From positions 64,001 to 128,000 of the forward strand of contig JBBRLQ010000012.1 of the NCBI GenBank assembly GCA_038231275.1: 64,000 nucleotides of DNA, read 5' to 3'. Below the pieces are notes generated by a model that worked only from the letters and a program-made list of their open reading frames with translations, had not been told where the DNA came from and searched no databases. The DNA is from Polyangiales bacterium (GTDB lineage: Bacteria; Myxococcota_A; Polyangia; Polyangiales; Polyangiaceae). Shown in pieces: positions 1-64,000 of the stretch; position 1 is the stretch's first letter, and each line of letters begins with the position of its first letter. A program made the translations under genes and the position numbers.

Positions 1-1
1 G

Positions 2-436
2 AGTAGCAGCGGCTCCAGCGGCGCTCTCGACGGGGGCAAGGCGTGCCCCGCCGACGCCGGCGGCAACTCGTGCTTCTGCGGCGATCTCGTTTGCAAGGAT
101 GGCCAGTGGACGTGCGGGCCGTGCTCCACCGACGGAGGCGCAGGGACGTGCAGCCCAGCGTGCGAGAGCGGCAAGGTGTGCGTGAAGGATCAGGTCGTCG
201 GCGGCGCGATCGTCTTCCCTGACGACGCCGGCACTTGCCCCGCCGGGCGTCACTTCGTCGCCGACCACTGCGAGCAAGATCCGACCTACGCGTGCGCCGC
301 GTACCCGTCGGGGTGCACCGGGCTCGCGCTCACTTGCACGTGCGCAGCGAGCATCTGTACGTCGCAGAGCAGCTGCTCGTTCACCTGCGAGAGCACCTCG
401 CCCGGGCAGGTGAACTGTCTCTGCCAGACGCCGTAA
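2..436 (+). CDS. Cys-rich secreted/lipoprotein-type protein, 5'-truncated by the window edge
   Basis: Frame is open from base 2 (SSSGSSGALDGGKACPADAGGNSCFCG...) into the 176..436 ORF; many Cys and DGG/DAG linkers; TAA at 434-436. Confidence 0.75.
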   Translation, partial: SSSGSSGALDGGKACPADAGGNSCFCGDLVCKDGQWTCGPCSTDGGAGTCSPACESGKVCVKDQVVGGAIVFPDDAGTCPAGRHFVADHCEQDPTYACAAYPSGCTGLALTCTCAASICTSQSSCSFTCESTSPGQVNCLCQTP

Positions 437-472
437 ACCACGGGGCCTGAGCATGCCCCGTGATTTACTTCT

Positions 473-561
473 CGTCTGGTGGGGCTTCGCCCCTCCGCCG
501 CTTCGCGTCGGAACCACCCCGGAATGCCTTCGGCAACCGTGCTGCGCACGGCGGAGAGACG
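473..561. repeat. REP-like multi-hairpin palindromic element between convergent genes
   Basis: Hairpins GGGGC-TTC-GCCCC (481-493), TCCG..CGC-TTC-GCG..CGGA (494-512), TGCC-TTC-GGCA (525-535), CCGTGC-TGC-GCACGG (537-551), closed by CGTCT/AGACG. Confidence 0.55.
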
Positions 562-586
562 GTCGCGTCTGCGACGAGGGGGCTCG

Positions 587-2317
587 TCAGTCCGGGCGCG
601 TGCGAACGAGGCCGCGGCGGCTCGCGACCCAGAGATCGCGCCCGGCCGGCAGGACCGCCGTCACGTCCTTGCCGCTCGACGCGCGCGCGAGCGTTCGCCA
701 CGCGCCGCCGGCGAGCGGTCGCTCCAGGAGCCCGTCCATCGTCGCCGCGTACAGCTTGCCGTTCATGATCGCGAGGCCCGCGGGGTTCACGTAGCCGCCG
801 GCGAGGTGCTCGCCGGGCTCGAGCTTGCCGTGCTCGAGCGTGAGGCGTGTGACGCCGGAGTTGTAGGTGCCGACGAAGACGTTCGCGCCGTCGACGACGA
901 GCGACGTGATCCAGTCGTCCTTGAGGTGGCCGGTGATGATGGCGACGCGCTGCCAGCTTCCGCCGGGTTTTCCGGCGTAGAGGCCCGCGCTCGTGCCGAG
1001 GAGCAGCACGCCGTCCGGTCCTTCGGCGACCGCCCACACCGCGCGGACGGGGAGCCCTTGCTTCTCGTCCATGCGCGTGACCCCGCCGTTCTTCACGATC
1101 GCAGCGCCCTTCTCGGTGCCGACGAGGACGCCGCCGCCGGCGAGCGCGACCACCGCGTGAACCGCGCTCGAGGGGAGCACGCCGCCGCCGCCGTACGTGC
1201 GCGCGGTCTCTCCCTCGATCATCGTGAGGCCGCGGGCGGTCGCGACCCAGGCGCGGTGCCCTTCGATCGCGAGCCCATTCACGCGGCCGTCGACCTGCGG
1301 CACGTGCCGCCACTTGCCGCCTTCGAGGACGGCGACGCCACGCTCGTACGTGCCGACCCAGAGCGCGTCGCCGTCGCGGGCAACGGCGGTGAGATCGTTC
1401 TCCGGCAGACCGCCGGCCCCGAGGCGCGCGCCGCCCATGTACGCGCCGGAGCGGGTGCCCACGCATTTTCCGCTCGGATCGAGCGCCTGCACGAACTTCA
1501 CGCTGGCGTTGGCGGCCGGCGCATCGCCCTTCGCCGCGGCGCGGACGACACCTTTTCCAAACGTGCCGACGAGCATCGCGCCGTCCACGCTCGCGAGCGC
1601 GCGCGTGTCCGTGTCCCCTTCGAGGCGCGCCGGCGCGTTCTGCGCGATCGACACGACGCCCTCGAGCGCGCCGATCCACAGCCGCCCGTCGTGCGGCGCT
1701 AGCGCCCAGATCGTGCTCGGCGCGCGGCCGCCGCCCCACGCCTGCATCCCCGCCTTCCCGCCCTCGAGGCGAATGAGACCGCCGCCCGCCGTACCGCCGA
1801 CGAGCGCGCCGTCGTACGTGGCGAGCGACGTCACGCGCGAGCGCGCGTCGTACGTCGTCGCGTCGGACGGAAGCTTCACGAGGGCCGAGTCCGTCCAGCG
1901 GAGCACGCCGCCGCCCCACGTGCCGAGGTAGACCGCGCCGTCGTGCCGATGGATTGCGCGCACCGGCGACGACGGATACGCGACGTTGACGTTCACGTGG
2001 TCGCGATCGTAGAGCCGCGCCTTCGCGAGCCCCTTCTCGGTGCCGATCCACACGGTCTCCCCATCGAGGAGCAGCGAATGCACCCGCGTATCGGGGAGAC
2101 TGTCGAGCGCCGTGAGGACCCGTACGAGCTTGCCGTCGGCGCCGTACACCGCCAGCCCGCCGGCGGTCCCCGCGAGGACCACGCCATCCCTCGTCACCGC
2201 GCACGCGCGCACGTCGTCGATCGCGGTGTGGATCTCGAGCGGCGACTCGGCGCGCGCCGACCCTGATCCCAGCGCCGCCGCCGCAGCCACGGCGAGGGCA
2301 AGGACGGCGCGGCGCAT
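587..2317 (-). CDS. Secreted beta-propeller protein (two-component-regulator-propeller-like repeats)
   Basis: Signal peptide MRRAVLALAVAAAAALGSGSARA; repeated blades (DGETVWIGTEKGL, DGRLWIGALEGV, DALWVGTYERGV, DLWVASRRGL); TGATG overlap with upstream stop. Confidence 0.8.
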   Translation of the reverse strand: MRRAVLALAVAAAAALGSGSARAESPLEIHTAIDDVRACAVTRDGVVLAGTAGGLAVYGADGKLVRVLTALDSLPDTRVHSLLLDGETVWIGTEKGLAKARLYDRDHVNVNVAYPSSPVRAIHRHDGAVYLGTWGGGVLRWTDSALVKLPSDATTYDARSRVTSLATYDGALVGGTAGGGLIRLEGGKAGMQAWGGGRAPSTIWALAPHDGRLWIGALEGVVSIAQNAPARLEGDTDTRALASVDGAMLVGTFGKGVVRAAAKGDAPAANASVKFVQALDPSGKCVGTRSGAYMGGARLGAGGLPENDLTAVARDGDALWVGTYERGVAVLEGGKWRHVPQVDGRVNGLAIEGHRAWVATARGLTMIEGETARTYGGGGVLPSSAVHAVVALAGGGVLVGTEKGAAIVKNGGVTRMDEKQGLPVRAVWAVAEGPDGVLLLGTSAGLYAGKPGGSWQRVAIITGHLKDDWITSLVVDGANVFVGTYNSGVTRLTLEHGKLEPGEHLAGGYVNPAGLAIMNGKLYAATMDGLLERPLAGGAWRTLARASSGKDVTAVLPAGRDLWVASRRGLVRTRPD

Positions 2318-5109
2318 CACTTCCCCGCCGGCGCGACGGTGAGCGTGACGTCCGACTCGCCCTGGTTCATCGCCCGGTCGACCGCGACGACGTGCAGCAC
2401 CGCCGGCCCCGTGAGCGGCGCCTCAGGCTTCCAGAGGCCTCGGAACTCGCCGAGACGAATCGCCGTGAGCGGCATCGTCGTCCCATCGGGCAGGCGCACT
2501 TCGACGCGGTAGGCGTCGGTCAGGATCGTCGCGTACCGCTTCCGCAGATCCGCGACGTCGCCTTGCGTGCCGGGATTCGCCGCTTGAATCTCCGTCATCG
2601 TGATGATCTGCGACGCGCGGATCTCATACGTTCCCGGCTTCCCCGGCACGGCGTGCAGCGACACGTTCACGCTGGGCTTCTTCGTGTCGACGACGTACGG
2701 CAGCTCGAGCACCTCGAGCGCGCCGTCCTTGTGCGTGATGCGCACCTTCACCTTGTAGGTTCCGTCGGGCGTGTCCTTGTCGATGAGGAAGCGCACCGTC
2801 CACGCGTTGATCGAGCCCGCTTCGTAGGAGGCGACCTTCGACTCGCCGAACGGGAACACGACGACGACGCTCTGCGCGTCGGGCGGCGCGGGGATGTGGA
2901 TCTCCGGATCACCGGGTTGGAGGTGATCGGGTTCGAGGCGCGCGTTGCGACCGGACACGTTCTCGAGGTCGCCGCCGGTGACGCGCGCCTGGGCGGCCTC
3001 GGCCTCGCGCTTCGCGTTCTTACGGGCGATGTCGTACTTGGCATACGCCTCCTCGCTCTCGAGGACGAGGAACGACGTGTACTGACTCATGATCCCGAAC
3101 GCGAGCGACGCCTTCACGACGTCGTCCTTCTTCTCGGCGCCGTCCTGCTCGAGGTGCAGGATCTCGCTCCGCGCCCACCGCTGCGCGACGTGCGTGGCGT
3201 TCTCGGCCTTGGCGAGCGCGATCGGCTGTGAGATCTCCTTGCCGTCCACGGTCCCCTTCAACGTGATCTGCGCGGGAGCCTCCGTCCCTTTCGGCGTCTT
3301 GACGAGCGCGACGATCTCGTCGCCCTCCACGATCGTCTCCTCGGCGGTCGGAAAGACGACGTCGGCGTCGCGCGCGACGACGTGCGCGGCGGTGATCCGG
3401 CGCATGAGCGGACGTTGGCCGAGGCGCAATGCAAAGCGCTTCGCGTCGAGCGCGGTGCGGGGACGATCGAGCTGCCCACCCGTCGCGGCGACGAGATCGT
3501 GGACCCCGTCGAGATCGCCGGCCTTGCCGAGGACCATGGCATGGATCGACGCGCCGCCGAGGCTCTCCTTGGCAATTTTCGCGAGCGCCTCGGGGTTCGT
3601 CTCGCCCCACGTCGGGCTGCCGTCGCCGATGTAGAGGACCTCGACCTCCTTGCCGTCCTTGTCGCGCGAGACCTTGGCGAGGCGTCCGGCTTGTCGGAGC
3701 GCGGCGCCCACGTCGCTCGCGCCATCGGGCTCCAGGCGCTTCACGAACGCCACGGTCTTCTCGATCGCTTCGGGCGTCGGGGCGACGAGCTCGCCGGACT
3801 CCGGGCGCGCGACGACGTCGCTCGTCATCGCGACGTACCGATCCTCGGGGCCCATCTCGGCGAGCACCATCTTGAGGGCGTCGAGCTCCAGATCTCGCTC
3901 TTCGAGGGCGCTCCTGGAGGTGTCGACGACGACGACGAAGCGACGCGGCGGACGCGGGCCTTTCGGCTCGGGGACCTTCGACCAGTCGGGCGTCACGCGC
4001 ACTGCGGTGTAGGTTCCGTCGTCGCGCTTCTCGCGTACGACCGTCGGGACCCTGCCTCCCGTGAGCGGCACCACGACGTCGTGCGCCGCCGCCAAGTCCG
4101 CCTTCTCCACGACGGTCTTGCCCTCGAACTCCAGCTTGAACGCCGCCTTCTGCGACGCCGGATCGACGCTGCTCGTGGGGTACACGTACTGCCAACCGTC
4201 GAGCGTGCGCGAGAGCGGCGACACGAAGCGGAGCACCACGCGCTTCTTCTTCTTCGCCTCGATCGGGAAGACGCGCAGCTTGAAGACGTTGCCGTGCTCC
4301 CACTCGAGGAGCGCCGGGTCCATCATCTGATCGACGATCTCCTGGTAGATCTTCTGCGCCTTGTCGCGCTCGACGAGCTCGCCCTCCATGAGGTGCTCGC
4401 CAATCTCCATCGCGAGCCCGGTCAGCATCGCGCCCTCCGGCATCGGGAAGCGAAAGGTCCCCTCGAGCTGCTGATCGCTGTCGTTGCCGAACACGTGCTC
4501 GACCTCGGTCTCGGCGTAGTCGCCGGTCTGCTTCACCTTCACGGTCACGCGGTCGAGCGACACCGGCGCGATCTGGCCGGCGGGGCCGCGCGCTTCCATC
4601 TGGCCGATCCCGGCGGCCTCGCGCCCGGTCTCGAGGCGAAGGCTGAAATCGGCCTCCGCGACGTTTTTGCGCGTGTCGAGCTGCTCGGTCTTGCCGGAGC
4701 GCGGGAAGAAGAGGACGTCGCGCGCGCCGTGACGGAGCCGCGCTTCGCCTTGCGCCACGAGCACGCGGACCTCACCGGCGTCGTCCTGGCCGAGATCGAT
4801 CGACGTGTCGTCCTTGAGCCACAAGCGCCCCCGTCCGTCGCCGAGATCGAGCACCGCGCCGCCGCCCTTGGCGCGAAGCGCGACGACGTTGGCGACCCGC
4901 CGACCCTTCTCGAGCGCCGTCCACGACGCGTTGTCCTGGACGCGCGCCTCGACGACGCCATCGCTCGACACGAGCGCCACCGCGGCGTTCAGCGGCGCGC
5001 TCGGAGCCTTTGCGACGCCCTCGCCTCCTACGCCGGTCTTCGCGCGCGTGCCGCAGCCCGCTGCGGCGAGCACCATCCCCATCACGATGCACTTTGCGAG
5101 CGTTCTCAT
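2317..5109 (-). CDS. Lipoprotein with FecR-like N-region, VIT domain, vWA (MIDAS) domain and C-terminal Ig-like domain
   Basis: Lipobox LAAAGC after MRTLAK; VIT motif (TEVEHVFGN..LEGTFRFPMPEGA..DPALLEW..FKLRVFPI); MIDAS DTSRS and YIGDG; ATGA overlap with upstream gene. Confidence 0.85.
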   Translation of the reverse strand: MRTLAKCIVMGMVLAAAGCGTRAKTGVGGEGVAKAPSAPLNAAVALVSSDGVVEARVQDNASWTALEKGRRVANVVALRAKGGGAVLDLGDGRGRLWLKDDTSIDLGQDDAGEVRVLVAQGEARLRHGARDVLFFPRSGKTEQLDTRKNVAEADFSLRLETGREAAGIGQMEARGPAGQIAPVSLDRVTVKVKQTGDYAETEVEHVFGNDSDQQLEGTFRFPMPEGAMLTGLAMEIGEHLMEGELVERDKAQKIYQEIVDQMMDPALLEWEHGNVFKLRVFPIEAKKKKRVVLRFVSPLSRTLDGWQYVYPTSSVDPASQKAAFKLEFEGKTVVEKADLAAAHDVVVPLTGGRVPTVVREKRDDGTYTAVRVTPDWSKVPEPKGPRPPRRFVVVVDTSRSALEERDLELDALKMVLAEMGPEDRYVAMTSDVVARPESGELVAPTPEAIEKTVAFVKRLEPDGASDVGAALRQAGRLAKVSRDKDGKEVEVLYIGDGSPTWGETNPEALAKIAKESLGGASIHAMVLGKAGDLDGVHDLVAATGGQLDRPRTALDAKRFALRLGQRPLMRRITAAHVVARDADVVFPTAEETIVEGDEIVALVKTPKGTEAPAQITLKGTVDGKEISQPIALAKAENATHVAQRWARSEILHLEQDGAEKKDDVVKASLAFGIMSQYTSFLVLESEEAYAKYDIARKNAKREAEAAQARVTGGDLENVSGRNARLEPDHLQPGDPEIHIPAPPDAQSVVVVFPFGESKVASYEAGSINAWTVRFLIDKDTPDGTYKVKVRITHKDGALEVLELPYVVDTKKPSVNVSLHAVPGKPGTYEIRASQIITMTEIQAANPGTQGDVADLRKRYATILTDAYRVEVRLPDGTTMPLTAIRLGEFRGLWKPEAPLTGPAVLHVVAVDRAMNQGESDVTLTVAPAGK

Positions 5110-6233
5110 GGCTTGACCTCGATGCGCGCGACCGTCACGGTCTGCTTGTCTTGGAAGAGGCGGTAGGGCACGACGTGCCGCACTTCGTCGGCGGTCCCTT
5201 CGTGCAGGATGACGACGACCTCGCCGCGCGCTTCGTTGAAGGCGCTGCGGCGGCTCGAGAAGTAATTGACCTTGACGGTGTAGACGCCGCGCACGGCGTC
5301 CTTCGCGGTGTAGCTCTCGGGGCCGTAGCCGGTAGTGACGTCGTCGAAGAGCGCGTCGCCGCTCGCTCCCTGGCGGTGCGAGTAGAAAATCTTCTCGCCC
5401 GACGGGTTCTCGACCCACAGGTCGACGTCGGTGCGATCGGTGTCCCACGTGAGGTAGACCTTGATGTCGTTGACCGCGCCGCCGTGGATGCCGAGCAGGT
5501 CGATCTTCTTGCCGAGGGCGGTCGCCTCCGTCGCGTCGCTGCGCGTGAGGGCTTCGCGGCGCTTCTGCGAGTACGCCTGCGCGAGGCGCTGCTTCGCGGG
5601 GTAGCGCACGGCCTCGGGCGTCGCCTTGTTCTCGACGATCTCCTCGAAGCGCTTGAGCGACTCGTCGGCGTGGCCGAGGCGCTGCGCAACGTCGGCGAGC
5701 TCGAAGGCCATGCGGACGTCGTCCGATTTGATCGTCGTCGCGGCGAGGAGACGATCGTAGGCGCCTTGGAGATCCCCCGATTGCTTCAGGACCGTCGCGA
5801 GCGCGCGCTGCGACTCGAGGTCTTTCGGCAACAGCTCCACGATGGCCGAGTAGGTGCGGCGCGCCTGCTCTTTTTCGCCGAGCTCGGAATAGATGTCCCC
5901 GAGAAGGCGTACGACGACGAGGTTGTACGCGTCCTTCTCGCGCCACGCCTTCGCCTCGGTCAGCGCGCCCTGCAAATCGCCCATTTGCATGAGCGCGTGC
6001 ACCAGCTCGAAGCGCTTGATGCGGTCTTTCGGCGCGTCCTCGACGCCCTTGCGAAGCTCCACGATCTTCGCGGGCGTCGGCTTTTCACGCCCTTCGCGCG
6101 GCTCGTGATCGAGCGCCGTGAACTCCATCGCCCGAACGGGCGCGGCGAGCGCGTGGCCCGGCGAGAACAGCGCGGCGCCTAGGATCGCGACGCCGGAAAC
6201 GGTGCTTGCGAGATGCGATTTGCCCCACGCCAT
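5106..6233 (-). CDS. Secreted TPR-repeat protein with C-terminal DUF2135/YfaP-like domain
   Basis: Signal peptide; helical TPR-like repeats; DIKVYLTWDTDRTDVDLWVENPSGE..DDVTTGYGPESY motif; GGAGG RBS. Confidence 0.85.
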   Translation of the reverse strand: MAWGKSHLASTVSGVAILGAALFSPGHALAAPVRAMEFTALDHEPREGREKPTPAKIVELRKGVEDAPKDRIKRFELVHALMQMGDLQGALTEAKAWREKDAYNLVVVRLLGDIYSELGEKEQARRTYSAIVELLPKDLESQRALATVLKQSGDLQGAYDRLLAATTIKSDDVRMAFELADVAQRLGHADESLKRFEEIVENKATPEAVRYPAKQRLAQAYSQKRREALTRSDATEATALGKKIDLLGIHGGAVNDIKVYLTWDTDRTDVDLWVENPSGEKIFYSHRQGASGDALFDDVTTGYGPESYTAKDAVRGVYTVKVNYFSSRRSAFNEARGEVVVILHEGTADEVRHVVPYRLFQDKQTVTVARIEVKP

Positions 6234-6259
6234 GTGACGGCCTCCCGGCACGTGGTCAT

Positions 6260-6275
6260 CGCAAGGGCCCTGCCA
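6260..6275 (-). promoter_or_regulatory. Sigma-54 (-24/-12) promoter of the TPR-DUF2135/VIT/propeller operon
   Basis: TGGCAGGGCCCTTGCG on the minus strand (GG-N10-GC); upstream palindrome CGTGTC-N6-GACACG at 6317-6334. Confidence 0.7.
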
Positions 6276-6513
6276 AGTGTGACCGTGGGCAAACGGCCGC
6301 GCCGCGCGGCGAGGGGCGTGTCCGGCGCGACACGGAGCGTGGGAGCGGCGACGCGCCGGCGCAGGTAGACCGAGCAGAGCCCGAGGTTAGCCGTCGGCCA
6401 GTCGGACTTGGACTCGCGCAGTGCGCAGCCGCATGCTGCGAGACGCTCCCGCTACACGGTGGTGCGGCCGTCTCCCGACGGCGAGACGGACCTCGGCATG
6501 TGACGTCGACGTT

Positions 6514-6936
6514 TCAGTCGCCGCCGCCGTCTTCGCCGCCACCGCCGTCGCTGCCGCCGTCACCGCCACCACCGCCACCACCACCGTCACCGCCACCACC
6601 GCCGTCGCTGCCGTAACCCTGCGCCTGTCCGCTGCCGGCGTCCGTCTGCCCGTCGCCGCCACCAGAACTGCCGATGTCGTCGATGCCGGCGTCCTTCGCG
6701 AGGGAGCTGTCGCTCTGATCGGGCAGAGGCTGGTCCGAACCCGTGTCGTGGGGCGCGATCGATTCCTCGTACGACTCCCCGCGACGATCTTCAACATCGT
6801 CCGAGCGCCGCCAATCCTCGAACCTGGGGGGACCCGGCGGAGATGACGGCCCCGGCGTCAACTCGGGGGGGAGCGTAAGACCTCCTCCGTGCACCTGATC
6901 CAAGTCCTCGACCTCGAGCTCTCGATATTTTCTCAT
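6514..6936 (-). CDS. Small protein with double-glycine-type leader and Pro/Asp/Gly-rich body
   Basis: MRKYRELEVEDLDQVHGG matches the ELxxxxLxxVxGG leader pattern; acidic low-complexity body ending in DGGGG repeats; has its own sigma-54 promoter. Confidence 0.75.
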   Translation of the reverse strand: MRKYRELEVEDLDQVHGGGLTLPPELTPGPSSPPGPPRFEDWRRSDDVEDRRGESYEESIAPHDTGSDQPLPDQSDSSLAKDAGIDDIGSSGGGDGQTDAGSGQAQGYGSDGGGGGDGGGGGGGGDGGSDGGGGEDGGGD

Positions 6937-6949
6937 GACAACGCTGTTG

Positions 6950-6965
6950 AGCAGGGGTCATGCCA
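6950..6965 (-). promoter_or_regulatory. Sigma-54 promoter of the double-Gly peptide gene
   Basis: TGGCATGACCCCTGCT (GG-N10-GC) ending 13 nt before ATG 6936. Confidence 0.7.
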
Positions 6966-7204
6966 GAACGCGACCGGCGCCCGAGCGTGAAGTGGCGCTG
7001 CGCGTTTTCCGCTGACGCCGTGGGCGATCGCGGCACGTCGCACGTTTGCGGAGATCCACCTTGGCGCGTTCCAAGGTCGCGCTGCAGACTTTCGTCCGCA
7101 CGAGCGTGCACACAAGACTGCTGCGAGCTCGCTGCGCGTGAACCCGCCGGCGCGCGTTTACGTGTGGAGGTTTGGTTCCGTCCCCGACGAGACCTCGCCT
7201 AGAC

Positions 7205-8107
7205 CTAGAGCTTCTTCAGCATGGCCTTCGCGAGCGCGATCAGCTGGTCGGGCGTCGCGGCCGCCGTGATCTCGAACTGTACGCACCCGTTGAGCACGAC
7301 GAGCAGATTGATGCCGTTGGTTCCGACCGCACCCTGGAACGCGGCGTCGCCCAGGTTCGGGACGGTCGTGGTCGTGATCCCCAACGTGCTCTCCACCTGG
7401 GCGCGCCCCGCGGTGTAGTCGGACATTCCGTAGGGGACCCAGTAGTTGATGCCGACGCCGGGACTGTCGCCGTAACGACACTGCGTCAGCTGCACCGAGC
7501 CGCTGATCACCTTCGTCGTGGCGCTGCCGACGGTCGTGCCGAGCGCATCGTTGACGTCCTTCGAGCTCGCGAGCTCACAGGTCGGGGTCGCGCCGCACCC
7601 GCTCTGCCCGTCGCCACCCGCCCGCGCGTCGGTGCTCCCTTCCGTGCCCCCGTCGAACGGGGTGCACTTGCAGCTGTCGGGCGTCGGCGCCGTGATGTCG
7701 CATGGGCTGCCCGCGACGCACTTCTGCATCGGGGTCACCAGGTCGGCACACGCCTTCATGCACGTGCCGCACTGCGCGCTGTTCTGGCACATTTGCGCCG
7801 GGGAGTAGAGCGCGACGCCGGCCGGGTGCTTGTTGCCGCAGGAGACCTTGAGGCAGTCGTCGTCGCAGAGCGGATCGTCGGCGTTGGCCCCGACGCATGG
7901 GGACGTGGCCTCGACGCAGTCGACGATCGCCTTGCAGTCCGCGTTCGCCTTGCACGCCGCGTTCTGCGCGGCGCATTGCTTGTCGACGCACTGAGTGCAC
8001 GCGCTCGGAAGGGGCGCGCTCGGAGTGCTTGAGGTGCACGCGGCGATCATGGCCAGTGTGGCGACGAGGGCAACGCCTGCTGCGCGAAAAAAAGGTACGG
8101 GTGACAT
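7205..8107 (-). CDS. Cys-rich lipoprotein with C-terminal DUF3558-like domain
   Basis: Lipobox MIAAC; Cys-rich N-half; C-half TCELASSKDVNDALG..VPNLGDAAF. Confidence 0.7.
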   Translation of the reverse strand: MSPVPFFRAAGVALVATLAMIAACTSSTPSAPLPSACTQCVDKQCAAQNAACKANADCKAIVDCVEATSPCVGANADDPLCDDDCLKVSCGNKHPAGVALYSPAQMCQNSAQCGTCMKACADLVTPMQKCVAGSPCDITAPTPDSCKCTPFDGGTEGSTDARAGGDGQSGCGATPTCELASSKDVNDALGTTVGSATTKVISGSVQLTQCRYGDSPGVGINYWVPYGMSDYTAGRAQVESTLGITTTTVPNLGDAAFQGAVGTNGINLLVVLNGCVQFEITAAATPDQLIALAKAMLKKL

Positions 8108-8144
8108 TCCAAGCGATCGTAATCGCTCGTGCGCGCCGGCACCA

Positions 8145-9275
8145 CTACCTCACGGGAACGCCGATGAGCCGGCGGAGGACGTCGGCACGACGAGAGAGCT
8201 CGTCCTCCCCAGGGCGATCCGGGTCGAAAAGGAAACGGGACACCTTGGCGCGGCCGCTGCGGAGCGGCGAGACGTGAAACGCCGCGTCGAGCACCGGATT
8301 CTCGCCGCCGTGGCACCCATCGCACGTGCTCGCGGCGAAGGCGCGGCGGAGCGGCTCGTCGACGCCAGGCAGGCGCCACGTTTCCCCGAGCGCGACGCGA
8401 TCGGCCAGCATCTCGAAGGGGACTTCGTGGCGATCCGCGAGAATTTCGTCGCGGTGCGAGAGGACGAACTTTGCGAGCTCCGGAGTGTCGCGACGATCGG
8501 CGGCGGGCGTGCGGCGAAGCTTGGCGGAGATGATGCGAGCGCGGCCGTCGACGGCCGTGGGATCGCGATGCGCCTCATGGAGCGTCGCCGTGGGTCCGCT
8601 CGACGCGTCGTCGACGCGCAGCTGCGCGAGCCCGCCGGCGCGGACGAAGCGCTCGGTGACGTCGGTGAGGGCGAGGACGAAGCCGGCGTCGAACGTCGCG
8701 TGCGCGCCGAGGGCGTGCCATCGCGCGGCCCAATCGACGGGATCGCCGTCGAGCCTGAACTCGGCGATCACGGTGATGGGGAGCGGGCTCGAGCCAGGAT
8801 CGTCCCCGGGCCCGTCGGTCGCGGCGAAGAGGAGGCGGCCTTCGGGCAGGTCGATGCGGTTGGAGACGGCGATCGTGCGAAACGGAGCTCGCGCGAGATC
8901 GAGGCGGCGCTCGCCGCACGCGCCGCAACCCTCGTCGCACGCGTTCTCCGCCCGCGCGCGGAGCCACGCGCACGTGAAGGCAGGGGCGGCCCAGGTCTCG
9001 AGCCAACCGAGCGTGACGTCGGACGCGTCGTCCTCGGAGGCCGCGAGGCGCTCCATCGTGTGCCGAAATCCGAGCGCGCTGCCGCCGGTGTTCGACGTCG
9101 CCGGGTCTCGCATGACCGCGTCGTCCACGACGAGCAGCTCCTTCCATGGATCGATGACGACCGCTGCTCCGCCCTCGTTTGTGTGGTCGGCGAGGATCGG
9201 ACCGCACGCCGTGAGTGCAGCGATCGCGATCATCGCGACGATGGCGGCGACGCGGATACCGATGTTCGTACCCAT
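8145..9275 (-). CDS. Lipoprotein with a C-terminal CxxCH (putative c-type heme) motif
   Basis: Start MGTNIGIRV with lipobox AALTAC; STCDGCHGGE at about 8310-8324; TGATG coupling to upstream gene. Confidence 0.75.
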   Translation of the reverse strand: MGTNIGIRVAAIVAMIAIAALTACGPILADHTNEGGAAVVIDPWKELLVVDDAVMRDPATSNTGGSALGFRHTMERLAASEDDASDVTLGWLETWAAPAFTCAWLRARAENACDEGCGACGERRLDLARAPFRTIAVSNRIDLPEGRLLFAATDGPGDDPGSSPLPITVIAEFRLDGDPVDWAARWHALGAHATFDAGFVLALTDVTERFVRAGGLAQLRVDDASSGPTATLHEAHRDPTAVDGRARIISAKLRRTPAADRRDTPELAKFVLSHRDEILADRHEVPFEMLADRVALGETWRLPGVDEPLRRAFAASTCDGCHGGENPVLDAAFHVSPLRSGRAKVSRFLFDPDRPGEDELSRRADVLRRLIGVPVR

Positions 9276-10012
9276 CAGAGCACCCTCGCGATGCCGAGCG
9301 AGAAGGCGAGAGGCGGTCCTCCGATCCATTCGCCCCCCGCGAGGCGCACGCCGCGGAGGATCAGCATGCCGTCGGCGAAGATCGTGGTGCCTCTGGCGAT
9401 GGCGACGGCGCCGCCGAGGCCCACCGTGTTCCAGACTCCCCAAGGAGTGCTCTTCTCGACGACGCGTCGATCGTTGTACGTCACGACCATCTCGCCGTTC
9501 TGATCGCGCGTGGGAAAGCCGATCGCCGCGACGACACCTGCGCCGACGTAGCCGTAGCCTGCATCGCCGAGGCGCCGCTCGAGGCGCAACGCCGGCTGCG
9601 CGAGGAACCACGGCGGACCGTCTCCGACGAGCCCCTCGCCGGTTGGGTAGTAGAGGATGGGGGTGACGAGCGCGACGCGCGTACGCTCGCCGAGGGGGAG
9701 CCCTACCCGCGGACGAACGCCGACACCGAGCACGAACGGCGTGACGCCGACGATGGCGCCAATGGCGAACGACTCGGTCGGCGCGTACGCGATCTCACCC
9801 ATCCCGACGAACGGGACGCCGGTCGCGAGGCCGATGGATCCATGCCGCGCACCGGGGAAGATGGGATCGCCCTTCCAATGCGGATCGACCGCGCGCGCGT
9901 CGGGCGCGGAGGCGACGGGCGGAGGAGACACGTCGGCGTCGTCCGCACCGACGGCGAGCGGCGAGACCGTCGACGAAGCACCGAGGGCGAGCAAGAGGAG
10001 GAGTGTCGTCAT
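9275..10012 (-). CDS. Putative small outer-membrane beta-barrel protein
   Basis: Signal peptide MTTLLLLLALGA; alternating Gly/hydrophobic strands; terminal strand LAFSLGIARVL. Confidence 0.6.
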   Translation of the reverse strand: MTTLLLLLALGASSTVSPLAVGADDADVSPPPVASAPDARAVDPHWKGDPIFPGARHGSIGLATGVPFVGMGEIAYAPTESFAIGAIVGVTPFVLGVGVRPRVGLPLGERTRVALVTPILYYPTGEGLVGDGPPWFLAQPALRLERRLGDAGYGYVGAGVVAAIGFPTRDQNGEMVVTYNDRRVVEKSTPWGVWNTVGLGGAVAIARGTTIFADGMLILRGVRLAGGEWIGGPPLAFSLGIARVL

Positions 10013-10023
10013 GCGCGCCAGAG

Positions 10024-10039
10024 AGCAGCGAGCATGCCA
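10024..10039 (-). promoter_or_regulatory. Sigma-54 promoter of the barrel/CxxCH operon
   Basis: TGGCATGCTCGCTGCT (GG-N10-GC); perfect inverted repeat TGTGCAGC-TC-GCTGCACA at 10081-10098 upstream. Confidence 0.7.
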
Positions 10040-10116
10040 GAGCCAAATTCTCGATGGATCGCGATGTGCCGTCGATCGCGTGTGCAGCTCGCTGCACAGG
10101 TGTGCTCTCCGCGCGT

Positions 10117-11094
10117 CTACGTCGACGCGGGCAAGACCGTGCGCCCGAGCGCCGGAAAGACGCGCGAAACCTTCGAGAGCAGGTACTCGCCGTACGTCCC
10201 ACCGAGCGTGTGGACGCTCGCGCGATCCCAGCGCTCCGCTGCGTCCACCTCCGCCGGGCGCGCTCGCGCGAAAGGAAGCGGCTGCACCGCGGCGTCGAAC
10301 GACGGGTCGAAGAAGAACGGCCACGAAAAGCGGCTTCGCCCCGAAGTGTTTTTCACGCGATGCGGCGTCGAGCGGTAGCGGCCGCCGGTGAGCCGATCGA
10401 GCATGTCGCCGAGGTTGCACACGAAGCTCCCCGCGAGCGGCGGCGCGTCCGTCCACCCGCGCGGCGTCTTCACCTCGAGCCCGCCGCACTCGTCTTGAAG
10501 GAGGAGCGTCAGGAGGCCGTAGTCGGTGTGCTCTCCGACGCCCCACGCCTCGCGCGACGCCTCGTCGGCGGCGGCCGGGTAGTGGAAGATCCGAAAGAGG
10601 CAGAGAGGATCCTTCGTGAGCGCGGCGGCGAAGTGGTCGGGCGGCAGATCGAGGCTCGCGGCGACGCCGCGCATCACCGTGTGCCCGAGGCGTTCCAACG
10701 CCGCCATCCACGCGAGAACGGCATCGCGCATTTCTGGCAGAGCGGGCGGGAACAGATTGGGACCGTGCAACGGCCTCGGATCGAGCGCGGGCAGCTCAGC
10801 GCCGAAGTAGATGCCCTCCTTGCGATCGGGACGGCCGCTCGTCAGCTCACCGCCGAGCGGAAACCAGCCGCGCCACGCGCGTCCTCCGCGCTCCATCGCG
10901 ATCGCGCGCCGTGCGTCTTCGGGCAGGGCGAAGAACGCGCGCGTGACCTCGTCGAGGCGCCGCGCGAGCAAGGGATCGACGTCGTGCCCGACCGCGTAGA
11001 AAAATCCCGAGTCCTCGCACGCCGCGCGAAGGGCCATCGCGGCGTCTCGTGAAGGCGACGACGCGAAGCTCGAGACGTCGACGACGGGGATCAT
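10117..11094 (-). CDS. 2-oxoglutarate/Fe(II) dioxygenase, isopenicillin N synthase family
   Basis: [15 protein letters not shown]-terminus; HTD..H iron ligands; RxS (RFS); start could be TTG 11103. Confidence 0.92.
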
Positions 11095-11149
11095 CGCGCC
11101 CAATGTAGCGCAAGCGTCTGCGCTGCGAATGCCGTGCTACGACTCGCGC

Positions 11150-12307
11150 ATGTTCTCTCGGCGGACGGCCCGTGAGCTCGCGCCCAACGCGCTCGCGACG
11201 GCGCTGGCGGAGACGCGCGCGCGCGGCGCGGCGGTGCTCGACCTCACCGTGTCGAATCCAACGACCGCCGGGATCCCGTACGACGCGCCGGCGATCACCG
11301 CGGCGCTCGCCGACCCGCGTGCCCTCGTCTATGCGCCGGAGCCGCTCGGCATGCCCGAAGCGCGCGCGGCGGCGGCGGCAGAGGCAAGCGCGGCGGGAGT
11401 CCACGTCGACGCGTCACGGGTGATGCTCACGGCGAGCACGAGCGAGGCGTACGCGTTCGTGATGAAGCTCCTATGCGATCCGGGCGACGACGTCCTCGTG
11501 CCGGCGCCGAGCTATCCGCTCTTCGATCTCCTCGCCGGGTTCGAGTCGGTCCGCCTCGTTCCGTACCGCCTCGCGTACGACGGCGCGTGGCACGTCGATC
11601 TCGACTCGGCGCGGCGGGCGGTCGGGCCAAGGACGCGCGCCGTCTTCACCGTGAGCCCCAACAATCCGACGGGCTCCTTCCTCAAGAGGGACGAGCTCGC
11701 CGGCCTTGCTGCGCTCGGGCTGCCCATCGTCAGCGACGAGGTCTTCAGCGACTACGCGTTCGACGACGCTCCTCGGACGCGCGCGCGAACGGCGCTCGAG
11801 GCGACCGAGACCCTGGTCTTCGCGCTCGGGGGCCTGTCGAAGCAAGCGGCGCTCCCACAGATGAAGCTGGCGTGGACCAGCGTGGGCGGCCCGGCCGATC
11901 GCGTCGGTGAGGCGCTCGCGCGGCTGGAGCTGATCGGCGACAGCTTCCTCTCGGCCGGGACCCCGGTCCAAATCGCGCTGCCGGCGCTCCTCGCCAGCCG
12001 CGCGCCCGCGACGGAGGCGATCCGCGCGCGCACGAGGGAGAACCTGTCGAAGCTGCGGACCGCGCTCCCGAGAGACTCCGCGGCGACGCTGCTCACCGTC
12101 GAAGGAGGCTGGTACGCGACGCTCCGCTTGCCGCGCACGAAGCGGGAGGAGGCGTGGGCGATCGAGCTCCTCGCGCGCGACGGCGTCTACGTTCACCCCG
12201 GGCAATTCTTCGGCTTCGAGGACGAGGCGTACATCGTCCTCAGCTTGCTCACGCCGAAGGAGACGTTCGCCGAAGGGGTACGCAGGATCGTCGCGCGCGC
12301 CGGCTGA
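11150..12307 (+). CDS. PLP-dependent aminotransferase class I/II
   Basis: SPNNPTG, SDEVF, GGLSK (PLP lysine). Confidence 0.9.
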   Translation: MFSRRTARELAPNALATALAETRARGAAVLDLTVSNPTTAGIPYDAPAITAALADPRALVYAPEPLGMPEARAAAAAEASAAGVHVDASRVMLTASTSEAYAFVMKLLCDPGDDVLVPAPSYPLFDLLAGFESVRLVPYRLAYDGAWHVDLDSARRAVGPRTRAVFTVSPNNPTGSFLKRDELAGLAALGLPIVSDEVFSDYAFDDAPRTRARTALEATETLVFALGGLSKQAALPQMKLAWTSVGGPADRVGEALARLELIGDSFLSAGTPVQIALPALLASRAPATEAIRARTRENLSKLRTALPRDSAATLLTVEGGWYATLRLPRTKREEAWAIELLARDGVYVHPGQFFGFEDEAYIVLSLLTPKETFAEGVRRIVARAG

Positions 12308-12327
12308 ATCGCTATACTCCTCCTCTA

Positions 12328-13707
12328 GTGCAGCACGCCCCCGTGGCCTTCGGCAGCTACCGCACGACCTCGGTCCTCGGCCAAGGGGGAATGGGGATCG
12401 TGTACGCCGCCGTCGACGAGTCCACGGGCGCGCGCGTGGCCATCAAGGCGTTCGGCTCCACCGCCGCGGCATCCGATCCCCTCGAGCTGTCGCGCTTCGA
12501 CCGCGAGGGGCGCATTCTCTGCACGATCGACAGCGAGCACGTCGCCCGCGTGATCGACATGGGGCGTCGACGAGAGGACGGCGCGCCGTTCCTGGTCATG
12601 GAGCTCCTAGAAGGAGAGACCGTCAAGGCGACCCTCCTCAGGTACGGCAAGCTCGCGCCCGCGCTGGCGATGGCGATCGGCGCGCAGACGTGCCGCGGCC
12701 TCGTGCGCGCGCACGCGAAGGGGATCATCCACCGCGACATCAAGCCTGCGAACCTCTTCCTCGCGAAGGGCGCGGGGCCTAGCGGCGGTCACGTCGTCAA
12801 GATCCTCGATTTCGGGATCGCGAAGTTCATGGGCACCGCCGCGCAGATCGGCGACGGCACGCTCACGCAGACCGGCACGCTCGTGGGCTCGCCGCTGTAC
12901 ATGTCGCCCGAGCAGGCGATGGGCCTCAAGGCGATCGACGCGCGAACCGACGTGTGGTCGCTCGGGATGCTGCTCTTCGAGGCGATCGCGGGGCGCTTGC
13001 CCTTCGGATACATCGAGACGATCGGCCAGCTCATCGTGACCGTGTGCGGCGTGCAGGCGCCGCCGCTCCGCGAGGTCGCGCCGTGGGTGCCCGTCGAGAT
13101 CGCGCAGATCGTCGATCGCGCGATACGCATTCGGCCGGCGGAGCGCTTCGCCGACGCGCGCGCGATGCTCGACGCGCTGCTCGCGACCGGCGTGGACATG
13201 AACATCACCGACGCCTCGATCGCGCGCTCCGCGGAGTTCGGCGAGACGACGCGCATGGCACCGCCGAGCGGCTCGCTCCCCATCGACGGGACCGCCTCGC
13301 ATGGCCTCGCGGCGACGATGCGTCACCCGGGGCGCGAGCGCGGCATCGTCGCGGGGGTGATCGCGGCCACCGTCATCGCGGTGGCCACCGGCGCGCTGGT
13401 GTGGGGACGAGCGCGTCACCTCGCGGCGTCGACCGCGGGGAGCAGCTCCGCCGAGCCGACCGCGCCGCCCCCCTCGCTGACCGCGTCCGCGCCGGTCCCC
13501 GACGACACCGCGGCGCCTGCACCTTCTCAGGACACGCAATCACCCGGCCCTCTCCCACCACAAGCGCAGGCGCAGGCCGCTCCACCACCGACCCCGGTGC
13601 CGACGAACCCCACGCCGGGCGGTAAAAAGCGACCGATCCCGCGCCCGCGACCCACCGCGACGACGAACCTTCCGCCCCCTCCGACCGGTGGACGTGAGAC
13701 GATGTAG
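12328..13707 (+). CDS. Ser/Thr protein kinase with TM segment and Pro-rich tail
   Basis: GQGGMG, VAIK, HRDIKPAN, DFG, YMSPE, DVWSLG; GTG start. Confidence 0.93.
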   Translation: MQHAPVAFGSYRTTSVLGQGGMGIVYAAVDESTGARVAIKAFGSTAAASDPLELSRFDREGRILCTIDSEHVARVIDMGRRREDGAPFLVMELLEGETVKATLLRYGKLAPALAMAIGAQTCRGLVRAHAKGIIHRDIKPANLFLAKGAGPSGGHVVKILDFGIAKFMGTAAQIGDGTLTQTGTLVGSPLYMSPEQAMGLKAIDARTDVWSLGMLLFEAIAGRLPFGYIETIGQLIVTVCGVQAPPLREVAPWVPVEIAQIVDRAIRIRPAERFADARAMLDALLATGVDMNITDASIARSAEFGETTRMAPPSGSLPIDGTASHGLAATMRHPGRERGIVAGVIAATVIAVATGALVWGRARHLAASTAGSSSAEPTAPPPSLTASAPVPDDTAAPAPSQDTQSPGPLPPQAQAQAAPPPTPVPTNPTPGGKKRPIPRPRPTATTNLPPPPTGGRETM

Positions 13708-13708
13708 C

Positions 13709-14731
13709 GTGCGCCAGCGACCGCTTGCCGCCCTCGTTTTCTTCGCCGCGATCTGCGCGCCGAGGATGGCCCGCGCCGACGGGCCCGCGTACTCCGAGGC
13801 TGCGAAGCATTTCGCCGCCGGCCGCGAGCACGTGAAGCGCAACCGCTGCGATCTCGCCATCCCGGAGTTCCAGGCGAGCCTCGCCACCGAGACCAGCGTA
13901 GGCGCGTACCTGAACCTCGCCGATTGCCTCGCCGCGCGCGGAACGCTCGCCGCAGCGTGGCGCGCGTACAAGCTCGCCGAGGAGATCGCGCTCGCGAAGA
14001 AGGACGATCGCGCGCGCGCGGCGCACGACGGCGCCGCGGTGGTCGAGCCGGAGCTGGTCCGCGTCGTCGTCGTGGCCGAGACGAAGGACGGCGCAGCGAT
14101 CGCCCTCACGAAGGACTCGGTCAAGCTCGACGACGAGGCGATCCCCGAATCTGCGCTCGCCACCGGCGCGATGGTCGAGCCGAAGAAGACGCATGCGATC
14201 CTCGTCGCGCTTCCAGGCTACGAGCCCGCGCGCGCGTCGGCGAGCGGAGAGGCCGGCGAGACACGCATGCTCCGCGTCCCCCTCGCCGCGGCCGCGCAGA
14301 AGGCGGGCGGCGGCCCCGCGAACGCGACCCCGGCGACCGCACTCGGCCCACGCGACGACCCCGGGCGCACGCAGCGGACCATCGCCTTCGTGACGGCGGG
14401 CGTCGGCGCAGGCGCGCTCATCGCCGGCGCGGTCTTCGGCTTCATCGCGCTCGGCCAACGCTCCGATCTGGCCGCCGCCGTCGCCGCGAACCCGTCTTGC
14501 CGCGGCGACTACCCGAACGGCGCGTGCTCGCTCGCCGCCAAGAACGCGCTGGATCCCCTGGAATCCAAGGCGTTCACGACGGCGACGGTCTCGACGCTGC
14601 TCGTCGCCGCCGGCGCCGCGCTTGGCGCAGGCGGCGCCGTCCTCTACTTCACCGCGCGGGAAGCCGGCCCGCGCGCGACCGTCTCGGCGGGTCCGACCGG
14701 CGCGACGCTCACGCTCCAGCAGCGATTCTGA
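13709..14731 (+). CDS. TPR/PEGA-like membrane protein (kinase partner)
   Basis: Signal peptide, TPR helix (YLNLADC), PEGA-like beta region, two C-terminal hydrophobic segments. Confidence 0.75.
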   Translation: MRQRPLAALVFFAAICAPRMARADGPAYSEAAKHFAAGREHVKRNRCDLAIPEFQASLATETSVGAYLNLADCLAARGTLAAAWRAYKLAEEIALAKKDDRARAAHDGAAVVEPELVRVVVVAETKDGAAIALTKDSVKLDDEAIPESALATGAMVEPKKTHAILVALPGYEPARASASGEAGETRMLRVPLAAAAQKAGGGPANATPATALGPRDDPGRTQRTIAFVTAGVGAGALIAGAVFGFIALGQRSDLAAAVAANPSCRGDYPNGACSLAAKNALDPLESKAFTTATVSTLLVAAGAALGAGGAVLYFTAREAGPRATVSAGPTGATLTLQQRF

Positions 14732-14749
14732 TCGTCGGCCCGGCGCCGG

Positions 14750-15622
14750 TCACTTCGAGCAGCAGCGGAAGCCGAGATCGTCGTTCTGAAAATCGATCGT
14801 CGCGGAGAACGCCTTCGTGCAGTCGAAGCTCTCGGGAGAGGTGAAGGAGCCTCCTTGTAGAATGCACATTTCGGGACCGCCGTCCTGCGGGAAGCAGAGG
14901 TCAATCCACTCGAAGATGTTGCCGACCATGTCGTGGACGCCGGCGTACCCGCCGATGCACTTGGGAAAGGTGCCGGCCGGCGCGCGCTTGCCGGAGCCGC
15001 CGTCGCCTATGTTGCAGTCGCCGGAGACCAGCGTGGCGCCGTAGGGGAACGACTGCGTGCCGGCATTCGTGCACGCGATCGTGAACTGCGCGACGGTGGG
15101 GCTGCCGATCTCTCCGATCTGGAGCGGCCCGCCGGCGCCGCCGTCGACAACGCGTCCGCAGAGCCGCTTGCCCGCCCACGCGCAGTACGCGCGCGCGTCG
15201 CACCAGTCGACGCCGGCGACCGGGTCTTCGTCCACGCCCACACGCTCGGGGCCGAGCTTCGCGTTGCCCGCGCAGATCTTCGGCTGCGATCCTGCGTCCC
15301 CGGCGACGGCGGCCACGAAGGCGCGGTATTGCCCGAACGTCACCTCGGTCGAGTCGATCGCGAACACGTTGCCGGGCGGGCCCGCGGGCACCATCACGGG
15401 CCCCGGAGGAGGCGCGTCCACGCGCGCGTCGCCCTCGGCCGCGTCCCCGGCGTCGAACGGCGGCGGCGAGTCGGGCGGACGCGCGTCGCTCACCGGCGCG
15501 TCGGGCGACTCGCCGTCGGGCGTGTCTTCCTCGTACCGAACCGGCTCCAGGCCCGCCAGCTTCGCGCACCCCACGGCCGCGAGGAGCGCGATTCCGAGGG
15601 CCAGCTCTCTGCGGCGCTTCAC
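14750..15622 (-). CDS. FGE-sulfatase (SUMF1/EgtB/PvdO) domain lipoprotein
   Basis: Lipobox AAVGC; FAIDSTEVT, YCAWAGKRL, HDMVGNIFEW, GFRCC. Confidence 0.88.
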   Translation of the reverse strand: MKRRRELALGIALLAAVGCAKLAGLEPVRYEEDTPDGESPDAPVSDARPPDSPPPFDAGDAAEGDARVDAPPPGPVMVPAGPPGNVFAIDSTEVTFGQYRAFVAAVAGDAGSQPKICAGNAKLGPERVGVDEDPVAGVDWCDARAYCAWAGKRLCGRVVDGGAGGPLQIGEIGSPTVAQFTIACTNAGTQSFPYGATLVSGDCNIGDGGSGKRAPAGTFPKCIGGYAGVHDMVGNIFEWIDLCFPQDGGPEMCILQGGSFTSPESFDCTKAFSATIDFQNDDLGFRCCSK

Positions 15623-15687
15623 ACCCCAAGCATACCAGCGTCCGGCGAAGACGCGTCCGCTTGCTACGCCGCGCGGATTCTCGTTCC

Positions 15688-16689
15688 ATGGCGCGTGAGG
15701 ATGGCCACTTGATCACGGTCTCGAAGCTGCGCAAGGAGTACCGAGTCCACGAGCGCAGCCCGGGGCTCCTCGCGGCGGCGCGGTCGGTCTTTCATCGCCA
15801 GTACAAGTCGGTCGTCGCCGTCGACGGCGTCTCGTTCGAGATCGCGACGGGCGAGCGCGTGGGGTTCTTGGGCCCGAACGGCGCCGGCAAGACCACGACG
15901 CTCAAGATCCTCTCCGGCCTCCTCCATCCCACGAGCGGTGAGGCGCGCGTCGACGGCCACGAGCCCCGCCGTCGCGAGGATGCGTTCCTCAAGAAGATCA
16001 TGCTCATCCTCGGCCAGAAGCAGCAACTGATCTGGGATCTGCCGCCGAGCGAGACGTTCGAATACAACCGTGCGATCTACGACGTCCCGCGGAAGCAATT
16101 CGACGAGACGATCGCCGAGCTCACGTCGCTCCTCGACCTCGGCGATCTCGTGAAGAAGCCGACGCGCCAGCTCTCGCTCGGCGAGCGCATGAAGTGCGAG
16201 CTCGCCGCGGCGCTGGTGCACCGCCCGAAGGTGCTCTTCCTCGACGAGCCGACGATCGGCCTCGACGTCTCGATGCAGGCCACCATTCGCGCCTTCATCA
16301 AGCAGTACAACGAGCGCTGGAACGCGACGCTGCTCCTCACGAGCCACTACATGGACGACGTCGCGGCGCTGTGTCCGCGCGTGATCGTCATCGACAAGGG
16401 GAAGATCACGTACGACGGCCGCCTCGACGCGCTGTCGGCGCGCATTCGTCCGGCCAAGCGCGTCGTCTTCCGGTTCTCGCGGCCGGTCGATCGCGGAGAC
16501 GTAGAGCCGATCGGTAAGATCGTGTCCTTCGACCACGCGCAAGCGGTGCTCGACGTGACGCGCGACGCGCTGAACGAAGCGGTGGAGCGCGCGCTGCGTA
16601 CGCTCCCGGTGACCGATCTCACGGTGGAAGATCCGCCGCTCGAGGAGATCATGAGCGAGCTCTTCTCGCGCGGCGAGGCGGCGACGTGA
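15688..16689 (+). CDS. ABC transporter ATP-binding protein
   Basis: Walker A GPNGAGKTT, LSLGE signature, Walker B LFLDEPT, TSH. Confidence 0.95.
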   Translation: MAREDGHLITVSKLRKEYRVHERSPGLLAAARSVFHRQYKSVVAVDGVSFEIATGERVGFLGPNGAGKTTTLKILSGLLHPTSGEARVDGHEPRRREDAFLKKIMLILGQKQQLIWDLPPSETFEYNRAIYDVPRKQFDETIAELTSLLDLGDLVKKPTRQLSLGERMKCELAAALVHRPKVLFLDEPTIGLDVSMQATIRAFIKQYNERWNATLLLTSHYMDDVAALCPRVIVIDKGKITYDGRLDALSARIRPAKRVVFRFSRPVDRGDVEPIGKIVSFDHAQAVLDVTRDALNEAVERALRTLPVTDLTVEDPPLEEIMSELFSRGEAAT

Positions 16690-17495
16690 GCCTCCGCTCG
16701 ACCGCGCGCGCGCTGCCGACGCTCCTCAAGGTCGGGTTCGCCGAGGCGGTGGCCTACCGCGCGGAGATGCTCGTGTGGGTGCTCGCGACGACGATGCCAC
16801 TCGTGATGCTCGCGCTCTTCAACGCGGTCGCTGCGGATGGCCCGATCGGCCGCTTTGGGCAAGCGGACCTCATCGCGTATTTTCTCGCGACGTTCTGCGT
16901 GCGGCAGCTCACCGGCTCGTGGACGTCGTGGCAAATCAATTTCGAGATCCGCGAAGGCACCCTCTCGACGCGCCTCCTCCGACCGATCCACCCGCTCCTC
17001 GGGTATGCCGTCGACAACATCGCCGCGATGCCGATGCGCGTGATCGTGTCGGTGCCGGTCGCCGCCGCGTCGCTCGCCCTCGTCGGCGGCCACGCAATCT
17101 CGCACGCGACGGGGGCGTGGCTCTTGTGGATCCCCGCGCTCGTCGGCGGATGGGCGCTCACGCTGCTCGCGAATTTCATCGTCGGCTCGCTCGCGCTCTT
17201 CCTCGAGAGCAGCGTGAAGGTCATGGACATCTACCTCGCAGCGTATTTCGTCGCGAGCGGGTACCTCATCCCCGTCGAGCTCTTCCCTCCCGGCGCGCGC
17301 AGGGTCGTCGACTGGCTCCCCTTTCGCTTCCAGATCGGCTTCCCGGTGGAGCTCATGACGGGCGCCTACGATCGCGACCTCGGACACGCCGCCGAGCTGC
17401 TCGCGCGCCAGTGGGGCATGGTCGCCGTCTTCGCGTGCCTCACCGCGTGGATCTGGTCTCGCGGGATCCGCCGCTTCTCCGCGTACGGGGGATGA
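16686..17495 (+). CDS. ABC-2 type permease (DUF990 family)
   Basis: About 6 TM segments; EIREGTLSTRLLRP; GTGA overlap. Confidence 0.88.
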   Translation: MSLRSTARALPTLLKVGFAEAVAYRAEMLVWVLATTMPLVMLALFNAVAADGPIGRFGQADLIAYFLATFCVRQLTGSWTSWQINFEIREGTLSTRLLRPIHPLLGYAVDNIAAMPMRVIVSVPVAAASLALVGGHAISHATGAWLLWIPALVGGWALTLLANFIVGSLALFLESSVKVMDIYLAAYFVASGYLIPVELFPPGARRVVDWLPFRFQIGFPVELMTGAYDRDLGHAAELLARQWGMVAVFACLTAWIWSRGIRRFSAYGG

Positions 17496-18286
17496 ACGTG
17501 CGCCGTTACCTCTACCTCCTCGCCATCCAGCTCAAGGCGTCGACCTTGCTCGCGATGCAGTACCGCACGGATTTCCTGGTCGACATGGTGATCGAGCTCG
17601 TCTGGGCGGCCACCGCGGTGGCGCCGCTCTTCGTCGTCTTCCAGGGCCGCTCGACGATCGCGGGGTGGACGTACCCGGAGGCGCTCGTCGTCACCGGGTG
17701 GTTCACGCTCATGCAGGGCCTCCTCGAAGGCGCGATCAACCCGAGCCTCGTCAACGTCGTCGAGCAAGTGCGAAAGGGAACGCTCGACTTCGTCCTCTTG
17801 AAGCCCGCCGACGCGCAGTTCCTCGTCTCGACGACGCGCTTCCAGCCGTCCAAGGCCATCAACGCGATCACCGCGATCGTGATCTTCGTGTACGCCTTCC
17901 GGCGGATCGGCCACCCTCCGCCTTTGAGCGGCATCGCGGCGGCGTTCCTCTTGATGCTGACCGCGGCGGTGCTCCTCTACGCGCTCTGGATCCTGACGGT
18001 AAGCGCGGTCTTCTACGTCGTGCGCGTCGACAACCTGACGTTCCTCTTCACCGCCGTGTTCGACGCCGCGCGGTGGCCATCCTCGGTCTTCCGCGGGATC
18101 GCGAAGATCATTTTCACCTTCGTCATCCCGCTCGCCCTCATGACGACGTTCCCCGCCGAGGCCATGCTCGGGCGGCTCGCGCTGTCCTCGCTCTTCGTGT
18201 CGATCGCAGGGGCGCTCGTGTTCGCGACCCTTTCGCGTGCCGTGTGGGTGCGCGCGATAGGGCGGTACACGTCCGCGAGCAGCTGA
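17492..18286 (+). CDS. ABC-2 type permease (DUF990 family)
   Basis: QYRTDF, VRKGTLDFVLLKPAD, RYTSASS end; ATGA overlap. Confidence 0.88.
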   Translation: MNVRRYLYLLAIQLKASTLLAMQYRTDFLVDMVIELVWAATAVAPLFVVFQGRSTIAGWTYPEALVVTGWFTLMQGLLEGAINPSLVNVVEQVRKGTLDFVLLKPADAQFLVSTTRFQPSKAINAITAIVIFVYAFRRIGHPPPLSGIAAAFLLMLTAAVLLYALWILTVSAVFYVVRVDNLTFLFTAVFDAARWPSSVFRGIAKIIFTFVIPLALMTTFPAEAMLGRLALSSLFVSIAGALVFATLSRAVWVRAIGRYTSASS

Positions 18287-18298
18287 GGCTCTGCGGGC

Positions 18299-18616
18299 CT
18301 AGGCGTCGGCGTCGGCGTCGCCGGCAGCGCTGTCGGCCGCATCGACCTCGCCGCTGTCTTTTCCAGCGTCCGCGGCGTCCGGCGGCGGCGTGGCGTCCAC
18401 ACCCGTGTCTGCGCCGCCTTCACCCCCACCCCCTTCGGAGCCGCCACCTTCCGTGGTCGCCTCCGAGGGGCCATCGTTGGCCGTGCCGTCGGCCTTTGCG
18501 GCGTCCGGCGGCGGTACACGCGTCAAATCCGATCCAAACCACTCCGAGCACCCAACGCTCGCCCCCGCCAACACGCACGCTCCCACGATGAATCCCAGCC
18601 ACCTGGTTCGCGTCAT
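18299..18616 (-). CDS. Small lipoprotein-like low-complexity protein
   Basis: Signal with ASVGC lipobox; remainder Asp/Ala/Gly-rich. Confidence 0.55.
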   Translation of the reverse strand: MTRTRWLGFIVGACVLAGASVGCSEWFGSDLTRVPPPDAAKADGTANDGPSEATTEGGGSEGGGGEGGADTGVDATPPPDAADAGKDSGEVDAADSAAGDADADA

Positions 18617-18691
18617 CCCGGCCTCCGAACCGCTCAGCTTACCGGACGGCGGGGCGAGATTTCCAGTTTCTTCGGAGCCGAAGCGGGCGCG

Positions 18692-19591
18692 CTAGATCTT
18701 CGCGAGCATCGCCACGCGGCCGCGCGAGGAGACCACGACGCCCCCAGGCTTTTCGACCGTCACGACGAACTGCGTGGGGCGGTTGACCTTGATTTTCGCT
18801 TGGATCGGCACGAGGACGTCGCCCGTGGAGGGGTCGATGTCGAAGACCCCACCGTCGACCGGGAAGCGGTCGTCTTGGGCCTGATCGAAGATCCAGAGCT
18901 GGTACACCCACTTGTCGCGGGGGTTCGCCTTCAGCCCCTTGAAGCGCATGAAGCCGCGCTGCTCGCGGGTGCTCCATACGACATCGCCCTGCGCTTGGGT
19001 CGCCGACTCGTCCTTCAGCGCGGCGAACGACGTTTGCACCGTGTCGGGCAGCGCCATCAGTCGGGCGCGCTCGTTCGCCAGCGGCACGACGTTCGTTTGC
19101 GACGCGCGAAAGAGCGCCGCGCTCATGAGGAAGAAGACCGCCGCGGCCGCCCATCCGACGTACGCGAGGGGTGAGAGCCGGGCGCGCGGCTTGGCCTGAC
19201 GCGCGGCGGCGATGGGTACGGGTACGGGTGCCGGAGCTCGCGCGGCTGCGGGTGCCAGCGCCGCGGGCTTCGTGGGTCCCGCGAGGGGCATGGTACGCGC
19301 TGCGAGCGCGGCCTCGAGCGCGTGAGGATCGACAACGGTCCGCGCCGCGTCGCGCGCGAGCGCTTCTTCCACGCGCGCGGCCAGGCGCGCAGGCAGCGGC
19401 TCGAGCGGCGTCTTCACATAAGCGAGGTGCACTGCCGCGGCCGCCATGTCGAGCACGTCGGTGTCGAGCTCGGGGTACTTGCGAAGGAGCTCCGCCAGCT
19501 CGCGCGCGTCGTCCTTCGAGAGCGCGCCCACCGCGCGATCGGCGAGGAGCTCGATCATGCGATCTTCCACGTTCGGGGGGACGACGCTCAC
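18692..19591 (-). CDS. Anti-sigma factor, RskA family
   Basis: N-terminal [15 protein letters not shown], one TM, extracytoplasmic [24 protein letters not shown] overlap with sigma gene. Confidence 0.85.
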
Positions 19592-20142
19592 GATCTCCCT
19601 CCTTCGCCCACGAGGACCTCGCGCACGCGGAGAAGACCGCGGCGCGCGTGCGCCTTCACCGTGCCGAGGGGCATCCCCGTTCGCTCTGCGATCTCTTCGT
19701 GGCTGAGCCCTTGCACGACGGCGAGCTCGAGGACCTGCCTCTGCTCGGGGCGCAGCTGCTCGATCGCCTTCGCGGCGAGCCCCGCCTCCGCCGCCAGCTC
19801 TCCGCGCGGCGCGCGCGCATCCACCTTGGGATCGTCGAAGTCCTGCGTGTCGCGGAGCGGCTCCTCCTTTCGGCGCGCGCGGGAGCGCAAGCGATCGATC
19901 AAACGACGGCGCGCGATCATGGCGATGAACGTCGCCTCGCTGCCGGCGGCAGGATCGAACTTGCTCGCGCTCTTCCACACGTCGACGAAGATTTCCTGCA
20001 CCGCGTCCTCGGCGTCGCTGCTGCTCGGAGAAAGCCGCCGCGCGAGCGCCCACACGAGGCCGCCGAACCGCTGGAGGCAGTCCTTGATCGCGGACGCGTC
20101 GCCGATCGCCACGCGGGCGAGGACGGAGTCCTGCATCGGCAT
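19588..20142 (-). CDS. ECF RNA polymerase sigma factor (SigK-like)
   Basis: [37 protein letters not shown]; start uncertain (20136-20196). Confidence 0.92.
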
Positions 20143-20213
20143 CGTCCGCTCTGACACGTGGGCAACCACTCTATCCACCCCATTGGCATCCCGCACATTC
20201 CTAGTGAGGACGC

Positions 20214-20240
20214 ATTCGCCAGAGACGCGCGTCTGGATGC
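20214..20240 (-). promoter_or_regulatory. SigK-type ECF promoter upstream of the sigma gene (autoregulation)
   Basis: GCATCC-N15-GCGAAT on the minus strand, close to the SigK consensus CCATCC-N15-CCGAAT. Confidence 0.65.
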
Positions 20241-20383
20241 AGCGGCCTTCGAACCGCCGAAACTGGGTCGAAATGCCGCGAATTTGCCCCCAATTTCCCG
20301 CGAATCGGCGCCATTCTCAGAAACGGCGAGAGGCCGCACTTTTGTTGCACACGCCACGTGCCGTTTGGTTACCCTTCTCGTCC

Positions 20384-21472
20384 ATGAATCAGCCCCCCGG
20401 ATATCGTCCGCCCTACCCCCCGCAGCCTGGCCAGCCGCAGCAGCCGGACCCGAACCAGCAGAACCCGCAATGGAAAGGGGGTACGCAGCTGATTCAAGGC
20501 GGGAACGCGTACGACCAGGCGGCGCAGCAGTACGGGCTGCCGCCTCAGCAGGGCGCTCAGGGCGGTCAGCCGGGCTACGGACAGCAGCCGGGGCAGCCGC
20601 AGCAGCAGGGCTATGGGCAGCAGCCGCCCGCGCAGCAGCCGTACGGCCAGCCGCCGGCGCAGCAACCGCAATACGGCGCGCCGCCCGCGCAGCAGCCGCA
20701 ATACGGCGCGCCGCCCGCGCAGCAGCAGCAGTACGGCGCGACGCCCGCCGCGCAGCCGGACTACGGTCAGCAGCAGCAGGGCTACGGCGCTCCGCCTGCG
20801 CAGCAGGGTTACGGCGCACCGCCTGCACAGCAGGGCTACGGCGCGCAGCCCGCGCAACAGGGATACGGCGCTCCGCCTGCACAGCAGGGATACGGCGCGC
20901 AGCCCGCGCAGCAGGGATACGGACAGCAGCCCCAGCAGGGCTACGGACAGCAGCCGCAGGGCTTCGGCGGCGCTGCCGGAGCCATGGGCGGCGGCATGCA
21001 ACAGGCGTTCGGCGCAGCACCCGCGCCCGGCACCCGCCCGAAGCCGCGCAACGCGTTCATGGTCGGCATCCTGCCGTTCATCGTGGCGGCCGTCCTCTAC
21101 AACGTGATCTATTTCGTCGGCAACATCACCGAGATCTACGCGATCTGGTACGCGAACTACCTCGTCGAGCTCGGCGCCGGCGCTTGGATCTTCCTCAACT
21201 GGTTCGGGATGATCAAAGAGGTCAAGGCGATCAATCCGAACGTCCAGTGGTGGCCGATCGTCATCGAGATCCTGGTCCCGATTCTTGTCCGCCCCGAGAT
21301 CCAGAAGGCCAAACAGATGGTCGGCGTGCAGGCGCCGGCGCGCAACTTCATCATGTACTGGTTCTTCCCGCTCTGGGCCCTCGCGAAGGACATCAACGAC
21401 ATGGCCGATCCGAGCGCGCCGGTCCCGCAGGGGATGCCCGGAATGCCCGGCGGATTCCCCGGAATGCGCTGA
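20384..21472 (+). CDS. Membrane protein with long Pro/Gln/Gly/Tyr repeat N-terminus and DUF4234-like C-terminal TM domain
   Basis: MNQPPGY start; (P/Q)PAQQ(G/P)YG(A/Q) repeats; several C-terminal hydrophobic segments. Confidence 0.85.
20570..20965 (+). repeat. Intragenic 24-30 bp tandem repeat ([13 protein letters not shown] units)
   Basis: Degenerate units such as GGCTACGGCGCTCCGCCTGCGCAGCAG repeated more than ten times. Confidence 0.85.
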
Positions 21473-21496
21473 GCGCCGTCCTCTGACGCTCGCCAA

Positions 21497-21538
21497 GAGG
21501 CGCGCGCTTCCGAAAGGAGCGCGCGCCTTTTGCGTTTT
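21497..21538 (+). terminator. Rho-independent terminator between convergent genes
   Basis: AGGCGCGCGCTTCC-GAAA-GGAGCGCGCGCCT followed by TTTGCGTTTT. Confidence 0.85.
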
Positions 21539-21559
21539 GTCGCTGTCGATCGCGCCTGC

Positions 21560-23692
21560 CTACTTCGCCGCGACGCTCGCGTCCTTTTCCAGCGTGAGCT
21601 CCGCGATGCCGTCCTGGAAGTGGATGCGCGCGATCATCTGCTTTTCCTGCAGGCCAACGAGATCGATCGTCGCCTTCGACGTCCTGTCGCTGATCTCGCG
21701 CATCTTCCCCTCGAGGCTGACCATGAGCGGCCCGGCGCTCTTCACCACCTTGAGCGTCACGATCTGCGCGTGGAGCTCGTCCATGCGAACGCGGTACTCC
21801 TGCATCTGCTCGCGCGTCGTGGCGATCTGCTGCTCGATCTTCGCCATCTCGCCGTGGAGCCGCACGAGCTCCGCGACCTTCTCCTTGAGCGGGCCGCGCG
21901 CCGCGTTCGACGACAGGAACACCTTGACCATGTCGAGCCCTGCCGGCGTGCGGATGTCGGTCGACTTGAATACCGGCGTCTCCTCTTCGAGAGTGACCTC
22001 CTGGCTCTTCTTCGGATCGACGTCGACCTTGAAGAGGTGCGCGCCGCCGATCTTCTCGCACTCGCCGGTCTGGCAGGTGCCCGCCGGGGATTTGGTGAGC
22101 GAGTAACCGCCGGCGACGGTATGGCGGATGAAGACGCTTGCGCGCTCGCCGGTGCGGTTGTGGAGCGTGAAGGTCTTCGAGCGGGTGTGCTTCACCTCGG
22201 TCGAGAAGACACCGCGCGTGACGGTGAGGATGCGCGAGATTTCGTCGCGCTCTCCCTCTTTCGATTCGACGACGACCTGACGATCGAGCGCGAACGGCAC
22301 GAACGCCACGCTGCGCGCCGGGATCGGCTCGCTGAGGCCCTCGCCGATGAATTTCCCGTCGCCGAAGACGGTGACCGGGCCGCTCTCGAGCACCGAGTCG
22401 GTGGGGTTCTTCACGCGCACGGCGCGGAACGGGAAGGTCGCGTTGCCGCGCGGGCTCTCGGCGTCGTAGAGGTAGACGATCTCACCGTCGGTGTCGGTGT
22501 TCAGGATCGAGACCATCGCGCTCGTGCCGCGCGGGACGTTCATCGCCGCCTGCGACTCGAAGTGCGCGGCGCCGATCGGATCTTGCGACAGCGGCGGCGC
22601 GGTGGTGCCCGTCGCGGCCTGCCCGTCCGGCTTTTTCGCGTTCTCTTGGGCCGGCGTCCGCGCTTCGACGACGCGGACGCCTCCCGCGCGACCAGGCTGC
22701 TCGCCGCGACCGACGGCGACGACCTTGCTCGCGTCGACGCCGTTTCGCACCAGCTGATCCCGCGCGCGGTTGGCGCGCTCGAGCGAGGCAGCGTACTTGT
22801 CGCCGTCCTCCTTCGTCGCGAAGCCCTCGATCACGATCTGGTTCGGCGACGAGGCGAGCGAGCGCGCCATCTGTCCGAAGCCCTGTCCGGCGGTAGTGCC
22901 GCCGGCCGCGCCTCCCGACATCGGCGCGTCGGCGGGGCGCTTGTGCGCCGACTTCGCGGGCGGCGGCGTGTTCCGCGCGGGCGGCGCGGCCTGCGCGCCG
23001 GGCGTGGTCGGCGCAGGATCGGCGGCCGGCTCCTCGTTCATCGCGAGCGCGCCGTCGTCGAGATCTCCCACGACCCGCCGCTCGTCTTTGCCGTACGTCG
23101 ACGCGCCGGTCGGTGGCGCCAGCGCGAACAGATCGTTCGACTGTAGCGTCTCGCGCTCCACCGTGCGCACCGAGCGCAAATCGAAGCGGAACGACATCGC
23201 CGAGCTTGATCCGACGCCGAGCTTGATCCCGTTCCAATCCTCGCCCGACGTGTTGTCGACGATCGCCCACCCCTGGACGTTCACCTTCCCCGACTTGCCG
23301 ACGACGAACCGGTAGCTCGGCTTCCACGACGGCGCTTCGGTGACGTACGACAGGCGCAGGCGATGCGGCGAGGGCCCGCTCAGCGTGATCTTCATGTCGA
23401 TCAGGCCGGTGGCGTTCGAAGGCGCGTTCGTTGGGTACGCGACAGGCGCCGGAGCCCCGGTCTTCGCGTCGACCACCGTGAGCGACTTCAAGAAGTCGTC
23501 CACCTTGTCGGCGGGAACCTGGAGCTTCAAGCTGTCCCCCTCGACCTGCGCCACGCGCTCGAAGTACGCGACCCCATTGCGATAGACGACGACCCTGCCG
23601 AGCGTCGTGTCCGGGGATTTCACGTACGAGGCCTGCGTGGAGCCACATCCCACGAGCGTGAGGAGGGCGCTCGCGAAGAGAATCTTCTTCAT
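21560..23692 (-). CDS. DUF4139-family lipoprotein with inserted OmpA-like domain and C-terminal coiled coil
   Basis: Lipobox TLVGC; RVVVYRNGVAYFER, WKPSYR, WAIVDNTSGEDW; insert IVIEGF..SLERANRARDQLVRNGVD..VGRGE. Confidence 0.82.
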   Translation of the reverse strand: MKKILFASALLTLVGCGSTQASYVKSPDTTLGRVVVYRNGVAYFERVAQVEGDSLKLQVPADKVDDFLKSLTVVDAKTGAPAPVAYPTNAPSNATGLIDMKITLSGPSPHRLRLSYVTEAPSWKPSYRFVVGKSGKVNVQGWAIVDNTSGEDWNGIKLGVGSSSAMSFRFDLRSVRTVERETLQSNDLFALAPPTGASTYGKDERRVVGDLDDGALAMNEEPAADPAPTTPGAQAAPPARNTPPPAKSAHKRPADAPMSGGAAGGTTAGQGFGQMARSLASSPNQIVIEGFATKEDGDKYAASLERANRARDQLVRNGVDASKVVAVGRGEQPGRAGGVRVVEARTPAQENAKKPDGQAATGTTAPPLSQDPIGAAHFESQAAMNVPRGTSAMVSILNTDTDGEIVYLYDAESPRGNATFPFRAVRVKNPTDSVLESGPVTVFGDGKFIGEGLSEPIPARSVAFVPFALDRQVVVESKEGERDEISRILTVTRGVFSTEVKHTRSKTFTLHNRTGERASVFIRHTVAGGYSLTKSPAGTCQTGECEKIGGAHLFKVDVDPKKSQEVTLEEETPVFKSTDIRTPAGLDMVKVFLSSNAARGPLKEKVAELVRLHGEMAKIEQQIATTREQMQEYRVRMDELHAQIVTLKVVKSAGPLMVSLEGKMREISDRTSKATIDLVGLQEKQMIARIHFQDGIAELTLEKDASVAAK

Positions 23693-23730
23693 GGGGAATA
23701 GGGACGGGGGAGCGGACGAAACGATCTACG

Positions 23731-23802
23731 CCGACCCCGACCCCGACCCCGACCCCGACTCCGACTCCGACGCCGACTCCGACTCCGACGCCGACTCCGA
23801 CG
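23731..23802. repeat. Intergenic hexamer tandem repeat (CCGACN)x12
   Basis: ccgacc x4, then ccgact/ccgacg x8, between divergent genes. Confidence 0.95.
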
Positions 23803-23838
23803 CTTGCGCGGGACGAGCCGCGGGTGTCTCCTCTCGCC

Positions 23839-24783
23839 ATGGCCAAGGTCGCCCTCGTCCAGATTCCCTGCCCCTTTCTCGATCGCGCGGCCTCGTTCGA
23901 CGCGGCGGCACGCGCGATCGCCAAGGCAGCGCGCGAGGGAGCCGAGCTCGTCGTCTTGCCGGAGTCGTTCATCGGCGGGTATCCGGACTGGATCTGGCGG
24001 CTGCAGCCGCAAGGCGATCGCACGCTCACCCACACCATCCACGAGAGGCTGGTGGCGGCGTCGGTGGACCTTCAAAAAGACGAGCTACGCCCGCTCCGCG
24101 ACGCCGTGGCGAAGGCCAAGGTGACGGTGGTGTGCGGCATCAACGAGCGCGAAGGCGCGTTCAGCCGCGGCACGCTCTACAACACGGTCGTCATCATCGG
24201 GCCCGACGGCACGCTCCTCAACCGCCATCGCAAGCTCGTGCCGACGAACCCCGAGCGGATGGTGTGGGGACAAGGCGACGCGAGCGGCCTCCGCGTGGTG
24301 AGCACGCCCGTCGGACGCGTCGGCTCGCTCATCTGCTGGGAGAACTACATGCCGCTCGCCCGCTTCGCGCTCTACGGGCAGGGCGTCGAGATTTACGTCG
24401 CGCCGACCTGGGACCACGGCGACGCGTGGATCTCCTCGATGAAGCACATCGCGCGTGAAGGGCGGTGCTGGGTGCTGAGCAACGCGATTTGCATGCAGGC
24501 GAAGGACGTCCCCGCCGATTTTCCGGAGCGCGCGAAGGTCTACGCGAACCCCGAGGAGTGGCTGAACCCGGGCGACGCCGTCGTCGTCGATCCGACGGGC
24601 ACCCTCGTCGCAGGACCGATGCACGAGGAGCGCGGGATCCTGTACGCGACGTGCGACGCGTCCAAGGTCGACGCCGCTCGCCGAACGCTCGACGTCGCCG
24701 GCCACTACAACCGGCCCGACGTGTTCCGGCTCGAAGTGAATCGCGCCGCGGGGACGCCGGTCCACTTCGCGGACGAGAAGTAG
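23839..24783 (+). CDS. Nitrilase / carbon-nitrogen hydrolase
   Basis: E-K-C triad: LPES, HRKLVPT, LICWENYMP; DVAGHYNRPD. Confidence 0.93.
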   Translation: MAKVALVQIPCPFLDRAASFDAAARAIAKAAREGAELVVLPESFIGGYPDWIWRLQPQGDRTLTHTIHERLVAASVDLQKDELRPLRDAVAKAKVTVVCGINEREGAFSRGTLYNTVVIIGPDGTLLNRHRKLVPTNPERMVWGQGDASGLRVVSTPVGRVGSLICWENYMPLARFALYGQGVEIYVAPTWDHGDAWISSMKHIAREGRCWVLSNAICMQAKDVPADFPERAKVYANPEEWLNPGDAVVVDPTGTLVAGPMHEERGILYATCDASKVDAARRTLDVAGHYNRPDVFRLEVNRAAGTPVHFADEK

Positions 24784-24790
24784 GTCGCGA

Positions 24791-25411
24791 ATGTCGAAGG
24801 AGCTCTACGGCGACGGCGCGCGGCGACTCCAGGACGTCTTCGACACGCGCCGCCTGGCCGATCGCCTCGAGGAGCGCCTCGTCAAGGATCACGTCGGCGA
24901 GAGCGACGCCGCGTTCATCGCGAGCCTCGACATGTTCTTCCTCGCGACCGTCGACGCGCAGGGAAACCCCAACTGCTCATACAAGGGCGGCGAGCCGGGG
25001 TTCGTTCGCGTCCTGGATCCCAAGACGATCGCGTTTCCTCTTCTCGACGGAAACGGAATGTTCTTGTCGGCAGGCGCGATCGCAGAGGCCGGCAAGGTCG
25101 GCATGCTCTTCGTGGATTTCGCGGGGCAGTCGCGCCTGCGCGTGAACGGCGTCGCGCGCGTGGACCGCGACGATCCGCTGCTCCCCACGTTTCCCGAGGC
25201 CAAGCTCGTCGTCCGCGTCGCGGTCACCCACGTCTTCCCGAACTGCCCGCGCTACATTCATCGCCTCGCGCTCGTCGAGCGCTCGAAGTTCGTCCCCAAG
25301 CCGGAGGCCGCTACGCCGGTCCCGAGCTGGAAGCGCACCGAGTGGGCGGCCGACGTGCTCGCTGCCGACGATCCCGCGCGCGCCGGCGACAAAGAGGTCT
25401 GCCCGCGTTGA
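24791..25411 (+). CDS. Pyridoxamine 5'-phosphate oxidase-like FMN-binding protein
   Basis: FFLATVD, CSYKGGEPGFV, RLRVNG, NCPRYIH. Confidence 0.88.
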   Translation: MSKELYGDGARRLQDVFDTRRLADRLEERLVKDHVGESDAAFIASLDMFFLATVDAQGNPNCSYKGGEPGFVRVLDPKTIAFPLLDGNGMFLSAGAIAEAGKVGMLFVDFAGQSRLRVNGVARVDRDDPLLPTFPEAKLVVRVAVTHVFPNCPRYIHRLALVERSKFVPKPEAATPVPSWKRTEWAADVLAADDPARAGDKEVCPR

Positions 25412-25432
25412 GTGGAGCGGAGCGGAGCGGCG

Positions 25433-26425
25433 TCATTCCTTGCGCCGGAGCAGCGGCGCGATCCACCCGAGCCCCACGCCGGTGAGACTCGCCAGCGACA
25501 TCGCCGCATTCCCACGCAAAGACTCCGGCGTCGCGCCCGCATCGGGCTCCGTCTCCACGAATGCGTCGAGCCACGCCTCTTGTGGACCGCGCGCCAGCAC
25601 GCCGCCGAGATCGAACAGCGTCAGATCGTCCACCCCAGCCGCACGCGCGATCCCGACGTCGCGCGCGAGCTCCGCCGGCGAGCGGTAAATTGGCTCGTCC
25701 CCGAAGGCGCCGACGCCTACCGCCCCGAGCGACACGCTCCCGCGATCCCCGAAGCGCTCGACCGTCGCGCGGCACGTCGCGGCCAGCACGCTGAGGGCGC
25801 CGCGCCGATCGAACAGGCCTCGCGACCAGCCTTCGAGGATCGACGTGTAGAGCATCACGTTGACACCCGACCACGACGGCCCGTCGAGGGGGGTGCCGAG
25901 GAGCGCCTGCCACCGCGACGACTCCGCGCGATCGAGGAGCACCATCGGCACCGCCACCGCCGTCGTCGCGAGCCCGTGCTCCTGCATCTCGCGCGAGAGC
26001 GACGCGAACGCTCCGCGCGCCGCCGCGAGCCGCGACCCGTCCGCCACCGACTCGAGCAAGCGACCCGCCGCGCGCAGGCTCCCGAGCGCCGCGCGCACGT
26101 CGTCGATCGCGGGCTCCAGATCGACCACGATCTCCTTCACCCCGCCCGCCTCCGCGACCTTCGCGGCCGCGCGCGCGAACGCGGCGAACGTGGCGTGGTT
26201 CTTCGCGTTCGCCCACCGTCCGTCCGCGTCGTCGAGCATCGGCCACACCGCCGTCGCGATCCCCGCGCCTCCCAGGCGCGCCAGCACGTCCCGGAGAGCG
26301 GGCAGCGAATCGGGCCGCACCGCGACGAGAACGTCGAGTGTGTACCGCTTCAAGAGCCCGAGCACGCGCGCGCTTCCGAGCATCTCGAAGGGGACGGTCT
26401 CGCTCCAGATGCGGCGCCGACGCAT
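25433..26425 (-). CDS. Hypothetical protein (possible TIM-barrel / glycoside-hydrolase-like fold)
   Basis: Plausible composition; alternating strand/helix pattern (VWPML, VVDLEP, VMLYTS, LFDLGG). Confidence 0.65.
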   Translation of the reverse strand: MRRRRIWSETVPFEMLGSARVLGLLKRYTLDVLVAVRPDSLPALRDVLARLGGAGIATAVWPMLDDADGRWANAKNHATFAAFARAAAKVAEAGGVKEIVVDLEPAIDDVRAALGSLRAAGRLLESVADGSRLAAARGAFASLSREMQEHGLATTAVAVPMVLLDRAESSRWQALLGTPLDGPSWSGVNVMLYTSILEGWSRGLFDRRGALSVLAATCRATVERFGDRGSVSLGAVGVGAFGDEPIYRSPAELARDVGIARAAGVDDLTLFDLGGVLARGPQEAWLDAFVETEPDAGATPESLRGNAAMSLASLTGVGLGWIAPLLRRKE

Positions 26426-26450
26426 GGCCGATCAGGGTACCATTCGGGCC
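26426..26450. promoter_or_regulatory. 25-bp bidirectional promoter with overlapping -10 boxes (putative leaderless genes)
   Basis: TACCAT (+, 26438-26443) 7 nt before ATG 26451; TACCCT (-, 26434-26439) 8 nt before ATG 26425. Confidence 0.6.
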
Positions 26451-27527
<1,077 letters not shown>

Positions 27528-27555
27528 GCGCCCCCAGCGAAAATTGGATGGGCGC

Positions 27556-28311
27556 CTAACGCGACTCGTACACGCGCATCGCCGGCAGCTCCAGAGCAGT
27601 CAAGAATCCGCCTTTGCCCGCGCCGGTGTCGAGCCCCACGACGCACGGACCCGCCCAGATGTCGTTCGGATCGTCGGGCGTGTACGACGAGAGCTCGGGC
27701 GGGAGGCACGCCGTCGTGGTGTGCCCGAAGACGACGAGCTTCCCGCGGTAGTCTCGGAAGAACGCCTCCTCGCGGCACCAGAGGAGCGCGATCTGCGGCT
27801 CCACCTTCGACGGGTGTTGAAAGGTGCCGTCGGCGCCGCGCGGCAGGCCGGCGTGCACGTAGATCGCGTGATCGTCCTCGTAGTAGAAGGCGAGGCCCTC
27901 GAGCCAGTCGACGACGTCCTTCGGGAAAAAGCCGCCGACCAGCATGACGTCCATCTCGGCCTTGGTGGCGCGCTCGTCGTCCTCCGGCGGCGGCTTGCCC
28001 TCGAAGGAGCGCATGCACGCGAGGCAGCCGTTCACCGGTGGAAGCACGAACTCTGGCCAGCCGCGCCCGATGACGCGTAGCCACGCGTCCTCGTGGTTGC
28101 CTCGCAGGGACACCACCTTGGCGGGGATCTGCTTCGGGAGGTTTCGGATGTAGTCGACGACCTGCGCGGACTGCGGCCCGCGATCGAGGTAGTCGCCCAC
28201 GAAAACGATCGTGTCCTCCTTCGTCAGGGTCGGCAGGCACGCGAGGACCTTGAACACGGCGTCCAGATCTCCATGGATGTCACCGATCGCGAAGGTCCGT
28301 TTCTCCGACAT
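27556..28311 (-). CDS. Metallophosphoesterase (PPP-family Ser/Thr phosphatase-like)
   Basis: GDIHG, GDYLDRG, RGNHE, VHAG, FGHT, LDTG. Confidence 0.92.
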   Translation of the reverse strand: MSEKRTFAIGDIHGDLDAVFKVLACLPTLTKEDTIVFVGDYLDRGPQSAQVVDYIRNLPKQIPAKVVSLRGNHEDAWLRVIGRGWPEFVLPPVNGCLACMRSFEGKPPPEDDERATKAEMDVMLVGGFFPKDVVDWLEGLAFYYEDDHAIYVHAGLPRGADGTFQHPSKVEPQIALLWCREEAFFRDYRGKLVVFGHTTTACLPPELSSYTPDDPNDIWAGPCVVGLDTGAGKGGFLTALELPAMRVYESR

Positions 28312-28346
28312 GGGTCCGTCAGGGTCCTTCGAAGGGGGGCCGGCCG

Positions 28347-28763
28347 TCAAGCGCCCGTGATGTGGACGACGAGCTCGCGGACGTGCGCGCTCGTGCGGTG
28401 CTCCCACAGGTAAATCGCCTGCCAGGTGCCCAGCGCGAGGCGGCTCCGCGAAATCGGGATCTGCTCGCTCGTCTTGGTGAGCACGGTGCGAAGGTGCGAC
28501 GGCATGTCGTCGGGCCCCTCCGCCGTGTGCTCGTACATCGGGCCCTCCGGCGCGACGCGCTCGATCCAGCGCTGCATGTCGCGGCGCACGGACGGATCGG
28601 CGTTCTCCTGGATGACGAGCGACGCGCTGGTATGGCGGCAAAAGACGGTGCACAGCCCGGTCTTCACGCCGGCCGCACCGACGACGTGCTGCACGGCCTC
28701 CGTCACGTCGACGAGCCCGCGCCCCGTCGTTCGGACCTCGAGGAGCTCCTGGTAGACCTTCAT
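28347..28763 (-). CDS. yjbQ: YjbQ / UPF0047 secondary thiamine-phosphate synthase
   Basis: HTSASLVIQENADP, EGPDDMPSH, LGTWQAIYLWEHR. Confidence 0.92.
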   Translation of the reverse strand: MKVYQELLEVRTTGRGLVDVTEAVQHVVGAAGVKTGLCTVFCRHTSASLVIQENADPSVRRDMQRWIERVAPEGPMYEHTAEGPDDMPSHLRTVLTKTSEQIPISRSRLALGTWQAIYLWEHRTSAHVRELVVHITGA

Positions 28764-29428
28764 GCGTCGCTCCTTCCTCCGCTGCCCGCCTTGCGACCGC
28801 GCCGCGGGGCGTTCGCGATGGGCTCCAGGTAGCGGCGCAGGAGGACCTTCGTCTCCTGCACGATCTCCGGCCCGATCTGGCCGCCCATGCGCACGCCGAC
28901 GAACAGCATGGCGCTGATCACCTCGACGATCATCGTCGCCACCAGCCGGCGGCGCTTGACGGGCAGCGCCGGCGCGAACATCGCCAAGATCCCCTCGGCC
29001 TGCCCGGCGAACTCTTCGTTCAGGGCGGCGCCGGCCGCGAAGAAGCGCGCCGAGCGTGCCCAGTTCAGCCACACCGCGCGCCCGCCGACCTCGGTCCTCT
29101 GGAGGTCGTCGAACGCATCGATCGCACGATCGATGATCTCGTCCCAGGTCCCGCCCTCGACCGCGGCGGCCGTCATGTGGCGCTCGAACACCGCCCGCGC
29201 GCGCGCGAGGTATTGGTCGGCGATGGCCTCGAAGAGCGCCTCCTTGTTCGGGAAGTACTGGTAAACCGACCCGATCGACACGCCCGCGCGCTCGGCGATC
29301 TCCTCGGTCGTGGCCCCGTCGAAGCTCTTCTCCGAAAAGAGATGCCCCGCCGCGTCCAGGATGCGCTCGACGCGCTGGCGGCTGCGATCCTGGGTCGGAG
29401 CGCGCCGCGTACCGGCGGGGCTTGACAA
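28760..29428 (-). CDS. TetR/AcrR family transcriptional regulator
   Basis: RRAPTQDRS..ILDAA..IAERAGVSIGSVYQYFPNK; start uncertain (TTG 29428 or GTG 29446). Confidence 0.9.
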   Translation of the reverse strand: MSSPAGTRRAPTQDRSRQRVERILDAAGHLFSEKSFDGATTEEIAERAGVSIGSVYQYFPNKEALFEAIADQYLARARAVFERHMTAAAVEGGTWDEIIDRAIDAFDDLQRTEVGGRAVWLNWARSARFFAAGAALNEEFAGQAEGILAMFAPALPVKRRRLVATMIVEVISAMLFVGVRMGGQIGPEIVQETKVLLRRYLEPIANAPRRGRKAGSGGRSDA

Positions 29429-29480
29429 ACGTGAGGATTGCCTCACATTCTCAGCGAAACGTGAGGGTCGACTCACGTTT
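29422..29480. promoter_or_regulatory. Sigma-70 -35 box with twin palindromic TetR-type operators
   Basis: TTGACA 29422-29427; AAACGTGAG-N6-CTCACATTC (29427-29450) and AAACGTGAG-N6-CTCACGTTT (29457-29480). Confidence 0.8.
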
Positions 29481-29507
29481 TGCCGCTCGGAGCGTTTGGG
29501 GAGAACC

Positions 29508-30905
29508 ATGGCGCGTGAATCTACCAAGAACGGGGCCCCTCCGGGCCCGCCCGGGGTGCCCATCCTCGGAAATCTGCTGCAAGGCTGGCGCGATCCGCTC
29601 GGCCTCTTCGTGCGGACCCAGCGCGACTGCGGCGATTTCGCCCGTCTCCGCTTCGGCCCCTACGACTATTACCTCCTGCACGATCCGGTCGACGTGCACC
29701 ACGTCCTCGTCGACAACCACCGCGCCTACACCAAGAGCCGCAACTACGCCGGGCTTAAGCTCGTGCTCGGGCAAGGGCTACTGACGAGCGAGGGGGACTT
29801 CTGGCGCAGCCAGCGCAAGCTCGCGCAGCCGGCGTTCCATCGCCAGAGGATGAGCGGCTTCGTCGACACGATGGCGAAGGACACGGCATCGATGCTCGAG
29901 CGGTGGGCCGACCTCTCCGAGCCCGCAGTCGACGCGCACGCGGAGATGATGCGCCTCACGCTGCGCATCGTCGGCCGAACGCTCTTCAGCACCGACGTCG
30001 ACGGCGAGGCCCCGGCGGTCGGCGCGGCCCTCACCCACGCCCTGGCGTGGACGAACAACTACGTGGAGTCCATCGTCAAGGTGCCCCCGTGGTTGCCGAC
30101 GCCCGAGAACCTGCGCTTCAAGCGGTCCAAGAAGACGCTCGACGATCTCGTCTTCCGCATCCTCGAGACACGGCGGGCGAGCGGAGAGGACCCCGGCGAT
30201 CTCCTGGGAATGCTCATGGCGGTGCGCGACGAAGACACCCGCGAGGGCATGAGCGACAAGCAGCTCCGCGACGAGGTGATGACGCTCGTCGTCGCCGGCC
30301 ACGAGACGACGACGAACCTCCTCGCGTGGGCGTTCTACCTCCTTTCGGAGCATCCCGACGTCGCGCGGCGCCTCAAGACCGAGGTCGACCAGGTCCTCTG
30401 CGGGCGCGTGCCGACGCTGGCGGATCTGCCGCGCCTCGCGTACACGAAGCAGGTCATCGAGGAGTCGCTCCGCCTCTACCCGCCGGCCTGGGTGTTCGAG
30501 CGGCAAGCGGTGGTCGACGACGAGATCAAGGGCTACCGCCTCCCCAAGGGCAGCATCATCGGCATCAGCCCGTGGAGCATCCATCGCTCGCCGAGCCTGT
30601 GGAACGATCCGGAGAGGTTCGATCCCGATCGCTTTCTCCCGGCGCCGGTCGCCGCACGGCCGAAGTTCGCTTACCTGCCCTTCGGCGGAGGTCCGCGCTT
30701 CTGCATCGGGAACGGCTTCGCCATGATGGAGGCGCAGGTCATCGTGGCGATGATCGCGCAGAAGTATTCGCTCGATCTCGTCCCCGGCCACCCGGTCGTG
30801 CCCGATCCGCTGGTGACGCTACGGCCGCGCTTCGGCATGCAGATGATCTTGAACCGAGCGGCGGCGAGCGTGGAGCCGACGGGGGATACGCTGCGAGTCG
30901 CGTGA
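29508..30905 (+). CDS. Cytochrome P450
   Basis: PPGP hinge, AGHETT, EESLR, DPERFDP, FGGGPRFCIG heme motif. Confidence 0.96.
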   Translation: MARESTKNGAPPGPPGVPILGNLLQGWRDPLGLFVRTQRDCGDFARLRFGPYDYYLLHDPVDVHHVLVDNHRAYTKSRNYAGLKLVLGQGLLTSEGDFWRSQRKLAQPAFHRQRMSGFVDTMAKDTASMLERWADLSEPAVDAHAEMMRLTLRIVGRTLFSTDVDGEAPAVGAALTHALAWTNNYVESIVKVPPWLPTPENLRFKRSKKTLDDLVFRILETRRASGEDPGDLLGMLMAVRDEDTREGMSDKQLRDEVMTLVVAGHETTTNLLAWAFYLLSEHPDVARRLKTEVDQVLCGRVPTLADLPRLAYTKQVIEESLRLYPPAWVFERQAVVDDEIKGYRLPKGSIIGISPWSIHRSPSLWNDPERFDPDRFLPAPVAARPKFAYLPFGGGPRFCIGNGFAMMEAQVIVAMIAQKYSLDLVPGHPVVPDPLVTLRPRFGMQMILNRAAASVEPTGDTLRVA

Positions 30906-30937
30906 TACCGTGCCTCGGAGAGGAGGTGGATGCGGCG

Positions 30938-31552
30938 ATGCGGTTCGGGCCCGACTACCGCGAGACCCACACGCTCAAGGACGGCACCCAGGTCACCCTG
31001 CGGATGATCCGTCCGAGCGACAGGAGCTCCCTCAAGAGCGGGATCGCGCGGCTGTCTCCCGAGTCGCGCTACCGCCGCTTCTTCGCGCAGCTCGGCGAGC
31101 CCACCGACGACATGCTCGACTACCTCACCAACGTCGACGGCAAAGACCACGTCGCGATCGTCGCCGAGCGCGACTCACTCGACTTGAAGACGGTCGAGCC
31201 GCTCGGCGTCGCGCGTTTCATCCGCTTGCCGACGGCGCCGAACGTGGCGGAGGCGGCGGTCACCGTCGGCGACTGGTTCCATCACCGCGGCCTCGGCAAG
31301 CTCTTGTCGGCCACGATGGCGGAGGCCGCGGTGGAGCGCGGGATCACGAAGTTCCGTGGTGAGGTGCTCGCGACGAACGCGCCGATGCGCCACCTCCTCG
31401 AGGAGATCGGCGCCGAGCAAGTGGGCGGCAGCGATGGCACCGTCGCGTTCGATGTCTCGCTCACCGACGGCACCGAGCCACGGGGGCGGCTCGAGCGCGT
31501 GATCCGCGCGGCCGGCGAGCAGATGTTCGACTACCTGCGCCACTTCATCTGA
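30938..31552 (+). CDS. GNAT N-acetyltransferase
   Basis: LSPESRYRRFF, GVARF, AEAAVTV..HRGLGK, TNAPM; GGAGG RBS. Confidence 0.88.
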   Translation: MRFGPDYRETHTLKDGTQVTLRMIRPSDRSSLKSGIARLSPESRYRRFFAQLGEPTDDMLDYLTNVDGKDHVAIVAERDSLDLKTVEPLGVARFIRLPTAPNVAEAAVTVGDWFHHRGLGKLLSATMAEAAVERGITKFRGEVLATNAPMRHLLEEIGAEQVGGSDGTVAFDVSLTDGTEPRGRLERVIRAAGEQMFDYLRHFI

Positions 31553-31594
31553 AGAGCGCAGGCAGGACCGCCGACCGGCGAAGACGATACGTCG

Positions 31595-32965
31595 TCAGTT
31601 CTTGACGACACCGGCCCATACCGGCGTGTGCTCGCCGTTGATGTCCGCGGTGACGACGAACGACTCGTACTTGCTCGTGCCGGTGGAGTTCACGGTGATG
31701 GTGAGCTTCAGCACGTCGCCGTTCACGCCGGTCGTCTTGTTCCACGCGAAGCCCAGCGACGTCTCGCCGCGGTGCTGCTTCGCCGCGACGGTGAACGGCG
31801 CGGTCGGCGCCGTGCTCCACAGTTTCACGTCGACCGTCTTCGACTGTCCCTGGCCGATCGTGATGCCGGGGCCCGAGCCCGAGCCCGGGATGTTGATCGT
31901 CTCCGGCATGATGGGCGCCGCGGCGATGTACGGCTGATCCGGCAGTACCGGCAGGCACGGGTCGAGGTTGCCGGCGGCCGCCGCCTTGTTCGACCACCCG
32001 CGCGACAAGAGGTAGGGGTACGTCCCCCCCGGGCGCCAGAACGAATGGGTGACGGCGCAGAGATCCCCATTCTCCTCGTTGCCCTGGAGGAACACATCGA
32101 GGGGCATCTGATCGATCGTCGCGTAGCCGTCGCCCGGGACTGTGTCGGTCACCGCCTCGATGATCTCGTGGCTGCCGGCGACCGTGACCATGTCGAGCGA
32201 GTTGGTGATCGTCGGCCCGAAGTTGTCGCACTCGGCGATGACGCCGTACGCCACCGTGGCGCCGTTCCCGGCCTGCAGCGAGTCGTGGTAGCCGCCGTAC
32301 CCTACGCCGTTCTGCGCCGGATCGGAGCACGATCCGCCGAGGTTCGTCGTCTTGGGGTAGTAGATCTGGTACATGTGCTGGTCGGTCGGCGTTCCGAACT
32401 CCGGATGCGTGCCGTCCAGCTTCTTGGTGAGCCACGCGACGATCGGTCCTCCGTTGATCGACGCAGGCGCCGCCTCCGTGAGATCCACGGGCGTGCCGTA
32501 CGTGTACGCGCCGATCCCGTACTCGCTGACGGCGTCATTCCAGTACGTGGCGATGGTGCCCAGCTTCGAGAGCTGCTCCTTCACCTGCGCGGTGTGGTCG
32601 TAGCCCGGGAAGAAGATCGGAATGATGATCGGCGCAGTCAAGACGCCGGCGCCCGCCTTGCCGCGGACGAGCAGCGGAAACGGAGGGTGGGACGCGACCT
32701 GGAAGGCGGCGTCGCCACCGCCCGAGTCATTCCCTGCGTCGCCGCCGCCGGAGTCTCCGCCCGTGTTGCCCGAGTCATCTCCGGCGCCCGTGTCGCTGCC
32801 GGACGAGCCCCCGTCGCCGAGCGGTTGAATCGCGCCGGTGTCGATGCCGCCGGACGACGCGTCGGACGTGTTGTCCGGCGTCGCACCCCCGGAGTCGCTG
32901 CTGCTTCCGCACGCGACGATGGCGGCGGTGACGAAGAGGGAGCCGAAAAGGACGAGGGCGCGCAT
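31595..32965 (-). CDS. Lipoprotein with HExxE motif (Phi-1/EXORDIUM-like domain suspected)
   Basis: GGAGG RBS; lipobox IVAC; DGG linker; YGGYH..SHEIIEAVTD..ENGDLC. Confidence 0.78.
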   Translation of the reverse strand: MRALVLFGSLFVTAAIVACGSSSDSGGATPDNTSDASSGGIDTGAIQPLGDGGSSGSDTGAGDDSGNTGGDSGGGDAGNDSGGGDAAFQVASHPPFPLLVRGKAGAGVLTAPIIIPIFFPGYDHTAQVKEQLSKLGTIATYWNDAVSEYGIGAYTYGTPVDLTEAAPASINGGPIVAWLTKKLDGTHPEFGTPTDQHMYQIYYPKTTNLGGSCSDPAQNGVGYGGYHDSLQAGNGATVAYGVIAECDNFGPTITNSLDMVTVAGSHEIIEAVTDTVPGDGYATIDQMPLDVFLQGNEENGDLCAVTHSFWRPGGTYPYLLSRGWSNKAAAAGNLDPCLPVLPDQPYIAAAPIMPETINIPGSGSGPGITIGQGQSKTVDVKLWSTAPTAPFTVAAKQHRGETSLGFAWNKTTGVNGDVLKLTITVNSTGTSKYESFVVTADINGEHTPVWAGVVKN

Positions 32966-33001
32966 GAAGAAACCTCCGCTACGGGCTGGGTCGCCCTCGA
33001 C

Positions 33002-33026
33002 ATACGACGAAAAGGGCGCCTGTTCC
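33002..33026 (-). promoter_or_regulatory. Possible ECF sigma promoter (GGAAC-N15-CGTAT)
   Basis: Motif about 40 nt upstream of ATG 32965. Confidence 0.35.
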
Positions 33027-33101
33027 CGCACTATTCGGCCCGGCGCCGCCAATTGCGCGGACAGCGGCGGATTCGCGCCTCACTGCACGCGGTGCGCGGT
33101 G

Positions 33102-33875
33102 TTAGGCCGCGCTCGGACGTTCGTGCACGAGGAGGTTAGGGTCGCCAGGCAGCACCGCGAGCCCCAGCGTAACCACTCGCGCGCCCCTCTCGGCCTCGCC
33201 GGCGGCGGCGTGCTCGCCCGCGGCCTTCACGATCGGTCCCGTGAGACGCCCCAGCTGCGCGCGCGTCAAAGGAACACCGACGAGCGCGTCGCCGATCGCC
33301 GTTGCGTCGCGCAGGAGGTCGACGAACGGCTCCTCCGCGCCGACGCGGACGAAGAGCGCGTCGAGGGAAGCTCGCGCGCGACGGACCGCGTCGTCGGGCA
33401 CCACGATCGCGTCCCCCCGCATCGCCCGCGCGATGCCGAGCACCGTGCGATGCCCCACGAGCGAGGTCGGCGCGCCGAGAGCATCCTCGTCCTTCCGCCA
33501 ACTCGCTGCGTCCATGTCGAGCCGCCGCGCGAGCACGTCGCCGGGGTAGAGGACGAAGTCGAGCGTCGCCACGCCGTCGGGGCACGTCGTGATCACGCGA
33601 TGGCGACCGCTCGGGACACCCGCGAAGCCGCGCACGGGACTCGCGGCGTACCTCGGCCAGTCTTCCTTCAGCCCGTCGAACGCGCACGCGCTCCACACGT
33701 TGTCGCGCAGGAGCACGCTCCCCGTGCCCGCCTCGGCCGCCGCGTCGGCCCCCTCGCCGTTCTCGTCGCCAACCTCGGACGATGCACGCACGCCATCCTT
33801 CCGCGCGCCGGTGACGTAGAGCCACAGAAGCGCGACGGCGAGGAGGCCGACGACGAGGAGGGCCGCGGAGAGCAC
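33102..33875 (-). CDS. Hypothetical membrane-anchored protein
   Basis: N-terminal TM segment; follows upstream gene by 10 bp. Confidence 0.65.
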   Translation of the reverse strand: MLSAALLVVGLLAVALLWLYVTGARKDGVRASSEVGDENGEGADAAAEAGTGSVLLRDNVWSACAFDGLKEDWPRYAASPVRGFAGVPSGRHRVITTCPDGVATLDFVLYPGDVLARRLDMDAASWRKDEDALGAPTSLVGHRTVLGIARAMRGDAIVVPDDAVRRARASLDALFVRVGAEEPFVDLLRDATAIGDALVGVPLTRAQLGRLTGPIVKAAGEHAAAGEAERGARVVTLGLAVLPGDPNLLVHERPSAA

Positions 33876-33885
33876 TCCCGCGAGC

Positions 33886-35394
33886 TTACTCCGAGGGCGG
33901 CTTGGCCGCTTTGGCTGCCGCGGGGGCGACGAAGCTCTGGGGGCCGTCGTCGGGGGACCACGTGAGAAAGTGCGCCGTCGGACCGGTCTCGCCGCGGTCG
34001 ATCACGAGGTGCGTGCGCGCCGCGCGGACTCGCATGCTCGCGCGCTCCCCTTCGGCTTCTTCTTCGGCCCACGAGCCCACGTTGATGTACGTCGTCGCCT
34101 GCGAGACTGGAACACGGAGCGGCACGTGCGTGTGCCCCATCACCACGAACGCGGCCGGGAACAAGCGCGAGAGGTGCGCCGCGCGTTCGACCAGGAACTC
34201 GTCGGGATCCACCTTGCGGCGCGACGACAGGTACCGATGCGAGAGGAGCCACGCGACGGCGATGCACGCGCCCGCGTACCAGAAGTTGTGGTGGCGAACG
34301 CCGGCGACGAGCGCCGTCACGACGAGGGCCAGCGAGCACGCCATCGCCACCGCGAGCCGGTCGAGCAGCACGCTCGCGAGGATGCCGCCGATCGACGCGG
34401 TGACGGGCGGGACCTGGAGCGCCGCGAGCGCGCGCAGGCGATCCAAGCCGATGCGCGTCGCCACCGCCAAGAGCCCCATGCGCCGATCGTGCTCCTCGCG
34501 CAGCGCGCGCGCCGGCTCGAGGAAGTACTCGCTGCGCACGCGGAACAGCTCCCGCACGGCGTAGACGAAGCGGACGAGCAGCCGCACGCCGCCGCGCAGT
34601 CCGAGGCGCGTCCCCAGCTGCACGTAGTCGACGAGACCCATCTTGTCGTGCCCGTGCTCGCGCAGGCCTCGCGTCTGCCGCACCACGAAGCGCAGGAGCA
34701 CGTCGCAGAACCCGCGGCGAATGCGGCGCGGATCGGCGGGAGAGAGCGGCGCCATGAACGTCGGCGTCGCGCAGAACTCGTCGTACTGGTGGCCGTGCTC
34801 GATGTACGCGAGGTTCTCGTCGTAGAAAAACCACTCGTTGAACGCGATGCGATCGGCGAAAGCGACCGGATCGACCTCGGCCCGGCGCGCGGCGGTCCAG
34901 AGCTGCTCTTTGATCTCCGCCTTCACGTCGTCCCAATAGAGCTCGAGGTCGTGGTTGCCGTGCACGAACGTGAGCGCGTGACCGTCGGCGACGAAGGTCG
35001 CGAGCTCGTGGAACACGTCGGCGTGCCGAGCCGCGACGCGCTTCACCTTCACCCGCGCGTGATCGGAGGCGTTTCCGAGCCCGTGCTCCTTCTCCTCTTC
35101 GCTCGGCGCGGTCGACAGCTCGTCCGCGCGCGGCCGGATCGCCATGCCGATGAAGTCGATGAAGTCGCCGGCGACGACGATGCGCCACCTGCTCCCTTTG
35201 GGCGGCGTCTTTCGGTAATGGGCGAGGAGCGCGACGAGGTCCCGATCGATCGAGGGCGAGCGGCGAATGCCAGGCAGCGGATGCTCGTTCAGATCGCTAC
35301 CAAGGTGCACGTCGCTGAACACCAGCAGGCTCTCCCCGGTAGAAGGAAAATTTGGGCTTGGAACGTTTTCTCCCACGCTTAACTTCTGAGCCAC
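33886..35394 (-). CDS. Metallophosphoesterase (LpxH-like) with inserted TM hairpin
   Basis: FSDVH, AGDFID, HGNHD, EHGH, MGHTH, INVGSW. Confidence 0.85.
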   Translation of the reverse strand: MAQKLSVGENVPSPNFPSTGESLLVFSDVHLGSDLNEHPLPGIRRSPSIDRDLVALLAHYRKTPPKGSRWRIVVAGDFIDFIGMAIRPRADELSTAPSEEEKEHGLGNASDHARVKVKRVAARHADVFHELATFVADGHALTFVHGNHDLELYWDDVKAEIKEQLWTAARRAEVDPVAFADRIAFNEWFFYDENLAYIEHGHQYDEFCATPTFMAPLSPADPRRIRRGFCDVLLRFVVRQTRGLREHGHDKMGLVDYVQLGTRLGLRGGVRLLVRFVYAVRELFRVRSEYFLEPARALREEHDRRMGLLAVATRIGLDRLRALAALQVPPVTASIGGILASVLLDRLAVAMACSLALVVTALVAGVRHHNFWYAGACIAVAWLLSHRYLSSRRKVDPDEFLVERAAHLSRLFPAAFVVMGHTHVPLRVPVSQATTYINVGSWAEEEAEGERASMRVRAARTHLVIDRGETGPTAHFLTWSPDDGPQSFVAPAAAKAAKPPSE

Positions 35395-35514
35395 GTTCGG
35401 GGGTACGGCAAGGTTCCAAGGGTCATAAGCCTGTCAGCCCCGCCGCGACGCGATCGGCGCTGCGAACGAACGCGGCGCGCTGCGTCACGGCGGGGGACGG
35501 GTTACACTGTCTCC

Positions 35515-36639
35515 ATGGCGCAGAAGGAGGGGCCCGTGCTTGACGCGATGGCGAGCGCCCCCGCGCCCGGCCGCCGCGGCCCCCTCGACAAAGTCCGCCA
35601 GTTCTTGCGGAAAAACGGCAAGCGCCTTTGGTGGCTCCACTCGGTCTACGCGCTCGGCCTTGGCACGACGGTCGTGGTGTTCGCGCAGAAGGGCTTCGAT
35701 CACGCGCGCTGGCTGGCCATCTCGCTCAGCCTGGCGTGGCTCCTGGTCGTTCTCTTTTTCCGCATCTTCGGGAGCGGCGCGCGGCAGGAGAACGTCGAAT
35801 ACGCCCACGCGCATGTGCGTCTGCGCTTCTTCGCGATGACGTACGTGCTGAAAAATCTCTACCAGGGGATGCTCTTCTTCCTCCTCCCCTTCTACTGGAA
35901 GAGTACGACGCTCGGCGATCGCAACTCGTGGTTCATCGCCGCGCTCGCGGCGTGCGCGCTCCTCTCGACGCTCGACATCGTCTTCGACCGCGTCCTGATG
36001 AAGTGGCGCGTGCTCGCGTCGATGTTCCACGGCCTGACGCTCTTCGGGTGCCTGAACCTCGTCATCCCCGCGCTCTTTCCGGACACGCAGACGCTCACGT
36101 CGCTCCTCTTCGCGGCGGGCATCACTGTCGTGTTCTTCTGGACGCTGCACGTTCCGCTCTCCGCGCTGAAGAAGAAATGGGTCATCGCGCTCTTCTTCGC
36201 GTCGCTCGCGGCCGGGACGAGCGGCGTCTACTTCGCGCGTCGCGGCATCCCGCCGGTCCCGATGCACGTGCACTACGCCGCCGTCGGTCCCCAGGTCACC
36301 AAAGACGGACGCCTCGCGATGGAAGTGAGGACGCTCCACTCCTCGGTCATCCACGAGCTCATTTGCGTCACCGACGTGGTCGTCCCCGGCGGCCACGGCG
36401 ACACGCTCCACCATGTGTGGCGAAAAGACGGGAGCGAGGTCGAGCGCTGGGGGGAGGACACGTCGCGCGTAGCCGATCCGGGAGCCGCCGGAGCCGCGAC
36501 GCCGAAGGGGATCGTCCGCCTGCGCTCGACGCTGCAGAAGAAGGATTTGCCCGCAAATTTGGCCGGATCGTGGTCGGTCGACGTCGAGACCGACGACGGC
36601 CAGCTCGTCGGCCGCGCGACGTTCCAGGTCGTCGACTGA
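35515..36639 (+). CDS. Polytopic membrane protein with C-terminal DUF2914-like domain
   Basis: About 7 TM segments; FFLLPFYWKS; HHVWRKDG..GSWSVDVETDDGQLVGRATF. Confidence 0.75.
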   Translation: MAQKEGPVLDAMASAPAPGRRGPLDKVRQFLRKNGKRLWWLHSVYALGLGTTVVVFAQKGFDHARWLAISLSLAWLLVVLFFRIFGSGARQENVEYAHAHVRLRFFAMTYVLKNLYQGMLFFLLPFYWKSTTLGDRNSWFIAALAACALLSTLDIVFDRVLMKWRVLASMFHGLTLFGCLNLVIPALFPDTQTLTSLLFAAGITVVFFWTLHVPLSALKKKWVIALFFASLAAGTSGVYFARRGIPPVPMHVHYAAVGPQVTKDGRLAMEVRTLHSSVIHELICVTDVVVPGGHGDTLHHVWRKDGSEVERWGEDTSRVADPGAAGAATPKGIVRLRSTLQKKDLPANLAGSWSVDVETDDGQLVGRATFQVVD

Positions 36640-36694
36640 GGGACTTCGACCCATAGGAAGGTATCCGGACGCGAGGCCGTATACCCGGCCGGCC

Positions 36695-37375
36695 ATGAGG
36701 ACGGACGAATCAAGCGTCGAGCTCGAAGAGGATCTCGAAAGAGACCTCGCCGAGACGTACGACCCGGAGCAAGGGATGCGTCCGAAGCAGCACTCGTTCG
36801 TACGCATGTGCCTCGAGGATCCGTTCGACGACGATCCGGTCTACTCCGAGCCGCCGACGCTGCGCCCGACCAGCGCCCCGCACCGCGCGACGCTCGCCAA
36901 CGATCAGCTCAATTTCACGGTGAACCTGCTCCACCTCGCGCGCCTGCTTCAGGCGGAGCCCGTGGGCCTGTTGACCGTCGCGGCGTCGCGAAAAATCGCG
37001 GCCCGCCTCGGCGATCTCGAGGACGTGCGCGAGGCGATCGACGCCGTGCTCGCCGTCCGGGACGCGCGCCTCGAGCGCATGCTCGGGTCGGGGGCCGCCC
37101 TCTCGGCGTATCTGAAGGGGCTCTATCTTTACGTCGAGGGGATCGTCGAGACGCTGGAGGAGGCGCTGTCCGGGCTCGCGTCGATCGACGGCGCTGCGCT
37201 GCGATTTCGGCTTGCCGCGGCCTCGCAGTTCTATTTCGACGGCCTGATGCACGCGATCCGCTTCGATCTCGCGCAGAGCGAAGGGCGCGAAGGAGCGGAG
37301 GCGCGCGGCGCGACCGAGGAGCTCTTCTTCGCGGCGACGTTCCTCCACGAGCAGATCCTGAACGCCGTGCGCTGA
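36695..37375 (+). CDS. Hypothetical helical protein
   Basis: Acidic N-terminus and helical body; sensible codon usage. Confidence 0.65.
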   Translation: MRTDESSVELEEDLERDLAETYDPEQGMRPKQHSFVRMCLEDPFDDDPVYSEPPTLRPTSAPHRATLANDQLNFTVNLLHLARLLQAEPVGLLTVAASRKIAARLGDLEDVREAIDAVLAVRDARLERMLGSGAALSAYLKGLYLYVEGIVETLEEALSGLASIDGAALRFRLAAASQFYFDGLMHAIRFDLAQSEGREGAEARGATEELFFAATFLHEQILNAVR

Positions 37376-37482
37376 GGGGTCGGGCACGGGTACGAGATGG
37401 GCACGAGGCGGGACGGGCACGATGTGGCACATGTGGCACATCACCAACGGCGTAAGCGACTGATTTCCCCTGAAGAGTTGGC

Positions 37483-37498
37483 TGGTGCGCCGCGTGCT
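37483..37498 (+). promoter_or_regulatory. Possible sigma-54 promoter
   Basis: TGGTGCGCCGCGTGCT (GG-N10-GC); upstream ATGTGGCACATGTGGCACAT at 37422-37441. Confidence 0.45.
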
Positions 37499-37513
37499 TA
37501 GGCGGCGAGCATC

Positions 37514-38626
37514 ATGAAGCTTCGTCCTTGCACACTCGCCTTCGTTCTCTTCGCGACGCCGCTCGCTGCGTGCTCTTCTTCTTCGTCGTCGTCGTCACCC
37601 ACGAACGCGGACGCGGGCGACGGCGGGCCTACTCCCCTGCCCGATGGCGGTCCGACGCCCGCTCCGACGCCGCCGTATCCGAGCGACGACTCGACTGTGC
37701 TCGTCATCGGGCTCGACGCCGAGGATTTCCGGCAGACGCTCGGGATGGATCTCCAGAAGGTTCGCGTGCGGACGACGGTTGATGGACAACCGGCGACCGA
37801 GGAGACGATCGATCTGAGGGCGGGGAGCTCGCTGCCGCACGAGACGACCCTCAAGGCGCCGAAGGCGAAGAAGGACGCGCCCGTCGAGATCACCGTGGAG
37901 GGCTTCATCCCCGCGGACACGTCGCAGCCCCCGCCGGCGAGCGGTTGGCCCGCCAACGTCGTGCGGCACGCGACGACGAAGTTCGTGCCGAATGACACGC
38001 GCGTGCTCCCGATCCGGCTCGAGGCGCGCTGCGCGTCGGTGGCGCCGCCGCTGCTCGGAGGGAGCTTCTTCCTCGGCCCAACGTGCGACGCGCCGACGAC
38101 CTGCATCGCCGACAAGTGTCAGCCCGACGCGATCGATCCCGCCTCGCTGCCGAAGTACACGAAGACCTGGGACGTCGACATGCCCGACGCCTGCCGCGCA
38201 AGCGCGCCGAGCCTTACCATCGGCGGCGGCGAGACCGACTTCGCGCCGGTCGCCGACGGCGCGACGGTGCAGATCGTAGAAGGCGGCCAGTGCGGCCACC
38301 ACGTGTGGATCGGCGTGAAGATGGCCGGCATGCGGCAGTACGGGACGACGACCACGATCACCTCGGTCGTTCCGAGCACCGCGCTCGCCGGCCCATCCAG
38401 CACCTTCTCGTTCGCGTACGGAGACGCCGGCGGAGGCGCGTGCGAGATCGGTGGCCTCCGCTACCAGCTCGAAGGCGCGACCGGCGGGACGTGGAAGGAT
38501 TTCCTGGGAAAACCCCTGGATCTCACGGTCAAGGTGACCGACCCCACGACCGGCAAATCCAGCACGGGCACGCTCCACGTGAACGTCGACGTGACGTATC
38601 AGAAGGGCGGACGCCCCTGCGGCTGA
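37514..38626 (+). CDS. Lipoprotein, hypothetical (Cys pairs, beta-rich)
   Basis: Lipobox PLAAC; poly-Ser/DAG linker; GGQCGHHVW. Confidence 0.75.
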   Translation: MKLRPCTLAFVLFATPLAACSSSSSSSSPTNADAGDGGPTPLPDGGPTPAPTPPYPSDDSTVLVIGLDAEDFRQTLGMDLQKVRVRTTVDGQPATEETIDLRAGSSLPHETTLKAPKAKKDAPVEITVEGFIPADTSQPPPASGWPANVVRHATTKFVPNDTRVLPIRLEARCASVAPPLLGGSFFLGPTCDAPTTCIADKCQPDAIDPASLPKYTKTWDVDMPDACRASAPSLTIGGGETDFAPVADGATVQIVEGGQCGHHVWIGVKMAGMRQYGTTTTITSVVPSTALAGPSSTFSFAYGDAGGGACEIGGLRYQLEGATGGTWKDFLGKPLDLTVKVTDPTTGKSSTGTLHVNVDVTYQKGGRPCG

Positions 38627-38683
38627 TGCATCCGCGCGCCGACCGTCAGGAGCGTTTCGCTCCGCTACGCTTCGCTCGACTCA

Positions 38684-39583
38684 TCACTGGCCGACGCAGT
38701 AGATGTGCAGCGTCGGGCACCACGGATCGCTCACGCTGACGGTCGCCTTGGGGGTCGGGATCGCGAGCGACGCGCCGCCGGGGCAGATCTCGGTCGCGTC
38801 CTCGCCGGTGGCAATCATGCCGGCGAGCGAGCTCCGGAACGCCACGCGGGTCGTGTCGTTGTTCCAGCGCGCGTCGTGTCCGTCGAAGTTCTTCCATTCG
38901 TGGAGGAAGCCGCACGCGTTGGCGCGCGTGGGGTTGTGCGTGCTCACCTGTGACGCGACGCTCAGGTGGCTCGGATCGATCGAGCTGGCGCGGAGCGCGT
39001 CGCGGAACGTTCGCACTGCCAAGTCGGTTTCTTCGCGCGCGCACTGGAGCGCTTCGGGCGTGCTGTCCGGATCCTCGCCGCTCGAGATGCACCAGTCGCG
39101 GATGCTGTACCAGGCGTGCTGCGGGTTGCTCATCCCGTGGTGCGCGCAGTTGTCTTGGATCGTGTGGAGCGAGCGCCCCAGCGCCTTTGCGAGCTTGTCG
39201 ACGGATGCGCCATCAGGGATGCCTTCGCCCATGATCTGATGCATCTCGCCGCCGAGCGAGTGGAGCCGCGTCTGCACGGCCAACGCCGCCTCGCATTGCG
39301 ACTGACCTGCCTCGGGCTGCGAGTGCGCGGCGAGCGTGGTCCACTCGTCGTGATCGACGTTGAACGCCTCGGCCTGCACGCGGCTACAGAAGCTCTCGCC
39401 GAGCCCGTGCGAGCGGCACGCGGCGCCCGTGATTGCGCTGTGGTCCTTCGTCTTGAGCGGATCCTGCGTCTGGCTCGGCGGATCCGCGACGGGCTCGACG
39501 GCGCACCCGACGGTGAGGCCGGCGGACGCGAGGACGAGGACGGCGACGTGCGAAACGACGGCAGCGAGGGAGCGACGGCTCAT
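38684..39583 (-). CDS. Lipoprotein with Zn-dependent phospholipase C / Het-C-like motifs
   Basis: GGAGG RBS; lipobox TVGC; DHSAIT, AAHSQ, LGRSLHTIQDNCAH. Confidence 0.72.
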   Translation of the reverse strand: MSRRSLAAVVSHVAVLVLASAGLTVGCAVEPVADPPSQTQDPLKTKDHSAITGAACRSHGLGESFCSRVQAEAFNVDHDEWTTLAAHSQPEAGQSQCEAALAVQTRLHSLGGEMHQIMGEGIPDGASVDKLAKALGRSLHTIQDNCAHHGMSNPQHAWYSIRDWCISSGEDPDSTPEALQCAREETDLAVRTFRDALRASSIDPSHLSVASQVSTHNPTRANACGFLHEWKNFDGHDARWNNDTTRVAFRSSLAGMIATGEDATEICPGGASLAIPTPKATVSVSDPWCPTLHIYCVGQ

Positions 39584-39604
39584 GACGGCCTCCAGGCGGA
39601 AGGG

Positions 39605-39621
39605 GTAGGAAACTTTCCTAC
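39605..39621. promoter_or_regulatory. Perfect AT-rich palindrome (putative operator)
   Basis: GTAGGAAA-C-TTTCCTAC, 21 nt upstream of ATG 39583. Confidence 0.6.
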
Positions 39622-39751
39622 ATCTTCTTACCTAGCAAGGGCCGGGCCGTTCTGGGACCTACTGCATGTGTTCGAGATCATTGGCCGCCGATCGCCGCGG
39701 AGACCAAGGTAGGCCCATGTGGGATGGGAGAGAGTCCCACCCCCGATAGAA

Positions 39752-40927
39752 TCAGCCGCCGAAAAAGCTGCAGATCTGCGAGGGGCCCGGGCAGCACACG
39801 TCCCCGCCGCCGCCCGGGCCCTGGCTCGTGTGGAAGCAGACCTTCGCGCCGGTGCTCGGGTAGTAGTACGCCCAGAAGAAGCACATCTCCTGGTTGGCCG
39901 ACTCCCCGAAGCTCACGGACTGGCTCGACGTGTTGTTCCAATCGCACGTGAAGCGGAAGCCGCCGTTCGCGGGGACCTTGAAGGTTGGGCTGAACGTCTG
40001 CGTCTTCGGCTCCGACCACAACCACCCCGGCACGTTGTAGACCGACGTGCCCGGATCGGCGGCGCTCGCGACGGCGTCGACGGTCACGTTCGTTCCGTAC
40101 TGGTGCTCGTGCCCGGTCATCGCGAAGAAGTTCGCGTTCGCGTACTCCGGCGGCAGCTTGAAGAACGACGGCCCGAGCGTGAAGGTCGAGTGCGCGGCGA
40201 TCTGAATGTCCGGATTGCCGATGAAGAGGAAGCCCCCCTCGTACTTGAAGTCGGCGTCGGCGATCGGAATGAAGGTGCTCGTGGCGGTGAGCGTCACCGG
40301 CGACCCGCCCGGATTGATGTAGTGCACCTCGAGCCGCACCATTTGGTTCGCGTCGAGCGTGTAGCCGACGTTCGGCGGCAGCTGGAGGAGATCGTCCTTC
40401 TTCTGCGTGACGATCAGAGGCGAGCCCTTCGCCGGGTTCAAGGTGTCGGTGAACGGCTTGCAGTCGATCGGCGTGACCTGCTCGACCGTGTCGGCGACCT
40501 TGTAGACGATCATATGGTGCGACGCGGGGCCGAGCTGATCGTGGATCTGTCCGACGTGCAGCGCCGCCGCGTTGCCGAGGCGCTTGGTGATGCACTGCGT
40601 CTTCTCGACCTGCGGCCCAACCGTCGTCGGCGGGAACGTGATCGTGTACGAGCCCGGCGGCGGATTGCCCGACGAGCCGGAGGTGCCGGACGTTCCCGAG
40701 GTGCCAGACGTGCCGGACGTGCCCGACGTTCCAGACGTGCCGGACGTGCCCGACGTTCCAGACGTGCCCGACGTCCCTGAGGTGCCCGACGCGCCGGAGG
40801 TGCCGCCAGAAGTGCCGGACGTGCCCCCGGAAGCGCCGCTGCTGCTTCCGTCGGAGCTCGTCGATCCTCCGCACGCCGCCGCAATCACGAGAAGGAAAAG
40901 ACCCGAAGCCAGCGCAGCCTTACGCAT
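39752..40927 (-). CDS. Lipoprotein, copper type II ascorbate-dependent monooxygenase-like (PHM/DBH fold)
   Basis: SHHMIVY, LEVHYIN, TGHEHQYG, QEMCFF copper-ligand pattern; (SGT)n linker. Confidence 0.85.
   Translation of the reverse strand: MRKAALASGLFLLVIAAACGGSTSSDGSSSGASGGTSGTSGGTSGASGTSGTSGTSGTSGTSGTSGTSGTSGTSGTSGTSGTSGSSGNPPPGSYTITFPPTTVGPQVEKTQCITKRLGNAAALHVGQIHDQLGPASHHMIVYKVADTVEQVTPIDCKPFTDTLNPAKGSPLIVTQKKDDLLQLPPNVGYTLDANQMVRLEVHYINPGGSPVTLTATSTFIPIADADFKYEGGFLFIGNPDIQIAAHSTFTLGPSFFKLPPEYANANFFAMTGHEHQYGTNVTVDAVASAADPGTSVYNVPGWLWSEPKTQTFSPTFKVPANGGFRFTCDWNNTSSQSVSFGESANQEMCFFWAYYYPSTGAKVCFHTSQGPGGGGDVCCPGPSQICSFFGG
40672..40830 (-). repeat. Intragenic 9-bp repeat encoding a (SGT)n linker
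   Basis: TCSGGSACS-type units repeated more than ten times. Confidence 0.85.
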
Positions 40928-41095
40928 GCGCGGGTTTTAGCCCGCCGATCGCGGAGGTGCCACTTCCCTTACGATTTCATCATCATAACGACACGACCCG
41001 CGATGTAGGTCGGCCCGTCTCCGCGGCGCTCGGGCCCGTCAGCGACTTCTTCGCGTCGCCGCGGACCATCCTCGGTACTGTGTGGCCTCAACGTG

Positions 41096-41728
41096 ATGGG
41101 TCGCGGCAAAAGGACCTTCGGGGCAGCGTGCATCCTCTTCTCCGCGCTCACTTGCTGCGCGGAGCTTCGGGAGATGAAGCTCGGGAAGATGCCATGGGAC
41201 CACCCCAGCATCGTCGAGGTGGCCCCCAAGGGGCCCATGCTCCCGCTCGTGTCGCCGGGCGAGACGTTGAGGGGGGACAAGGGGCCGGCGAGCGCGCCCT
41301 ACCCCGCGTCCTTCGGCGCGACGATCAAGGCCGACGGCACCGTGATCTTTCCGGAGGGAGCGCCAGGCAAAGTGCGCGGCGCGAGCATCGTCGTCGGTGG
41401 CAGCCCGGTCGTCACGCTCTCGGCGGACGGCGAGGTCTCGGGAAACGGCCTCAAGCACCGCTATCGCTTCGCGCCCGACGGCGATCTGCTCGACGCCAAC
41501 GGCCGCGGCCTCCGTCTCGCCCCCGACGGCGGCGTGCGCGCCATCGGGGGGCCGTACCACTACAAGGACGTGATGGTGTGGGCCGGCGCTGTGACGACGA
41601 GCACGCCGTACGACAAGCCGAAGGGCGAGGCCGCGGCGCCCTCGTGGGATCGCACGTCGTGGCGCACCGTTGCGATCGTGTCGCTCCTCATGGTGGAGAA
41701 CCTGCTCCCCGAAGCGCTCGGCAGGTGA
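41096..41728 (+). CDS. Hypothetical secreted/lipoprotein
   Basis: Hydrophobic N-terminus with Cys; beta-rich; GTGA overlap with next gene; start uncertain. Confidence 0.55.
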   Translation: MGRGKRTFGAACILFSALTCCAELREMKLGKMPWDHPSIVEVAPKGPMLPLVSPGETLRGDKGPASAPYPASFGATIKADGTVIFPEGAPGKVRGASIVVGGSPVVTLSADGEVSGNGLKHRYRFAPDGDLLDANGRGLRLAPDGGVRAIGGPYHYKDVMVWAGAVTTSTPYDKPKGEAAAPSWDRTSWRTVAIVSLLMVENLLPEALGR

Positions 41729-42630
41729 CGGGCCGGGTCGGTCGCCGCGCGGCGCTCTCGGCGGCGGCGACGCTCGCCCTCACGCGGGCCTCGATCGCAG
41801 AAGAAGCGCTCGGTAATGCGGTCCGCGATCTGGTGGTGCGCGACGTTACGCAGCCGTCGTGGCGGGGGACGCCGCGGCGCTACGTGCTCCTCTTGCCCAC
41901 GCACCTGGCGCCGAACGATCGCGTGCCGCTGCTCGTGCTCTTGCACGGCCTCGCGGAGACGGTGGACGCGAAGATGGGCGCGTATGCGTGGCTCGAGCGG
42001 TACGGCGTCGGTAGCGCGTACGATCGGCTGAGGCGCGCGCCGATCGAGCGCACGAGCCGGCGCGGGGAGTGGACCGACGCGCGCATCGCCGAAGTGAACG
42101 CGTCGCTCACGACGACGCCTTTCCGCGGCATGGCGGTCGTGTGCCCGTTCGTCCCCAACGTGTACAAATCCGCGAGCCCCGCCGTGGAGCTCGACGCGCT
42201 GGCGTCGTGGATCGTGGACGACGTGATCCCCGCATGCCAGGTCGACGCGCCCGTCGTCCCCGACCCATCGCGCACGGGACTCGACGGGTGCTCGCTCGGA
42301 GGCTTCATCGGGCTGGAGGTGTTCCTGCGGCGCCCCGAGGCGTTCGCGACGTGGGGCGGCGTGCAGAGCGCGATCTCAGAGGCAGGCGCACCGGGCTACG
42401 CGGACCGCCTCGCAAAGGCGCTCGCCAAGGTCGGACCGCGCAAGCTCCACGTCGAGTCGAGCTCGCAGGACCCGTACCGCACCGCCAACGAGCGCTTGGC
42501 CGCCGAGCTCGCCCTCCGCAAGGTCGCGTGCGAGCTGCGCGTCCCGCCCGGTCCCCACGACCAGCCGTGGCTGCGGGAGACCGGCACGATCGAGATGCTC
42601 GCCTGGCACGATCGCGCGCTGCGCGGCTAG
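41725..42630 (+). CDS. Alpha/beta-hydrolase (esterase), possible Tat signal
   Basis: GRRAAL; LVLLHG; GCSLGG nucleophile elbow; QDPY; PGPHD. Confidence 0.82.
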   Translation: MTGRVGRRAALSAAATLALTRASIAEEALGNAVRDLVVRDVTQPSWRGTPRRYVLLLPTHLAPNDRVPLLVLLHGLAETVDAKMGAYAWLERYGVGSAYDRLRRAPIERTSRRGEWTDARIAEVNASLTTTPFRGMAVVCPFVPNVYKSASPAVELDALASWIVDDVIPACQVDAPVVPDPSRTGLDGCSLGGFIGLEVFLRRPEAFATWGGVQSAISEAGAPGYADRLAKALAKVGPRKLHVESSSQDPYRTANERLAAELALRKVACELRVPPGPHDQPWLRETGTIEMLAWHDRALRG

Positions 42631-42664
42631 GAGACGGAGGGGATTTGGGGCTATTCTTCCCGCC

Positions 42665-43135
42665 ATGGCCAAGTCCAACGCCGACGCCCTCACCCTGCTC
42701 GAGAAGCACGCCGCCGAGATCCGCAAGGAGCTCGCGGTGCCGCGGCAGAACGACGTCTTCCGCGCGGCGGTCGAGGCCGGCTTCCTCGCGGCGATGGGCG
42801 ACGGGGAGATGGACGACACCGAGCGCAACACGATCATCCGCTGCGTCGAGCTCCTCTCGGAGGGAGTCGTCATCGAGTGGGAGACGGATCACCTCCTCGA
42901 CGAGTGCGCCGAGCGCGCCGAAAAAGAGGGGAAGGACAAGCGCGCGAAGGCCGTCGGCGCCGCCCTCAAGGAGCTGGGGCACGCCGAGGCCGGCCTGCTG
43001 TTCGCTGCGGTCATCGCGCGCGTCACCAACGGCGTCGACAAGAAAGAGGCGGAGGTCCTGAAGGCGGTGGGCGGCGCCGCGGGCATCGGGGCCGACAAGA
43101 TCAAGTCGATCGTGAAGCGCGCCGCGCTCGCCTGA
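42665..43135 (+). CDS. TerB-like (tellurite resistance) domain protein
   Basis: AAMGDGEMDDTE and NGVDKKEAEVL metal-binding-type motifs. Confidence 0.75.
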   Translation: MAKSNADALTLLEKHAAEIRKELAVPRQNDVFRAAVEAGFLAAMGDGEMDDTERNTIIRCVELLSEGVVIEWETDHLLDECAERAEKEGKDKRAKAVGAALKELGHAEAGLLFAAVIARVTNGVDKKEAEVLKAVGGAAGIGADKIKSIVKRAALA

Positions 43136-43143
43136 GTCCGAAC

Positions 43144-44841
43144 GTGGAGCCGACCGCCGCGACTGCCGCGACTGCCGCGACTGCCGCGACCGGCGCCGAC
43201 GTGCTCGAGCAGAAGATCGCGCGGGTCGCGTCGCGCAAGGACGACTGGGCGAGGACGCCGATCGCCGCGCGCCTCGTCCTCTTGCGCGCCTGCATCGACG
43301 GCGTGCTCGCCTCCGCGACGCGCTGGGTGCAAGGCGGCTGCGCGATGAAGGGGATCGATCCGGCTTCCTCCCTCGCCGGCGAAGAGTGGCTCGTCGGCCC
43401 GTGGGCCACGCTCCGCAACCTGCGCCTCCTCGTGACCGCGCTCGAGGCTGGCGGCATGCCGCGACCCCCCAAGATGCGGACCCGCGACGACGGCCAGCGC
43501 GTCGCCGAGGTGTTCCCGTCCACCTTCGCGGATCGGCTTCTTTTTACGGGTTTTCGCGCCGAAGTGTGGATCGAGCCCGGAAAACCCGCGACGCAAGGGG
43601 CCATCTATCGGTCGCCGCAGTCCACCGGGAAGCTCGCGCTCATCCTCGGCGGCGGCAACGTCTCGTCGATCCCGGCGACGGATGTACTCTACAAGCTTTT
43701 CGTGGAGAACGAGGTCACGGTCCTCAAGATCAACCCCGTGAACGACTTCATCGGGTCGGTGCTCGAGGAGGCGTTCAAGGTGCTGGTGGACGAAGGGTTC
43801 TTGGCCATCGTCCACGGGGGCGCGGAGACCGGGGCGCTCCTGTCCAGTCACGCGTCGATCGACACGCTCCACGTCACCGGGTCTGATCGCACGTACGACG
43901 CGATCGTGTGGGGCCCGCGGAGCGGGCAGGCCGAGCGCAAGGCGAGGGGCGCGCGCCAGAATCCGCGAGCGTTCAGCGCCGAGCTCGGGTGTGTGACGCC
44001 CATCTTGGTCGTGCCGGGCCCGTGGTCGGCGGCGGATCTTCGCTTCCAGGCGCAGCAAGTCGCAGGCTCGGTCGTGCAGAACGCGAGCTTCAACTGCAAC
44101 GCCGGCAAGGTGCTCACCGTCGCGAGCGGCTGGCTCCAGAAGGACGCGTTCCTCCGCGAGGTCCGCGCGGCGCTCGCCTCGACGCCGCCGCGCAAGGCGT
44201 ACTATCCGGGCGCGTTCGAGCGCTGGCGCGGCTTCAAGGACGCCTATCCGCAAGCCGAGGTGCTTGGCGCCGGGGGCGAGGGCGAGGGCGGCGTCGTTCC
44301 TTGGACGTACATCCCCGGCGTCCCTGCGCGCGAAGGCGAGCGCGCGCTCACGACAGAGGCGTTCTGCGGCGTCCTCGCGGAGGTCACGCTCGACGCCGAC
44401 GATCCGGCCACGTTCTTCGAGCGCGCGACGCGCTTCGCGAACGACGCGTGCTGGGGAACCCTGAGCGTCACCGTCCTCGTCCACCCCTCGACGATGCGCG
44501 ACCATCGCGAAGCCCTCGCGCGCATGCTCGGCGAGCTTCGCTACGGCGGCATCGGCGTCAACTGCTGGTCGGCCGTCTGCTACGCGCTCGGCTCGACGTC
44601 GTGGGGCGCCTTCCCGGGTCACACCCCCGAGGACATTCGTTCGGGCACCGGCGTCGTCCACAACGGCTGGCTCTTCGACCACCCGCAAAAATCAGTCGTC
44701 TACGCGCCGTTCCGAATCCGTCCCGCGCCGGTGTGGTTTCCCCAGCGAAAGAAGCTCGACAAGCTCGGTAAGGCGATGACCGAGCACGAGGGCCGTCCGT
44801 CGCTGGGCCGGCTGATGAAGGTCCTCGGCGCAGCGCTCTAA
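43144..44841 (+). CDS. Aldehyde dehydrogenase family protein
   Basis: GGGNV, LKINP, HVTGS, AELG, FNCNAG (catalytic Cys), TEAF. Confidence 0.9.
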   Translation: MEPTAATAATAATAATGADVLEQKIARVASRKDDWARTPIAARLVLLRACIDGVLASATRWVQGGCAMKGIDPASSLAGEEWLVGPWATLRNLRLLVTALEAGGMPRPPKMRTRDDGQRVAEVFPSTFADRLLFTGFRAEVWIEPGKPATQGAIYRSPQSTGKLALILGGGNVSSIPATDVLYKLFVENEVTVLKINPVNDFIGSVLEEAFKVLVDEGFLAIVHGGAETGALLSSHASIDTLHVTGSDRTYDAIVWGPRSGQAERKARGARQNPRAFSAELGCVTPILVVPGPWSAADLRFQAQQVAGSVVQNASFNCNAGKVLTVASGWLQKDAFLREVRAALASTPPRKAYYPGAFERWRGFKDAYPQAEVLGAGGEGEGGVVPWTYIPGVPAREGERALTTEAFCGVLAEVTLDADDPATFFERATRFANDACWGTLSVTVLVHPSTMRDHREALARMLGELRYGGIGVNCWSAVCYALGSTSWGAFPGHTPEDIRSGTGVVHNGWLFDHPQKSVVYAPFRIRPAPVWFPQRKKLDKLGKAMTEHEGRPSLGRLMKVLGAAL

Positions 44842-44978
44842 GCCGAGGAACGCGTCGGGTCCGAAGACGGCTCTTGCGACTCCGTGAAAAGGGCGATATA
44901 CGCGGCCTCACTTAATGTGTGGGTAGTGTTTTTTGGCGGTCGCCTTTGGGCCGTGCGCAGTGGGGAGGGATCGGCCGT

Positions 44979-45218
44979 ATGGACAAGACGTTGAGGTGCA
45001 CCGTGTGCACGTGGCGAGGTGCGTGGAGCGACGCCGTGAACGCTCGCCCGATCCCGCCGCGCACGCTGCCGGCGCCGCTTTGGGACATCCAGGACGCCTA
45101 CGAGCAAAAACAAGCCGCGAGCGTTCGCTTCGGGATGACCCGCGAGCCGCCGTGCCCGCGGTGTGGTCACCACACGATCACGGTGCGCCGCACGCCGAGC
45201 TTTCACCCGGCGATGTGA
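44979..45218 (+). CDS. Small zinc-ribbon protein
   Basis: CTVCTW and CPRCGH pairs; GGAGGG RBS. Confidence 0.65.
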   Translation: MDKTLRCTVCTWRGAWSDAVNARPIPPRTLPAPLWDIQDAYEQKQAASVRFGMTREPPCPRCGHHTITVRRTPSFHPAM

Positions 45219-45245
45219 GCGCGAGAGCGCGGAGGGACCCGCCGG

Positions 45246-46844
45246 TCAGTTGCCGGTCGCGGAGAGCTCGAGATCGGGCGGCGCGTCGGCGCAGAGGATC
45301 GTCGGGTTACCGCTCGCGTTCGGCTGAATCGTCAGCGTGATGTGACCGAGCGTCTGCACGCCCTTCGGAGGGTTCGTCACGGTCAGCGTGCCCGGGACTC
45401 CTGCACCCCCGACGAGGTTTCCGGCGAAGACGTTGCTGCTCCACGTCGGCGTGCCCCCGTCTACGGCCGGCTGGCTGATCGCGCCCACGGCGGTCCCATC
45501 GCCCAGCCGGAAGGTGCCCTGGTAGTTGCCCACGTTGGTCACCGAGAACCCCGCAAACTGCGACGCGCCACCCGGACCGCCCGTCGAGATCGCGTTAGGG
45601 GAATACTGGAGGACCGCGCCACGCGCCGTTTGGCTCAACGTGATCGTGTGGAGCTTGGGACCAGAGCCGTCGTTCGTCGTGATGGTCAGCGTGTCACCGA
45701 AGAAGTTCGCGTCGGTGCGCGACGGCTTGGGGATGGCGTTGGAGGCGATCATGAAGGGCTGAGTCAGGCCCGCCGCAACGCTGCCTGGCGTGCCCCCCGT
45801 CTGGGTGAGCGTGTAGGGGCTCGCGGCGGCCTTCGCGAAGGCGTAGGTGAAGGTGATTCCGGCCCCCTTGTTCTGGAGCTGGAAGTTCTGGGACGGCGCC
45901 GCTAGGCCGCCGCAGTTCGTGAGACCGAAATCGAGATTGGTCGGGCTGATGAAGACGCTGTTGTCGCCGGCTCCTTGGAGGAGCGCATTCACGGGGAGCG
46001 GCCCGCACAGGGCCACCGGTGTGCCGCCGCCGCTCGTGTCGATGCTGGTGATGAGCGTGTCGGTGTAACCCGACGCGATCGGCGGAGTGAACGTGATGAT
46101 TGGCGCCTTCGGCACCGAGGGATCGATCGTGAAGGTCCCCGGCGAGACGCTGAAGACGGGGCCTGCCACCCCGAGCTTCACCGCGGCGGCGACGTTGCCG
46201 ATGTTGGTCATGCTGAACGTCGACTGCGCCGACTGCGCCACCGCCTGCGAGTTGAAGTTGAAGCCGTTGCCGAGCGTCGACGTGAGGATGACGCCGCGTG
46301 CTGTCTGGTGGAGCTGGATCACGTGCGTCGTGTCGTTCGACGCGCTCGTCTGGATGATGACGACGCCACCGTAGAGGTCGGGCGTGACCGCCGAGGTCGC
46401 GGGGACCGCCTGCGGGATGACCTGCATGATCGCCGACTGGCCCGCGTTCACGGTGCCCTCCACCGGCGAGAGCGTGTAGTAGGCGGCACCTGCCGACAGC
46501 TTCGCGCTCCACTTCAACGAGGAGGTGCCGGTGTTCGAGATCGTCACGGGCACGGACGTCGCCGACGCGCCGCAGTTGACGAAGCCATTGTCGCCGAAGC
46601 GGATGTCGGTCACCGAGCCGGCGTCGCCGCTCGAGATGTTCACCGTGGTCGGCCCGCCCTCGGGCGGCGGCGCGGCTTCGGCGACGTCGATGTTGTTGTT
46701 GGGCGCGTCCGACACGATGCCACCGTCGGAGTCTCCGATCAGCGAGCCGGGGTGCGCCGCAGAGCTGCCGCACGCCACCGGAATGAACATCAACGCCGTC
46801 ACCGCAAAGCCGAAAGCGATCGAGAGATAAGCAGCTTTTCGCAT
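45246..46844 (-). CDS. Surface lipoprotein with tandem Ig-like (choice-of-anchor D / ASH-type) domains
   Basis: Lipobox PVAC; repeats ISNTG / MTNIG / LQNKG / VTNVG and LHQTARG / LSQTARG. Confidence 0.78.
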   Translation of the reverse strand: MRKAAYLSIAFGFAVTALMFIPVACGSSAAHPGSLIGDSDGGIVSDAPNNNIDVAEAAPPPEGGPTTVNISSGDAGSVTDIRFGDNGFVNCGASATSVPVTISNTGTSSLKWSAKLSAGAAYYTLSPVEGTVNAGQSAIMQVIPQAVPATSAVTPDLYGGVVIIQTSASNDTTHVIQLHQTARGVILTSTLGNGFNFNSQAVAQSAQSTFSMTNIGNVAAAVKLGVAGPVFSVSPGTFTIDPSVPKAPIITFTPPIASGYTDTLITSIDTSGGGTPVALCGPLPVNALLQGAGDNSVFISPTNLDFGLTNCGGLAAPSQNFQLQNKGAGITFTYAFAKAAASPYTLTQTGGTPGSVAAGLTQPFMIASNAIPKPSRTDANFFGDTLTITTNDGSGPKLHTITLSQTARGAVLQYSPNAISTGGPGGASQFAGFSVTNVGNYQGTFRLGDGTAVGAISQPAVDGGTPTWSSNVFAGNLVGGAGVPGTLTVTNPPKGVQTLGHITLTIQPNASGNPTILCADAPPDLELSATGN

Positions 46845-47017
46845 GATGACAGGATAGCGAGGTTTCACCGCGGCGCTCAACAAACTGGGCGCGCGAAGCG
46901 GGCTCGCGCCGTTGACATCGGCGGCGCGCGTCACAAGATGAGAGGAAGCGCGAGGTATGTCGCCCGCGTGTTACCCCGCCGGGAGTGAGGACCACCTCGG
47001 CGAGTTGGAGTCGGAAA

Positions 47018-47536
47018 ATGCATGGATATCCTGGAATGATGGCGTGGTGGAACGCGCATCGCGATGGGCACTTTGGTCGAGGCGTTGGGAGAGGGTGTGG
47101 GCCCGGAGCGCACGCGCACGGACCTGGCGACGGACCGCATCAGGGAGGGCCCGGTGCGTGGGCCGGACCTGGCGGTGGCCACGAAGAGGGCGGCGGAGGC
47201 TTCGGCGTGCGGCGTCCGCTCCGGTTCTTGGCGTTCAAGCTTGAGCTCGACGAGTCGCAGGTCACCGAGCTCGCGCGCATCCTCAACGATCTCAAGACGG
47301 AGCGCGCGCAGGCGGCGGTCGACGACCGGCGCACGGTGAGCGCGTTCGCCGACGCGATCGCGGAGGGCGCGTGGGACGAAGGCAAAGCGATCGCGGCGGC
47401 GGACGCGCGCGTGAAGAGCGCGCAGGCGCTGAAGGACGCGGTGGTGAAGGCCCTCGGCCGCATCCACGCGCTCCTCGAGACGGGTCAGCGAGAGAAGCTC
47501 GCGTACCTGATCCGGACCGGCACGCTCAGCATCTGA
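47018..47536 (+). CDS. Spy/CpxP-like (LTXXQ) protein
   Basis: KLELDESQ and LLETGQREK motifs; Gly-rich N-terminus; no obvious signal peptide. Confidence 0.72.
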   Translation: MHGYPGMMAWWNAHRDGHFGRGVGRGCGPGAHAHGPGDGPHQGGPGAWAGPGGGHEEGGGGFGVRRPLRFLAFKLELDESQVTELARILNDLKTERAQAAVDDRRTVSAFADAIAEGAWDEGKAIAAADARVKSAQALKDAVVKALGRIHALLETGQREKLAYLIRTGTLSI

Positions 47537-47627
47537 AGCGTCATCTGAAACGTCGCATTCTGACCGGCTGAGCCGCGACTCTCCTCTCGATCGCGTGTAT
47601 CGTCTCGCGCTTCGGGAGGAGAGGCGC

Positions 47628-49262
47628 ATGCTCGAAGGGACCATGATGGATTTCCCGCTCACGGTCGGGCACTTGCTCGACCGCGCGCGGACGTTCTTCG
47701 GCGCGGGGGAGGTCGTGAGCCGGCTGTCGGACCGATCCATCCACCGGACGACGTACGGCGAGCTGCACCGCCGCGCGTGTCGCCTCGCCAACGCCCTCGT
47801 GCGCCTCGGCGTGAAGCCCGGCGATCGCGTCGCGACGCTGTGCTGGAACCACTCGCGCCACCTCGAGGCGTACCTCGCGGTGCCCGCAATGGGCGCCGTG
47901 CTGCACACGCTCAACCTTCGCCTCCACCCGAACGAGCTCCGCTACATCGCGACGCACGCCGGCGACAAAATCGTCCTGTGCGATCGCTCGCTCTTGCCGC
48001 TCCTCGAGAAGTTCGTGAAGGAGGTGCCGACGGTCACGCACGTCGTCGTCCTCGGAGACGACGGCGAGGTCGACGCGTCGATGCTCGACTACGAGAAGCT
48101 CCTCGCGAAAGAGCAAGAGCACTACGACTTCCCGACGCTGGACGAGAAGAGCGCCGCGCTCATCTGCTACACGTCCGGCACGACGGGAAATCCGAAGGGT
48201 GTAGTCTACAGTCATCGCTCGACGGTGCTGCATTCGCTCGCGGTGTGCATGACCGACACCCTGGGCCTCGGCGAGGCCGACACGGTGCTCCCCGTCGTCC
48301 CGATGTTCCACGCGAACGCGTGGGGCCTGCCGTACAGCGCGGTGCTGTCGGGCGCGAAGCTGATTTTCCCCGGCCCGCACTTGGATCCGACGAGCCTGCT
48401 CGAGCTGATGCAGGACGAGAAGGTGACCCTCGCAGGCGGCGTGCCGACGATCTGGCTCGGCATCCTCGCGCTCCTCGACGCATCGCCGAAGAAATGGGAC
48501 CTGTCGAGCATCCGCCGCATGGTCATCGGAGGGTCCGCCGCGCCGCCGTCGCTCATCGACGGCTTCGCCAAGCGCCACGGCATCGAGGTGCTGCACGCCT
48601 GGGGCATGACCGAGATGAACCCCATCGGCACCGTCGCGCGCCTGCGGCGCGAGCACGCGAACCTGAGCGCCGAAGAGAAGCTCCACGTCCGCGCGTCGCA
48701 GGGCTACCCGGTTCCCTTCGTCGAGCAGCGTCACACCAGCGACACCGGAAACATCCTGCCTTGGGACGGCAAGACGATGGGTGAGCTCGAGGTGCGCGGG
48801 CCGTGGGTCGCCAAGGGGTACCTCGGCGGCGAGGGAAAGGACCGCTTCACCGACGACGGCTGGTTCAAGACCGGCGACGTGGTCACGCTCGACGCGGCGG
48901 GCTACGTACGCATCTGCGACCGCTCGAAGGACGTCATCAAGTCGGGCGGCGAGTGGATCAGCTCGGTCGATCTCGAGAACGCGCTCATGGCGCACCCGGC
49001 GGTGCTCGAGGCGGCGGTCTTCGCGGGGGTCCACCCGAAGTGGGACGAGCGGCCGATCGCCGCGATCGTGTGGAAGCCGAACGCCACGGCGACCGACGAC
49101 GAGCTCCGCGCTCACTTGGAAGGGCGTTTTCCGAAGTTCTGGATGCCCGACGCGTTCGTCGTCGTCGAGCAAGTGCCGCGGACGTCGACCGGGAAATTCC
49201 TGAAGACGCGCCTGCGTGAGCTCTACGGCGACATTCTGACCAAGGGCGTCACTTCGACGTGA
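47628..49262 (+). CDS. Long/medium-chain fatty acid-CoA ligase (AlkK/DmdB-like)
   Basis: [48 protein letters not shown]. Confidence 0.94.
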
Positions 49263-50181
49263 GCCACAGGACGGTGGCCGCCGCGAGCGCGACGCCGCCG
49301 ACGATCACGCCCGCTGTCGCGAAATCGGCGCGGACGCCGGCGTCGTGGCCGAGGCGGACGCCGTCGGGATCGCACCCGGCGCTCGTGCAGTGGCCGCGCG
49401 CGTCCGAGTAGATCGAGCGCGCCGAGAGCGCGAGGCCGCCCGCCAGCACAAGCGCGACGACGCCGACGCCGGCGGCACCGACCGCGACGCCTCGTTGGGC
49501 CCCGAGACCGCGCGAGTCGTCGCGCGCGGGGGAGGGCGTCGCAGGGAATCCGACGGGATCCGTCGCGCGAGGCGGCAGCGGCGCCGGCGCAGCAGGAGGA
49601 GACGCCTCGAGCGACGGCACGTCGACGGTGACCGTCATCGGCGCGGCGGAGATCGACACCGTTCCGTGCCACGATTTTTTCCCGGGCGCGGTCGCCTCGA
49701 GCGCGTGCTCTCCCGGATCCAGCGGCACCGCGCTCCCCCACGCCTCGCGATCGATCGGGACGCCGTCCTTGGCGACGGCCAGCGCAGGATCGTCTTCGGC
49801 GACGCGCACCACGAGACGCGAGAGCTTGGGCTCGAGCGCCGCCGCACGCCCGCGCGCGATCCGTTCCCGCTCCGACTGGCCAGCGCTGAGCGCCGCCGAC
49901 GCCGCCTCGCGAAATCGCGCCCACGCGCTCGCGTACCGACCGGCACTCTCGTAGCAGTCTCCCAGGTTCAGCAGCGTGCCGACGCCGGGATCGAGCCGCT
50001 GGCTGGCCTCGAGCTTTGGACACGCGCGTGCGAACTGTCCGTCTCGCATGAGCGCCCGCCCCTCGTCGAAGAGCGCCTCCGCCGCCGCCGGATCGCGGGG
50101 CTCGGCGCGCGCGACGCCGGACGCAGCCCCGATGAGGACGGCGAAGACGGCAACATGGATCGCGGCGCGGCGGGCCTTCAC
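49249..50181 (-). CDS. TPR/PEGA-like membrane protein (kinase partner)
   Basis: AEALFDEGR..ACPKLEASQRLDPGVGTLLNLGDC; VPLDPGEH; C-terminal TMs. Confidence 0.8.
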   Translation of the reverse strand: MKARRAAIHVAVFAVLIGAASGVARAEPRDPAAAEALFDEGRALMRDGQFARACPKLEASQRLDPGVGTLLNLGDCYESAGRYASAWARFREAASAALSAGQSERERIARGRAAALEPKLSRLVVRVAEDDPALAVAKDGVPIDREAWGSAVPLDPGEHALEATAPGKKSWHGTVSISAAPMTVTVDVPSLEASPPAAPAPLPPRATDPVGFPATPSPARDDSRGLGAQRGVAVGAAGVGVVALVLAGGLALSARSIYSDARGHCTSAGCDPDGVRLGHDAGVRADFATAGVIVGGVALAAATVLWLTSK

Positions 50182-51416
50182 TTGCGGTCTTGGTAGAAGC
50201 GCGAGGGATCGACGGCGACGGCGCCTGCGTCGATCGCCGCGGCGCGAGGACGTGGCTGGTAGCGAGGAGGGATGACGTACGACGCCGGCGGCATCGGGAC
50301 CGCGGTCACGGCGAGCGGGGCCGTCGAGAGCTCGGCCGGAGGCAGCGGCGCGGCGGTCGCGCGCGTTTCGTTGGGGACGACGATCGGTGGCACGGCCCGA
50401 TCACGCCGAAGAAGGCCCACCGCGAGCGCCGCCGCGACCGAGACCGCGCCGAGCCACGCGAGCCGCGAGCGAGACGCCGGGCGCGCATCGGTCGCGACGA
50501 ACGACGCGCCGGTGGTCGACGCCTCCGGTGGCGGCGCGGGCGATGGCGTGAGCCCGACGTCGCCCGTGCGCCGCGCCGGCGTCGCCTCGGTCGACGCGAG
50601 CGCCTCTTCGATCTCGCGCGCGAACACGCGCGCCGACGACGGGCGCGCCTCCGGCCGCGTCGAGAGCGCGCGCATGAGGACGCCCTCCACGCGCGGCGAC
50701 ACGCTCGCCCCCTTCGCGCTCGGCGGCTTCGGGTCGAGGCGCCCCGACGCGTCCACCGACGACGCATCCCACGGCAGGCGGCCCGCGAGCATCACGTAGA
50801 GCGTCACCGCGAGCTCGGACACGTCGGTGCGTACCGTCGCGGCGCTCCCGAAGAAGCGCTCCGGCGCCATGTACGCCGGCGTCCCCTTCACGACCCCCGA
50901 CTCCGTCGTCGTCGAGTCCGGCCGCTCGAGCTCACGCGCGATGCCGAAATCGAGCAAGATCGGCCGGGGCGACCCGTCGGCCTCCTCGAGGAAGACGTTC
51001 TCCGGTTTGATGTCGCGATGAACCATGCCCGCGTCGTGCAGCGCCGCCACGCCCGCGGCGAGCGCCGAGAAGATCGCGACCGCCTCGCCGGCCGGCAACG
51101 GTCCACGCAGGACGCGGTGGTGCAGCGTCTCGCCCGCGAGGCGCGGCATCGCGAGGTACGGCCGACCGTCGGGCAACGTTCCCGCATCCAACAGCGAGAC
51201 AAGCGCCGCGTGCTCGACCTTGCGGATCTTGGTCGCCTCCGCGACGAAGCGCGCGCGGTCCTTGTCCGTGACCGTCGCGCTCTCCTTCAAGACCTTCAGC
51301 GCGACCGGCCGATCGTGCCAGAACGCCGCGTAGACGACGCCGCTGCCCCCTTCCCCGAGGCGCGCCGTCAGCGAAAACTCGCCGAGCTCCGACGTGTCAT
51401 CCGCCGCAAGGGTCAT
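50178..51416 (-). CDS. Ser/Thr protein kinase
   Basis: GEGGSG, VALK, HRDIKPEN, DFG, YMAPE; TM segment. Confidence 0.92.
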   Translation of the reverse strand: MTLAADDTSELGEFSLTARLGEGGSGVVYAAFWHDRPVALKVLKESATVTDKDRARFVAEATKIRKVEHAALVSLLDAGTLPDGRPYLAMPRLAGETLHHRVLRGPLPAGEAVAIFSALAAGVAALHDAGMVHRDIKPENVFLEEADGSPRPILLDFGIARELERPDSTTTESGVVKGTPAYMAPERFFGSAATVRTDVSELAVTLYVMLAGRLPWDASSVDASGRLDPKPPSAKGASVSPRVEGVLMRALSTRPEARPSSARVFAREIEEALASTEATPARRTGDVGLTPSPAPPPEASTTGASFVATDARPASRSRLAWLGAVSVAAALAVGLLRRDRAVPPIVVPNETRATAAPLPPAELSTAPLAVTAVPMPPASYVIPPRYQPRPRAAAIDAGAVAVDPSRFYQDRK

Positions 51417-51441
51417 CGGGCGAGATGCGTAGCACCGCCGG

Positions 51442-51996
51442 TCACTTCACGCACGTCTGCCAGGCCCCCTGGGTCTTCGACGCCATCGCGCAGTTGAATT
51501 TGCTGCGCGACACGTCGGTCTCGCAGTCCTTCTGGAGCGACTGGAAGCGCTGATCCTGCGCGGAGATCTGGCGCACCATCGTCTTGGCGTCGGGGCCGAG
51601 GTCCTTGAAGCGCTCGTCGGACTCGAGGAGCACATCGAAGAAGTGATCGAACATCCGCGAGCACTCGGCGGCGGTGATCTTCTCCTTGCCGGTGGGCTTC
51701 TTGCCGGGCTTGTCCTTGCCCTCGTCGCGGTCGATTTTCCGGCTGAAGATCTCGGGCTCGGGGAGGTTGCCGCTCCCCTTCGACGCCGCGGGCGCGGGGC
51801 CGGTGGCGGCGGGCACCGGCGCCTCGTCGGCGGGAGGCGCGTCGGCCTTCGCGGCGCCCGGCGTCGGCTTCGGCTCCTCCTTGATGTCGTTCACGAACGA
51901 CGCCTCGCGCATCGTGTCGACGTCCACCCTCGTGCGCGGCGGTTTGCTGCACGCGAGCGCCAGGAAGATCGTGGCGACGGGAACGGCGGCGCGCAT
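51442..51996 (-). CDS. Lipoprotein with C-terminal four-Cys helical domain
   Basis: Lipobox LALAC; Pro-rich linker; C..C..C..C. Confidence 0.72.
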   Translation of the reverse strand: MRAAVPVATIFLALACSKPPRTRVDVDTMREASFVNDIKEEPKPTPGAAKADAPPADEAPVPAATGPAPAASKGSGNLPEPEIFSRKIDRDEGKDKPGKKPTGKEKITAAECSRMFDHFFDVLLESDERFKDLGPDAKTMVRQISAQDQRFQSLQKDCETDVSRSKFNCAMASKTQGAWQTCVK

Positions 51997-52035
51997 GCGC
52001 TGACCATACGGGATCGGGCCCTCGCGCGCGAGCGG

Positions 52036-53844
52036 TCAGGGTTCGTTGTGGAAGACGAGCTGGACGTTCGCCGTCGCGCCCACCGGATCCGAAAGCGCAG
52101 CCTGTGGCACCGACGTGTGCAGCAGATTTTGCTGGAGGCACCGCGCCATGTCCGGCAAGAACTGCACGTTCGTCACCACGGCCGCCCGCGCGTGCCCCTC
52201 CGAGTCGAACGAGAAATCGACGACGCCGATGCCGGTCGCGTGCGACTGCGCCGCAATCAACGACGCGCGGTAGCACGCGCCGAGCCCGAGGCGCAGCGAC
52301 GCGACCGCCTGGCGCACGTCGCGATCGCGCACCTTTTCGCCCGACACCATACCGATCTCGATCCATGTCCTCCCCGGTATGTAGGGCCCGCCCGACGCTG
52401 TCGCCGAAGGAGGCGGCGGATCGGGATTCGGATTCGGGGTCGGCGTCGTCGCGCTCGGCGGCGGAGGCGGCGGCGGGAGAACGCCCGGCGACGTGCTCGC
52501 GGCCGAGCGCGCCACGGTGGGAACGACGGCGACGGGGCTCCTCCGCGGCAAAGGCCGCTTTCCACCATCAGCCTCCGGAAGCGTGAGGGGCGAGAGCGGA
52601 TCCTCCGGCGCCTCCGGGTGCAAGATCGCGATCGGGGGACCATCGGCGGACGCGCTCGTCGCGGGACCTGCACCGCCGCGCGGCGGGCCCACCGCGTAGA
52701 ACGCGCCTGCGGCCATGCCACAGATGAGGAGGAGCGCGGCGGCATACCGCCATCGCGGCGTCGTGGGGAGGACGAGCTCGGCCTCGGTCTCGGCGTGCCC
52801 GATCTCGTGCGACCCCGGCACCGAGCGCGCGGATCTCGCGTCGCCGGTGGCGAGCCCAGCGACCGTGCTCGCGGCGACCATCTGCGGCCGCGAGACGGCC
52901 GCCTGCGTCTGCGGACCCGACACCGGCAATACGCTTGCGCTCCCGTCGAGCGCTGCCCGAAGCGCGGCGCGCATCTCCCGCGCCGTCGCGTACCGCTCGT
53001 CGCGCGGCTTGCTCATCGCCTTGAGCGCGACGGCCACGAGGCGCGGGTCCGCGGCCGGGTTCAAGGTGAACGGATCGGGCGGCGGATCGGTGATGTGCTT
53101 GAGGATGACGCCGATCGCGCTCTCCGCCTCGAACGGCACGCGTCCGGTGAGGAGCTGGAAGAGGATGACGCCGACGGAGTACACGTCGCTCCGCGCGTCG
53201 AGCGGATCTCCCCTCCCCTGCTCCGGCGACATGTACTCGGGCGTGCCCACCAGGGTGCCGCTTCGCGTGAGCGGCCCTGTCGTGCCGGGGCCGCCCGCCC
53301 CAGACTGGTACGCGCGCGCGTCGCTGATCTTCGCGATCCCGAAATCGCACACCTTCACGACGTCGATCGCGGCGCCCTCGTCGTCGGTCGTCGACGTGAC
53401 GAGCACGTTCTCGGGCTTCATGTCGCGATGCACGACGCCGGCGTCGTGCGCCACCGCGAGCGCGCCGAGCGTCGGCACGAGCAAGCCGACGATGCGCGTC
53501 GGCGACAGGGGCCACTCCTCGACGAGCAAGCGCAGGAGGCTGCGCCCGTCGACGAACTCCATCGCGATGAAGAGGAGACCGCCGTCCTCCTCGCCGAAGT
53601 CGATGATGCGGATCGAGTTCGGGTGATCGAGCTTCGACGCCGCCTTGGCCTCACGCTTGAAGCGCGCCGCGAACGTCGACTCCGCGGCGAGATCGGGGTG
53701 CAAGAGCTTGATGGCGACGATCTTGTCGAGCGACGTTTGACGCGCCTTGTAGACGCAGCCCATCGCCCCCTTCCCGAGGACCTCCAAGAGGGCGAACTTG
53801 CCGGCGATCGTTCGACCGACCAGGCTCTCGTCCGCCTCTCTCAT
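52036..53844 (-). CDS. Ser/Thr protein kinase with C-terminal AgmX/PglI (TonB_C-like) domain
   Basis: GKGAMG, HRDMKPEN, DFG, YMSPE; TM; LGACYR..GIGVVDFSFDSEG..ARCL. Confidence 0.92.
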   Translation of the reverse strand: MREADESLVGRTIAGKFALLEVLGKGAMGCVYKARQTSLDKIVAIKLLHPDLAAESTFAARFKREAKAASKLDHPNSIRIIDFGEEDGGLLFIAMEFVDGRSLLRLLVEEWPLSPTRIVGLLVPTLGALAVAHDAGVVHRDMKPENVLVTSTTDDEGAAIDVVKVCDFGIAKISDARAYQSGAGGPGTTGPLTRSGTLVGTPEYMSPEQGRGDPLDARSDVYSVGVILFQLLTGRVPFEAESAIGVILKHITDPPPDPFTLNPAADPRLVAVALKAMSKPRDERYATAREMRAALRAALDGSASVLPVSGPQTQAAVSRPQMVAASTVAGLATGDARSARSVPGSHEIGHAETEAELVLPTTPRWRYAAALLLICGMAAGAFYAVGPPRGGAGPATSASADGPPIAILHPEAPEDPLSPLTLPEADGGKRPLPRRSPVAVVPTVARSAASTSPGVLPPPPPPPSATTPTPNPNPDPPPPSATASGGPYIPGRTWIEIGMVSGEKVRDRDVRQAVASLRLGLGACYRASLIAAQSHATGIGVVDFSFDSEGHARAAVVTNVQFLPDMARCLQQNLLHTSVPQAALSDPVGATANVQLVFHNEP

Positions 53845-53940
53845 TTCAGGAGTCTACCTTCTGGCTCGGCGAGCCTCCAGGCCGTTTCGGAAGATGAATG
53901 ATCGGCGGCATGAATGCACCGGACCGATACGGACGAGCCA

Positions 53941-54723
53941 TCACGCGAGCAGCCGCCAGCGCGGCGTTGGCGCGCGGTCGATGCGCAGGAGCGAGCGTTC
54001 GCCGACCTCCTGCCACGGCTCGTCGGTCATCCGCTCGCTCGCGATGAAGACGGCGTGGCGACGCTGGGACCACGGCGTCTCGACGATGGCCCCGACCTCG
54101 CTCGTTCGGCGTACACGGACGACGTCGTGCGGCGCGCGCTCGAGGAGGAAGAGCGTGCGCCCGAAGCGGTGCGCGTAGAGGATCGCGCCGTCCGAGAGGA
54201 GGAAGTTGAACGAGCCGAAGTCGCCGCGATTGCGCGCCTCTCGCGCGGCGGCGGCGAGCGCTTTGTCACGGCCGTCGGGGGACGCGGCGTCGAGCGCGGT
54301 GAGGAGGTAGGCGAAGAACAGCTCGCTGTCGGTCTGCCCGCGGATCTCGCTCGCCCGGTGCGCGCTCGTCTGATCGCGCAGCCAGGCGAGGTCCTTGATG
54401 GTGCCGTTGTGCGCGAAGATCCAGCGCCCGCGCTGGAAGGGGTGCGTGTTGTCGAGCGAGGTCTCGCCTACGGTGCGCTTGCGGATGTGCGCGACGAGCA
54501 TCTCCCCGCGCGCGCCGAGCGCGAGATCGTGGAAGACGGCTGCATCGCTGGCCCGCTCGACGCCTTTGTTCACGTGCCACTCCCGCGCCTCCTCGTCGTG
54601 GATCGCGAGGCCCCACCCGTCCGACTGCTCCTGCGAGAGCGTCGCGAAGCTGCGCGGCGACTCCTTCAGGATCATGCGGAACTCGGTGGGCTCCGAGGAC
54701 ACGATTCCGAGCAAGCGACACAT
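53941..54723 (-). CDS. Class II glutamine amidotransferase (YafJ-like)
   Basis: N-terminal MCR, DGWG, AHIRK, NTHPF, HNG, TDSE. Confidence 0.9.
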   Translation of the reverse strand: MCRLLGIVSSEPTEFRMILKESPRSFATLSQEQSDGWGLAIHDEEAREWHVNKGVERASDAAVFHDLALGARGEMLVAHIRKRTVGETSLDNTHPFQRGRWIFAHNGTIKDLAWLRDQTSAHRASEIRGQTDSELFFAYLLTALDAASPDGRDKALAAAAREARNRGDFGSFNFLLSDGAILYAHRFGRTLFLLERAPHDVVRVRRTSEVGAIVETPWSQRRHAVFIASERMTDEPWQEVGERSLLRIDRAPTPRWRLLA

Positions 54724-54747
54724 GGCGGCGAGTGAAATCTAGCGCCG

Positions 54748-55749
54748 TCAGGGCAGGAGGACGAGCTTTCCGATCGTTTCTCCCGACTCGAGGGCGCGGT
54801 GCGCCTCTTTCACGCGATCGAGCGGGAAGGTCGTCACCTTCGGAGGCGCGACCTTGCCGTCGTTGGCGAGGCCGAGGAGCGTGCCCATCGCGCTCTTCAA
54901 GATGTCCGCGTGCTCGAACAGGTACGATAGGTTGAAGGCCATGACGCTCTTGTTGTCGTTGGTCATCGCGAGCGGATCGAAGCGCGGCGTGCGCGCCCAG
55001 TCGAGCGCGAGCTTCGGCCAGCTCGGCGTCCCGCGACCCCGCGACATCATCGTATGGAAGCCGTAGATGACGAGACGCCCGGTCGGGGCGAGGTGGTCGT
55101 AGCTCGCGCGCAATGTCTCCACGCCGTTGGCGTCGAGCACGATGTCGTAGCCGTCCGCGGACGCTCGCTCCGCTTCGCGCCAGAGATCCTGCGCGCGCTT
55201 GTCGATGACGACGTCCGCGCCGAGCGCCTTCACGTGCGCGACCTTGTGCGCGCCGCCGACGACGCCGACGACACGACACCCGGCGAGCTTGCCGAGGACG
55301 ACGAGCGCCGATCCGACGCCGCCGCCCGCCGAGTGAACGAGCACGCGCGTCCCTTCGCGCGCGCGGCACAGCTCGTGGAGAGCGTAGTGCGCCGTCAGAT
55401 GCACGCTGGGAAACGCGGCGGCCTCCGCCATCGACCAGCCGTTCGGGATTTCGAAGACCTGGTGCTCCGGCACGACGACGTGCGACGCGTACCCGCCGAA
55501 GCGCGTGACGGCGACGACCTTCCTCCCGTCCTCCGTCGTCCCGGCGACCTCGAAGCCCGGCGTGATCGGCCAGCCGACGTACTTCTTCGCCGACTCGTAG
55601 AGGCCCATGCGCACGATGCAATCGGCGAAGTTCACGCCGATCGCCTCCGCGCGCACGAGCACCTCGCCCGACTTCGCAGAAGGGTCTGGCTCATCGACCA
55701 CGCGCAACCGCTCGTAACCCCCAGCCCTCGCGATCGAGACGCGTTTCAT
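54748..55749 (-). CDS. MDR-family oxidoreductase (VAT-1 / quinone oxidoreductase-like)
   Basis: GVNFAD, PGFEVAG, HSAGGGVG, IGKLVL; AAGGAG RBS. Confidence 0.9.
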   Translation of the reverse strand: MKRVSIARAGGYERLRVVDEPDPSAKSGEVLVRAEAIGVNFADCIVRMGLYESAKKYVGWPITPGFEVAGTTEDGRKVVAVTRFGGYASHVVVPEHQVFEIPNGWSMAEAAAFPSVHLTAHYALHELCRAREGTRVLVHSAGGGVGSALVVLGKLAGCRVVGVVGGAHKVAHVKALGADVVIDKRAQDLWREAERASADGYDIVLDANGVETLRASYDHLAPTGRLVIYGFHTMMSRGRGTPSWPKLALDWARTPRFDPLAMTNDNKSVMAFNLSYLFEHADILKSAMGTLLGLANDGKVAPPKVTTFPLDRVKEAHRALESGETIGKLVLLP

Positions 55750-55871
55750 GGGCTCCTTCTTCCCTGATTTATCGAAAAAAGGCGCGTCCAAAATGCGACA
55801 TCAAATCGGTTGGCACGGCCTACTCAAGGCCAATTTCCGCCCTTAGCTTTGATGTTGATGAGGGAGGTTGG

Positions 55872-56645
55872 TTGCCACTCACAAGGTTCTTGGTTGCCTG
55901 GGCCAATGCGCCCTACACCGTAGCTCTCGGGATTGTCGGCCTCTTTGCGCTGCTTTCAGCAAGCGGACTTTTGGGCCTCCTCGCGGGGGGCGAGCACGGT
56001 GGTGGTGACGATGGTGACGGAGCCGACGTAGACGGTCACGACGTCGAGGGTCACGAAGCGGACCCCGACGGCGACCACGGCGAAGGCGACGATCACGACG
56101 CGGATCAAAATGACGACGCTGACCGAGGCGGTCTCCTGAGCTTGGTGCTCGGACCGCTCGGCATCGGCAAGCTTCCGTTCTCGCTCGTGTGGCAAGTGTA
56201 CGGCGCGGTCTTCGCGCTGACCGGCCTCGGGCTCAATGCAAAGTACATCGATCTCGGTCACGCACCTCCCGTGGGGAGCCTGGCGTGGACGATGCCCCTC
56301 GCGCTCGGTGCGGGGTACGCGGTGGTCGCCGCTCTCGCACGGGTCCTCGGCCCGGCGCTCGCGAGCAAGGAGTCCGAGGCGACGAGCCGAGAAGAGCTCG
56401 TCGGCCGCGTCGGCACGGTCATCTCTACGAAGGTCGACTCCGACTTCGGAGAGGTGCGCCTGCGCGACAAGACAGGCCACGACCTTCGCGTCGTGTGCCG
56501 CCTCGCGGACGGCCACGCGCCGGCCCGAGAGAAGCAAGAGATCGTCGTGGTCGAGCACGATCGCGACACCGGCACGCTCTACGTGGCGCTGCTGGACGAA
56601 GGATTGGAAGAAGAAGATCGAAAGGAACGAGAGGAAGGTCGATAG
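55872..56645 (+). CDS. YqiJ/NfeD-like membrane protein (OB-fold) with His/Asp-rich loop
   Basis: NAPYTVAL, D/H-rich loop, LGIGKLPF, ELVGRVGTV..GEVRLRD; GGGAGG RBS, TTG start. Confidence 0.82.
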   Translation: MPLTRFLVAWANAPYTVALGIVGLFALLSASGLLGLLAGGEHGGGDDGDGADVDGHDVEGHEADPDGDHGEGDDHDADQNDDADRGGLLSLVLGPLGIGKLPFSLVWQVYGAVFALTGLGLNAKYIDLGHAPPVGSLAWTMPLALGAGYAVVAALARVLGPALASKESEATSREELVGRVGTVISTKVDSDFGEVRLRDKTGHDLRVVCRLADGHAPAREKQEIVVVEHDRDTGTLYVALLDEGLEEEDRKEREEGR

Positions 56646-56648
56646 AGA

Positions 56649-58520
56649 ATGTTCGAGGTCGATTCGCAGATGATGGTGGTGGGTGGGAGCATCTTGGGCA
56701 CGCTGTTCACGGGCGTCACGACGGTGACCGTGGTCAGCCGCTTCTACCGGCGCTGCGGCGCCGACGAGGCGCTCGTGAGGACGGGCGCCGGCGGGAACAA
56801 GGTGGTCATCGGAGGCGGTATACTCGTCTATCCGATCTTGCATCAGCTGCTGCGCGTGTCACTCCGCAGCGTGAAGCTCTCGGTCGAACGGAGCGGCAAG
56901 AACGCGCTCGTGACGTCCGACAAGATCAAGGCCAACGTGACGACCGAGCTCTACATCAAGGTGGAGCCGATCGCGGAGGACGTCCTCGCCGCGGCGCGCA
57001 GCTTCGGCGAGCGAAACCTGGACGAGCACGCCATCGGCGATCTCATCGAGGGCAAGCTCACCGACGCGCTCCGTAGCGTCGCCGCGAACCAGACGTTCAT
57101 GAGCCTGCACGGCAAGCGAAAGGAGTTCGCCGAGCACATCCAAGCGGCCCTCGCCGAGGAGCTGAAGAAGAACGGCCTCACGCTCGAGAACGTCTCCATC
57201 ACCGCGCTCGCGATGGTGCCGGTGAAGGATCTCGACGAGCACGACGTCTTCGACGCCGAAGGCCTGCGCGCCATCACCGAGAGCGTGCAGACGAACCGCG
57301 AGAAGACCAACCAGATCCAGCGCGACAAGGACAACCAGATCCACGCCGCCAACGTCGCCGCGCGCATGCGGCAGCTGGAGCTCGAACAGAACCAGAAGCA
57401 GGCCGAGGCCGATCAGGGCCGGCGCGTCGCCGAGTATGCTGCCACACAGCAAGCCGAGACGGCGAAGGCGGTCTACATCCAGGAGCAGTCGCGCGAGATC
57501 GCGGCGTACGAGAAGCAGCGCGAGGTCGAGCGCGGGCGCATCGAGCAGGAGCAAGCGATCGCCGTCGCGATGGCCGGCAAGCAGCGCGCCGAGCGTGAGG
57601 CGAACATCGCCGCCGAGAAGGGGCAGCAGGCCGCCGAGATCGAGAAGCAGCGGGTCATCGAGGCCGCGATGATCGAGAAGGACACGGTCGTGCAGGGCAA
57701 GGAGATCGAGCGGCAAAAGGCGCTCGAGGTGGCGAGCATCGAGAAGGTGATCGCCGTCACGCGCAGCGAAGAGGAGAAGGCGCGCGCGTCGGCGCTGAAG
57801 GCGCTGGCCCTCGCCGAAGAGGAGCGCGCAAACCAGGCGATCCTGACCGTCGAAGAGACGGCGATGGCCGAGCGCGCGAAGCTGATCGCGGTCATCCGCG
57901 CCGAGGCGGAGGCCGAGGTGAAGCGGGCGATGGGCGCCGGCGAGGCGGCAAAGGCGACGGGCCTCGCGGAGGCGGCGCTCGCGAAGGTTCGCGGCGAGGC
58001 GAAGGCGCGGCTCGAGACCGCCGAAAAGGAGGCCGAAGCGCTCGAGCGCCTCGCGCAAGCGACGGTGGTGCGCGGCACGGCGGAGGCCGAGGCGCGTCGG
58101 CAGATGGTCGAGGCGGAGAACGCGGTGGCGATGAAGTTCATCCTCCGCGACGTCGCGCTGAAGGCCATCGAGACGATGCCGGATCTGGCGCGCGAGCTGA
58201 TGGAGCCCGCGAAGGCCATCACCGAGATCAAGGTTCTCCAGACGGGCGGGATGGGCGGCGGCGCGGCGGGCGCGCAAATGAGCTCGAACCAGCCGCTCGG
58301 CATGATGAGCCCCATCTTGAAGACCATCCTCGAGGCCGGCGCGGCGTATCCGCTCCTGCGCGAGCTCATGAGCTTCGCGCAGGTCGACGGGAGCAAGCTG
58401 ACCGAGAAGGCGCGCGGCGCGCTCGCCGAGCTCGGCGGGCAGATCGACGGTGTCATGCACGAGGCGAAGGAGCTGCCGCAGCCTGCCGCGAACGACGCGA
58501 CCGACCGCGCGGCGGAGTGA
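56649..58520 (+). CDS. Flotillin / SPFH domain protein (YqiK-like)
   Basis: EALVRTG, KNGLTLENVSIT, VFDAEGL, long AE-rich coiled coil. Confidence 0.92.
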   Translation: MFEVDSQMMVVGGSILGTLFTGVTTVTVVSRFYRRCGADEALVRTGAGGNKVVIGGGILVYPILHQLLRVSLRSVKLSVERSGKNALVTSDKIKANVTTELYIKVEPIAEDVLAAARSFGERNLDEHAIGDLIEGKLTDALRSVAANQTFMSLHGKRKEFAEHIQAALAEELKKNGLTLENVSITALAMVPVKDLDEHDVFDAEGLRAITESVQTNREKTNQIQRDKDNQIHAANVAARMRQLELEQNQKQAEADQGRRVAEYAATQQAETAKAVYIQEQSREIAAYEKQREVERGRIEQEQAIAVAMAGKQRAEREANIAAEKGQQAAEIEKQRVIEAAMIEKDTVVQGKEIERQKALEVASIEKVIAVTRSEEEKARASALKALALAEEERANQAILTVEETAMAERAKLIAVIRAEAEAEVKRAMGAGEAAKATGLAEAALAKVRGEAKARLETAEKEAEALERLAQATVVRGTAEAEARRQMVEAENAVAMKFILRDVALKAIETMPDLARELMEPAKAITEIKVLQTGGMGGGAAGAQMSSNQPLGMMSPILKTILEAGAAYPLLRELMSFAQVDGSKLTEKARGALAELGGQIDGVMHEAKELPQPAANDATDRAAE

Positions 58521-58535
58521 GCCATGGAGGCGGCG

Positions 58536-58958
58536 ATGAAGCCGGTGACAGGGGCCGCGACGGGGCTGGATGGTCTGAAGCAGCGCATCCGCGACGCCGC
58601 GGGCCGTGATCCGATGGAGAGCATCGCGGTCACGGTCCTCGGCGGCGCCCTCCTCTTCTTCTACGCGGAGAAGGGGCACAACCCGAAGGTCAGGACGTAC
58701 TTCGATGCGCTCGTGTACGTCTCGACGTGCGTGTCAGTGGGCTACGCGGACATCTTCCCGCAGACGAAGACGGGAAAAGCGATCGCGTCGGCGCTGATGA
58801 CGTTCGGTCCGGCGATCGCCGCCTCGGCGCTCGAGCCGCCTGTCGGCCAGGAGCGCGCAGAGCCGGCGGATCCGAAGCTCCTCGAGGTGCAGTGTCTCAT
58901 CGTCGACAAGCTCGACGCGATCCTCGGCGAGCTGAAGGCGACGAAGAGCGCGGCCTGA
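58536..58958 (+). CDS. Minimal two-TM potassium-channel-family protein with variant filter GYAD
   Basis: TM1, DALVYVSTCVSVGYADIFPQT, TM2; start may be 58524. Confidence 0.82.
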   Translation: MKPVTGAATGLDGLKQRIRDAAGRDPMESIAVTVLGGALLFFYAEKGHNPKVRTYFDALVYVSTCVSVGYADIFPQTKTGKAIASALMTFGPAIAASALEPPVGQERAEPADPKLLEVQCLIVDKLDAILGELKATKSAA

Positions 58959-58961
58959 GCG

Positions 58962-59384
58962 TCAGGTGCCTTCGCAGAAGCGTCCGCTGCCCGCGGGGCC
59001 GCCGTCGAGGAGGAACGGGTACTCCATCGCCGAGCAGCGCTCCCCCTTCGCGCAGTCCGACGCGCTGAAGCACTTCTTCCTGCAGAAGTCGCCCTCCAGG
59101 TAGAAGTGCGTCTGTCCGGTGGGGCATTTGTATTTCGGATCGTAGCGGCGCGGCTCCGCCACATCGCGCCCCGCGTCCATCGGCGCGGGCGTCGTCGACG
59201 GAGCTGCGTCCACGATCGGCGACGTCGTCGTCGTGACGGGCGCAAGCGTTGGCGGCGCGGCGTCGGTGGCGGAGGTCTGCGGCTTGTCGGGGCACCCCGC
59301 GGCGCCGAGCGCCAAGAAGGGCGCGAGCGCGATGACGACGACGAGACGGGCGCGAGCAACCTGCGTTCGAAGCGGCGACGTCAT
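58962..59384 (-). CDS. Small Cys-rich lipoprotein
   Basis: Lipobox GAAGC; Thr/Pro linker; six-Cys C-terminal module. Confidence 0.7.
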   Translation of the reverse strand: MTSPLRTQVARARLVVVIALAPFLALGAAGCPDKPQTSATDAAPPTLAPVTTTTSPIVDAAPSTTPAPMDAGRDVAEPRRYDPKYKCPTGQTHFYLEGDFCRKKCFSASDCAKGERCSAMEYPFLLDGGPAGSGRFCEGT

Positions 59385-59519
59385 GGCGTGCGCAGCATAG
59401 ACCTGGGCAGGCGCGACGGCGTGCTAGCGGATCGCCGATCAGCCACCTCGCGTGGGCGATCCCCCGTCGGGGCCCGGGAAAACAAGCCCAACCCATTGAT
59501 GTGTGGACATGTGCGACAT

Positions 59520-59535
59520 TGGCACCATTTTCGCA
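59520..59535 (+). promoter_or_regulatory. Sigma-54 promoter
   Basis: TGGCACCATTTTCGCA (GG-N10-GC) ending 13 nt before ATG 59549. Confidence 0.65.
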
Positions 59536-59548
59536 AATACGAACGATC

Positions 59549-60229
59549 ATGCGGTCCTTCGTTCGCCTCGCGCTCCCGTCGCTCCTCCTTCTCGCTCCCC
59601 TCGTCGCGTGCTCAGCGCCTGCCGACTCGAACGCCGAGAGCGGCGCAGCGGCGGTGACCGACTGCGCGAACGTCCGCTCCACGCCGACGCGTTCCGAGCA
59701 GAAGAACACCGCGGGCGATGTCACGAGCACGACCCTCACCGTCGAGGCCGCCGGCTGCATCGCGAGCGACGATCCCGCAAAGCTCGTCGACAAGCTCGTC
59801 GCCCTCGTCGAGGACGATCAGAAGCTGTCGAGCGTCTCGAACGCCACCGGCAAGATCTTCTCGAAGTACTCCCCTCACTCCCCCACCGGCGAGATCGGCG
59901 GACCCACCGGCCTCGTTCGCACCGTGGACGTGACGTTCAACGCGAAGAAGAACCCCTCCACGACGATCAAGGTGTCGCTCAAGAAGAGCTCCACCGGCGA
60001 GGTGTCGTTCGGCCTCACGAACACGAAGGGCGTCGGCGTCCTGGTCTGGACGGCGATCGAGCCCGGCGGCCTCGATGTTCGCCTCACGGTCAAGCCCAGC
60101 GCGGGCGGCGTCACGATCTCCGGAACCACGAAGGTCGTCGTCCAGCCCGGGTACGAAGACAGCGTGAAGGGGATGGACGAGCTCCCGTCGCTCGTCATCC
60201 ACTGGCTCCAGGATCAGGTCAAGGCCTAG
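59549..60229 (+). CDS. Lipoprotein, hypothetical (beta-rich)
   Basis: Lipobox PLVAC; AESGAAAVT linker. Confidence 0.72.
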   Translation: MRSFVRLALPSLLLLAPLVACSAPADSNAESGAAAVTDCANVRSTPTRSEQKNTAGDVTSTTLTVEAAGCIASDDPAKLVDKLVALVEDDQKLSSVSNATGKIFSKYSPHSPTGEIGGPTGLVRTVDVTFNAKKNPSTTIKVSLKKSSTGEVSFGLTNTKGVGVLVWTAIEPGGLDVRLTVKPSAGGVTISGTTKVVVQPGYEDSVKGMDELPSLVIHWLQDQVKA

Positions 60230-61959
60230 GCGGATCGCTTCTTCTTCGTCCAGGCGAGCAGATCCTCGGCGGTGCCTGCGTTGACGACGCGCTCCGGCGG
60301 GATCCACGCGCGCTCGGCATTCAGCGCGGCGTAGCGCACGCGTTCCAGCTCGCTCGCGTGGTGGGCGTCGCTCGTGAGGACGAACGTGAGATCGCGGGGG
60401 CGCGCGCGACGCAGGGCCTCGACCGACATGTCGAGGCGCGGGAGGGCGCCGTTCACTTCGAGCGCGGTGCCCGTGGCCTCGGCCGCGTCGAAGATCGCGT
60501 CGAGATCGAGATCGATCGCGGGGCGCCCGCCGATCATGCGTGCCGAGAGGTGGCCGATCATCCGTACCGTCGGATCGGCCATCGCGGTCGTGACGCGCTT
60601 GGTCTGCGCGGCGCGATCCTGCTCGAAATGGTCGTGCACCGACGCGAGGCAGAAGCCGAAGCCTTTGCGGAACTCGAGATCGTAGTCGAGCTCGCCGTTG
60701 GGCCCGATGTTGAGCTCGACGCCGTGGAGAAGCGTGAGCGTGTCGCCGAGCTGCTTCTGCATCGCGGCGATCTTCGCGCGCTGATCGAGGAGCGCCTCGC
60801 GGCCGACGCCCGAGAGCGTTCCCTCGGCGTGGTCGGTGATCGCGAGGACGCGGTAGCCGAGGGCCTTCGCGGTGGCAACGACGTCCTCGAGCTTCGACCG
60901 GCCATCGCCGGAGACGTCGGTGTGGACGTGGAAATCGCCGATCACCTTGCCCATCGCGCGCGGGAGGGTCCCCTTCTCGGCCGCCTCAATCTCGCCGGCG
61001 TCCTCGCGCAGCACCGGCGGGATGAAGCGGAGGCCGAGGGCCTTGTAGATCTGCTCCTCGGTCTCGCGCGCGACGATCTTGCCGCCTTCGATCTCGGAGA
61101 GGGCATACTCGTTGAGCGTCCAGCCGCGGGCGAGCGCGCGTGTGCGCAGCTTGATGTTGTGTCCCTTGGAGCCCGTGAAGTACAGGCGCGCGGCGCCGAG
61201 CTGCTCCTCCTGGACGACGCGGAGATCGACCTGCGTGCCGCGGTGCGTGACGATGCTGGTCTTGCCGGCGCCGCGCACGAGGACGCGCTCGACGACGCTC
61301 ATCCCGACGAGCGCGTCCATCACCGGCTCCGGCGTCTTCGACGCGACGAGGATGTCGACGTCGCCGATCGTCTCCGCGAACCGACGCAGCGAGCCGCAAT
61401 AGGACGCGTGCGTGACGCCGGGCACCTCTTGCAGCCGCGCGAGAATGCGATTGGCGAGCGGGAGGGCGACGGACACCGGCGTGCGACCGACCGAGCCTTG
61501 CTCGTCGAGCTTCTTCAGCGCGGCGGCGAGCTTCTCTTCGGATTTTTGCCCGAAGCCCTTGAGCGCCTGGACCTTGTGATCGGCGAGCGCCTTCCTCAGA
61601 TCGTCGAGGGACGCGACACCGAGCTCGGCGCGGAGCTTTCCGACCGCCTTGGGCCCCAGGCCCTGGATTTTGAGGAGCGCGACGATGGCGGGCGGGTGCT
61701 TTTGCCGTAGCCCCTCGAGCTTCGCGACCTTGCCGGTGTCGAGGAGCTCGCGGATCTTGTCGGCAGTGCTCTTGCCGATGCCCTCGATTTTCTGCAAATC
61801 CTTCGCGGTGAGCTTGCCCAGATCGGTCGCCTGCGACGCGATCGCCTGCGCGGCGCTCTCGTAGGCGCGCACGCGGAACGACTGCGGGTCCGCCTCGTCG
61901 AGCATCGTGAGCTCAGCCAGGTCGCGAAGCATGTCGAGAACGTCTTGCTTCGAATCCAT
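60226..61959 (-). CDS. polX: DNA polymerase X with C-terminal PHP domain
   Basis: HhH motifs (IEGIGK, IQGLGPK), GSLRR..GDVD, VDLR, YFTGSK; PHP motifs HVHT, TDH, SDAH. Confidence 0.95.
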   Translation of the reverse strand: MDSKQDVLDMLRDLAELTMLDEADPQSFRVRAYESAAQAIASQATDLGKLTAKDLQKIEGIGKSTADKIRELLDTGKVAKLEGLRQKHPPAIVALLKIQGLGPKAVGKLRAELGVASLDDLRKALADHKVQALKGFGQKSEEKLAAALKKLDEQGSVGRTPVSVALPLANRILARLQEVPGVTHASYCGSLRRFAETIGDVDILVASKTPEPVMDALVGMSVVERVLVRGAGKTSIVTHRGTQVDLRVVQEEQLGAARLYFTGSKGHNIKLRTRALARGWTLNEYALSEIEGGKIVARETEEQIYKALGLRFIPPVLREDAGEIEAAEKGTLPRAMGKVIGDFHVHTDVSGDGRSKLEDVVATAKALGYRVLAITDHAEGTLSGVGREALLDQRAKIAAMQKQLGDTLTLLHGVELNIGPNGELDYDLEFRKGFGFCLASVHDHFEQDRAAQTKRVTTAMADPTVRMIGHLSARMIGGRPAIDLDLDAIFDAAEATGTALEVNGALPRLDMSVEALRRARPRDLTFVLTSDAHHASELERVRYAALNAERAWIPPERVVNAGTAEDLLAWTKKKRSA

Positions 61960-61984
61960 GACCCGTGGCTATACCCTTCGGGAC
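61960..61984. promoter_or_regulatory. 25-bp bidirectional promoter between polX and the primase-polymerase gene
   Basis: TACCCT (+, 61972-61977) 7 nt before GTG 61985; TATAGC (-, 61968-61973) 8 nt before ATG 61959. Confidence 0.55.
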
Positions 61985-63319
61985 GTGGGCAAGGAAGAGG
62001 CTCCGGCAGTGCTCGAGCTCGGCGGTCGCGAGGTGCGTGTGACGCACCCCAGCAAGCCGTATTTCACGAAGGACACGAAGCTCTCGAAGCTCGACGTGGT
62101 CCAGTACTACCTCGCGGTCGCAGACGGGGCGAAGCGCGGGATCGTCGATCGGCCCGTCGTCCTCAAGCGCTTCGTCGACGGCGCGGACGGCGAGGCGTTC
62201 TACCAGAAGCGCGCGCCGGAGAAGCGCCCGCCGTGGCTTCGGACGGTGACGCTGTCCTTCCCGTCGGGGCGCACGGCAGAAGAAGTGGTGGTCGACGACG
62301 ACGCGGGCCTCGCGTGGATCGTGAATCTCGGGTGCATCGAGCTGCACCCTCATCCGGTGCGCGCCGGCGATCTCGAACACCCCGATGAGCTGCGCGTCGA
62401 TCTCGACCCGGGGCCCGGCGTTCCGTGGAGCGACGTTCGCAAGGTGGCGCTGGAAGTGAACGCGCTGCTGGGCGAGCTCGGCCTCGTTGGATGGCCCAAG
62501 ACGAGCGGATCGCGTGGGGTTCACGTCCTCGTTCGCATCGCGCCGCGGTGGACGTTCACCGAGGTGCGGCGCGCGGCGTTGGCGCTGTCGCGCGAGATCG
62601 AGCGGCGCGCCCCCGCGATCGCGACGAGCAAGTGGTGGAAGGAGGAGCGACGCGGCGTCTTCCTCGACTACAACCAGAACGCCAAGGATCGCACGACGTG
62701 CTCCGCGTACTCGATCCGGCCGCTCCCCGACGCGCGCGTGTCGACGCCGCTGACGTGGAGCGAAGTGCCGGAGTGCGAGCCGGCGGACTTCACGGTGCTC
62801 ACGGTGCCGAAGCGCTTCGCGGCGCTCGGCGATCCGCACGCGGGTATCGACGGGAGCGCGGGATCGCTCGAGGCGCTGCTGGAGCTCGCGGCGCGAGACG
62901 AGGCGTCGGGGCTCGGGGACGCGCCGTGGCCTCCGCACTTCGCGAAGGGCGACGGAGAGGGGCCGCGCGTGGCGCCCTCGCGCGCGAAGAAGCCGGCGGG
63001 GACGGCGAAGCGTGCCCCGCGCACGAAGATGCCGCTTTTGACCGTCGCCAACTCACCGAGCAAGGAAGCGGCGCTCGCGGGGCTGGAGCGCTGGAAAACG
63101 CGGCACCCCGAGGCGGCGGCGCTGCTCGCCGTGGACGACGTGCTCGTCGACTCGATGCGCGGCCGCTCGTCGACGTGGACGCGCATCCGGGTCAATCTCA
63201 AGAACGTGCCCGAAGCGTCGCGCCCGCCTCAAGAGACGCCGGACCCCGACGACGATCCGACCCGCGGCTGGCGCGACGCGATGCGCGCACATGGCAAGGA
63301 CGAGCCAAAGGAGCCTTAG
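61985..63319 (+). CDS. LigD-Pol-type primase-polymerase (Prim-PolC-like) with extra C-terminal domain
   Basis: FYQKR, RVDLDP, KTSGSRGVH, WWKEER, FLDYNQN; no ligase or phosphoesterase domain. Confidence 0.9.
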   Translation: MGKEEAPAVLELGGREVRVTHPSKPYFTKDTKLSKLDVVQYYLAVADGAKRGIVDRPVVLKRFVDGADGEAFYQKRAPEKRPPWLRTVTLSFPSGRTAEEVVVDDDAGLAWIVNLGCIELHPHPVRAGDLEHPDELRVDLDPGPGVPWSDVRKVALEVNALLGELGLVGWPKTSGSRGVHVLVRIAPRWTFTEVRRAALALSREIERRAPAIATSKWWKEERRGVFLDYNQNAKDRTTCSAYSIRPLPDARVSTPLTWSEVPECEPADFTVLTVPKRFAALGDPHAGIDGSAGSLEALLELAARDEASGLGDAPWPPHFAKGDGEGPRVAPSRAKKPAGTAKRAPRTKMPLLTVANSPSKEAALAGLERWKTRHPEAAALLAVDDVLVDSMRGRSSTWTRIRVNLKNVPEASRPPQETPDPDDDPTRGWRDAMRAHGKDEPKEP

Positions 63320-63341
63320 TCGAGGCGCCGGCGCGAGCCTC

Positions 63342-64000
63342 TCAGTGGCCTGCGAAGATCGCCGACAGCTCCTCCGGCGGGACGACCTCGAGCTGGGCGT
63401 AGTCACACTCGCGCGGCGGCTTGTCGGTGCGCCAGCGACGAAACTGGGCGGTGTGGCGAAAGCGTGTATTTTGCATGTGATCGTATCCGACCTCGGCGAC
63501 GAGCTCGGGGCGGAGCGGCTCCCACGAGAGATCTTTGCCCTGGCTCCAGCGGCTCTTGCCGCCAGGCATGCGCTTGCCTTCGGGCGCTGCGGCGGGCGCG
63601 TCGGCGGACGCTTCCGCAGCTTCTGCCATCGCGCCAGCCCAGTCGCGCCACGGGTGGTCATCGAGCGCGCGTTCACGGTACGGAGCCAGGTGCTCGACCA
63701 GGGCGCGGCGCTTCTCCGCGGTGAAGCTCGCCGAGACGCCGACGTGGTGCAGCGTTCCCGCGGCGTCGAAGAGGCCGAGGAGGAGCGAGCCGACCGCGGT
63801 GCCGGTGCCGCCTTTGTGCCAGCGAAAGCCGGCGACGACGCAGTCGCACTCGCGCTCGTGCTTCACCTTGAGCATGACGCGCTTGTTCGCCTCGTACGCG
63901 CCCGCGCGCGGCTTGGCCATCACGCCGTCGAGGCCGGCGCCTTCGAAGCGCTTGAACCAGTCGGCGGCGACGGCGCGATCGGTCGTCGCGGGAGTGACGT
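63342..64000 (-). CDS. ligC: ATP-dependent DNA ligase, LigC type (5' part outside the window)
   Basis: Frame open to the edge: WFKRFEGAGLDGVMAK, MLKVKH, GSLLLGL, PELVAEV, RFRH, WRTDK. Confidence 0.9.
   Translation of the reverse strand, partial: VTPATTDRAVAADWFKRFEGAGLDGVMAKPRAGAYEANKRVMLKVKHERECDCVVAGFRWHKGGTGTAVGSLLLGLFDAAGTLHHVGVSASFTAEKRRALVEHLAPYRERALDDHPWRDWAGAMAEAAEASADAPAAAPEGKRMPGGKSRWSQGKDLSWEPLRPELVAEVGYDHMQNTRFRHTAQFRRWRTDKPPRECDYAQLEVVPPEELSAIFAGH

Follow-up and report, generated by a model that had tools for sequence, protein, structure and literature searches.

The window analysed here, a 64,000-nt stretch of a Polyangiales bacterium (GCA_038231275.1, contig JBBRLQ010000012.1, positions 64,001-128,000, forward strand), contains three consecutive genes on the minus strand, termed A, B and C (Table 1). 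The genes are closely coupled, the A/B junction being an ATGA overlap (5109-5106) and the B/C junction a GTGATG overlap (2320-2315), with an in-frame GTG for gene C at 2320. The third-position GC of the three open reading frames is strong (0.87-0.93). Export signals were read from the sequences of A (...GHALA/AP) and C (...SARA/ES), and B carries a lipobox. An earlier note on this DNA had described three exported proteins, coupled by overlapping stop and start codons, behind a GG-N10-GC promoter and an upstream palindrome. The open reading frames, the export signals and both overlaps were confirmed, and promoter and palindrome were both located, the outer edge of the palindrome (6334) being the end coordinate given in that note. 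Five terminator-like hairpins were found in the scan against 3.3 expected, and the hairpin beyond gene C is weak when taken alone.

Table 1 Features of the three-gene locus, with positions in the window.
Feature	Position	Strand	Remarks
Palindrome CGTGTC-N6-GACACG	6317..6334	minus	putative enhancer-binding-protein site; kept in L001
Sigma-54-type -24/-12 element TGGCAGGGCCCTTGCG	6260..6275	minus	GG-N10-GC; 10/12 consensus positions
Shine-Dalgarno GGGAGG	6241..6246	minus	7 nt ahead of ATG 6233; identical in L001
Gene A	6233..5106	minus	exported TPR + DUF2135 protein, 375 aa (P0001)
TPR solenoid of A, helices in residues 54-246	5496..6074	minus	Pfam TPR families; model; fold matches
DUF2135/YfaP-type beta-sandwich of A, residues 255-373	5115..5471	minus	Pfam, YfaP homology, model
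Gene B	5109..2317	minus	ITIH-like lipoprotein, VIT + vWA, 930 aa (P0002)
Lipobox AAGC (AAG/C) of B, Cys19	5053..5064	minus	Cys19 conserved in ≥90% of 92 homologues
All-beta N-terminal domain of B, residues 44-145	4675..4980	minus	model; FecR position in paralogues
VIT domain of B, residues 186-294	4228..4554	minus	E 7.8e-27; one of the best-conserved regions of B
vWA domain of B, residues 392-546	3472..3936	minus	VWA_3 1.4e-07
MIDAS DTSRS of B	3910-3924	minus	in vWA domain
Disordered linker part of B, residues 707-721	2947..2991	minus	pLDDT <50 (about 30)
Invariant QPGDPE of B, residues 731-736	2902..2919	minus	start of C-terminal beta region
Two Ig-like domains of B, residues 736-930	2320..2904	minus	Big_13 1.9e-05; model; fold matches
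Gene C	2317..587	minus	576 aa (P0003); exported; 14 Reg_prop blades making up two seven-bladed propellers
GC-rich hairpin, terminator-like	439..462	no strand	in the gap separating gene C from the convergent upstream gene

The GTGTC of the palindrome starts 58 nt ahead of the TGGCA of the sigma-54-type element. Within the window alone neither element is above chance: the sigma-54 pattern with up to two mismatches has 7 matches in the whole window against 6.83 expected, and the palindrome pattern has 1 against 0.8. Promoter and palindrome are credible because they are conserved in relatives, and not on account of the counts in the window. At least 10 of the 12 sigma-54 consensus positions are matched in 32/61 upstream regions, where 0.016 matches are expected per 320 nt, and GTGTC lies at fixed distances in 35/49 of the relatives' upstream regions against a background of 11%; the proposed promoter and its upstream site are upheld by this conservation. 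Of the 54 GTGTC occurrences, which cluster near 53 and 76 nt, 17 have a distance of exactly 53 nt; the conserved CGTGTC boxes are found at 53-58 nt and 67-80 nt.

The GTGTC count left out 12 of the 61 upstream regions. Eleven of these, including all six Nannocystaceae loci, have no sigma-54 site of at least 9/12 near the start, while in the twelfth (L015) the upstream sequence is too short. No recognisable sigma-54 site was found in the six Nannocystaceae loci and, since the upstream regions of 11 loci are free of such a site, regulation is not uniform. A search of the 43 other open reading frames in the window revealed no gene for an enhancer-binding protein. A second, CG-rich palindrome (6297-6314) was rejected as a conserved element, as it is missing in the closest relative, L001.

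Domains of the three proteins

Protein A matches TPR_19 (5.6e-10) and DUF2135 (PF09906; 24.0 bits against a cut-off of 22), and was modelled with a pLDDT of 88.3. The C-terminal domain shares 38% identity over 104 aa with E. coli YfaP (BLASTP, E 8e-19), as expected from the DUF2135/YfaP likeness noted earlier, and an Atlas search gave a score of 0.94 to a 'YfaP family' cluster. In a fold search with the whole of A only TPR proteins were matched, the TPR part dominating over DUF2135. Residues W263, D264, D269, D271, D298, T300 and G302-E306 are invariant. The DUF2135 domain is found in 3545 library proteins at E ≤ 0.001, and we know of no activity of this domain; the literature search on DUF2135 gave no match, and no description of YfaP function was found among the literature matches listed. 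In E. coli, yfaP sits in the cluster yfaA-yfaT-yfaS-yfaQ-yfaP, which encodes in YfaS what we take to be an alpha-2-macroglobulin-like protein. The families of the yfaS-type macroglobulin, yfaQ, yfaT and yfaA are absent from the 43 other open reading frames of the window and from the conserved neighbours. All NCBIfam matches of the module proteins are far under their cut-offs, and an identity with BatC was rejected on a score of 30.6 bits against a cut-off of 175. An aerotolerance-type operon of the Bat/MoxR-vWA kind was likewise rejected, with neither a MoxR AAA+ ATPase nor DUF58 in the window or the conserved neighbours.

In protein B (model pLDDT 88.6) the VIT domain is followed by a vWA domain, and both are present in 25/25 family members checked. 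D396, S398, R399, S400 and D496 are invariant in 92 sequences and the MIDAS, which had been called intact from the DTSRS motif, is complete. DxSxS is present in every locus that reaches the site, and D[TS]SRS in all but eight, which were checked separately. The N-terminal domain, by contrast with its earlier label 'FecR-like', has no match to FecR (PF04773) in Pfam for residues 1-170 at E ≤ 10, and FecR is found in 0/25 family members at E ≤ 0.01; it is the paralogues alone that carry FecR at the matching position (5/6). The hhalign alignment of B with P0210 starts at residue 163, and that with the paralogue L071 reaches residue 51 with low column confidence. The domain check by HMM suggested in the earlier note thus recovered TPR, DUF2135, VIT, vWA and Reg_prop, and left FecR unconfirmed.

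The profile of the B family matches the inter-alpha-inhibitor heavy chains ITIH4 (1.2e-27) and ITIH1 (4.1e-22), and the match continues past the vWA domain as far as the strand TSFLVLES. The best fold match of the B model in Foldseek is ITIH1 (PDB 6FPY), with an E value of 7.7e-28 over 593 columns and a TM score of 0.54 on the target. Both comparisons give B the heavy-chain core fold, in which the vWA domain sits atop a hybrid domain that in turn overlies a large beta-sandwich. The likeness in architecture to the heavy chains, previously drawn from the VIT and vWA domains, is borne out at the level of profile and fold, and B is predicted to be a lipid-anchored homologue of the heavy-chain core.

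Behind this core is a linker (residues 685-732) whose length varies from 42 to 52 aa and in which a variable basic segment precedes the disordered part. Few parts of B are as well conserved as the C-terminal half of this linker and the QPGDPE motif. QPGDPE is present in 67/67 orthologues that reach the site and in 0/6 fused paralogues, and in the model of B the C-terminal beta region has its first long strand directly after the motif. The fold of the C-terminal part matches Bap-like and SiiE-like domains, and the Atlas score for residues 700-930 (0.82) serves as a lead only. Among shorter proteins there are 39 matches to the C-terminal part of B, mostly same-family fragments on short contigs. 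Searches for the ITIH C-terminal domain gave no Pfam ITI_HC_C match in B at E ≤ 10, and the PDB sequence search with residues 700-930 revealed no likeness to it.

Protein C has 14 blade motifs in its sequence (Reg_prop 2.3e-20) and is closest in sequence to propellers that Bacteroides hybrid kinases carry in the periplasm (3V9F, 3VA6/3OTT and 4A2L). Pfam gave no match in C to Y_Y_Y, transmitter or T9SS C-terminal domains. The longer relatives of C are Reg_prop + Y_Y_Y sensors of more than 1000 aa; of the 120 listed, 119 are not VIT/vWA proteins and nearly all have a sensor-type output domain (histidine kinase, GGDEF etc.). One subgroup of C has a single propeller only.

Conservation as a unit and fusions

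A check of gene neighbourhoods in relatives, as had been suggested, covered 70 orthologous Polyangia loci from 70 species-level genomes, and in these the three genes follow one another as A-B-C on the same strand wherever the contig reaches. Gene A is present in 67/70 loci and gene C in 64/70, every miss being a contig end. A 4-nt stop/start overlap is possible at 53/67 A/B junctions and 55/64 B/C junctions. No further conserved neighbour gene was found around the orthologous loci, and apparent large neighbour clusters were rejected as antisense shadow ORFs. The named orthologous loci are all from Polyangia, with none from the Myxococcus group.

Proteins in which A and B are joined are found among the relatives. 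A VIT domain is at the start of 22/30 long proteins that end in a DUF2135-type domain, and the single chain P0210 matches both B (residues 164-720, 2e-61) and A (residues 129-368, 7e-32). The myxobacterial paralogues (L071-L076) are also single-chain VIT-vWA-TPR proteins. Based on these alignments, A and B are a split form of single-chain VIT-vWA-TPR-DUF2135 proteins and, because A corresponds to the detached tail of the single chain, it most likely docks on B. B and C are joined in P0327 (1441 aa), which has 43% identity to B over residues 38-820 and 35% identity over 94% of C, the propeller being fused behind Ig1 of B, and in L042, where B and C lie within one open reading frame. C is found only with the QPGDPE-bearing form of B. 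Gene order and fusions together support the view that A, B and C form one unit.

No description of the three-gene module was found in the literature searched, and the search joining inter-alpha-trypsin with Myxococc gave unrelated papers only. The module is conserved in one myxobacterial class and is so far undescribed, as the earlier note had supposed.

Possible role of the module

We propose, with a probability of about 0.45, that the proteins of the module form a complex in the cell envelope that is under sigma-54 control and serves for metal-dependent capture or tethering. Gene structure, domains, fusions, the ITIH-like fold and the conservation of genes and cis-elements are direct results, and complex formation, compartment, ligands and tethering are an inference, as are the stoichiometric complex and the roles in protease defence, matrix binding or cell contact put forward in the earlier note. 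An unlinked enhancer-binding protein at the CGTGTC boxes would switch on the operon, and the three exported proteins from this sigma-54-dependent transcription would act as one extracytoplasmic unit. The unit would be anchored in the outer membrane and would capture an acidic ligand through the Mg or Mn ion of the MIDAS of B. The MIDAS of the heavy chain HC1 is described as serving self-association and C3 binding (PMC7170535), and a further precedent is CglB, described as a vWA lipoprotein adhesin in the outer membrane of M. xanthus (PMC9946355). C may be a propeller of the ligand- or glycan-binding type that acts at the C-terminal end of B and holds a glycan; PorZ, which has the same type of fold, is described as binding glycan, and PorZ and BT4663 as glycan-linked (PMC8545088). 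By these contacts the unit would fasten the membrane to a layer of protein or polysaccharide, whether matrix, wall or partner cell. A location at the surface would need an export route that is absent from the locus, because A and C carry Sec signals only. Plain adhesion, however, leaves unexplained both the invariant QPGDPE and the link of DUF2135 with the macroglobulin-like protein in E. coli, and an operon of this kind has to be reconciled with the lack of an enhancer-binding-protein gene in the window and with regulation that differs between loci.

Alternatively, the module might be an envelope protease trap of the bait type, analogous to ITIH4, although we consider this unlikely. B would be cut in its linker and the head would bind the protease via the MIDAS, the bound head blocking large substrates, with A as a helper like YfaP beside YfaS. 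ITIH4 is described as being cut in a protease-susceptible segment that lies beyond its heavy-chain core, which leads to a vWA- and cation-dependent inhibitory complex (PMC7793589), and B is disordered at the same place, after its variable basic stretch. The homology of the C-terminal domain of A to YfaP, whose gene is in the yfaS operon, is also consistent with such a trap. The locus and its conserved neighbours, however, include no macroglobulin gene, and a typical bait would be variable, unlike QPGDPE and the well-conserved C-terminal half of the linker. A trap also leaves the propeller and the Ig-like domains unexplained.

A further reading is a self-cleaving covalent tether resembling the precursors of ITIH1-3. 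The bond between Asp734 and Pro735 would break autocatalytically, the Ig-like tail would leave like a pro-domain, and the lipid-anchored head, now ending in Asp, would be esterified through this residue to a glycan presented by C. We regard this as rather improbable, even though the motif is universal in the orthologues, missing from the six paralogues and placed just before the first long C-terminal strand, much as GDPH is described between the first two strands of the beta-sandwich in ITIH3/5/6 (PMC10880436). The occurrence of C only with this form of B, and its position behind Ig1 in P0327, would fit a propeller that presents a glycan, and PorZ is described as passing glycan to an enzyme with two actions, removal of a C-terminal Ig-like domain and attachment of the glycan (PMC8545088). 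In B, however, the motif is GDPE instead of GDPH, the region that follows has no sequence likeness to the ITIH C-terminal domain and has the fold of bacterial Ig-like adhesin domains, and a conserved turn at the start of a domain could be structural alone.

B, which as a lipoprotein of the outer-membrane type combines a vWA MIDAS with Ig-like domains, would suit a role as a cell-surface adhesin for gliding or cell contact, like CglB and CglD of Myxococcus xanthus. CglB is described as a vWA outer-membrane lipoprotein adhesin (PMC9946355) and CglD as integrin-like (bioRxiv 10.1101/2023.10.19.562135). This role is nonetheless very unlikely: no Glt or other export genes are present in the locus or the conserved neighbours, the descriptions of CglB and CglD mention nothing comparable to VIT, TPR-DUF2135 or the propeller, and the orthologues come from outside the Myxococcus group. 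It is highly improbable that the module is periplasmic and senses glycan through C and the domain of B at the FecR position, signalling to the regulator of the operon, since the sensor-type outputs of nearly all listed longer relatives of C and the FecR of the paralogues, which point that way, are set against the absence of a transmembrane or cytoplasmic output domain in A, B and C, of Y_Y_Y in C, of a detectable FecR in B and of a linked regulator among the window ORFs and conserved neighbours.

Two further candidates were rejected. In Limnobacter, a VIT-vWA protein induced by radiation is described as a cytoplasmic protein, and its architecture differs from that of the module (bioRxiv 10.64898/2026.05.23.727404). 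For known anti-phage defence, none of A, B and C matched a PADLOC family at E ≤ 0.001.

Bacterial VIT-vWA proteins are common in genomes and, to our knowledge, almost without functional description. The module provides a defined case, with 70 species-level genomes, clear partners and a readable regulatory region, in which D734-P735 is one sharply testable residue pair. It also joins two orphan observations, namely DUF2135 beside macroglobulin-like genes in E. coli and beside ITIH-like proteins here, the latter also seen in many single-chain relatives. B appears to offer a bacterial parallel to the way in which the whole animal heavy-chain precursor is laid out, with a core, a linker, Asp-Pro and a tail of removable size. 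If cleavage and transfer occur, this would be heavy-chain-type protein-glycan transfer in bacteria and a sortase-free covalent link from an outer-membrane lipoprotein to a polysaccharide layer, that is, a new Gram-negative way to fasten the outer membrane to glycan. If B acts as a bait, the module would represent a second family of bacterial protease traps.

Comparison with known systems

CglB and CglD resemble B as myxobacterial lipoproteins with a vWA MIDAS domain but, according to their descriptions, are set apart by having Glt partners and no named VIT. YfaP is homologous to the C-terminal beta domain of A, the TPR part of A being outside that alignment. C is like the Bacteroides hybrid two-component sensors and PorZ in having, by sequence, two seven-bladed Reg_prop propellers; unlike them it stands alone, without Y_Y_Y, a membrane and kinase part or a T9SS C-terminal domain.

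The heavy chains (ITIH1, 6FPY; ITIH4, 9C4F) and B both contain VIT and vWA with a MIDAS, and both continue beyond the core with a linker and then a beta-rich C-terminal region of ~200 aa, the first residues of which are Gly-Asp-Pro. B differs in being a bacterial lipoprotein with an additional N-terminal beta domain, and the identity in the fold alignment is only 15%. The C-terminal part of B resembles bacterial Ig-like domains, unlike the ITIH C-terminal domain, Glu replaces the His of the ITIH motif, and the module is without the bikunin or TSG-6 context of ITIH.

Related too are the uncharacterised single-chain VIT-(vWA)-TPR-DUF2135 proteins, in which B aligns to the N-terminal two thirds and A to the tail, and which share the motifs DPALLEWE and TSFLVLESEE with the split A and B. 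In the window, by contrast, the chain is split into two genes, with the tail gene before the head gene, and the B side has gained QPGDPE, two Ig-like domains and a following propeller gene, all three of which set it apart from the paralogues.

Gene organisation and conservation of the module

Genes A (TPR and DUF2135 protein), B (VIT and vWA lipoprotein) and C (Reg_prop propeller protein) have a third-position G+C of 0.87-0.93, the value expected of real genes in this window (G+C ~70%). The sequence ATGA (5109-5106) is common to the stop codon of A and the start codon of B, while GTGATG (2320-2315) contains the stop codon of B. Export signals were read at all three N-termini, with signal-peptidase-I-type ends in A and C and a lipobox (AAG↓C) in B; at least 90% of 92 homologues retain its Cys. 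This agrees with the earlier note, which described overlap-coupled genes for three exported proteins. The adjoining genes (2OG oxygenase, aminotransferase and Ser/Thr kinase) are unrelated to the module. The convergent neighbour (2-436, plus strand) carries at its end a Cys-rich tail of 144 aa that matches nothing in Pfam, and a DNA-end-joining-type cluster is found at 60229-63998 (PolX-like polymerase with PHP domain, LigD primase-polymerase and the C-terminal region of an ATP-dependent ligase).

Coordinates of the module, its upstream elements and the modelled parts of protein B
Feature	Position	Strand	Detail
Palindrome CGTGTC-N6-GACACG	6334-6317	minus	upstream of A
Sigma-54-type element TGGCAGGGCCCTTGCG	6275-6260	minus	upstream of A
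Shine-Dalgarno GGGAGG	6246-6241	minus	upstream of A
Gene A	6233..5106	minus	375 aa
Gene B	5109..2317	minus	930 aa
Gene C	2317..587	minus	576 aa; in-frame GTG at 2320
Hairpin	439-462		between C and convergent gene
B, all-beta N-terminal domain	residues 44-145		model
B, heavy-chain-like core	residues 170-682		model; two helices follow
B, disordered stretch	residues 707-721		model, pLDDT ~30
B, two beta domains	residues 736-930		model; resemble Bap and SiiE Ig-like domains

One genome per species was scanned, giving 510 stretches that encode relatives, the best 80 of which represent 76 loci: 70 orthologous (36-87% identity) and six distant paralogues (26-29%). Within this best 80 of 510, tblastn placed A upstream of B in 67/70 orthologous loci and C downstream in 64/70, always on the same strand; in every one of the three A misses and six C misses the contig ends at or inside B. 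The conservation of gene neighbourhood that the earlier note had proposed as a check is thus found wherever contigs reach. Stop and start codons could overlap by 4 nt at 53 of the 67 A/B junctions and 55 of the 64 B/C junctions. Clustering of all flanking ORFs revealed no further gene common to more than a subgroup of loci, the largest extra clusters being antisense shadows. The named records (Kofleriaceae/Haliangiales, Polyangiaceae, Labilithrix, Byssovorax and the Nannocystaceae Enhygromyxa salina and Plesiocystis pacifica) are all Polyangia; five records carry labels without a myxobacterial or deltaproteobacterial group, two of them naming other taxa (Vicinamibacteria and Enterobacteriaceae). 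Conservation is strongest in A, with a mean column identity of 48%; B reaches 39% and C 35%. Because of this synteny and the fusions described below, a chance neighbourhood of A, B and C is excluded.

The upstream region

In the window alone both DNA motifs occur at chance level (sigma-54 pattern with ≤2 mismatches, 7 seen and 6.83 expected; palindrome with ≤1 mismatch, 1 seen and 0.8 expected), and their support comes from comparison with relatives. A sigma-54 site that retains both GG and GC and agrees with the consensus at 10 or more of 12 positions precedes A in 32 of the 61 loci with enough upstream sequence (background 0.016 per 320 nt). Upstream DNA was aligned for the 49 loci in which a site scoring 9/12 or better lies close to the start; the 12 left out comprise 11 without such a site, including all six Nannocystaceae, and L015, whose upstream sequence is too short. 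Within 140 nt, GTGTC is found in 35/49 loci, and two or more times in 19/49, compared with 10.8% and 1.0% of 12,608 control windows. The spacing of GTGTC is fixed. It lies exactly 53 nt before TGGCA in 17 of 54 occurrences, the remainder clustering at 54-58 nt and 67-80 nt, and forms a proximal box, CGTGTC-N7-CCACG (26 loci), and a distal box, CGTGTC-N7-GACG (27 loci). L001, the closest relative, has diverged over the rest of this DNA but is identical at the promoter, at the Shine-Dalgarno with start codon and at the CGTGTC palindrome; a CG-rich palindrome (6297-6314) is lost there and was rejected as a conserved element. As judged from sequence, the layout is what a sigma-54 promoter with tandem activator sites would be expected to show. 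No activator gene was found in the locus, nor did a scan of the 43 other ORFs of the window reveal one. The GG-N10-GC promoter and upstream palindrome first reported are present and conserved, but not above chance in the window. Together, these comparisons show A, B and C to be one conserved operon, of sigma-54 type and predicted to be co-translated.

The six Nannocystaceae loci (L030, L031, L034, L044, L055 and L064, from Enhygromyxa, Plesiocystis and relatives) keep A-B-C. No sigma-54 element is recognisable before A in these loci (best 5-9/12, at odd distances), so control of the module seems to differ in this order.

A second sigma-54-like site, TGGCATGACCCCTGCT (6965-6950), lies 14 nt ahead of the start of a 140-aa ORF (6514-6965, minus strand), which opens with MRKYRELEVEDLDQVHGGG, similar to a double-glycine leader, and closes with runs of Gly and Asp. 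With a third-position G+C of only 0.73 and a match in 0/76 loci, this ORF may not be a gene. A third match, TGGCATGCTCGCTGCT, is at 10024-10039 (minus strand).

Domains and fused forms of A, B and C

Pfam searches identified TPR families and DUF2135 in A (24.0 bits, cut-off 22), VIT (7.8e-27), VWA_3 (1.4e-07) and a weak Big_13 in B, and Reg_prop (2.3e-20) in C. The domains named earlier were thus recovered by HMM, but not FecR: the label 'FecR-like' for B reflected position only (FecR is found there in paralogues), and B gave no HMM match to it.

The beta domain of A is dense in invariant Asp, Trp and Gly residues. In the model, residues 36-40 (6114-6128) form a confidently placed short strand (pLDDT ~92) before the TPR helices; this strand may pair with the C-terminal beta-sandwich. 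The C-terminal 136 residues matched 3545 library proteins (E≤0.001), many ~1000 aa long with a DUF2135-type domain at the very end; of 30 such long proteins examined, 22 have VIT as their first domain, and in several DUF2135 is directly preceded by TPR. P0210 (1379 aa; FecR, VIT, VWA_3, DUF2135) matches both B 164-720 (29% identity, 2e-61) and A 129-368 (30%, 7e-32). Each of the six myxobacterial paralogues is one chain of ~1200-1340 aa with VIT, vWA and TPR (FecR in 5/6), and the tail of one, L072, aligns to A residues 55-339. On these alignments, A and B are one polypeptide in other proteins. Rotaria sordida (bdelloid rotifer) proteins in the P0188 cluster carry VIT, a DUF2135-type domain and a ZZ zinc finger, placing the head-plus-tail architecture in a eukaryote record also. 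P0200 (1364 aa), which has DUF2135 at its end and squalene-hopene-cyclase-like repeats in place of VIT, is another large exported-looking partner of DUF2135.

The blade motif is repeated 14 times in C, which indicates two seven-bladed propellers. Among proteins >1008 aa its best relative is P0327 (1441 aa; VIT, VWA_3, Reg_prop), with 43% identity to B 38-820 and 35% over 94% of C. None of the other 119 relatives among the matches listed (>1008 aa) has VIT/vWA; nearly all are sensor kinases, GGDEF proteins and similar, with Reg_prop and mostly Y_Y_Y domains. In L042, a single 1101-aa ORF joins B to a one-propeller C lacking its signal peptide. C and the C-terminal extension of B co-occur, both being absent from the six paralogues. 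The three exported products are thus shown by alignment to be fused pairwise in relatives. In one subgroup (L027, L039, L042, L043, L045, L046 and partly L040) C is only ~310-360 aa, with one propeller that matches blades 8-14 and is always paired with a B without the N-terminal domain; B is alignable only from ~residue 150 in 24/70 orthologous loci.

The B model (AlphaFold, 92 sequences) has a mean pLDDT of 88.6 and a pTM of 0.71. Besides VIT, the most conserved stretches of B are TSFLVLESEEAY and VTGGDLE...QPGDPEIxIPAP, the latter running into the first Ig-like domain. All 92 sequences share P732, G733, D734, P735 and E736, and QPGDPE (residues 731-736) is present in 67/67 orthologous loci reaching the site and 0/6 paralogues.

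Proposed function and comparison with known systems

By domain assignment, B is an integrin-like head, with the MIDAS metal site in its vWA domain, on a lipid anchor, and C is a sensor-type double propeller. From these features, the operon and the pairwise fusions we infer a three-part unit of the cell envelope. Such a unit would serve for capture or tethering, the ligand being held through the MIDAS metal of B and a glycan by C (probability about 45%).

An unlikely alternative, drawn by analogy with the inter-alpha-inhibitor heavy chain (ITIH) ITIH4, is that a protease would cut an exposed linker of B and then be held by the MIDAS head. PMC7793589 describes such a cut-and-hold mode for the inhibition of MASP-1/2 and kallikrein by ITIH4, and the recurring link of DUF2135 to large plasma-protein-like capture proteins fits it; the invariant QPGDPE motif and the propeller C are, however, left unexplained. 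Quite improbable is an ITIH1-3-like course, in which B would cleave itself at GD↓PE and its head be transferred to a glycan presented by C. The closest parallel to it in bacteria is PorZ, a double propeller which, according to PMC8545088, passes anionic LPS to the enzyme that cleaves away an Ig-like C-terminal domain and adds the glycan. A CglB-like surface adhesin is less likely again, and a sensing role very unlikely.

The components of the module belong to known domain families. In line with the earlier note, which knew of no functional description, the papers found gave no account of A, B and C in combination, of their split or fused forms, of the GDPE signature or of the regulatory architecture. 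The likeness of A to YfaP noted before holds, the C-terminal domain of this E. coli protein being homologous to the A beta domain (38% identity, E 8e-19) and yfaP the last gene of yfaA-yfaT-yfaS-yfaQ-yfaP. The ITIH architecture proposed for VIT plus vWA is likewise borne out: a profile of 25 B-family members matches ITIH4 (1.2e-27) and ITIH1 (4.1e-22) across VIT, vWA and the post-vWA region to the strand TSFLVLES, and the best PDB match of the B model is ITIH1 (6FPY; E 7.7e-28, 593 columns, 15% identity, TM 0.54 on target). According to PMC7170535 and PMC10880436, respectively, the ITIH precursor tail is removed on ester-linking of the chain to chondroitin sulfate, and in ITIH3/5/6 GDPH lies between the first two strands of a beta-sandwich, whereas B has GDPE (Glu replacing His). 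No sequence likeness between the B and ITIH tails is detectable. In its order of core, linker and tail and its invariant GDPE site, the modelled B appears to copy the whole ITIH precursor layout, including Asp-Pro at the boundary. B, a vWA protein of bacteria that resembles ITIH and integrins and has two dedicated partners, stands outside the animal ITIH family.
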